Origin: Catenulispora pinisilvae
GTDB taxonomy: Bacteria; Actinomycetota; Actinomycetes; Streptomycetales; Catenulisporaceae
Assembly (NCBI RefSeq): GCF_015356865.1
Contig: NZ_JAAFZA010000134.1
Span: 1 to 24,000 of the forward strand
Direction of reading: 5' to 3'
Length of the DNA stretch: 24,000 nt
Program-made: the position numbers and the translations under genes
Part shown: positions 1 through 24,000 of the stretch, in pieces
Layout of the letters: every line of letters begins with the position of its first letter
How positions within the stretch are numbered: position 1 is the first letter of the stretch
The notes under the pieces: model-generated
Seen by the model: only the letters and a program-made list of their open reading frames with translations
Databases searched by the model: none
Told to the model about the DNA's origin: nothing

Positions 1-892
1 GCGTAGGAGTCGGGGTCGGGGTCGGCGTGGGAGTCGGCTTAGGCGGTGGCGGCGGTAGGGCGACCACGCTGAATCCGGCTGCCGCAGAAGCGGAAAGCGT
101 CGGCGGCGCGATGGTGCCGCCGTCTTGGCCGGCGGTCGAGGTGCGGTCATCAGCGGTGACAGACAGAGTGCTGTGATAAGCGCCGGGAGCCAGATCAGCC
201 GTGGCGTCGCAATGAGCGACCGCGCCTGGCGCCAACTCGCCAGAGATACCGCCGCTCGCGCTGCTGCCGGCGGCGGACTGCAATCCGGTGCAGCTGATGT
301 TCGCGGTGGGGACGAGCGGGTCGCTGAGCGAGAAGTCGTAGACCGGCAGGTTCCCCACATCGGTGACCGTGTAGGCGAAAGTGGCCCGGCCACCGCTCGC
401 GGTCGGCGTGACCGACACCGAATCAGTACCCGTGATCAGTCCGCCGACCCCGCGATACCCGACCGGCGCCGAAGCCGTCACCGACTGGCGCCAGTCATTG
501 TGGTCGTCGTCATGCCACCACCACCGGACCTGCCCGGTGGCCGTGGCCGTCCCGTCCTGCGTCCCGGCGGCGGCGCTGTCGACCACCGCCACGCACGTCA
601 CGCTTCTGTGCGCTTTCAGCACCGGGACCTCGGCGCCGCCCGAGGGGCAGACGATCGTGCCCTGGGGCGCGGTCAGCCGGATGTCACCGATGTCCCAGTC
701 GCCGGGGTTGGTCAGCCGGTAAGAGATATGGACCGGGCCACCGGTCCTGATCAGCGGATCGGGGACCGCGGGACGGCCGTTCACCGTCACCGATATCTCC
801 AGGCGCGGTTGGAAGCAGTCCGCGCCGGAGGGCAACGCCGTCACCGGCAAGGAGCCGAGCAGGGCGCACAGTATCGAAGTTGTAGCGGTCAT
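1..892 (-). CDS. Secreted/surface protein with DUF11-like conserved repeat domains; N-terminal part only (3' end runs off the window start)
   Basis: Absent from the supplied track because it has no stop inside the window. My own reverse-strand translation from the ATG at 892-890 gives MTATTSILCALLGSLPVTALPSGADCFQPRLEISVTVNGRP...PVHISYRLTNPGDWDIGDIRLT...RATFAYTVTDVGNLPVYDFSLSDPL...LAPGAYHSTLSVTADD...PPPPPKPTPTPTPTPT. It has a signal-like N-terminus, two segments with the Y-x-[LV]-T-[ND]-x-G...[IF]-x-L-x-D pattern of DUF11/DUF7507 repeats, and a Pro/Thr linker at the edge. The + strand ORF 125..907 is its Arg-rich antisense shadow. Confidence 0.6.
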   Translation of the reverse strand, partial: MTATTSILCALLGSLPVTALPSGADCFQPRLEISVTVNGRPAVPDPLIRTGGPVHISYRLTNPGDWDIGDIRLTAPQGTIVCPSGGAEVPVLKAHRSVTCVAVVDSAAAGTQDGTATATGQVRWWWHDDDHNDWRQSVTASAPVGYRGVGGLITGTDSVSVTPTASGGRATFAYTVTDVGNLPVYDFSLSDPLVPTANISCTGLQSAAGSSASGGISGELAPGAVAHCDATADLAPGAYHSTLSVTADDRTSTAGQDGGTIAPPTLSASAAAGFSVVALPPPPPKPTPTPTPTPTPT

Positions 893-988
893 CGAGGCGC
901 AACGTAGCAATCCGCCTTGATCACGACCAGTAGTGCGGTATCTGGCGAAAGAACCCGCCCGCAGGCATCACGGACGGGACTCAAGGCA

Positions 989-1570
989 TCATGCGTGTAT
1001 CGCAGAGTCCAGATACGCTAGCGCCTCGGCGGGCTCGTCGGCGAAGTGCACCAGATCGGCCAGCGGCAGCGGCAGGAAGCCCTCGTCCTCCATGCGGCGG
1101 AACTGCTGCTTCAGGCCGTCGTAGAAGCCGGCGGTGTTGAGCAGGACGATCGGCTTGGCGGTGTGGCCGTGCTTCTTCAGCTCCAGGATCTCGGTGGCCT
1201 CGTCCAGGGTGCCGGTGCCGCCGACCATCACCACCACCGCGTCGGCCTTGGCCAGCAGCAGCTTCTTGCGCTCGGCGAGGTCGGCGGCGACCACCATCTC
1301 GTCGGTGTCCGGGCGGGCCTTGTCGGACAGGAAGCCGACCGAGACCCCGACCAGGCGGCCGCCGCTGTCCTGGACACCGTCGGCGAGCACCTTCATCAGG
1401 CCGACGTCGGACCCGCCCCAGACCAGGGTGTGGCCGCCCTTGCCGAGGCGTTCGGCGAAGTCGCGGGCCGGGCCGGTGTAGCGCTCGTCGAGGTCGGCGG
1501 CGGAGAGGAAGACACAGATACGCATGAGATCACCGTACCCGCGAGGCCTGCGGGGGTACGGCGGACTCAC
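989..1570 (-). CDS. LOG family protein (TIGR00730 Rossmann-fold nucleotide-binding; cytokinin riboside 5'-monophosphate phosphoribohydrolase-like)
   Basis: Track ORF of 193 aa containing RICVFLSAADL..., GHTLVWGGSDVGLMK and the LOG signature VMVGGTGTLDEATE (PGGxGTxxE-like). The GTG at 1570 overlaps the upstream stop as GTGA. An alternative ATG at 1525 (MRICVF...) is at least as likely to be the true start. Confidence 0.85.
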   Translation of the reverse strand: MSPPYPRRPRGYGDLMRICVFLSAADLDERYTGPARDFAERLGKGGHTLVWGGSDVGLMKVLADGVQDSGGRLVGVSVGFLSDKARPDTDEMVVAADLAERKKLLLAKADAVVVMVGGTGTLDEATEILELKKHGHTAKPIVLLNTAGFYDGLKQQFRRMEDEGFLPLPLADLVHFADEPAEALAYLDSAIHA

Positions 1571-2616
1571 GCGGTGCCGATCTCAGGCGTCCCACCCACC
1601 CCTTTCGGGTCCAGCAGCCCCAGCCCGGCGGCGATCACCCCGGCCTGGAACCGGCTGCGCGCGCCGAAGGTCTCCATGAGTTCGGCGATGTGGCCGCGGC
1701 AGGCCCGGACCGACAGCCCCATGCGCTTGGCGATCACATCGTCCTTCAGGCCGTTGGCCATCAGCGTCAGGATCGAGGACTTGATCTCGGTGACGGCCAT
1801 CCGCGCGGCGGACGGGCCGGTCTGGTAGGGGGTGCCGAGGTTCCAGGACTGTTCGAAGGCCGAGCACAGGTAGGCCAGGATCGAGGGTTCGCGGACGACG
1901 ATCGCCCCGAACTCGTGGCGGACGTGCGGCAGGAACGCGGTCCGCTGGTCCACGACGATCATCTGGCCGGGGATCTCGGCGACGGTGCGGATCTGCGAGC
2001 CCTCGGCGAGGACGGCTTCGGCGTAGTCCTGGGTGGGGACGTGGAACCGCGCAGTGTGCTGATACAGGCTGCGCAGCACGATGCCGCGCCGCAGCAGTGC
2101 CAGGTCCCGGGGGAGGGCGTCGGCCAGGGCCCGGGGCGGCCGGCCGCCGCCGGGCTGGCAGGCCATGATCTCGCTCTCACAGGTCGCGGTCAGATCGCTG
2201 ATCAGGGCCCGGACGGCGTGCATGTCCTCGATGACGTCGACGCCGGGCGAGCCGCCTTCGTGGGCCAGTTCGGAGTAGACCGGCGCGAGCGCGGAGAGCC
2301 GGGCCCGGAGCCGGTCGGTGCTGCCGCGTTCGGCCAGCAGGTCCATCTCGGCCCGCCGGTGCGCGCTCTCACGCGGCCCGACCAGGGCCGCGATCGCCAC
2401 GTCGGGGCTGGCCGCGGCGACGGTGGCGCCGTCCCGGACCAGGACGTGCCGTTCCTCCAACAGCGCGACGGCCCGCCGGCACTCAGCTTCGGGGTGGCCG
2501 ACTTCCGACGGCATTCGCGCCAGGTCGGCCTCGGTCGGCCGACGCTCGGCGACCACCCAGGCGTAGACGGCGGCCAAGACGTCTTCCCCCTGTCCGGTTC
2601 CGGTCGGTCCGTCCAT
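1567..2616 (-). CDS. LuxR-family transcriptional regulator (C-terminal LuxR/GerE HTH, long N-terminal sensor/wHTH-like region)
   Basis: The C-terminus SILTLMANGLKDDVIAKRMGLSVRACRGHIAELMETFGARSRFQAGVIAA is a typical LuxR-type HTH. The track ORF extends to 2730. I place the start at the ATG at 2616 (MDGPTGTG...) because a GGAAGGAAG Shine-Dalgarno lies just upstream on the minus strand. Confidence 0.8.
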   Translation of the reverse strand: MDGPTGTGQGEDVLAAVYAWVVAERRPTEADLARMPSEVGHPEAECRRAVALLEERHVLVRDGATVAAASPDVAIAALVGPRESAHRRAEMDLLAERGSTDRLRARLSALAPVYSELAHEGGSPGVDVIEDMHAVRALISDLTATCESEIMACQPGGGRPPRALADALPRDLALLRRGIVLRSLYQHTARFHVPTQDYAEAVLAEGSQIRTVAEIPGQMIVVDQRTAFLPHVRHEFGAIVVREPSILAYLCSAFEQSWNLGTPYQTGPSAARMAVTEIKSSILTLMANGLKDDVIAKRMGLSVRACRGHIAELMETFGARSRFQAGVIAAGLGLLDPKGVGGTPEIGTA

Positions 2617-2750
2617 CGATGTCTTCCTTCCAGTTCTTCCCAGCCACATGGTGAACCATCTGCCACCTGTCGGCCCGGCTATTCCAGGAATCACTGTGTA
2701 TGAAGGAACCCTGACACGGGTGCCTGGCATTCACGTGAAAGGGACGAGAC

Positions 2751-2978
2751 ATGCGCAAGCTGAAAGCCGTCGCCCTGACCACCTTGGCCGTCGCCGGCGC
2801 GATCGCGACGACCACCGTCTCCACCGCCGCGTATGGCGCGGCGCGCACCACCGCTACGGCGGCCGCCCACACAGCGGCCGGCGTCCGGGGCGGCGAGGAC
2901 ACCGGCTGGGGGAACACGTGCCCGCCTCCCGGCTCCACGACGCCTCCCCCGCCGAAGTGCGCTACCCCGCACTTCTGA
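2751..2978 (+). CDS. Small secreted peptide (75 aa) with signal peptide and a Cys/Pro-rich C-terminus; hypothetical
   Basis: MRKLKAVALTTLAVAGAIATTTVSTAAYG looks like a Sec signal. The predicted mature part ends GEDTGWGNTCPPPGSTTPPPPKCATPHF and has two Cys. Third-position GC is high, and AAGGGA/GGGACGAG lies 6-12 nt upstream of the ATG. The gene is divergent from the LuxR gene. I recognise no family. Confidence 0.5.
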   Translation: MRKLKAVALTTLAVAGAIATTTVSTAAYGAARTTATAAAHTAAGVRGGEDTGWGNTCPPPGSTTPPPPKCATPHF

Positions 2979-3202
2979 TCCGCCCGGGCGACCGGGTGTG
3001 GTGAAGGCGACGGCAGCCGGCCGTCGTCGGGTGGGTGGTGGGACCTCACACCCGGGGTCTGTAAAAGCACTGAATCAGTCTGCTCCACGCTGCATAACCC
3101 GTCCCTAATGCGGGCCGGGGGGTGATCCCTCCTGCCCGGAATCACGGAACGAATGTCGCTCAACACCTCGAATCAGACATTGATGAAAGGAAGAGGACAC
3201 TA

Positions 3203-4996
3203 ATGAGATTCCCGCGCAACACCGGCTTGCGGGTCGCGCTGGCCGTCGGCGCGACCGCCCTCGGGCTGGTCGCGACCACTGGTGCGGCGTACGCCGCACC
3301 AGCCGTGCGCACCGCCTCCGTGACAACGGCGGCGTCCCCCCAGGACGCAGCCAGCACCTGTACCGACACCTCGTCCGAGGACGGCGACATCGCCGGCTGC
3401 ATGGCCGCGACGCGCGCCATGCAGTGGGTCGACGCCAACGGCGGCCAGGGCGTCGTCTACAACCAGGGCGACGGCACGTCCGGCTTCGGAAACTACCGGG
3501 CCGACTGTTCCGGCTACGTGTCCTACGCCCTCCACATCAGCGACACCTCACCCACCCCCGGTGGTCTGGTGTCCGGCCAGATGTACGAGTCCAACGGCTT
3601 CGTCGACGTCGCCAAGGACAACCTCCAGCAAGGCGATGTCCTCACCAACCCGTCCGCGGGCAGCCAAGGCCATGTGGTGATGTTCGACCACTGGTCGGAC
3701 TCCAGCCACACCGCCTACTGGGGCTTCGAACAACACGGTCCCAGCAACTCCTACGGCACCGCTTACCGCCTCATCACCTACCCCTATGACGACCCCAACG
3801 CCGGGACCTTCTACCCGCAGCACTACACCAAGCTGGTCCCGCCGACTCAGCCGCCGCCCCCGCCGGCCCAGACTCCGGCGCAGACCGCGGCGAGTTCGAC
3901 CCTGGTGCACGACGGCTACACGAGCGTCTACTCGGTCGACTCCAGCAACGGCCATCTCCAGGAGACCTACCTGCCCAAGATGGGCGGCTCCTGGGCCACT
4001 CAGGACCTCTCCACCAGGTACGGCACTCCGGCGGTGCTCGCGGGCACGCAGCCGGTCGCGATCTACCACGACGGATACACGAGCGTTTACACCGTCGACG
4101 CGAGCAACCACCACGTGCAGGAGACGTACCTGCCGAAGCTCGGGGGGCCCTGGGCCACCCAGGACCTGACGAACAACTACGGCGCGCCCACCACCTCGGT
4201 CACCCCGACCACCGTCCTGCACCAGGGCTGGCTGAGCGTGTACACGATCGACGAAAGCAACGGCCATCTGCAGGAGACGTACCTGCCCAAGCTCGGCGGC
4301 CCCTGGTACTCCAAGGACCTCGCGGCGGCTGAAGGCGCTCCGGCCTCGGCGAACATCAAGCCGGTCTCGATCATGCACAGCGGCTACACCAGCGTCTACA
4401 CCATCGACGCGGGAACCGGCCACGTCCGCGAAAGCTACATCGCCGCCCTCGGCCAGAACTGGACCACCCAGGACCTCTCCGCCAAGTACGGCACGCCGGC
4501 CACGACCGTGGCGCCGACCGTCGCGGTGCACCAGGGCTGGACCAGCATCTACACGATCGACAGCAACGGCCACCTGCAGGAGACCTACCTGTCCGCGATC
4601 GGTCAGCCCTGGTACTCCAAGGACCTGGTGCCCCAGTCCGGCACCCCGGCGGCCAGCCTGACCACCGCGCCGATCGCCCTGTTCCACGGCGGCTACACCA
4701 GCGTGTACACCGTCAACGCGAGCAACGGCCACCTCGAAGAGAGCTACTTCACCGGGCTCGGCGCGTCATGGACCAGCCAGGACCTGTCCGCCAAGTACGG
4801 CACGCCGAACCCGACCGGCGACATCGACGCCCTCGTGCACCCGGACGCGAACCAGAACATGGTCTACGCCAGCGTCTACTCGATCGATTCCGGCAGCAAC
4901 CAGCTCCAGGAGACCTACCTGGCCGCGATCGGCCAGGCCTGGCGCTCGCAGAGCCTGTCGGGCGGCTACGGAACACCCGCCGCATCCGTCATCTGA
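3203..4996 (+). CDS. Secreted NlpC/P60-like cysteine peptidase/amidase fused to a 7-repeat beta-propeller (lectin-like) domain
   Basis: The ATG at 3203 is preceded by GAAAGGAAGAGGA. The signal peptide is MRFPRNTGLRVALAVGATALGLVATTGAAYAAP. The head carries YRADCSGYVSYAL (catalytic Cys context) and GSQGHVVMFDHW (His context), as in NlpC/P60/CHAP-type hydrolases. A PPTQPPPPPAQTPAQT linker follows, then 7 repeats of about 52 aa. Confidence 0.85.
   Translation: MRFPRNTGLRVALAVGATALGLVATTGAAYAAPAVRTASVTTAASPQDAASTCTDTSSEDGDIAGCMAATRAMQWVDANGGQGVVYNQGDGTSGFGNYRADCSGYVSYALHISDTSPTPGGLVSGQMYESNGFVDVAKDNLQQGDVLTNPSAGSQGHVVMFDHWSDSSHTAYWGFEQHGPSNSYGTAYRLITYPYDDPNAGTFYPQHYTKLVPPTQPPPPPAQTPAQTAASSTLVHDGYTSVYSVDSSNGHLQETYLPKMGGSWATQDLSTRYGTPAVLAGTQPVAIYHDGYTSVYTVDASNHHVQETYLPKLGGPWATQDLTNNYGAPTTSVTPTTVLHQGWLSVYTIDESNGHLQETYLPKLGGPWYSKDLAAAEGAPASANIKPVSIMHSGYTSVYTIDAGTGHVRESYIAALGQNWTTQDLSAKYGTPATTVAPTVAVHQGWTSIYTIDSNGHLQETYLSAIGQPWYSKDLVPQSGTPAASLTTAPIALFHGGYTSVYTVNASNGHLEESYFTGLGASWTSQDLSAKYGTPNPTGDIDALVHPDANQNMVYASVYSIDSGSNQLQETYLAAIGQAWRSQSLSGGYGTPAASVI
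3899..4993 (+). repeat. Seven tandem repeats of about 50-53 aa (predicted 7-bladed beta-propeller), copy A
   Basis: The repeat consensus read from the translation is h-x-h-H-x-G-[YW]-T-S-V-Y-T-[VI]-D-x-S-N-G-H-L-Q-E-T-Y-L-x-x-h-G-G-x-W-x-[TS]-[QK]-D-L-x-x-x-Y-G-[TA]-P. There are seven units from TLVHDGYTSVYSVD to the C-terminal ...GYGTPAASVI. Confidence 0.85.
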
Positions 4997-5055
4997 GAGT
5001 AATCCGACAGCTAAATGGTAATCCCCTACTAAGAGGTATCCAAGGACTCGATGTC

Positions 5056-7242
5056 ATGAATAACAATCGCAGACTCCGAATACCCGCGGCCGCCCTCGGC
5101 ACCGTGCTGCTCGCCGCCACCGGTGTGGCGACCGTGGCCGCCGGCTCGGCCGGCGCCGTCACGGCGAACCCGACAAGCACGACGGGCACGGGCACGACAA
5201 GCGCTGCCGGCGCGTCGAGCTGGCAGGAGAACCTGGCCCAGGCCCACTCCGACGACGTGAACACCGCCTGGACCGGCCACGCGCTGGCCGTCCGGGACGT
5301 CCAAGCACACACGGCCGCCGCCCAGGACTCCCGTGGCTACGCCATGGACACATTCCCGGCGCACACTCTGTCCGCCGCGACGAACCAGCTCACTGTCGTC
5401 TCCAACGTGCAGCAGCCGTCCGGCTCCCGCGTCGAGGTCGACGTCCGGGGCCAGGCCGCGAACGGCACCTGGACTGAGTGGACCCCGGCCGGGGCGAACG
5501 GCGCCACCCGCTTGTCCGCGGCGGCGACGCTGGTGCAGACCCGCGTGACGATGTGGAGCAGCGCCTCGGGGACGGCGCCGAGCGTCACCAGCATCGCGGT
5601 GACCGCGGACGCGAACGTCACCGCGGCCGCGGCCGCCCCGAACGCCACCGCCACGCCACTGTCCTACAAGGTGTTCGCCACCGACGAGGGCTTGGTCGGC
5701 AGCACCACCGCCAACGGCCATGTGATCCAGCAGAACGACCACTTCGTGGCGCTGCCGTCCACGACCGCGCTGTCCCCGAAGGGGTCCGGCGAGTACTCGG
5801 TCCAGGTCTGCGGCCCGGTCCGGTGTGAGACCGCGCCGGTGTGGGACGTCGGTCCGTGGAACATCCACGACAACTACTGGGACAACCCGCGCGCCGAGTT
5901 CACCAGCCTCCCGCAGGGCGAGCCGGAGGCCCAGGCCGCTTACGACAACGGCTACAACGGCGACAAGTCAGACATCGGGTCCACGGTCGTGAACCCGGCC
6001 GGTATCGACCTGGCCGATGGCACCTTCTCCAACATCGGCCTGACCGACAACGGTGATGTCACCGTCACCTACCTGTGGACCAGCGGCGGAGGAACGCCGC
6101 CTCCGCCGCCGGCGCAGACCCCGGCGGAGACCGCCGCGAGTTCGACGCTGGTGCACGACGGCTACACGAGCGTGTACTCGGTGGACTCCAGCAACAGCCA
6201 CTTGCAGGAGACGTACCTGCCGAAGATGGGCGGCTCCTGGGCCACCCAGGACCTCTCCACCAACTACGGCACCCCGGCAGTGCTCGCGGGCACGCAGCCG
6301 GTGGCGATCTACCACGACGGATACACGAGCATTTACACCGTCGACGCCAGCAACCACCACTTGCAGGAGACGTACCTGCCCAAGCTCGGCGGGCCCTGGG
6401 CCACCCAGGACCTGACGAACAACTACGGCGCTCCGGCGACGTCGGTGACGCCCACGACGGTTCTGCACCAGGACTGGCTGAGCGTGTACACGATCGACCA
6501 GAGCAACGGCCACCTTCAGGAGACCTACCTGCCCAAGCTCGGCGGGCCCTGGTACTCCAAGGACCTCGCCGCCGCTGAGGGCGCCCCGGCCTCGGCCAAC
6601 ATCAAGCCGGTCTCGATCATGCACGGCGGCTACACCAGCGTCTACACCGTCGACGCCGGAACCGGCCACGTCCGCGAAAGCTACATCCCCGCACTCGGCC
6701 AGAACTGGGCCACCCAGGACCTCTCCGCCAAGTACAGCACCCCGGCGACCACCGTCGCCCCGACCGTCGCGGTGCACCAGGGCTGGACCAGCGTCTACAC
6801 CATCAACTCGAACGGCCACTTGCAGGAGACGTACCTGTCGGCCATCGGTCAGCCCTGGTACTCCAAGGATCTGGTGCCCCAGTCCGGGACGCCGGCCGCG
6901 AGCCTCAACACCGCTCCGGTCGCCCTGTACCACAACGGATACACGAGCGTTTACACTGTCGACGCTGGCACCGGCCACTTGGAGGAGAGCTACATTTCGC
7001 AGCTCGGCGCCTCGTGGACCAGCCAGGACCTGTCGGCCAAGTACGGCACGCCGAACCCGGCCGGCAACATCGACGCCCTCGTTCACCCCGACGCCAACCA
7101 GGCGATGACCTACGCGAGCGTTTACTCATTGGATGCCGGGAGCAACCAATTGCAGGAGACCTACCTGTCGGCCATCGGAAGCCCGTGGCGTACCCAGAGC
7201 CTGTCCATCGGCTACGGCACGCCCGCCGGCTCCGTGATCTGA
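5056..7242 (+). CDS. Secreted RlpA-like double-psi beta-barrel (DPBB) domain protein fused to the same 7-repeat beta-propeller domain
   Basis: An in-frame ATG at 5056 follows AAGAGG/AAGGA. The signal peptide is MNNNRRLRIPAAALGTVLLAATGVATVAAGSAGA. An unassigned domain of about 190 aa comes next. It is followed by VFATDEGLVGSTTANGHVIQQNDHFVALPS...YSVQVCGPVRCETAPVWDVGPWN...GIDLADGTFSNIGLTDNGDVTVTYLW, which matches the RlpA/3D/barwin-like DPBB pattern (G-x-T-A-x-G...A-L-P...V-x-D-x-G-P...IDL). A PPPPPAQTPAET linker and 7 repeats complete it. The track ORF start at 4768 lies inside the previous gene and is not used. Confidence 0.85.
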   Translation: MNNNRRLRIPAAALGTVLLAATGVATVAAGSAGAVTANPTSTTGTGTTSAAGASSWQENLAQAHSDDVNTAWTGHALAVRDVQAHTAAAQDSRGYAMDTFPAHTLSAATNQLTVVSNVQQPSGSRVEVDVRGQAANGTWTEWTPAGANGATRLSAAATLVQTRVTMWSSASGTAPSVTSIAVTADANVTAAAAAPNATATPLSYKVFATDEGLVGSTTANGHVIQQNDHFVALPSTTALSPKGSGEYSVQVCGPVRCETAPVWDVGPWNIHDNYWDNPRAEFTSLPQGEPEAQAAYDNGYNGDKSDIGSTVVNPAGIDLADGTFSNIGLTDNGDVTVTYLWTSGGGTPPPPPAQTPAETAASSTLVHDGYTSVYSVDSSNSHLQETYLPKMGGSWATQDLSTNYGTPAVLAGTQPVAIYHDGYTSIYTVDASNHHLQETYLPKLGGPWATQDLTNNYGAPATSVTPTTVLHQDWLSVYTIDQSNGHLQETYLPKLGGPWYSKDLAAAEGAPASANIKPVSIMHGGYTSVYTVDAGTGHVRESYIPALGQNWATQDLSAKYSTPATTVAPTVAVHQGWTSVYTINSNGHLQETYLSAIGQPWYSKDLVPQSGTPAASLNTAPVALYHNGYTSVYTVDAGTGHLEESYISQLGASWTSQDLSAKYGTPNPAGNIDALVHPDANQAMTYASVYSLDAGSNQLQETYLSAIGSPWRTQSLSIGYGTPAGSVI
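6145..7239 (+). repeat. Seven tandem repeats of about 50-53 aa (predicted 7-bladed beta-propeller), copy B
   Basis: Same repeat consensus, unit order and length as 3899..4993, and collinear without indels. By eye there are about 37 amino-acid differences over 381 aligned positions, counting the linker. Confidence 0.85.
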
Positions 7243-7280
7243 GCAGCGCGGCCGAGATCTGAGCAGCACAGCCAAATCCC

Positions 7281-7320
7281 GGGTTCCCCCTCCGGTCCGC
7301 GCGACCGGCAGGGGGAACCC
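7281..7320 (+). terminator. Stem-loop downstream of the propeller gene pair (candidate intrinsic terminator)
   Basis: GGGTTCCCCCT-CCGGTC-cgcgc-GACCGG-c-AGGGGGAACCC has an 11-bp outer stem plus a 6-bp inner stem. It begins 39 nt after the stop at 7242 and is followed by TTCCCCCC, so there is no clean U-tract. Confidence 0.5.
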
Positions 7321-7371
7321 TTCCCCCCGACCCTGACCCCCGGGCCAGCCCTCACCTGAAGGGACAGCACT

Positions 7372-10065
7372 GTGTCCAACCCGGCTCTCGAGCCAACTCC
7401 TGCCCCAGGCTCCACCCCCGAACCGAGCGGCCCCGTCCTCGGCCGCCGCGGACTGCTGCGAAACACCAGCTTGGCGGCGCTCGCCGTGGGCGGGGCGTTC
7501 GGCGGGGTCGTCGACGGCACGGCCCAGGCTATGGCAGCGACTCAGCCTGCTGCGACGGCGATGGCGGCGGCGAAGGCGGCGGCTGCGACGGCGGCTGCGC
7601 CCCGCACCGCACAGGCCCGCGCGGACATCTCGTTCACCCCGCTGCGGCCGCCGGCCACGCCGCTGGCCGTGCGCTCGCCGTATCTGAGTACCTGGCTGGC
7701 CGGGGACTCCCTGGTCGGGACCTGGTCGTCGTTCTGGAACGGCCACACAACGGCGCTGTGCGGGATCGCGCGTATCGACGGCACGGCCTACCTGTTCGCC
7801 GGCGCGCCGGCGTCCAGCGTGGTGCCGAACAGCATGACCCAGACCTCGGTGCAGCTGACGGCGACCCGCTCGATCTTCACCTTCACCGCCGCCGGGGTGA
7901 CGCTGACCGTGACCTTCTTCTCCCCGGTCGAGCCGACGGACTTGCAGCGGCAGAGCGTGCCGTTGTCCTACGTGACGGTGCGGGCAGCGAGCGCCGACGG
8001 CGGTTCGCACACCGTCGATGTGCACCTGGACGTGTCGGCGGAGTGGGCGCACGGCGATGTGACGCAGCAGGTCACCTGGGCCCAGCAGCAGACCGGCGCG
8101 GGCAGCGTCATCATGGGCTTCACGCCGAACACGCCGACGGTGTTCGGCGAGCACGGCGACCAGGCCTCGTGGGGCACCTCGGTGCTGGCGTCGTCGGCCG
8201 CCGGCGGCCTGACATGGCAGCTGGGCCAGGACATCGTGGTGCGCGGCGCCTCGGTGTCGCAGGGGACGCTGCCGGACACCGTGGACCAGAACCAGCCGCG
8301 GGCCATCAACGACAACTGGCCGGTGGCCGGGTTGAACCGGAATCTGGGGACGGTGACGTCGGCCAGTCCCTCGGCGGTGTTCGTGGCGGCGGTCGGGCAC
8401 GTCCGCACGCCGGCGCTCACGTATCTGGGTGCTGATCTGCCGCCGTGGTGGTCGACGTACTGGGGCAGCTGGGAGGCGATGGTCGACTGGTTCCTGGCCG
8501 ACTATCCCGCGGCGCTGGCCTCGGCCCAGTCGCTGGAAGCGCAGATCGAGTCCACCGCTTCGGCGGCCGTGGGCGGCGGGTCGGTCGGTGCCGACTACGC
8601 GGCGTTGTGCGCGCTGGCCGCGCGGCAGGTCATCGGCGGGACCGAGTTGGTCAGCAGGAACGGGTCGCCGTGGGCGTTCCTGAAGGAGATCTCCTCCGAC
8701 GGCAACGTCTCCACGGTCGACGTGATCTACCCGGCGTTCCCCGGGCTGCTGTTCCTGGATCCGTCCTACCTACAGCTTCTGCTGGAGCCGATCCTGGACT
8801 ACAGCGAGAGCGGGCAATGGCCGAAAACGTTTGCGGTGCACGACCTGGGCAGCAGCTATCCGAACGCCGCCGGGCACAACGACGGCAACGAGGAGGACAT
8901 GCCGGTCGAGGAATCGGCCAACATGCTGATCATGATCGCGGCGCTGCTGCAACGCATACCGGCGGCCTCGGCGACGGCGTTCGCGCAGCAGCACTACACG
9001 ATCCTGAAGCAGTGGGCTGATTATCTGGTCCTCAACGCGCTGGACCCGGCGAACCAGAACCAGACCGACGATTTCACCGGCCCGATCGCGCACTCGGCGA
9101 ACCTGGCGCTCAAGGGCCAGGTGGCGATCGGGGCGATGAGCGTCATCTCCTCGATCGCCGGGTCGGCGTACGCGGCGGATCAGGCCTCGTACTACTCCAC
9201 CGCGCGCAGCTACATCAGCCAGTGGGTGACCAAGGGCGAGGACCCGTCGGGGACGTACCTGGACCTGGCCTACGGCTCGCCGACCACCTGGTCGCTGAAG
9301 TACAACGGGTTCCCGGACAAGCTGCTCGGGCTGAACCTGGTGCCGACCGGGATCAAGACTCAGGAGGCCGGCTGGTACCAGTCCAACGCCGGCACCTACG
9401 GCGTGATCCTGGACCCGCGGCACAACTACACCAAGGCCGACTGGGAGATCTTCACCGCGGCGTTCCTGTCCGACCAGCCGGTCCGCGACACCCTGATCCA
9501 GGGGGTGTACGGGTTCGCGAACAGCACCGGCAACCGGGTGCCGTTCTCCGACTGGTACGACGTCACCTCGGCCGCGCAGCAGGGCTTCCAGAACCGGCCG
9601 GTGGTCGGCGCGATGTTCGCCCCGGCGCTGACCGTCACCGCCGACCGCACCCGGTGGTACAAGATCCAGAACCAGAACTCCGGCAAGGTGCTGGCGGTCT
9701 CGGGGATGTCACTGGCCGACGTCACGAACGTGACGCAGTGGACTGACAACGGGACCCCCGACCATCTGTGGGCCGTCGTGCCGAACCCGGACGGGACGGT
9801 GCGGATCGTGAACCGGAACAGCGGCAAGGTGCTCGCCGTGCACAACCAGGACACCTCGGCGGGGGCGTTCGTGCAGCAGTACATGGACAACGGGACGCCG
9901 GACCACCTGTGGCGGATCTCCGACGCCGGGAACGGCTGGTCGAAGATCTTCAATGTGCACAGCGGGTTGCTGATGGCGGTCAGCGGGGCCTCCACCGCCG
10001 ACGGCGCGCAGGTGACGCAGTGGAATGACAATGGGACCACGGATCACTTGTGGCGGTTGGTGTAG
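7372..10065 (+). CDS. Tat-signal secreted glutaminase GtaA-like (DUF5127/DUF4965/DUF1793 family, putative glycoside hydrolase) with C-terminal ricin-type beta-trefoil lectin domain
   Basis: The GTG start follows GAAGGGA. GRRGLLRNTSLAALAVGGA is a twin-arginine signal. FTPLRPPATPLAVRSPYLSTWL...ARIDGTAYLF matches the N-terminal signature of the fungal/bacterial glutaminase-A family. The C-terminal 140 aa or so carry three (Q/D)xW-type trefoil repeats: VTQWTDNGTPDHLW, VQQYMDNGTPDHLW and VTQWNDNGTTDHLW. Confidence 0.85.
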   Translation: MSNPALEPTPAPGSTPEPSGPVLGRRGLLRNTSLAALAVGGAFGGVVDGTAQAMAATQPAATAMAAAKAAAATAAAPRTAQARADISFTPLRPPATPLAVRSPYLSTWLAGDSLVGTWSSFWNGHTTALCGIARIDGTAYLFAGAPASSVVPNSMTQTSVQLTATRSIFTFTAAGVTLTVTFFSPVEPTDLQRQSVPLSYVTVRAASADGGSHTVDVHLDVSAEWAHGDVTQQVTWAQQQTGAGSVIMGFTPNTPTVFGEHGDQASWGTSVLASSAAGGLTWQLGQDIVVRGASVSQGTLPDTVDQNQPRAINDNWPVAGLNRNLGTVTSASPSAVFVAAVGHVRTPALTYLGADLPPWWSTYWGSWEAMVDWFLADYPAALASAQSLEAQIESTASAAVGGGSVGADYAALCALAARQVIGGTELVSRNGSPWAFLKEISSDGNVSTVDVIYPAFPGLLFLDPSYLQLLLEPILDYSESGQWPKTFAVHDLGSSYPNAAGHNDGNEEDMPVEESANMLIMIAALLQRIPAASATAFAQQHYTILKQWADYLVLNALDPANQNQTDDFTGPIAHSANLALKGQVAIGAMSVISSIAGSAYAADQASYYSTARSYISQWVTKGEDPSGTYLDLAYGSPTTWSLKYNGFPDKLLGLNLVPTGIKTQEAGWYQSNAGTYGVILDPRHNYTKADWEIFTAAFLSDQPVRDTLIQGVYGFANSTGNRVPFSDWYDVTSAAQQGFQNRPVVGAMFAPALTVTADRTRWYKIQNQNSGKVLAVSGMSLADVTNVTQWTDNGTPDHLWAVVPNPDGTVRIVNRNSGKVLAVHNQDTSAGAFVQQYMDNGTPDHLWRISDAGNGWSKIFNVHSGLLMAVSGASTADGAQVTQWNDNGTTDHLWRLV

Positions 10066-10070
10066 CCGCT

Positions 10071-10135
10071 GCTATACCGACTGGTATAGCCGCTCGCACC
10101 CGGGTCCCCTGTGGCGTTCGCGCCGCGGGGGACCC
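10071..10135 (+). terminator. Two consecutive stem-loops just after the stop codon (candidate terminator region)
   Basis: The first hairpin is GCTATACC-gact-GGTATAGC (10071-10090, 8-bp stem). The second is GGGTCCCC...GGGGACCC (10102-10135, 8-bp stem) enclosing GGCG-ttcg-CGCC. There is no U-tract. Confidence 0.4.
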
Positions 10136-10145
10136 GCTGTCGTGT

Positions 10146-10192
10146 GGGTGGCATGCGTGGGTGGCATGCGCGGGTGGCATGAGCCTCATGCC
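10146..10192. promoter_or_regulatory. 13-nt tandem repeat x3 (GGGTGGCATGmGn) ending in a palindrome; candidate operator upstream of the LLM oxidoreductase
   Basis: GGGTGGCATG occurs at 10146, 10159 and 10172 with exact 13-nt phasing. The last unit forms GGCATGAG-c-CTCATGCC with the following sequence. The site lies 46-55 nt upstream of the 10238/10247 start codons. Confidence 0.35.
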
Positions 10193-10237
10193 GAACGCTC
10201 GCTTGTCGCCGTTCCGGCGGACTCATAGCGTCGGACT

Positions 10238-11113
10238 GTGATCGATATGACACCTGTGGTGGGGGTTTTCGGAATCGGGATGGGGCCGTGCGCGACGGCC
10301 TCTGGCCTGCGGAACGTCGGGAAGCTGGCCGAGGAACTGGGCTATGAGTCAGTCTGGGCGCCGGAGCACACGGTGCTGCCGAGCCCGCGGCGCTCGCCCT
10401 CGCCGCTGGATCCGGACCATCCGATCCTCGACCCGCTGATCGCGCTGGCGCTGGTGGCGGGGGTGACGCGCCGGGTGCGGCTGGGGACCGGGGTGCTGAT
10501 CCTGCCGCAGCACAATCCGGTGCGGCTGGCCAAGGCGGTGGCCTCGCTCGACGTGGTCAGCGACGGCCGGGCCGTCCTCGGCCTCGGCGTGGGGTATTTG
10601 GAGCCTGAGATGGAGGCGATGGGCGTCTCGCCGCGCGGCCGGGGCGCCCGGTCGGATGAGTTCATCGAGGCGATGCAGGCGCTGTGGTACGACAAGGCGC
10701 CGGCGATGGACGGACGGCACGTCTCGTTCTCGCAGGTCGACGCCTACCCGCGACCGGTTCAGCCGCGCGTGCCGCTGGTGGTCGGCGGCCACACGGAGGC
10801 GGCGTTCCGGCGGACCGTGCGGTACGGCTCCGGGTGGTACGGCTTCGCGCTGGATCGGGCAGCCGTCAAGACATATATCAGCGTGCTGCGGACGGCCGCC
10901 GAGGCCGCGGGCCGCGATCTCAGTGAGCTGACGATCACCGTCACGCCGAACGAGACCCTGACGCCGGAGGTGGTCGCCGACTACGCCCAGCTGGGGGTCC
11001 ACCGGCTCGCGGTCATGCAGCCCGGCTCCCGGGACCGGGTGCTGGGCTGGGGCGAGTTCGAGGAATTCGTGCGGGCGAACGCCCCACGGGAAATCGGGGC
11101 GACTTCGGCATAG
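10238..11113 (+). CDS. LLM-class (luciferase-like) F420-dependent oxidoreductase
   Basis: The 291-aa product contains GKLAEELGYESVWAPEHTVLP, GTGVLILPQHNPVRLAKAVASLD and LGLGVGYLEPEMEAMGV, typical of the TIGR03619-like LLM family. The start is the GTG at 10238 or the ATG at 10247. Confidence 0.85.
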   Translation: MIDMTPVVGVFGIGMGPCATASGLRNVGKLAEELGYESVWAPEHTVLPSPRRSPSPLDPDHPILDPLIALALVAGVTRRVRLGTGVLILPQHNPVRLAKAVASLDVVSDGRAVLGLGVGYLEPEMEAMGVSPRGRGARSDEFIEAMQALWYDKAPAMDGRHVSFSQVDAYPRPVQPRVPLVVGGHTEAAFRRTVRYGSGWYGFALDRAAVKTYISVLRTAAEAAGRDLSELTITVTPNETLTPEVVADYAQLGVHRLAVMQPGSRDRVLGWGEFEEFVRANAPREIGATSA

Positions 11114-11178
11114 ATGGAACCGGGCCCGGACTCGCTCCGTCCAAATCAATGACGGTACAAGCGAGAAAGGTGACCGGA

Positions 11179-11655
11179 ATGAAGAGAACTCGAGTAGTCA
11201 TCATCGGCGGCGGTGCCGCTGTCGTCGTCCTGGCCGCCGGCAGCGCTGTCGCGGCCACCCAGTTGGGCGGCCACAACGCCCAGACGGCGCTGCCCAAGGC
11301 GAGTTGCGGATCGGCCATCACGCGCGCGGTCACCTCCGACACGTCGGTCACCGCCGCCGATCCCGGTGCGCTGACCTGCTTCCAGACGGCGGCGCGCACA
11401 TGTTCGCCGGCGGCCGTGCAGGTCGACCAGCGGGGTGTGGACGCCGGGCGGACCTACGTCTTCCAGATCAAGTCCGGCGGGGCGACGTGCCAGGTGGACG
11501 AGCTGAGCCAGAGCTCCATGGAACCCGGCAAGGCGGGCCAGGTGCAGTCCGTGACTTGTGACCGGAGTGGCGTCACCACCGAGGGCGTCATGCTGACCTG
11601 CGGCGGACGGAACGTGCTGATCCCGTCGACCACCGGGCCGGTGCACCCGTTGTGA
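11179..11655 (+). CDS. Hypothetical secreted/membrane-anchored Cys-rich protein
   Basis: The ATG at 11179 follows GAGAAAGG. MKRTRVVIIGGGAAVVVLAAGSAVAA is a signal/anchor sequence. The product has 7 Cys and high third-position GC. I recognise no family. Confidence 0.55.
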   Translation: MKRTRVVIIGGGAAVVVLAAGSAVAATQLGGHNAQTALPKASCGSAITRAVTSDTSVTAADPGALTCFQTAARTCSPAAVQVDQRGVDAGRTYVFQIKSGGATCQVDELSQSSMEPGKAGQVQSVTCDRSGVTTEGVMLTCGGRNVLIPSTTGPVHPL

Positions 11656-11741
11656 CGCCCTGCCGGGCTGAGCAATAGCGCCATAAACGAAACTGGGCGT
11701 ATCGTTTCCATGAAGAGAACTTCCAGCAAGACGGAGGACCC

Positions 11742-12698
11742 ATGGGAACCACACAGCTGCCCACCGTCCCGCTCGGCGGCACCGGACTGGCCATCACCCG
11801 CGTCGGCTTCGGCGCGTGGGCGATCGGCGGCGGTGACTGGGAGTTCGGCTGGGGACCGCAGCAGGACCACGCTTCGATCGGGGCGATCCACCGGGCGTTG
11901 GAACTCGGCGTGAACTGGATCGACACCGCCGCCGCGTACGGCTTCGGGCACTCCGAGACGGTGGTCGGGCGCGCGTTGCAGGGCCTGCACGAGCGTCCGT
12001 TCGTCTTCACCAAGAACTCCCTGCTGGACGACGGCACCGGCCACGTCCGGCACAGCCTCAAGCACGACTCGATCCTGCGCGAAGCCGAGGCCAGCCTGAA
12101 GCGGCTCGGCGGCGAGGCCATCGACCTGTACCAGATCCACTGGCCGAACCCCGAGCCCGACATCGAAGAGGGCTGGGCCGCGATGGTCGAGTTGAAGGAG
12201 CAGGGTCTGGTCCGGCACATCGGGGTCTCGAACTTCACTTTGGAGCAGATCCGGCGGTTGCAGGCGATCGCGCCGGTGGAGACGCTCCAGCCGCCGTACT
12301 CGCTGCTCGAACGCGAGGTCGAGGCAGAGATCCTGCCGGCGGCGAAGCAGGACGGGATCGGCGTCATCGTCTACTCCCCCATGGGTTCGGGGCTGCTGAC
12401 CGGCGCCATGACCCGGGAGCGGATCGAGGCGATGCCGGACAACGACTGGCGCAAGAGCGACGACTGGTTCACCGAGCCGCAGCTGACCCGGAACCTCGCA
12501 CTGGCCGAGCGGTTGCGCGCGGTCGGGGAGCGGCATGGCATGTCGGCCGGGGCGGTCGCGGTGGCGTGGACCCTGCGCAACCCCGCGGTCAGCGGCGCGA
12601 TCGCCGGCTTCCGGCGGGCTGACCAGGTCGACCCGATCATCGACGCGGTCCATCTGGAGCTGACCGAGGCGGACCTGGCCGAGATCGCCGCCGACTAG
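11742..12698 (+). CDS. Aldo/keto reductase
   Basis: GGAGGA precedes the ATG. ITRVGFGAWAIGG, WIDTAAAYGFGHSETVVGRAL, IDLYQIHWPNP, RHIGVSNF and LQPPYSLLERE are canonical AKR blocks. Confidence 0.9.
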   Translation: MGTTQLPTVPLGGTGLAITRVGFGAWAIGGGDWEFGWGPQQDHASIGAIHRALELGVNWIDTAAAYGFGHSETVVGRALQGLHERPFVFTKNSLLDDGTGHVRHSLKHDSILREAEASLKRLGGEAIDLYQIHWPNPEPDIEEGWAAMVELKEQGLVRHIGVSNFTLEQIRRLQAIAPVETLQPPYSLLEREVEAEILPAAKQDGIGVIVYSPMGSGLLTGAMTRERIEAMPDNDWRKSDDWFTEPQLTRNLALAERLRAVGERHGMSAGAVAVAWTLRNPAVSGAIAGFRRADQVDPIIDAVHLELTEADLAEIAAD

Positions 12699-12700
12699 GC

Positions 12701-13423
12701 GTGGACGCTATGGGTGAACTGGCCGCCGAGACGGCCACTGCCCCGGCCGACACTCCAGCCGTTGTTCCGGCCGACGCCCCAGCCACCGTTCGGGCCATCG
12801 TTCCGGCCGACACTCCAGCCGACGCCCCGCAGCGGGGCCGGCCGCGCAGCCACCGGGCGCACCAGGCGATCCTGGCCGCCGCCTCAGAGCTGCTGCTGAA
12901 CCGCGGCCTGTCGGCGGTGAGCATGGACACGGTCGCCGAACGGGCCGGCGTCAGTAAGGCCACCATCTACCGGTGGTGGCCGACCAAGGAGAGTCTGGCG
13001 CTGGACGCGCTGTTCAGCGAGTGGAACGCGGTGCAGCCCGCGGTCCGGGACACCGGTTCGCTGCGCGGCGATCTGGTGTCGTTGATCCGGCCGTGGGCCC
13101 GGCTGGTCAGCTCGCGGCCATACGGCGCGGTCATCGCGCAGCTGATCGCGGCGGCCCAGGCCGATCCGGCGTTCGCCACCGAATACCGGCGGCGGTTCGT
13201 CGAGCCGCGTCGGGAGTCGGCGCGGGCGGCGTTGCAACGCGCCGCAGAGCGTGGCGAGATCCCCGCCGACACCCGGATCGAGGTAGCGCTCGATCTGATC
13301 TACGGGCCGATCTACCACCGGCTGTTGCACGGGCACGGGACGGTGAACGACCGGTTCGTGAAGGAGGCGATCGACATGGCGCTGAACGGGATCCGCGGCC
13401 GGAGCGGGGCAGCTCCCGCCTGA
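12701..13423 (+). CDS. TetR/AcrR family transcriptional regulator with a repetitive Pro/Ala/Asp N-terminal extension
   Basis: RGRPRSHRAHQAILAAASELLLNRGLSAVSMDTVAERAGVSKATIYRWWPTKESLALDAL is a TetR HTH. The only in-frame starts are the GTG at 12701 and the ATG at 12710, so the extension of about 40 aa appears to be translated. Confidence 0.85.
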   Translation: MDAMGELAAETATAPADTPAVVPADAPATVRAIVPADTPADAPQRGRPRSHRAHQAILAAASELLLNRGLSAVSMDTVAERAGVSKATIYRWWPTKESLALDALFSEWNAVQPAVRDTGSLRGDLVSLIRPWARLVSSRPYGAVIAQLIAAAQADPAFATEYRRRFVEPRRESARAALQRAAERGEIPADTRIEVALDLIYGPIYHRLLHGHGTVNDRFVKEAIDMALNGIRGRSGAAPA

Positions 13424-13496
13424 CCAAAGCGGCCGTTCGATCCGTATGCTCTAGAGGGGAACGCCCACACGTCCTCCACACGCCGGGAGCCGCAGA

Positions 13497-13940
13497 ATGT
13501 TCGAACTGGGTACGGACGGGCCGCTCGTGATCATGGCCGGCATCGACGGTACCGAGAGCTCCGTCCGCGCCGCCGCCTACGCCGCCGGCCTGGCCCGGCG
13601 CCAGGGTTCCAAGCTGGCGCTCGTCTACATCCAGCCCTATCCGGCCAGCGTCTCCCCCTCGGCCGCCTCCGAGATGATCGCCGCCGGCCGCACCACCGCC
13701 GAGGACCTGCGCCAGCAGATGGAAGACGCGGCCGCGCGGCTGCCGGAGGGCCACCGCGCCCGCTGGGAGTTCTACACCGGCGAGGGCGACCCGTTCCACT
13801 CGCTGTGCGAGTTCGCCACCAAGCTGCGGGCGGACGCGGTGGTGATCGGGGCCTCGCAGAAGGCCGGGCACCGCATCGTCGGCTCGGTGGCGATCCGCTT
13901 GGTGAAGGCGGGCAAGTGGCCGGTGACGGTGGTTCCGTAA
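13497..13940 (+). CDS. Universal stress protein (UspA family)
   Basis: GGGAG precedes the ATG. VIMAGIDGTESSVRAAAYAA...ADAVVIGASQKAGHRIVGSVAIRLVKAGKWPVTVVP carries the USP C-terminal G-x2-G-x9-G-S-V motif. Confidence 0.85.
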   Translation: MFELGTDGPLVIMAGIDGTESSVRAAAYAAGLARRQGSKLALVYIQPYPASVSPSAASEMIAAGRTTAEDLRQQMEDAAARLPEGHRARWEFYTGEGDPFHSLCEFATKLRADAVVIGASQKAGHRIVGSVAIRLVKAGKWPVTVVP

Positions 13941-14007
13941 CCGGACCGGTTGGGCTGACCGGCCTACCAACCAGACCGGGCACCCTCGCCCCACGTAAAC
14001 TGGCCCG

Positions 14008-14457
14008 ATGAACAGCGAACCGCCTCCGCCCGAGGGCACCGCCCTCGGACTGATGCGGGCCATGACGCGCCTGCGGGCCCGCCTGCGCTTCGAGGCCCCG
14101 ATCGGCGACCTCCCGGTGACCTGGTCGCACCTGACCGTCCTGCACCGCATCGTGGAGCAGGGCCAGGCCACCGCGACGGAACTGGCGCACGCCGAGCACG
14201 TCCGCCGCCAGTCGATGGCCGAGACCCTGACCGGCCTGCGCACCGCCGGCCTCATCACCGACGGCCGGGACCCCAGCGACGGCCGCAAGGTACTGGTCAG
14301 CGCCACCGAAGCCGGCCGCGCGGTGGTGGAGCGCAGCGAAGCGACCCGCGAGGCGTGGCTGTCGAAGGCGATCTCGGGGACGCTGACGGCCGAGGAACGC
14401 AGGGTGCTGGATCGGGCGGCGGCAATCATGGACCGGCTGGCGGACGCTGAGGCTTAG
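14008..14457 (+). CDS. MarR family transcriptional regulator
   Basis: The winged-HTH core of the 149-aa product is TWSHLTVLHRIVEQGQATATELAHAEHVRRQSMAETLTGLRTAGLITDGRDPSDGRKVLVSATEAGRAV. Confidence 0.85.
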   Translation: MNSEPPPPEGTALGLMRAMTRLRARLRFEAPIGDLPVTWSHLTVLHRIVEQGQATATELAHAEHVRRQSMAETLTGLRTAGLITDGRDPSDGRKVLVSATEAGRAVVERSEATREAWLSKAISGTLTAEERRVLDRAAAIMDRLADAEA

Positions 14458-14716
14458 GCGGGACTTAGGCGGCACGTCAAGACCTTCGAGCAAATCCCTG
14501 CGGTGCACCGGATTCAGGCGGAAGCGCTGTCCGGTTTCGACGACGTTCCGGCTTACCCGCTCCACATCCTCGACGACGGCGCCGGGCGCGGCGACCACCG
14601 CTTCGGCGAGCCTGCGTATGGTCGATCGGGCGATCCGCCACTTCGCGCCCGGCGACGTCGACCACTGGCTCAGCACTGCCGAGCAGCGGATCGGCTAGGG
14701 CGCCGGCCAGGCGGGC

Positions 14717-16144
14717 TCACGGCTCCTGCGAGCGATCGGAGCGCGCCAGTTGCCGGTCCAGCGCCGTCATCGCCAGGACGATCGCGGCGATCAGGACCAG
14801 GATCCACGCGATGTGGTGCAGGCCCGGGTCGGCGACGTGGGTGTGGAAGGCGACGCCGGTGATGGCCGCGGAGGCGATGGAGCCCAGGTAGCCGAAGGTG
14901 CGTAGCAGGCCGGAGGCGGTGCCCACGGTTGCTGCGGGAGCTTCGCGGTACAGGACGGTCTGGTTGGCGACCGTGCCGGCGCCGGAGGTGAGGCCGAACA
15001 CCGCGCTCACGGCCAGCACCACGGGCATCGGGGTGGACGTCCCGATGAAGAGCATTGCGACGGCGCCGACGACGAGCAGGACCGCGCTGGCGAGCAGCGG
15101 GACGCGGACCTTGGAGCGGCGGGCGATGACGCGGGCCGTGATCGCGCTGAGGGCACCCATCGGCAGGAGCGCCAGGCCCGATTGGTAGGCGGACAGGCCG
15201 CGTGCGGCTTCGAGCCACTGGGTGAGTCCGTAGAGGATCACATAGGTGCCCAGGAGTGTCAGGCCATTGCGTATGTAGGTGCGAGTCAGGGCTTTGTTGG
15301 ACGCCAGTAGGCGGACGTCGAGGAACGGCTGCGCGACACGGAGTTCCCAGGCGACCAGGGCCACGGCCAGGACGACGGATATCGCAAGGGCCGGCCAACC
15401 CAGGCGTGGCAGGGTATTGAGGAACACGACGAGCGCGGTGAGCGACCCGCCGAACCCGAGCATGCCCACCAGGTCGATGCGGGCGGCCAGCGCGCGGAGC
15501 GAGCCGATGCGCGCCCGGGCGGGGTCGGACGGGATGCCGACGAGCGTCAGCACGAGCGCGACGGCCGCGAAGGGGATGTTGATCCAGAACGCGGTGCGCC
15601 AGCCGAACCAGCCGACCAACAACCCGCCGATCGCCGGACCGACCGCAACGGTCGCGGCACCGGCGACAGCCAGGCCGCCCAACACCCCCAGCGGCGGCGA
15701 CTGGAGCCCCGCTTCATGCGCACGGCGCCGGATCAGCAACATCGCGGACGGGTAACCAGCCGACGTACCGGCGCCGATCAGGACCCGGGCGACGATCAGT
15801 CCCGCCAGCGAGGTGGCCAGCAGGCCAACGACGCCCGCGACCAGGACCAGCGCGATGCCGCCGAGGAACACGCGGCGCGGACCGAACTCCTCGGCGAGCC
15901 GACCGGCCGCAGGCTGAGCCAGCGCGCTGGTGAGATAGAGGCTGGAGATCAGGATCGCGGTCGAGCCGACACCGATGTGCAGCGCGGCGGCCAGAGCGAC
16001 CAGGGCGGTCGCGATGATCGAGCTGTTGACGGGGTTGAGCGCGGAGCCGAGGTACAGCGGCGCGACGAAGCGCGGGGCGTATGGGTCGCGCGGGACGCCT
16101 GGTGCGGCGTCCTGGCTCGGACGGAGGTCGTCAGTGACGGACAT
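14717..16144 (-). CDS. MFS transporter, DHA2/EmrB-like drug:H+ antiporter type
   Basis: The 475-aa product has many hydrophobic spans. LNPVNSSIIATALVALAAAL..., LAQPAAGRLAEEFGPRRVFLGG (MFS motif A-like) and its length fit a 14-TMS DHA2 transporter. GAGGAG precedes the ATG at 16144. Confidence 0.9.
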   Translation of the reverse strand: MSVTDDLRPSQDAAPGVPRDPYAPRFVAPLYLGSALNPVNSSIIATALVALAAALHIGVGSTAILISSLYLTSALAQPAAGRLAEEFGPRRVFLGGIALVLVAGVVGLLATSLAGLIVARVLIGAGTSAGYPSAMLLIRRRAHEAGLQSPPLGVLGGLAVAGAATVAVGPAIGGLLVGWFGWRTAFWINIPFAAVALVLTLVGIPSDPARARIGSLRALAARIDLVGMLGFGGSLTALVVFLNTLPRLGWPALAISVVLAVALVAWELRVAQPFLDVRLLASNKALTRTYIRNGLTLLGTYVILYGLTQWLEAARGLSAYQSGLALLPMGALSAITARVIARRSKVRVPLLASAVLLVVGAVAMLFIGTSTPMPVVLAVSAVFGLTSGAGTVANQTVLYREAPAATVGTASGLLRTFGYLGSIASAAITGVAFHTHVADPGLHHIAWILVLIAAIVLAMTALDRQLARSDRSQEP

Positions 16145-16166
16145 GGTTACTCCTCACTGCGGGACA

Positions 16167-16210
16167 GATGCGCAGGCTACCTGTCAATAATAGCAGGGAG
16201 CCTGCGCATC
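16167..16210 (-). promoter_or_regulatory. 44-bp near-perfect palindrome in the MFS gene upstream region (candidate operator overlapping promoter elements)
   Basis: GATGCGCAGGCT-N20-AGCCTGCGCATC has perfect 12-bp arms, and the inner CCTG.../...CAGG pairs extend the symmetry. The AT-rich centre reads TATTATTGACA on the minus strand, which contains -10-like and -35-like hexamers. The site lies 23-66 nt upstream of the MFS start. Confidence 0.45.
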
Positions 16211-16314
16211 TTGGAATCTCGCAGGTGGGGCATCAGGTTTGGGGGTCCAGGTCTGGAGCTTCAGGTCTGGAACTTCAGGTCGCTGCCGGGCGGCATGCGG
16301 GGTTGCTGGGATTG

Positions 16315-16845
16315 CTGGAGTTTGCGGGCGGGGTGCGGTTGGCGTGTGGGTTGAAAGGCGATTTTTACGGCCTTCGGTCATGGTTGTGCCGGTTCGGGGT
16401 TCGGGTCGGCGAGCATGTTCGTCGGCCGCCGGTTTGCGCGTTCACAACCCCGCCGCACCTCAGGCCTCTTCAACTCCGGCAAGTCAGAGCACGAGCACAG
16501 GCAAGATCAACGGCACAGTCAAGGTCAAGGTCAAAAGCCCTGGTGAAGAGCCGGCGCCTCCGGCGGGGGCTCTCGGCTCCCTCGGGGAACTGGCGCGGTT
16601 CCATAGGGTGGTCCGGCTAGTCTCAGCGGCGGCGGTTTGTGGGGTGGTTGCGGTTCGTTCCCCTCGCTCGCGTCGTCAGCCCCAAGGGGTACAGCGCCGA
16701 ACCCCGGGAGTAAAGTCCGCGCGCTGCGGTCAGGCGTGCAGGTGACGGCCGCGTACAGCGCGAACTTGACTCCCGAGAACCGGCACTGTAGGCAAAGCCC
16801 TGCCGACGCGACCGAGGGGAACGAACCGAAAACCGACCGGAGAAG
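16315..16845 (+). repeat. Left arm (531 bp) of a large imperfect inverted repeat; non-coding module
   Basis: It aligns by eye over its whole length to the reverse complement of 17175..17730. The first 90 nt (CTGGAGTTTGCGGGCGGGGTGCGGTTGG...) show 2 mismatches. The arm contains several local hairpins and ends in the 189-nt hairpin at 16646-16834. Confidence 0.85.
16646..16834. other. 189-nt extended imperfect hairpin (foldback core or structured-RNA candidate), copy L
   Basis: The perfect 16-bp basal stem is CGGTTCGTTCCCCTCG (16651-16666) paired with CGAGGGGAACGAACCG (16813-16828). Further pairing follows: TCGCGTCG/CGACGCGA, TACAGCGCCG/CGGCACTGTA and GGGAGT.../...ACTCCC, closing around an apical region at about 16720-16760. 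Confidence 0.7.
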
Positions 16846-17174
16846 TACAAAACCGGTGGTGCGGTACCGGCGACTCGGCGAGTTCGGCCGCCGGTCCAGC
16901 GCGTGGCAGCGCGGCAGTCCCAGAGTGCGCATTCTAGGCTGGCGGGTGCGGTGCGGGTGCGGGCTCGCCTGGCCGCCAAGGCCGATGCTGGCGGATAGCA
17001 AGGTGCGCGCTGGGGGATGTCGGCAGTCGGCGGCAGACTGCTGCGAGCGCAGCCGGTCCGTTGCCGCATACCGCACCCGGGCACGCCGTCGACCAACTGA
17101 CCACCGGCCCGCAGCCAACGCCCTTACCGGCAGCGACACCGCCCAACCCGCGTCTACGGACCCTGTGATTGCTA

Positions 17175-17730
17175 TTCTTCCGGTCGGTTTTCGGTTCGTT
17201 CCCCTCGGTCGCGTCGGCAGGGCTTTGCCTACAGCGCCGGTGGCCGGGAGTCAAGTTCGCGCTATACAAACCGCAGCTTGCAGGCCCGACCGCAAGCGCG
17301 CGGACTTTACTCCCGGACACCGGCGCTGTACCCCTTGGGGCTGACGACGCGACCGAGGGGAACGAACCGCAACCACCTCACAAACCGCCAGCGCAGGGCC
17401 CTGACCCGGCCACCCTATGGAACCGCGCCAGTTCCCCGAGGGAGCCAAGAGCCCCCGCCGGAGGCGCCGGGCTCTTCATCAGGGCTCTTGACCTTGACTG
17501 TGCCGTTGATCTTGTTTGTGATCCGGCTCTTGATCTTGCTGTTGATCTGCCCTTGCTCCAACTTGCCGGAGTCAAAGAGGCCTGAGGTGCGGCGGGGTCT
17601 TGAACGCGCAAACCGGCAGCCGACGAACACACCCGCCGACCCGAACCCCGAACCGGCACAACCATGACCGAAGGCCGTAAAAATCGCCTTTCAACCCACA
17701 CACCAACCGCACCCGGCCCGCAAACTCCAG
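17175..17730 (-). repeat. Right arm (556 bp) of the large imperfect inverted repeat; non-coding module
   Basis: Its reverse complement matches 16315..16845, by eye roughly 85-90% identical. It carries extra sequence (net length difference 25 nt) in the low-GC TTGATCTTG tract plus small indels. It ends at CTCCAG (17725-17730). Confidence 0.85.
17186..17374. other. 189-nt extended imperfect hairpin, copy R
   Basis: It has the same 16-bp basal stem as copy L: CGGTTCGTTCCCCTCG (17192-17207) paired with CGAGGGGAACGAACCG (17354-17369). The interior pairs better than in copy L, for example CCGGTGTCCGGGAGT/ACTCCCGGCCACCGG. Confidence 0.7.
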
Positions 17731-17818
17731 TAAGGGAACCGCGATCACCGCCAGTCGGGCATCACGCCTCCGGCACACGGCCTGAGACCGTGACCGTGAC
17801 CCTGACCCTGACCCCGAC

Positions 17819-18304
17819 CTAGACCTCGGCCTCGGCCTCGGCCTCAACCCCGACCTCAACCTCGGCCACCTGCGGAACAGCGCAAGCACCCTCCGGCGTG
17901 CAGCAGCCATCGGGCATCACAGTATGCCCTTCGAGCTGGGCGTCGGCCAGAACGGTATACACCTCCCACCGCTCCGCCCCCGGTCCGGTTACCCAAACCT
18001 TGTCCTGCACCGCGTAGCAGCAGGTTGTGGCCTCCTCCACCGCGGTCGGCAAGCCCTCGTCGGCCAGGCGCGAAGTGGCCGCGGTGACCTGGGCGGTGTG
18101 CTCGACCTCCACCCCGAGGTGGTCCAGTCGGGTCGGCGCGTTGGCGGTGCCCTCGATCAGCACCAGTTTGAGTGGCGGTTCTGCGATCGCGAAGTTGGCG
18201 TAGCCGGGGCGGCGCTTGGCTGGCTCGGTGTCGAAGAGCTTGCTGTAGAAGGCGATCGAGGCCTCCAGGTCGGTGACGCGTAGGGCGAGTTGGACGCGGG
18301 ACAT
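17819..18304 (-). CDS. arsI: ArsI/CadI-family VOC (glyoxalase-fold) protein; candidate C-As lyase or metal-stress protein
   Basis: AGGAGG precedes the ATG at 18304. MSRVQLALRVTDLEASIAFYSKLF...KPGYANFAIAEPPLKLVLIE...LDHLGVEV...TTCCYAVQDKVWVTGPGAERWEVYTVL matches the ArsI/CadI family, including the vicinal Cys pair in TCCYAxQDKVWV. It is adjacent to and divergent from arsR. The symbol is tentative because ArsI and CadI cannot be told apart by eye. Confidence 0.75.
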   Translation of the reverse strand: MSRVQLALRVTDLEASIAFYSKLFDTEPAKRRPGYANFAIAEPPLKLVLIEGTANAPTRLDHLGVEVEHTAQVTAATSRLADEGLPTAVEEATTCCYAVQDKVWVTGPGAERWEVYTVLADAQLEGHTVMPDGCCTPEGACAVPQVAEVEVGVEAEAEAEV

Positions 18305-18322
18305 GGTGGGCCTCCTGGCTGG

Positions 18323-18387
18323 ATAGACGAGTGTCTATGCAGTCAAGGTTGCCTCTTGTATCGATGGCTGTCAACATAGACGTATGT
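18323..18387. promoter_or_regulatory. arsI-arsR divergent control region with two ATAGAC-containing inverted repeats (candidate ArsR operators)
   Basis: The sites are ATAGAC-gagt-GTCTAT (18323-18338) and ACATA-gacg-TATGT (18374-18387, overlapping the arsR ATG). The intergenic region is 79 bp and its GC content is below the window average. Confidence 0.4.
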
Positions 18388-18776
18388 CGAAGAAGGAGTT
18401 GCCGGTTCTCCAGCCTGCGCAGAGCGTTCCGGGCCTGCCCGGCGTGCTGTGCTGCACTCCGCTGGCCCGCGAACCGCTCGGCGAGGCGGATGCGACGGAC
18501 CTGGCGAAGGTCTTCAAGGCGCTGGCCGATCCGGTACGGCTCCGCCTGTTCTCGCTGATCGCCTCGTTCGAGGGCGGCCAGGCCTGCGTCTGCGATCTGA
18601 CCGGGGAGTTCGACGTGTCGCAGCCGACCATCTCGCACCATCTCAAGGTGCTGCGGGACGCCGGGCTCGTGGGCTCCGAGCGGCGCGGGACGTGGGTCTA
18701 TTACTGGGTGTTGCCGCGGACGTTGGGGCGGTTGTCCGGGTTGCTGGCACCGGCCGAGACCGGGGCTTTGGTGTGA
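18384..18776 (+). CDS. arsR: ArsR/SmtB family metalloregulator
   Basis: DLAKVFKALADPVRLRLFSLIASFEGGQACVCDLTGEFDVSQPTISHHLKVLRDAGLV contains the CVC metalloid-binding motif and the ArsR wHTH. The context is arsenic-related. Confidence 0.85.
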   Translation: MSKKELPVLQPAQSVPGLPGVLCCTPLAREPLGEADATDLAKVFKALADPVRLRLFSLIASFEGGQACVCDLTGEFDVSQPTISHHLKVLRDAGLVGSERRGTWVYYWVLPRTLGRLSGLLAPAETGALV

Positions 18777-18789
18777 GGAGGCCGGGGAT

Positions 18790-19214
18790 TTGGCGTGGGA
18801 GGGTGAGCGCCGCATGACCGGCAGGCCCAGCGTCCTGTTCGTCTGCGTCCACAACGCCGGGCGCTCGCAGATGGCTGCCGGCTTCCTCACGCACCTCGCG
18901 GGCGACCGCGTCGCGGTGCGCTCGGCGGGGTCGGCGCCGGCGGGCAGTGTGAATCCGGCGGTCGTGGCGGCGATGGCCGAGGTCGGGATCGATCTGCGGG
19001 CGGAGACGCCGAAGGTGCTGACCGATGAGGCGGCGCTCGCCTCCGACGTCATCGTGACCATGGGCTGCGGTGACGCGTGCCCGGTCTACCCGGGCAAGCG
19101 GTATCTGGACTGGGAGCTGCCGGGCAGGGCGTTGCGGCGGTGCGGCCGATTCGCGATGACATCGAGCGGCGGGTGCGGGGGCTCATCAGCGAACTGCTCG
19201 GGCCGGTCGGATAG
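18790..19214 (+). pseudogene. arsC: LMW-PTP-type arsenate reductase, frameshifted near codon 110 (pseudogene or sequencing error)
   Basis: The N-terminal two thirds are intact: RPSVLFVCVHNAGRSQMAAGF...VIVTMGCGDACPVYPGKRYLDWEL. After 19122 the track frame turns to Arg/Ser/Gly junk (PGRALRRCGRFAMTSSGG...). The frame entered at 19125 reads QGVAAVRPIRDDIERRVRGLISELLGPVG-stop (TAG 19212-19214), which is the expected ArsC C-terminus. The start is the TTG at 18790 (GAGGAGG 8 nt upstream) or the ATG at 18814. Confidence 0.65.
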
Positions 19215-19309
19215 AGATAGCTCGGGCCGGTCGGATAGCTCGGGGCGGCGGACACGGCTCGGCCCGCAAGCGATAGCGCTTTAGTCCCCGCCACCGCCTT
19301 CGGCCTGGC

Positions 19310-19461
19310 GTGACGGGATCGACACAACATCTGCACTTCCCAGATCGCGATCCCGGAGTACCGTCGTCACAACAGCGGTCCGCGTCTCCTCCGAGCGCGG
19401 CGCCGACCCTCAGACTTGGATCGTCCGGCACGTTCCTGCCGGTCAGAAGGGGAAGGTTGAC
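19310..19461 (+). promoter_or_regulatory. Structured 5' leader upstream of the msiK-like gene (possible msiK RNA motif; unverified)
   Basis: There are three hairpins. The first is GTGAC/GGGATCG...CGATCCC/GTCAC (19310-19370). The second is CCGCG-N11-CGCGG (19380-19400). The third is CCGGCA-cgttcc-TGCCGG (19425-19442), followed within a few nt by the AGAAGGGGAAGG Shine-Dalgarno region. Rfam describes a conserved actinobacterial motif in msiK leaders, but I cannot match its consensus from memory. Confidence 0.3.
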
Positions 19462-20562
<1,101 letters not shown>

Positions 20563-20579
20563 TCTGCTGAACGCGGACC

Positions 20580-20613
20580 ACGAAAGCCGGGCGGGCCACC
20601 GCCCGGCTTTCGT
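20580..20613. terminator. Strong stem-loop between convergent genes (intrinsic terminator, possibly bidirectional)
   Basis: ACGAAAGCCGGGCGG-gcca-CCGCCCGGCTTTCGT is a perfect 15-bp stem with a 4-nt loop. It lies 18 nt after the msiK stop and is followed by GTTGT. Confidence 0.7.
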
Positions 20614-20710
20614 GTTGTCAGCCGGGACGCTCGGGCTGACGTTTCCCTCCGCAGGGTCAAGGGGGCAAGAGGTCGGCAAGGGGTCAACTGGTCAAGGGGT
20701 CGGCAAGGGG

Positions 20711-21100
20711 TCACACAGCGGCGACGGCCTTCCAGTCGACCAGCTGCACGATCACCCCGTTGGGATCGCGCACCTGAAAAGCCCGCTCGCCCCACTCCTC
20801 TGAGGTGAGCGGCATGGTGATGGCGACGCCTTCGTTCCGCAGCCGGGCCAGCTCGCCCTCCAGGTCGTCGACCGTGAAGGCGAGGATGAGGCCGTCGGCG
20901 TGGTCGTCGCGCTGGTCGGCCGGCAGCGTCGGCAGGCCGGTGCGCAGGTAGACGACGTGCATGCCGACGTCGTCGCGGGTCAGGGAGGCGAAGCCGTCGG
21001 CGGCCGTCTCCTCGCGGAAGCCGAAGTGGTCGATGAGGAATCGGGTGGAGGCGGGGACGTCGGCGACGTTCAGGGACACGGCGCTCGCGGTGACGCGCAT
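20711..21100 (-). CDS. VOC family protein (glyoxalase/bleomycin-resistance/dioxygenase fold)
   Basis: The ATG at 21100 follows a perfect GGAGGAG. The product reads MRVTASAVSLNVADVPASTRFLIDHFGFRE...ERAFQVRDPNGVIVQLVDW. The track ORF start at 21130 lacks a ribosome-binding site. Confidence 0.8.
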   Translation of the reverse strand: MRVTASAVSLNVADVPASTRFLIDHFGFREETAADGFASLTRDDVGMHVVYLRTGLPTLPADQRDDHADGLILAFTVDDLEGELARLRNEGVAITMPLTSEEWGERAFQVRDPNGVIVQLVDWKAVAAV

Positions 21101-21133
21101 GGCTCCTCCAGGATGTTGCCGGGCTGACACTTA

Positions 21134-21166
21134 ATACTGTGCGGCGTACAGTGTACAAGGTACAAC
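21134..21166. promoter_or_regulatory. Low-GC divergent control region with phased GTACA repeats (candidate TetR operator)
   Basis: GTACA occurs at 21146, 21153 and 21160 with 7-nt phasing and includes the palindromic TGTACA. An ACTGT-N7-ACAGT inverted repeat lies at 21136-21152. The region sits between the VOC start (21100) and the TetR start (21191). Confidence 0.35.
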
Positions 21167-21190
21167 TCGCGATGCGGGAGGATTGTTCCC

Positions 21191-21979
21191 GTGCCGACGG
21201 AACGAACCAGCGCCGGTGACCCGGCCCAGACCTTGCGGCTGCTCTGGCGCGCCGCCGAGGACCCCGCCACTCCGCCCGCCCCGCGCCGCGGACCACGGCG
21301 GGCGCTCAGCGTGGACGCGGTGCTCGCCGCCGCGACCGCGCTCGCCGACGCCGAGGGGCTGGAGGCGGTGACGATACGGCGGGTCGCGCAGGAACTCGGC
21401 GTGGTGCCGATGTCGCTGTACACGTACGTGCCGGGCAAGGCCGAGTTGTTGGACCTGATGATGGACGCCGCGTACGACGCGATGCCGCGCCCCGACACCG
21501 CCGGCGAGCCGTGGCGCGCGCGAGTGAAGGCGATCGCGGAAGAGAACCGCGCCTTGTTCGAGGTGCATCCGTGGGCGGCGGAGGTCTCGACCGCACGGCC
21601 GCCGCTGGGCCCGGGGCTGATGGCCAAGTACGAACACGAACTCACCGCGTTCGAGGACACCGGGCTCGGCGACGTGGAGACGGACGACTGCCTGACGCAC
21701 CTGCTCGGATTCGTGCAGGGCTGGGCCCGCAGCGCCGCGGACACGCGCGCCGCGCAGGCCGAGAGTGCGATGAGCGACCGGCAGTGGTGGCAGGCGAACG
21801 CGCCGTTGCTGGAGAAGGTGTTCGACGCCGAGAAGTACCCGAACGCGGTGCGCGTGGGATCGGCGGCCGGAGAGGCGCATGGCGCGGCTTATGACGCGGA
21901 CCATGCGTACGAGTTCGGGCTGGAGCGGGTGCTGGATTCTTTCGAGGCGCTGATCGCGGGGCGGCGGCGGACCCGCTAA
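21191..21979 (+). CDS. TetR family transcriptional regulator (TetR_C-type ligand domain)
   Basis: The GTG follows GGGAGGA. LSVDAVLAAATALADAEGLEAVTIRRVAQELGVVPMSLYTYVPGKAELLDLM is a TetR HTH. The gene is divergent from the VOC gene. Confidence 0.85.
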   Translation: MPTERTSAGDPAQTLRLLWRAAEDPATPPAPRRGPRRALSVDAVLAAATALADAEGLEAVTIRRVAQELGVVPMSLYTYVPGKAELLDLMMDAAYDAMPRPDTAGEPWRARVKAIAEENRALFEVHPWAAEVSTARPPLGPGLMAKYEHELTAFEDTGLGDVETDDCLTHLLGFVQGWARSAADTRAAQAESAMSDRQWWQANAPLLEKVFDAEKYPNAVRVGSAAGEAHGAAYDADHAYEFGLERVLDSFEALIAGRRRTR

Positions 21980-22028
21980 AACAGGGCCGCCGCCGCAGAG
22001 CCTTCAGTCGCTGTCAGTCGCAGAACTG

Positions 22029-22958
22029 TCAGTCACCGGAAGCCAGCAACTCCAGGTCCTCCGAGGTCAGCCGGATCGCGCCGGCGGCGATGTTCGCCTC
22101 CAGGTGGGCCAGGTCGCCGGTGCCGGGGATGGCGAGGACGTGCGAGCCCTGCGACAGGGTCCAGGCCAGGCGGATCTGCTGCGAGGTGACGCCGTGGGCT
22201 TCGGCGACCTTGAGGACGCGGGCATCTTCGGAGACCTCCTCGGGCGCCGGGGCACCGGAGCGGGCGCCGGCGATGGCGAAGAAGGGCACGAACGCGATCC
22301 CGAGTTCCCCGCAGGCCTTCATGACGTCGATCGATTCGGTGTCGTCGAGCCCGAACTTGTTCTCCACGGACACCACCGGCGCGATCTCGCGCGCCTCGGC
22401 GAGCTGCGCGGTGGAGATGCCGGACACCCCGAGGTCGCGGATCAGCCCTTCCTCGCGGAGGTCGGCCAGCGCGCCGAAGTGCTCGGCGATCGATTCGTAC
22501 CGCATGTTCCGCAGGTAGACCAGGTCCAGGTGGTCGCGGCCGAGTTCGCGCAGGTTCTGCTCGACGTCGCCGCGCAGGTCCGCCGGCGTCGCCGCCGCCT
22601 CCCAGCCGCCGGCCCGGTCCCGGCGCGGGCCGACCTTGGTGGCGACCAGGACGTGGTCGGCGTCGGCACCGAGCGGGGACAGCGCGGCGTTGATGATCTC
22701 GTTCGCCGAGCGCAGGGCGGAGAAGTAGAACGCCGCGGTGTCGATGTGGTTCACGCCGAGCTCGACGGCGCGGCGGACGACGGCGATCGACGTGGCGCGG
22801 TCGCGGGGTGTGCCGTTGTGGAAGGCACCGGTGCCGGTGACGCGCATGGCGCCGAAACCGAGGCGGTTCACGGTGCGGTCGCCGAGCTGCCAGGTTCCGG
22901 CGGCGGCGGCGTTCGGAGTGTCGGACGGGTTCGCGGAGGCGTGCTGAGCGGAAGTCAC
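22029..22958 (-). CDS. Aldo/keto reductase
   Basis: An in-frame GTG at 22958 is preceded by GGAG 5 nt upstream. VNRLGFGAMRVTG, HIDTAAFY, LDLVYLRN, IRDLGVSG and VSVENKF are AKR blocks. The upstream part of the track ORF (to 23126) has no ribosome-binding site and is not protein-like. Confidence 0.85.
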   Translation of the reverse strand: MTSAQHASANPSDTPNAAAAGTWQLGDRTVNRLGFGAMRVTGTGAFHNGTPRDRATSIAVVRRAVELGVNHIDTAAFYFSALRSANEIINAALSPLGADADHVLVATKVGPRRDRAGGWEAAATPADLRGDVEQNLRELGRDHLDLVYLRNMRYESIAEHFGALADLREEGLIRDLGVSGISTAQLAEAREIAPVVSVENKFGLDDTESIDVMKACGELGIAFVPFFAIAGARSGAPAPEEVSEDARVLKVAEAHGVTSQQIRLAWTLSQGSHVLAIPGTGDLAHLEANIAAGAIRLTSEDLELLASGD

Positions 22959-23150
22959 AGTGACTCCTATCAGATCGCGGCGGTGCGGGTAAAGATCTTG
23001 GGCGTCTGAGCGCTTCCAGGCGCTTGTGAGGGCGGCCAGAATCTGAGCCGATATCGGCCATAAGGAATGCCTGTGGCCACTACGGAAGTACGGGACGGCG
23101 CCCGCGGTTCGACGAAGCGTCACCAATGGACTTCAGGAAAGGCAACTCCC

Positions 23151-23903
23151 ATGACTGCATTCTCCCTGGACGGAAACGTGGCTCTGGTCACCGGTGCGAC
23201 CAGCGGTATCGGGGCCGCGATCGCGGCGGCGCTGGCCGAGCAGGGGGCACACGTGCTCGTCGCGGGACGCGATGGCAAGCGCGGGGAAAGCGTCGTCACC
23301 GGCATTCGGGAAAAGGGCGGGAAGGCGGACTTCATCTCCGCGGATCTGAGCGACGCGGCGGCGGCGCGGCGGCTGGCGCGGCAGGCCGTCGAGGCCGGCG
23401 GCGGGCGGGTGGACATCCTGGTGAACAACGCCGGGGCCTACCCGTTCGGGCCGACCGCGGAGATGACCGAGGAGCAGTTCGACAAGCTGTATGCGCTGAA
23501 CGTGAAGGCGAAGTTCTTCCTCGTGGCGGAGCTGGCGCCGGCGATGGCCGCGCGGGGCAAGGGCGCGATCGTCAACATCAGCACCCAGGTCGCCGCCTAC
23601 GGCGCGGCGGGCATGGCGCTGTACGGTTCGAGCCTGGCGGCGGTGAACCTGCTGACGAAGGCGTGGGCCGCCGAGTACGGGCCCAGCGGCGTGCGGGTCA
23701 ACGCGGTGGGCGTCGGCCCGACGCGCACCGAGGGGACCGTCGCGATGGGCGAGGGACTGGACCAGCTCGCCGCGCAGGCGCCGGCCGGGCGTCCGGCCGC
23801 GCCGGCGGAGATCGCGGCGGCGGTCGTGTATCTGGCCGGGGACGGTGCCAGCTTCGTGCAGGGTGTGGTGCTGCCGGTGGACGGCGGTCGGACCGCGGTC
23901 TGA
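23151..23903 (+). CDS. SDR family oxidoreductase (classical short-chain dehydrogenase fold) with atypical active-site motif
   Basis: The ATG at 23151 follows GGAAAGG. It has TGATSGIGAAIA (TGxxxGxG) and NNAG, but the catalytic region reads LYGSSLAAVNLLTK, that is YxxxL instead of YxxxK. Confidence 0.9.
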   Translation: MTAFSLDGNVALVTGATSGIGAAIAAALAEQGAHVLVAGRDGKRGESVVTGIREKGGKADFISADLSDAAAARRLARQAVEAGGGRVDILVNNAGAYPFGPTAEMTEEQFDKLYALNVKAKFFLVAELAPAMAARGKGAIVNISTQVAAYGAAGMALYGSSLAAVNLLTKAWAAEYGPSGVRVNAVGVGPTRTEGTVAMGEGLDQLAAQAPAGRPAAPAEIAAAVVYLAGDGASFVQGVVLPVDGGRTAV

Positions 23904-24000
23904 GTGGGGCCGGTGAGCCAGCCGACTCAAGTCGCTGATTCAGTCTGATTCAGCCTACTGATTCACTCGTCCCGATCGAACGCGGCGATCAGCAGCCCCA

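What the first reader, a model, noticed from the sequence alone, without database searches (positions are those of the whole stretch)
3203..7242. Two tandem secreted proteins with unrelated wall-hydrolase-like heads on the same 7-bladed propeller tail
Gene A is signal peptide + NlpC/P60-like Cys/His hydrolase head + poly-Pro linker + 7 repeats. Gene B is signal peptide + unassigned domain of about 190 aa + RlpA/DPBB-like domain + the same linker + the same 7 repeats. They are separated by only 59 nt of unusually AT-rich sequence with a good ribosome-binding site and no terminator, so they are probably co-transcribed. A strong hairpin follows gene B. Swapping catalytic heads on one targeting module suggests a toolkit directed at one glycan surface, either the organism's own wall or that of a competitor or fungus. 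I do not recognise this architecture as a characterised system.
Basis: partly seen in the sequence, partly recalled or inferred. Interest (0 to 1): 0.65.

Follow-up and report, generated by a model that had tools for sequence, protein, structure and literature searches.

The report
Paired lectin-tailed secreted cell-wall hydrolases
Two neighbouring genes of a Catenulispora soil actinomycete encode secreted enzymes, one a peptidoglycan peptidase and the other probably a glycan-strand-cleaving enzyme, that carry nearly the same seven-bladed sugar-binding propeller; the parts are known kinds, but this propeller as a shared targeting tail has not been studied.

Summary
Gene A (3203-4996) and gene B (5056-7242) are 59 nt apart. 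Each has a signal peptide, a catalytic head, a proline linker and seven ~52-aa repeats. The two tails are 90% identical, and a strong hairpin follows B.

Head A is an NlpC/P60-superfamily Cys/His peptidase; this is solid. Head B is a jelly-roll beta-sandwich followed by a probable RlpA/kiwellin-like double-psi beta-barrel. That assignment rests on four weak but concordant lines of evidence.

The tail models confidently (pLDDT 91). Its 14 best structural matches are all Photorhabdus PLL-family lectins, yet no PLL sequence profile matches it, so it is a remote, unmodelled relative.

The pair is conserved in C. pinistramenti. Similar tandem pairs with other heads occur in Micromonospora and Dactylosporangium. 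Tails within a pair stay alike, partly through gene conversion.

However, in the genomes found by a motif-limited scan the tail most often follows a GH54-type arabinofuranosidase domain. It is therefore a portable lectin module, not one specific to wall hydrolases.

Verdict: a new variant of modular, carbohydrate-tethered wall hydrolases. Interest is moderate. The ligand and target are unknown.

The parts
2751..2978 (+). Small upstream ORF of 75 aa with a signal-peptide-like N-terminus, a Pro-rich tail and 2 Cys. It may belong to the locus; its function is unknown.
   Evidence: The ORF is conserved and was called as a gene in Catenulispora sp. NL8. GC3 is 0.89 and an RBS-like GAAAGGGA lies upstream. 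Between the two species there are 9 non-synonymous and only 2 synonymous differences, so coding status is uncertain.
3203..4996 (+). Gene A: secreted NlpC/P60-type peptidase with a C-terminal seven-bladed propeller (597 aa).
   Evidence: ORF and start codon. GGAAGAGGA lies 6 nt before the ATG. The orthologue P0002 in NL8 is 92% identical in the tail.
3203..3295 (+). Signal peptide of A (aa 1-31, ending AYA).
   Evidence: Read from the sequence. No predictor was run.
3389..3835 (+). NlpC/P60 / Amidase_5-like catalytic head of A (aa ~63-211). Cys102 is at 3506-3508 and His157 at 3671-3673.
   Evidence: Pfam Amidase_5 scores 27.9 bits against a cut-off of 21; NLPC_P60 scores 20.3 against a cut-off of 23. 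The profile of 7 related heads hits solved NlpC/P60 enzymes (7cfl 1e-4, MepS/Spr 5e-4, RipA), with DCSG and H-V aligned. PHROG 998 'endolysin' matches at 7e-6. Cys and His are invariant in the alignment.
3836..3898 (+). Pro-rich linker of A (VPPTQPPPPPAQTPAQTAASS).
3899..4993 (+). Seven-bladed PLL-like beta-propeller tail of A (aa 233-597).
   Evidence: Seven repeats. AlphaFold2 model: pLDDT 91.2, pTM 0.91, 7 blades of 4 strands. Foldseek top 14 hits are all PLL-family lectins, E 3e-18 to 3e-16, TM 0.76-0.85.
4997..5055 (+). 59-nt A/T-rich spacer with the RBS of gene B (AAGGA at 5042-5046).
   Evidence: 56 of 59 positions are identical in NL8. No fold and no terminator.
5056..7242 (+). Gene B: secreted beta-sandwich + DPBB-like protein with the same propeller tail (728 aa).
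   Evidence: It is 100% identical to WP_194925869.1, a 'hypothetical protein' of Catenulispora pinisilvae.
5056..5157 (+). Signal peptide of B (aa 1-34). The RR in NNRRLRIP might indicate Tat export.
   Evidence: Read from the sequence. No predictor was run.
5215..5610 (+). N-terminal beta-sandwich (jelly-roll, CBM/ConA-like) domain of head B (aa ~54-185).
   Evidence: AlphaFold2 pLDDT is about 88-96 over this part. Weak Foldseek matches: CBM6, CBM61, PNGase C-terminal domain and MAM at E 6e-3 to 1e-2; viral ConA/LamG-like jelly rolls at 6e-4 to 2e-3.
5659..6087 (+). Probable double-psi beta-barrel (RlpA/kiwellin-like) domain of head B (aa ~202-344), carrying an insertion of about 45 aa. Asp264 (VWDVGPW) is at 5845-5847 and Asp318 (GIDLADG) at 6007-6009.
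   Evidence: Foldseek: kiwellins 6e-4, loosenin 8e-3; phage RlpA-like proteins 4.5e-5 and 4.4e-3. hhalign against the RlpA DPBB profile gives P = 0.003 but probability only 10%, with TANGH/TASGE and VWDVGPW/INDRGPY aligned. Pfam DPBB_1 appears in only 1 of 31 members at E 0.18. The AlphaFold2 confidence is low here.
6088..6144 (+). Pro-rich linker of B (GGTPPPPPAQTPAETAASS).
6145..7239 (+). Seven-bladed PLL-like propeller tail of B (aa 364-728).
   Evidence: 90% identical in protein to the tail of A. Seven repeats.
7281..7320 (+). Stem-loop after gene B; probable terminator without a U-tract.
   Evidence: dG -36.4 kcal/mol, z = -4.2. The NL8 counterpart folds at -37.2.
1567..2730 (-). Divergently transcribed LuxR/GerE-family regulator, a candidate regulator of the pair.
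   Evidence: Pfam GerE. The same gene order is seen in NL8. The regulatory link is inferred from position only.

Best explanation
Genes A and B form a two-gene operon that encodes a matched pair of secreted, lectin-tethered cell-wall hydrolases.

- Gene A's head is an NlpC/P60-superfamily cysteine peptidase or amidase that cuts the peptide part of peptidoglycan.
- Gene B's head is a carbohydrate-binding-like beta-sandwich followed by an RlpA-like double-psi beta-barrel. This most likely attacks or loosens the glycan strands.
- Each head is joined by a flexible proline linker to almost the same seven-bladed beta-propeller.
- The propeller is a remote structural relative of the Photorhabdus PLL lectins. 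It acts as a multivalent sugar-binding anchor with up to seven equivalent sites: an invariant His, Ser, Glu and Trp recur in every blade.
- The shared tail concentrates both enzymes on the same glycan-bearing surface, so that the peptide and glycan bonds of one wall are attacked together.

Shown: the gene structure, the head A family with its catalytic residues, the propeller fold and its nearest relatives, conservation of the pair, and recurrence of such pairs.

Inferred: co-transcription, catalytic activity of head B, sugar binding by the tail, and the target. I lean towards walls of other microbes rather than the producer's own wall. My reasons are that the genes are accessory, sit next to a dedicated regulator, and combine two activities as lytic enzymes do.
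For: Head A.
- Amidase_5 scores above Pfam's cut-off.
- 6 of 7 related heads match NLPC_P60.
- Cys and His align to MepS/Spr and RipA.
- PHROG 'endolysin' matches.

Head B.
- The family has more than 2700 clusters at 90% identity and 926 representatives at 50%.
- Elsewhere its C-termini are SH3_3 (14 of 31 members), PG_binding_1 or Inhibitor_I36. SH3_3 and PG_binding_1 are wall-binding modules that occupy the place of the propeller.
- Four independent weak signals point to a DPBB fold.
- Many acidic residues are invariant, including D264 and D318.

Tail.
- The model is confident.
- The top 14 Foldseek hits are all PLL lectins; six-bladed fucose lectins come next.
- His, Ser, Glu and Trp are invariant in all seven blades across tails that are only 43-72% identical.

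Operon.
- The 59-nt spacer with its RBS is 56/59 conserved, and the same gene order occurs in C. pinistramenti NL8.
- A hairpin is found only after B.

Matched tails.
- Blades 1-4 are as alike or more alike between paralogues (0.89-0.97) than between orthologues (0.86-0.95).
- Blades 5-7 show the reverse: 0.77-0.89 between A-type and B-type tails against 0.90-0.97 between orthologues. This pattern indicates gene conversion.

Recurrence.
- Dactylosporangium has GH25 + tail followed 20 nt later by an NlpC/P60-like head + tail.
- Micromonospora has an unassigned head + tail next to a muramidase-like head + tail with identical tails.
- In the tail tree, the two tails of each pair are nearest neighbours.
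Against: - No activity or binding has been measured for any member.
- Head B's DPBB domain was modelled with pLDDT below 50. Pfam DPBB_1 is not reached. The hhalign probability is only 10%. Many DPBB proteins (expansins, kiwellins, E. coli RlpA) are not enzymes.
- No PLL/DUF346-type sequence profile matches the tail. The tail has one invariant Trp per blade, whereas the PLL fucose pocket uses two (PMC5584973).
- The commonest partner of this tail in the genomes found is a GH54-type arabinofuranosidase domain. The ligand may therefore be a non-wall glycan.
- Co-transcription has not been shown.
- No promoter-like site was found with a sigma-70 consensus. This says little for an actinomycete.
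Confidence: 0.6

Rival explanations
1. Same proteins, different purpose. They are autolysins for the producer's own wall (hyphal growth, branching, sporulation). The propeller holds them on a glycopolymer of Catenulispora's own envelope.
For: - Head B's family is nearly ubiquitous in Streptomyces as a ~430-aa secreted protein with SH3b or PG_binding_1 tails, which suggests a housekeeping wall role.
- NlpC/P60 enzymes such as RipA and MepS are growth autolysins (named).
Against: - The tailed versions are rare and patchy: 32 loci were found by a motif-limited scan of 185,579 species genomes.
- C. acidiphila has head B with a different C-terminus: P0112 is 443 aa and lies among hits carrying Inhibitor_I36.
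- Catenulispora sp. GAS73 has only a lone gene elsewhere in its genome.
- Dedicated regulators lie beside several loci.
Confidence: 0.25
2. The tail binds a plant, fungal or matrix polysaccharide rather than a bacterial wall polymer. The enzymes would then be parked on plant litter, fungal hyphae or extracellular matrix. The heads would act on whatever wall material is nearby, or on fungal wall components.
For: - 17 of 20 genome-locus heads tested are GH54-type alpha-L-arabinofuranosidase catalytic domains directly followed by 7 or 14 of these repeats.
- The Catenulispora tails are sister to that clade in the tail tree, and their closest relatives outside the genus (59-61% identical) carry that head.
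- The next gene in the window is a secreted glycoside-hydrolase-like protein with ricin lectin domains.
Against: - In three other tail clades every identified partner is a peptidoglycan hydrolase: CHAP, GH25, M23, NlpC/P60 or muramidase-like.
- A plant-glycan anchor gives no obvious benefit to a peptidoglycan peptidase.
Confidence: 0.15
3. Gene B is not an enzyme. Its DPBB is an expansin/loosenin/kiwellin-like non-catalytic binder or wall loosener, or an inhibitor, that assists or regulates gene A.
For: - The best structural matches are kiwellins and a loosenin, which are non-hydrolytic DPBB proteins.
- Some head B relatives carry an Inhibitor_I36-like domain.
Against: - The domain is extremely conserved, with many invariant acidic and polar residues over 926 representatives. 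This is more typical of an active site.
- The Asp aligned with RlpA's INDRGP motif is invariant.
Confidence: 0.2
4. The propeller is a structural or protein-protein interaction scaffold, not a lectin.
For: - Beta-propellers serve many functions.
- No PLL sequence signature or two-Trp pocket was detected.
Against: - The top structural neighbours are exclusively lectins, followed by glycosidases.
- Nearly all fusion partners are carbohydrate-active or wall-active enzymes, with the propeller in the position usually held by a binding module.
- There is a sevenfold-repeated invariant His/Ser/Glu/Trp set.
Confidence: 0.07

Closest known systems
[quoted passage not shown]
   Same: Seven blades of four antiparallel strands, about 50 aa per blade, about 365 aa in all. 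They are the best structural matches by a wide margin: TM 0.76-0.85, E about 1e-17. The family is known to carry up to 7 + 7 inter-blade sugar sites (PMC6943638, PMC5584973).
   Different: - Only 14-17% identical, with no profile-level sequence match.
- One invariant Trp per blade instead of the two-Trp fucose pocket.
- PLL lectins are stand-alone proteins of a Gram-negative insect pathogen. Here the propeller is a C-terminal module on secreted enzymes of actinomycetes.
- The ligand is unknown.
NlpC/P60 peptidoglycan endopeptidases (E. coli MepS/Spr, M. tuberculosis RipA) and Amidase_5 phage lysins
   Same: Papain-like Cys/His core, with the DCSG Cys and the H-V His aligned. Secreted and wall-directed. 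Often modular, with binding domains.
   Different: - Gene A itself falls below Pfam's NLPC_P60 cut-off (20.3 against 23) and is closer to Amidase_5.
- It has an extra Cys-containing N-terminal segment.
- Its binding module is a propeller rather than LysM, SH3b or a coiled coil.
RlpA and other double-psi beta-barrel proteins (Pfam DPBB_1; kiwellin, expansin/loosenin, MltA/3D domains)
   Same: The motif order T-A-x-G, (A)LP, V-x-D-x-G-P and I-D-L matches RlpA. Kiwellin, loosenin and phage RlpA-like proteins are the best fold matches.
   Different: - An insertion of about 45 aa lies between the two halves.
- The domain is preceded by a conserved beta-sandwich.
- No Pfam model reaches threshold.
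- The family is essentially uncharacterised and annotated 'hypothetical' or 'secreted protein'.
Modular lysins and autolysins with a catalytic head plus a cell-wall-binding module (phage endolysins; lysostaphin-type M23 + SH3b)
   Same: Head-linker-binding-module design. Complementary peptidase and glycosidase activities are used together. Head B relatives use SH3b or PG_binding_1 where this protein has the propeller.
   Different: - The two activities lie on two adjacent genes with a duplicated tail, not in one polypeptide.
- The binding module is a multivalent lectin-type propeller.
- There is no phage context: tblastn against phages found nothing for head B, and the neighbours are chromosomal housekeeping and regulatory genes.
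GH54 alpha-L-arabinofuranosidase B with its C-terminal arabinose-binding domain (CBM42) (from my own knowledge of the fungal enzyme)
   Same: In most genome loci the propeller sits directly after an AbfB-type catalytic domain, the position held by CBM42 in the fungal enzymes.
   Different: The window's genes have no GH54 domain. The propeller is unrelated in fold to the beta-trefoil CBM42.

Membership tests
PLL-family lectins (PropLec7A / Pfam DUF346, Beta-prop_PLL) | Seven-bladed propeller of four-stranded blades, with PLL proteins as closest structural relatives | tested here: met
   AlphaFold2 model: pLDDT 91, pTM 0.91, 7 blades of 4 strands. Foldseek ranks 1-14 are all PLL2-5 or PHL, TM 0.76-0.85. 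The next hits are six-bladed AAL-type lectins at E about 1e-11.
PLL-family lectins (PropLec7A / Pfam DUF346, Beta-prop_PLL) | Match to the family's sequence profile | tested here: not met
   - No DUF346 hit at E <= 10.
- The 12-tail profile finds no PDB chain at E <= 10, although PLL structures are present there.
- hhalign against a protein recorded as PF26607 Beta-prop_PLL gives probability 0.4%.
- None of 101 tail-bearing proteins lists PF03984 or PF26607 among its precomputed Pfam hits.
- Caveat: the local Pfam copy appears to lack PF26607.
- NCBI nevertheless names P0049 'PLL family lectin'.
PLL-family lectins (PropLec7A / Pfam DUF346, Beta-prop_PLL) | Hydrophobic fucose pocket built from two Trp per inter-blade site, plus a polar site with a further Trp (PMC5584973) | tested here: inconclusive
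   Only one Trp is invariant per blade; His, Ser and Glu are invariant as well. Model coordinates could not be inspected, so site geometry was not compared.
PLL-family lectins (PropLec7A / Pfam DUF346, Beta-prop_PLL) | Binding of L-fucose or O-methylated sugars | not testable with these tools
   Needs glycan arrays, ITC or SPR with recombinant tail.
NlpC/P60 superfamily (Pfam clan of NLPC_P60, CHAP, Amidase_5) | Profile match above the curated threshold | tested here: met
   Amidase_5 scores 27.9 bits against a cut-off of 21. NLPC_P60 itself scores 20.3 against 23 for gene A, but 6 of 7 related heads match it, best E 1.4e-6. Solved NlpC/P60 enzymes are hit at 1e-4 to 1e-3.
NlpC/P60 superfamily (Pfam clan of NLPC_P60, CHAP, Amidase_5) | Catalytic Cys at the start of a helix and a downstream His | tested here: met
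   Cys102 (DCSG) and His157 (GHV) are invariant in 7 heads. They align with the DCSGF and HV motifs of MepS/Spr.
NlpC/P60 superfamily (Pfam clan of NLPC_P60, CHAP, Amidase_5) | Third polar residue of the catalytic triad | tested here: inconclusive
   A conserved E/Q position (FEQ/YEQ) follows the His strand, but it was not mapped onto a structure.
RlpA-like double-psi beta-barrel (Pfam DPBB_1) | Profile match above threshold | tested here: not met
   DPBB_1 appears in 1 of 31 members at E 0.18. The head B profile hits nothing in the PDB. An RlpA HMM scores the domain at only 8-14 bits.
RlpA-like double-psi beta-barrel (Pfam DPBB_1) | DPBB fold | tested here: inconclusive
   The model of this domain has pLDDT below 50. 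Even so, its best matches are DPBB proteins: kiwellins 6e-4, loosenin 8e-3, and phage RlpA-like proteins 4.5e-5 and 4.4e-3.
RlpA-like double-psi beta-barrel (Pfam DPBB_1) | Conserved Asp in the V-x-D-x-G-P strand and the I-D-L motif | tested here: met
   hhalign aligns VWDVGPW with INDRGPY (P = 0.003). D264 and D318 are invariant in 31 and in 14 family members.
RlpA-like double-psi beta-barrel (Pfam DPBB_1) | Lytic transglycosylase activity | not testable with these tools
   Needs muropeptide analysis with purified protein.

The most novel reading that the evidence does not exclude
The repeats define a lectin family not yet modelled by Pfam or represented by sequence in the PDB, a remote sister of the PLL lectins. 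Filamentous actinomycetes use it as a portable, seven-site glycan anchor. Where it has been joined to wall hydrolases, evolution has repeatedly produced a tandem 'glycan cutter + peptide cutter' cassette. Its two tails are kept identical by gene conversion so that both enzymes home to one specific surface glycan of a competing microbe. In short, a regulated, secreted, target-selective bacteriolytic weapon, and a source of new lectin specificities.
Probability: 0.3. Interest if true: 0.65.

Novelty: new variant of a known kind. Interest (0 to 1): 0.45.

Why it matters
If the reading is right, four things follow.
- The locus gives a natural pair of enzymes with complementary bond specificity delivered by one lectin. 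This design could be copied for engineered lysins.
- It points to an uncharacterised propeller lectin family with up to seven equivalent sites and an unknown ligand. Such a lectin could serve as a glycan probe.
- It gives a first functional handle on a very large family of actinomycete 'hypothetical secreted proteins': head B has more than 2700 clusters at 90% identity.
- The mosaic gene conversion between the tails is a clear small example of selection, or recombination, keeping two binding modules matched.

None of this overturns current ideas. Modular wall hydrolases with carbohydrate-binding tails are well known.

Tried and rejected
- Sequence searches of both whole proteins, the 12-tail profile and the head B profile against all PDB chains found nothing useful.
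- NCBIfam gave only spurious hits to the proline linker.
- Pfam hits on the tail are matches of 17-20 residues to a single blade motif. I treat them as spurious labels, not as families. They are SSV1_ORF_D-335, Lipase_C, MFMR and DUF4384.
- tblastn of the head B DPBB region against 50,697 phage records found no match, so a prophage lysin origin is not supported.
- The AlphaFold2 model of head B failed for the DPBB half (pLDDT below 50). Structural matches for that half are therefore only hints.
- A c-di-AMP (ydaO-type) or other riboswitch upstream of gene A was considered, because such elements precede wall hydrolase genes in Streptomyces (my own knowledge). Rfam found nothing in 2650-3250 at E <= 1.
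- The sigma-70 promoter scan found nothing. This is uninformative for this phylum.
- The small ORF after the Dactylosporangium pair and the PF26607 protein nearby are unrelated to anything in the window.
- The Saccharibacteria PilX2 'PLL-like' propeller (PMC11623550) carries RCC1 repeats, and I did not count it as a relative.
- The original PLL paper (PMC5122772) is not held.

Full report
**What is in the sequence**

The window is high-G+C DNA (about 69%). Gene B is 100% identical to WP_194925869.1, a 'hypothetical protein' of Catenulispora pinisilvae.

- Gene A runs 3203..4996 (597 aa) and gene B 5056..7242 (728 aa), both on the + strand.
- The two genes are 59 nt apart. The spacer is 46% G+C and contains the most A/T-rich 59-nt stretch of the whole window. 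AAGGA lies 9 nt before the ATG of B. The spacer has no stable fold and no terminator-like site.
- A 17-bp stem-loop (7281..7320, -36.4 kcal/mol, z = -4.2) follows B.
- Both proteins begin with a signal-peptide-like segment. Both end in a proline linker followed by seven repeats of about 52 aa.
- The tails are 90% identical in protein and 87.5% in DNA.

One correction applies: the 'unassigned ~190 aa' of B is a short T/G/S-rich spacer plus a domain of about 135 aa.

**Head A**

- Pfam Amidase_5 is matched above its curated cut-off (27.9 against 21 bits). NLPC_P60 falls just below its cut-off.
- I aligned seven related heads found on the same kind of tail. The invariant residues are R-x-D-C-S-G-x-V-S, G-D and H-V.
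- The profile of that alignment hits solved NlpC/P60 enzymes: 7cfl at 1e-4, MepS/Spr at 5e-4, plus RipA and others. The Cys and His are aligned to their DCSGF and HV motifs.
- PHROG 998 'endolysin' also matches.

I regard head A as a Cys/His peptidoglycan peptidase or amidase of the NlpC/P60 superfamily.

**Head B**

- The head as a whole belongs to a very large family of actinomycete proteins. A word-based search found 2769 clusters. Most are annotated 'hypothetical' or 'secreted protein' of about 430 aa.
- No Pfam model covers the head.
- The C-termini of relatives are SH3_3 (14 of 31), PG_binding_1, PG_binding_3 or Inhibitor_I36. Known wall-binding modules thus occupy the position of the propeller.
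- AlphaFold2 models the first ~135 residues as a beta-sandwich with pLDDT about 90. The second half falls below 50.

For the second half, four weak lines of evidence agree on a double-psi beta-barrel.
- The best PDB fold matches are kiwellins (6e-4) and a loosenin (8e-3).
- The best named viral matches are RlpA-like proteins (4.5e-5 and 4.4e-3).
- hhalign of a 139-member domain alignment against an 81-member RlpA DPBB alignment gives P = 0.003. It aligns LVG-TTANGH with HG-TTSSGE, FVALPS with TAAHPTLP, and APVWDVGPW with VVRINDRGPF. The reported probability is only 10%.
- One family member touches Pfam DPBB_1 at E 0.18.

The domain is remarkably conserved over 926 representatives at 50% identity. 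Its invariant residues include D264 and D318. I put the DPBB assignment at roughly two in three. Whether the domain is catalytic remains open.

**The tail**

- A model built from 12 diverse tails has pLDDT 91.2 and pTM 0.91. It shows seven blades of four strands, each blade followed by a short helix.
- Foldseek against the PDB returns Photorhabdus PLL2, PLL3, PLL4, PLL5 and PHL at ranks 1-14 (E 3e-18 to 3e-16, TM 0.76-0.85, 14-17% identity).
- After a gap of five to six orders of magnitude come the six-bladed fucose lectins AOL, FleA, AAL and AFL. Sialidases and GH43 enzymes follow.
- PLL lectins carry up to seven hydrophobic and seven polar sugar sites between blades. They bind L-fucose and O-methylated sugars (PMC6943638, PMC5584973, PMC12203525).

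At the sequence level the relationship is not detectable.
- There is no DUF346 hit. DUF346 is the Pfam family equated with PLL-like lectins in PMC7778903.
- The profile finds no PDB chain.
- hhalign against a PF26607 (Beta-prop_PLL) protein gives probability 0.4%.

The Pfam names that do appear on these tails are 17-20-residue motif matches. In every blade a His, a Ser, a Glu and a Trp are invariant across tails that are only 43-72% identical. This is what seven equivalent binding sites would look like. It differs from the two-Trp fucose pocket of PLL. I therefore file the tail as 'works like, and folds like, a PLL lectin; membership by sequence not shown'.

**Conservation and evolution of the pair**

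- In Catenulispora pinistramenti NL8 the order LOG-family gene, LuxR/GerE regulator, 75-aa ORF, A, 59 nt, B is the same. The spacer is 56/59 identical and the hairpin is kept.
- A metagenomic fragment (P0102) carries a head B that is 66% identical, joined to the same linker and first blade.
- Catenulispora sp. GAS73 has only one NlpC/P60 + tail gene, at another locus.
- I compared the four tails in 150-nt windows. In blades 1-4 the paralogues are as similar or more similar (0.89-0.97) than the orthologues (0.86-0.95). In blades 5-7 the orthologues (0.90-0.97) are far closer than A-type and B-type tails are to each other (0.77-0.89).

The duplication therefore predates the split of the two species. 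The 5' half of the tails has since been homogenised by gene conversion.

**The wider family**

- The tail search found 101 proteins, all from actinomycetes or soil metagenomes.
- The heads seen there include CHAP, GH25, M23, NlpC/P60, an AbfB-type catalytic domain and BNR. Two singletons, an AAA ATPase and a kinase, may be fragments.

Tandem pairs recur.
- In Dactylosporangium sp. McL0621 a GH25 + tail gene is followed after 20 nt by an NlpC/P60-like + tail gene.
- In Micromonospora sp. AKA38 an unassigned head + tail gene lies next to a head + tail gene whose head matches solved muramidases (8b2h, 1e-8). The two tails are identical.
- Both of these loci lie beside a BTAD-NB-ARC-TPR regulator.
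- In a neighbour-joining tree of tails, the partners of each pair are nearest neighbours. Within the Micromonosporaceae clade, GH25, M23, NlpC/P60-like, muramidase-like and unassigned heads are mixed on closely related tails.

Head swapping on one tail is thus a real, repeated process. In the two pairs where both heads can be assigned, one is a glycan-strand enzyme and the other a peptide-bond enzyme. These are the Dactylosporangium pair and, if the DPBB assignment holds, the Catenulispora pair.

- A scan of one genome per species (185,579 species) with a fixed blade motif found 32 loci. All are in Actinomycetota except one Ktedonobacteraceae fragment.
- Of 20 heads tested, 17 are GH54-type alpha-L-arabinofuranosidase B catalytic domains (E 1e-48 to 1e-144). 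Each is directly followed by 7 or, often, 14 repeats, that is, a double propeller.
- The Catenulispora tails are sister to this AbfB-linked clade. Their closest relatives outside the genus (59-61%) carry that head.

The propeller is therefore a portable lectin or carbohydrate-binding module, not a wall-hydrolase-specific device. Its ligand need not be part of a bacterial wall.

**Mechanism I consider most likely**

- One transcript, probably under the neighbouring LuxR-type regulator, yields two secreted enzymes.
- Their nearly identical multivalent lectin tails bring them to the same glycan-decorated surface.
- There the peptidase (A) and the probable glycan-strand enzyme (B) act together on peptidoglycan.

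The accessory, patchy distribution, the dedicated regulators and the two-activity design make me lean towards lysis of other microbes, or scavenging of their walls, rather than remodelling of the producer's own wall. That step is inference.

The rivals are an autolysin role, a non-wall ligand, a non-catalytic head B and a non-lectin propeller. They are listed above with the tests that would separate them.

**Novelty**

- All three domain kinds are known, and so is the head-linker-binding-module design.
- Several things are not described in the literature I could search: a PLL-like propeller used as the binding module of wall hydrolases, the recurrent tandem pairs with matched tails, and any function for the head B family.
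- Public annotation calls these proteins 'hypothetical', or names them after the head alone.

I rate the finding a new variant of a known kind, of moderate interest.

Noticed in passing
window 2751-2978 (+): A 75-aa ORF between the LuxR gene and gene A has a signal-peptide-like start, a Pro-rich C-terminus with two Cys, and GC3 of 0.89. It is conserved and called as a gene in Catenulispora sp. NL8. The two species differ by 9 non-synonymous and only 2 synonymous changes. The 224 nt between it and gene A are about 95% conserved.
   Followed up: partly
window 3899-4993 versus 6145-7239; L001 counterparts: Mosaic concerted evolution of the two tails. Blades 1-4 are homogenised between paralogues within each species. 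Blades 5-7 keep the orthologous signal. The Micromonospora pair P0049/P0051 has identical tails.
   Followed up: yes
window 7372-10065 (+): The next gene encodes an 897-aa secreted protein with DUF4964, DUF5127, a glutaminase-A-type six-hairpin domain and ricin-type lectin repeats. It is another lectin-tagged, glycan-directed enzyme right after the pair. Whether it is functionally linked is unknown; the NL8 contig ends before it.
   Followed up: no
window 19399-19454 (+): Rfam msiK RNA (43 bits, gathering score 33) lies directly upstream of a MsiK/MalK-type ABC ATPase gene at 19462-20562. This is an expected pairing and is unrelated to the finding.
   Followed up: yes
L011, L013, L016-L021, L023-L025, L027, L034 (Streptomyces, Actinoplanes, Kitasatospora, Actinospica, Actinacidiphila and MAGs): Large secreted proteins consist of an AbfB/GH54-type catalytic domain followed by 14 of these repeats, presumably two seven-bladed propellers in tandem. 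Some carry additional ricin, GDSL or endo/exonuclease-phosphatase domains.
   Followed up: partly
L004 4688-7522; L005 6834-9572; L002 3325-5692: BTAD-NB-ARC-TPR (SARP/AfsR-like) or NB-ARC/TPR regulators lie next to tail-bearing hydrolase genes in Micromonospora, Dactylosporangium and Catenulispora sp. GAS73. The window has a LuxR/GerE regulator instead.
   Followed up: no
L005 16369-16998: A 209-aa secreted protein recorded as Pfam PF26607 (Beta-prop_PLL) lies 4.5 kb from the Dactylosporangium pair. It shows no detectable similarity to the tail (hhalign probability 0.4%). The local Pfam copy did not recognise it, so that copy seems to lack PF26607.
   Followed up: partly
window 3899-4993 and homologues P0001-P0101: Public Pfam labels on these tails come from one 17-20-residue blade motif and are misleading. 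They are SSV1_ORF_D-335, MFMR, DUF5501, DUF4384 and Lipase_C. Separately, UniRef's 'Bacteriophage lysin domain-containing protein' for P0002 presumably reflects the Amidase_5-like head.
   Followed up: yes
P0001 / L015 (Streptomyces sp. NPDC020983): A 624-aa protein consists of 12 repeats with no head. Several ~400-aa proteins have only a signal peptide plus seven repeats (P0008, P0022, P0030). Stand-alone secreted propellers therefore exist, like the Photorhabdus lectins.
   Followed up: no

Follow-up and report, generated by a model that had tools for sequence, protein, structure and literature searches.

The question raised by this locus is what occupies the gap between positions 16145 and 17818 of the window, the 24,000-nucleotide stretch of Catenulispora pinisilvae DNA analyzed here. 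The initial annotation called the gap free of genes and saw in it a large palindrome, for which it offered three readings: (a) two oppositely oriented genes for a structured non-coding RNA, (b) a foldback or MITE-like pair or composite, and (c) an invertible segment or cruciform-forming barrier. We describe the palindrome and its parts, its absence from the orthologous locus of a close relative, its dispersed family, and the ways in which such a family might be mobilized.

The palindrome and its parts

The inverted homology was reproduced by a repeat search and gapped local alignment. The left arm (16312-16844, 533 nt, plus strand from outer to inner end), which also went into an alignment with 55 other arms, is reverse-complementary to the right arm (17175-17733, 559 nt, minus strand), within a few nucleotides of the limits first proposed by eye (16315-16845 and 17175-17730); the arms differ in length by 26 nt rather than 25. 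Arm against arm, 488 of 562 alignment columns are identical, which is 92% over aligned bases, above the earlier estimate of 85-90%, and 87% if the 32 gap columns are counted, within it. The outermost 100 nt hold three mismatches, where two had been counted in 90 nt. Indels between the arms fall mostly in a stretch of 6/12-nt tandem repeats (16486-16536 and 17487-17548). An inverted repeat of 530 nt at 92% identity is far beyond chance.

The arms make up 1092 of the approximately 1434 nt of the whole insert (16300-17733), whose extent was taken from alignment with an element-free ortholog (L084), from the same right junction in a sister strain (L085), and from full-length homologs at unrelated loci. 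Its left boundary is uncertain within 16297-16312; its right boundary lies at 17733/17734. Between the arms is a central spacer (16845-17174, 330 nt), confirmed as non-palindromic; the initial annotation had placed it at 16846-17174 (329 bp) and found it not obviously symmetric.

Each arm begins with an outer domain (16312-16480, plus strand; mirror 17565-17733), which varies and is rich in G and T over its outermost ~50 nt, while further in lies a conserved core, CCGGTTCGGGGTTCGG ... GTTCACAACCCCGCC ... CCTCAGGCCTCTTCAACTCC, that is able to self-fold. There follows a minisatellite of 6/12-nt, AGCAAGATCAAG-like units (16486-16536, plus strand), 24 nt longer in its mirror at 17487-17548; the 12-nt unit occurs 0-8 times and differs in number between copies. 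Arm alignment and folding identify two short conserved hairpins (16548-16608, plus strand), the first being GAGCCGGCGCC-tcc-GGCGGGGGCTC (16548-16572) and the second CCCTCGGGGAAC-tggcgcg-GTTCCATAGGG (16579-16608; mirror 17413-17442). The arm ends in a long branched hairpin, H, of ~185 nt, found by inverted-repeat search and folding in the left arm (16648-16831, plus strand), where it includes a GGC-AAA-GCC side hairpin (16791-16799), and by inverted-repeat search and pairing analysis in the right arm (17189-17372, minus strand). Within the family, conservation peaks in the 3′ half of H and variability at its tip (16718-16758). The arms are thus as rich in hairpins as had been noticed.

No coding signal was found in the gap. 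The GC3 codon-position signal is absent across the element, unlike in the flanking genes; the three longest open reading frames inside it have no Pfam match; and in the arm alignment 1-nt indels between copies disrupt every reading frame. These results rule out a hidden or disrupted protein gene, including one that might explain both arms, a case that the initial annotation had raised against itself. Spurious ‘hypothetical protein’ calls do arise from the family, such as a 398-aa open reading frame in strain EB89.

A known RNA family is likewise ruled out, as the initial annotation had supposed: Rfam 15 gave no match in the element at gathering thresholds or, beyond noise, at E ≤ 10, the best scores there being below 20 bits with E about 0.5 or higher, and the sole match in the window was the msiK RNA (19399-19454). 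That each arm is instead a new ~0.5-kb structured RNA gene, with two copies lying convergent or divergent at this locus and the family then being multi-copy RNA genes or an RNA-mediated (retro-)element, we consider very improbable. The arms do fold better than shuffled sequence (z = -3.4 for the outer-to-inner strand, z = -6.6 for the other), conserved stems carry variable loops, and the outer-to-inner strand is G/T-rich with many G-U pairs; across 15 diverse copies 96% of pairing in the long hairpin is kept, with double changes in 4 pairs against 1.5 in shuffles. However, RNAalifold assigns covariation a term of only -1.18 kcal/mol and counts 4 compensated pairs among 118, pairs which repair of a DNA palindrome templated by its own hairpin would explain equally well. 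Neither a promoter-like site nor a terminator consensus was found in the element, three terminator-like sites being no more than shuffles yield. There is no reverse transcriptase nearby, the spacer and outer ends vary freely, and positions invariant elsewhere in the family are mutated in the window. Reading (a) thus finds little support.

The insertion and its dispersed family

In C. pinistramenti (L084) the gene order is msiK-arsC-arsR-arsI-MFS, with 217 nt between the last two genes and no element. The flanks match the window up to about 16299 and again from 17734 on, so that the breaks coincide with the arm ends; the sister-strain contigs have the same junctions as the window. The window copy thus entered the arsI-MFS region on the C. 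pinisilvae branch, once this had separated from C. pinistramenti. Against this, about 71 nt of what lies between the two genes in C. pinistramenti lack a counterpart in the window. The gap is accordingly explained by an insertion between arsI and the MFS operator, with no hidden gene, but it is not wholly element: from 16145 to about 16299 lie the MFS operator/promoter and a 14-nt minisatellite, and at 17734-17818 the 3′ flank of arsI, all native DNA shared with the element-free ortholog. A palindrome at 16166-16211 and this minisatellite were considered as the outer end of the element and rejected, both being in the shared DNA. The element as carrier of an arsI-arsR-arsC islet was also rejected, since C. 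pinistramenti has the islet in the same place without it.

The junctions read GGGG-element-GGGA in the window and the sister strain, the two copies at which target-site duplication was assessed (outer boundaries differ in other copies). The GGGG directly left of the element (16296-16299) and the GGG directly right of it (17734-17736) could be a target-site duplication, though 3-4 nt in G-rich DNA is weak evidence. The neighbors are genes for MFS, MarR, Usp, ArsI, ArsR and ArsC proteins and, as first reported, no recombinase, transposase or reverse transcriptase gene is near.

BLAST and a motif scan revealed a multi-copy, dispersed family: complete units of arm, spacer and arm are found between genes at unrelated places in Catenulispora genomes. 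Full-length homologs are found at 76-80% identity (e.g. L006, L011, L013, L020, L039, L057 and L059). A 22-mer taken from the base of the hairpin matched at least 75 stretches, almost all of them from C. pinistramenti NL8, which has at least 50 arms. Two copies were seen in C. pinisilvae, the window copy and L078, and further ones in strain EB89 (L077), C. rubra and two metagenome contigs (L082, L083); in the JGI metagenome collection the invariant 22-mer has a single occurrence. The family is confined to the genus, and each species inspected has it. Every copy lies between genes, with facing gene 3′ ends slightly in excess (25 versus 17), and the genes beside the copies are unrelated to one another. 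Among 258 high-GC3 open reading frames in the examined loci there was no recurring neighbor gene, transposase included.

A plasmid or phage origin was rejected, there being no blastn match in PLSDB or INPHARED, and a viral origin likewise, the 17-mer matches in IMG/VR showing no extended similarity. No description of Catenulispora repeats or of bacterial foldback elements was found in the literature, and the repeat is apparently previously undescribed.

We are therefore fairly confident that the window copy is a non-coding, non-autonomous foldback-type repeat that has spread through Catenulispora genomes, most likely as selfish mobile DNA and not as an RNA gene or a switch. Reading (b) was right as to a foldback or MITE-like non-autonomous element, but the multi-copy family and the empty ortholog identify a single element, not a pair or a composite.

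Spacers across the family are 160-450 nt long, are 66-70% identical, the window's included, and form its least conserved part. Relative to the asymmetric outer ends they occur in both orientations, one way in L039 and L059 and the other in L057 and L006, all from the sister species; the spacer is probably flipped, as a by-product, when the arms recombine with each other. Inverted repeats of 530 nt would permit such inversion, and the element does lie between arsI and the MFS operator, so that one might think of a programmed switch specific to this locus, or of a regulatory cruciform, acting on the MFS transporter or ars genes. We give this almost no credence: the same structure stands at dozens of unrelated loci and is absent from the orthologous locus of the close relative, no recombinase gene is nearby, the arms are 530 nt long rather than short recombination sites, and the spacer is poorly conserved and without a promoter-like site. 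Site-specific invertible switches have an adjacent recombinase and short inverted sites, neither of which is found here. What survives of reading (c) is the inversion itself, seen in those four copies; an invertible segment or barrier is not what the element is.

Conservation and diversity of the arms

Conservation within the arms is patchy: invariant runs of 40-60 nt adjoin hairpin tips whose diversity is saturated, and the 12-nt minisatellite. In the alignment of 50 C. pinistramenti arms, 299 of 483 columns do not vary, the longest invariant run being 40 columns (permutation mean 11.5, maximum 33), and nucleotide diversity (pi) is 0.000-0.002 over 60 nt against 0.22-0.24 in the adjoining hairpin tip. 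The variable sites beside the invariant blocks are multi-allelic and show hardly any private mutations. All 56 arms, which come from four species, share the 26-mer CGACCGAGGGGAACGAACCGAAAACC without a change. That flipping generates the diversity of the hairpin tip was rejected, since 0 of 1431 loop pairs align better in reverse complement.

Linkage between common variants does not extend past ~10-30 nt, and an element's two arms resemble each other no more closely than arms picked at random; their concerted evolution is not seen in C. pinistramenti. The family sequences come mostly from short-read assemblies whose contigs break inside the element, which makes long-range phasing of variants unreliable. 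Missing linkage and unlike arms are what one expects of old copies that are each maintained by purifying selection or are continually converted in short patches.

This pattern of polymorphism could also reflect selection on every copy, that is, a host function. The family would then be a giant analogue of REP/BIME/ERIC or REPIN repeats, its copies selected for protein binding or as cruciform, terminator or insulator, and spread by a domesticated, RAYT-like single-copy enzyme or by gene conversion. The interior blocks invariant in 50 of 50 C. pinistramenti arms amid saturated sites speak for such recruitment, as do the short reach of linkage, the unlike arms of single elements, the intergenic position of all copies with their slight excess of facing 3′ ends, and the restriction of the family to one genus in which every species looked at has it. 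We nevertheless regard it as improbable. The window copy, whose two arms differ at 25 of 348 family-invariant columns, and L078, with an arm-arm identity of 78-85%, have both diverged at family-invariant positions, which means that maintenance does not extend to all copies. A close relative keeps the same flanking genes around an empty site, so the locus functions without the element. Neither a RAYT-like gene nor any other recurring gene lies beside a copy, and known REP and REPIN units are all 10-40 times smaller than this 1.4-kb repeat.

Mobilization, comparison with known systems, and significance

As selfish mobile DNA, the foldback repeat would be copied by an enzyme acting in trans. What it would need in cis is most of the interior of the arm, and not the tips, probably in the form of single-stranded DNA folded on itself or of a series of sites for protein binding; such a need would account for interior blocks that are identical across copies and species while tips, loops and center are free to vary. 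Counting against this account, few parts of the arm are less conserved than its outer termini, whereas in classical DDE transposons the reverse holds for the ends.

One candidate vehicle for sister-species versions of the repeat is an IS630-family transposase, because about half of the arm ends there lie inside an IS630-type repeat plus TA. In C. pinistramenti a 24-nt IS630-type terminal repeat, preceded by TA, stands 74-206 nt outside 20 of 38 arm ends, and the same 24-nt repeat bounds a decayed DDE_3 transposase element (L032, 5704-7179). This end is common to the IS630-like element and the outer extensions, not to the arm tips or the window copy. Most full-length sister-species copies have it on one side only, and cut-and-paste transposition is not possible with a single end. 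The palindrome lies between two IS630-type ends in only one of the seven full-length sister-species copies (L013, 2478-4174). No transposase was found in or adjoining any copy. IS630-type ends were sought anywhere in the window and rejected: there are none at up to 5 mismatches, and the flanks of the element are GGGG/GGGA, not TA. The initial annotation had reserved the case of a routine multi-copy element with a cognate transposase elsewhere; the family is indeed multi-copy, but no cognate transposase, or other enzyme, was linked to the window's form. The window copy is most likely an immobile, slowly decaying relic, because it has no IS630-type ends, is flanked by GGG(G), and carries changes at family-invariant positions.

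In architecture the repeat resembles the FB/Galileo foldback transposons, in which two long inverted arms are almost the whole element, arm sub-repeats vary in number, the center is short, variable and non-coding, most copies are non-autonomous, and copies promote inversions. Unlike these, the Catenulispora repeat is found in a bacterium, has no P/MULE-type transposase and no 7-9-bp target duplication (the flanking repeat is at most 4 nt), and is conserved in the arm interior and not at the tip. The likeness is architectural only; no homology was found or is expected.

Bacterial MITEs are likewise non-coding, multi-copy, intergenic, hairpin-forming and bounded by inverted repeats, and the arm ends inside a 24-nt IS630-family end plus TA recall those derived from IS630/Tc1-mariner elements. 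MITEs, however, are shorter than about 0.5 kb with terminal repeats of 10-40 nt, whereas the Catenulispora repeat measures 1.43 kb with 530-nt arms; as against IS630-derived MITEs, the window copy is without the IS630-type end or TA, most copies are one-sided, and the interior is conserved across species, which is not a requirement of a DDE transposase. In mobile insertion cassettes such as MIC231 a passenger is carried between IS ends without a transposase, and the palindrome of L013 has this form; there the passenger is a non-coding palindrome instead of genes, and L013 is an exception, not the window's form.

REPINs are REP doublets that form hairpins and are mobilized by a domesticated IS200/IS605-like Y1 transposase (RAYT). 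Like them, the Catenulispora repeat pairs two conserved hairpin-forming units in inverted orientation across a variable spacer and occurs between genes in tens to hundreds of copies, and its family is apparently inherited vertically within the genus and conserved as a population. The unit is, however, ~530 nt versus ~20-40 nt, the doublet 1.4 kb versus about 100 nt, and no RAYT (Y1 HUH) gene was found beside any copy in the approximately 80 loci examined.

A bolder proposal, which we put forward as possible though unlikely, is a new kind of bacterial foldback transposon that would owe its mobility to the folded ~530-nt arm interior (the branched 185-nt hairpin, GNA-type mini-hairpins and more stem-loops), probably as single-stranded DNA bound by a candidate trans-acting enzyme, HUH/RAYT-like or other. 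The family would then be a giant REPIN-like system co-evolving with the genus, and not an IS630 passenger; if so, the near-absence of linkage between common variants would be the trace of intense short-patch gene conversion between its dozens of copies.

At this locus the insertion would probably have side effects: arsI would be set 1.4 kb apart from the MFS operator/promoter, a read-through transcript would form a very long hairpin, and recombination between the arms could invert the spacer. For the genus, the family explains why short-read Catenulispora assemblies split into hundreds of contigs at its copies. Bacterial non-autonomous repeats are usually shorter than 0.3-0.5 kb. With its 1.4-kb size, structured arms of half a kilobase, at least 50 arms per genome and conserved interior, this family fits poorly with the standard picture of a MITE and its transposase, and the misfit points to an unusual mobilization mechanism or to a recruited function. 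Long repeats that are both inverted and dispersed can, moreover, drive inversions and rearrangements beside resistance and transport genes.

The inverted repeat and its insertion site

The inverted homology reported in the initial annotation is borne out by a repeat search and a gapped alignment, which place the arms at 16312-16844 and 17175-17733. The repeat search returns collinear inverted blocks of 186, 100, 89 and 66 nt with 92-95% complementarity. The gapped alignment has 562 columns, 488 of them identical (92% of aligned bases, 87% with gaps), and arm-arm indels fall mostly within a stretch of 6/12-nt tandem repeats. Each arm contains a branched fold of ~185 nt, the long hairpin (16648-16831 and 17189-17372). 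The annotation had also seen no credible gene in the gap and no known family that fits, and both statements hold, the second on the RNA side. Third-codon-position GC excess is missing from the element region, unlike the flanking genes, ORFs inside the element have no Pfam match, and Rfam finds nothing in it. The sole Rfam match in the window is the msiK RNA motif (RF01747; 19399-19454, 43 bits, E = 1.4e-7), immediately 5′ of the msiK ABC ATPase gene (19462-20562), where this leader is expected to lie. The element region yielded no sigma-70-like promoter, and its terminator-like sites do not outnumber those in shuffles.

A C. pinistramenti locus (L084, contig JAAFYZ010000215) has the gene order of the window minus the element: msiK-arsC-arsR-arsI-MFS-marR-usp, with 217 nt between arsI and MFS. 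When the two are aligned, native DNA from the MFS side ends at ~16296-16299 and starts again at 17734 (GGAACCGCGATCACC...), so that the insertion has the extent of the palindrome, its edges flush with the two arm tips (TTGCTGGAG... and ...CTCCAGTAA). The + strand flanks, ...GCGGGG before the element and GGGAACC... after it, form a 3-4-nt direct repeat that is weakly suggestive of target duplication; ~71 nt of the C. pinistramenti arsI-MFS spacer is absent from the window. In a sister C. pinisilvae strain, two contigs terminate inside the element; they have the same junctions as the window, and their flanks are 98.4-99.3% identical to it. The orthologous element itself (L001 1-864, L085 6487-7057) shares only ~91-92% identity with the window copy. 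At several of the positions where its left arm differs, it agrees with the right arm of the window copy, which reflects either arm-to-arm gene conversion or chimeric short-read assembly at contig ends.

The window's MFS protein matches a C. pinisilvae protein at 100% identity. In Catenulispora sp. EB89, C. rubra and GAS73 the MFS gene adjoins msiK, with neither ars genes nor element; in GAS73 that spot is taken instead by a gene for an F420H2-dependent quinone reductase. The arsenic islet (17819-19284), comprising an ArsI/CadI-type glyoxalase (-), ArsR (+) and LMWP ArsC (+) between msiK and the MFS gene, is present in C. pinisilvae and C. pinistramenti (window compared with loci L079, L080, L081 and L084). 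The gap between msiK and the MFS gene is a gene-gain hot spot. Because L084 has the islet without the element, the islet predates the element's arrival, which rules out the element as its carrier.

Upstream of the MFS start codon by ~20 nt lies a 46-nt near-perfect palindrome (16166-16211; AGATGCGCAGGCTACCTG...CAGGGAGCCTGCGCATCT), kept in 4/4 relatives with or without the element. Its presence in those without the element shows it to be a native operator-like site, and it is probably the operator for the MarR-family regulator whose gene immediately follows that of MFS. Beside the element, 3.5 copies of a 14-nt minisatellite (TCAGGTCTGGAGCT; 16233-16281) are an expansion within native sequence by alignment to L084; copies are more numerous in the sister strain and missing from C. 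pinistramenti. At the element's left tip is a 9-nt duplication (GGGATTGCT; 16299-16318) that the sister strain lacks. Repeats of 6/12/18 nt (GACCCT, CCTCGG; 17786-17867) run across the arsI stop codon and C-terminal tail (...AEVEVGVEAEAEAEV*), where the sister strain differs from the window by an 18-nt indel.

A dispersed family of copies

As the initial annotation proposed to check, related genomes contain copies: a motif scan leads to further loci, and BLAST shows the whole arm-spacer-arm unit recurring in Catenulispora. The scan, of one genome per species, used a 22-mer at the inner hairpin's base, which matched at least 75 stretches; among the matches listed all but one were in C. pinistramenti NL8, the other being in C. 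rubra. BLAST of the window region against the motif-matched loci recovered the complete unit at 76-80% identity, with full-length matches ending near window positions 16303-16314 and 17722-17730. Full-length NL8 copies are, for example, at L006 6432-7823, L011 5468-6783, L013 2647-4108, L020 15-1427, L039 1649-3085, L057 5457-6860 and L059 4088-5477. Many contigs of this short-read assembly are 300-900-nt element fragments or terminate within the element. Two loci, L047 and L058, have apparent solo arms with no partner within the following 7 kb.

Hypothetical-protein annotations run through the repeat (L077 6001-7197; P0001-P0011, e.g. the 398-aa EB89 ORF ABH920_006806) and are almost certainly spurious. 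Translating such spurious ORFs of the element led to additional copies in C. pinisilvae (a second one, L078, in the genome with the same MFS protein as the window), EB89 (L077) and a metagenome contig (L082). The family-invariant 22-mer occurs once in the JGI metagenome collection (L083) and was not found in viral contigs, plasmids or phages. Every copy is intergenic, faced by 25 gene ends versus 17 gene starts, and the genes adjoining copies at the fetched loci are mutually unrelated, with no recurring neighbour. A locus-specific switch, as a rival reading, explains less of the evidence than a repeat that spreads.

Conservation, linkage and folding of the arms

Among 56 aligned arms from four species, conservation along the arm is very uneven. 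Of 483 well-aligned columns in the 50 C. pinistramenti arms, 299 do not vary, 42 vary by singletons only and 89 carry a minor allele shared by five or more arms. Along the long hairpin's 3′ half (window-equivalent 16759-16818) diversity (pi) is 0.000-0.002, rising to 0.22-0.24 in the tip next to it. The longest stretch without variation spans 40 columns, versus 11.5 (maximum 33) in 2000 permutations. The 26-mer CGACCGAGGGGAACGAACCGAAAACC is the same in 56/56 arms; the hairpin tip has 54 different sequences among them. A 12-nt minisatellite in the arm varies from 0 to 8 units, the outermost ~50 nt are among the most variable parts, and spacers are 66-70% identical and 160 to 450 nt long.

Common variants include both transitions and transversions, are often 3-4-allelic and show essentially no linkage: r2 drops from 0.16 at ≤10 nt to 0.02 beyond 30 nt, and all four gametes occur in 59% of site pairs at ≤10 nt and 86-92% beyond 10 nt, short-range haplotypes being safe from assembly artefacts and long-range phasing in short-read contigs not. 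Allele sharing between the paired arms of an element is no higher than between random arms (0.632 versus 0.636). One C. pinistramenti arm (L047 75-591) joins two short hairpins of C. pinisilvae/EB89 type to a long hairpin of C. pinistramenti type, by sequence a clear mosaic between subfamilies. Arm-arm identity within elements ranges from 98% (EB89) to 78-85% (L078), indicating copies of different ages. The window's arms differ from each other at 21/129 family-variable and 25/348 family-invariant columns; the latter differences imply that this copy is no longer under the family's constraints.

The arm folds better than shuffles on both strands (z = -3.4 and -6.6). RNAalifold finds almost no covariation (term -1.18 kcal/mol, 4/118 pairs compensated). 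Across 15 diverse copies 96% of long-hairpin cells are paired, and double changes affect 4 pairs (8 cells) versus 1.5 pairs (2.3 cells) in shuffles, the observed value being reached in 0/500; an example is GTGTC/GCCAC to CAGCC/GGCTG in L083. The pairing and double changes show that the long hairpin is maintained, which is compatible with an RNA or a DNA hairpin and with selection or hairpin-templated repair, without separating them. A side hairpin, GGC-GAA-GCC in the family and GGC-AAA-GCC in the window, is one we take to resemble very stable DNA mini-hairpins. A family of structured RNA genes explains less than a foldback repeat.

Outer ends and propagation

The C. pinistramenti arm tips extend outward either briefly (GGGGCTGWTCGGGGTTCGGATCTTCTTG) or by 74-206 nt, with another minisatellite inside and the terminus YTA/GTGCCGTRTCAGGCAACGTTTGCC. 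The same 24-mer GTGCCGTRTCAGGCAACGTTTGCC forms the terminal repeats of a decayed IS630-family element (L032 5704-7179) that holds a DDE_3 (IS630-type) transposase remnant and is flanked by a TA duplication. This element abuts a solo arm of the repeat (7183-7783) on its spacer side and appears to have inserted into a repeat copy. The 24-mer lies outside 20 of the 38 arm ends with enough flank to check, and on both sides of only 1/7 full-length copies (L013); it was not found in the window, where the element's flanks lack TA. One extension class (L019, L039, L057, L061; e.g. L039 3085-3232), in which the arm's first ~25 nt (AGATTGCTGGCTGGATGCGGTAG) are followed by a complete short-ended copy, looks like a copy inserted in another's tip or a partial tandem duplication. 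Four copies combine a short end with a long one; relative to these ends the spacer lies one way round in two copies and the other way round in two, in agreement with flipping through recombination between the arms.

Taken together, the observations agree with a non-coding, non-autonomous repeat of foldback type, one that is spreading, or has spread, within Catenulispora genomes. In the paper library searched, neither this family nor like bacterial foldback elements are described. The eukaryotic Foldback/Galileo type is nearest in architecture, and MITEs and REPINs are the nearest bacterial concepts, but the element departs from each of them in defining features of size and of ends. The enzyme would be supplied in trans, and an IS630-family transposase may move versions carrying IS630-type ends. 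Much of the arm would be needed in cis, because interior blocks are conserved across copies and species while tips, loops and centre vary freely. A host-recruited REP/REPIN-like element explains less than the foldback repeat. The window copy, an ordinary and probably inert insertion, decays at those conserved sites, and the constraint would thus act on propagation of the family and not on a service of each copy to its host.
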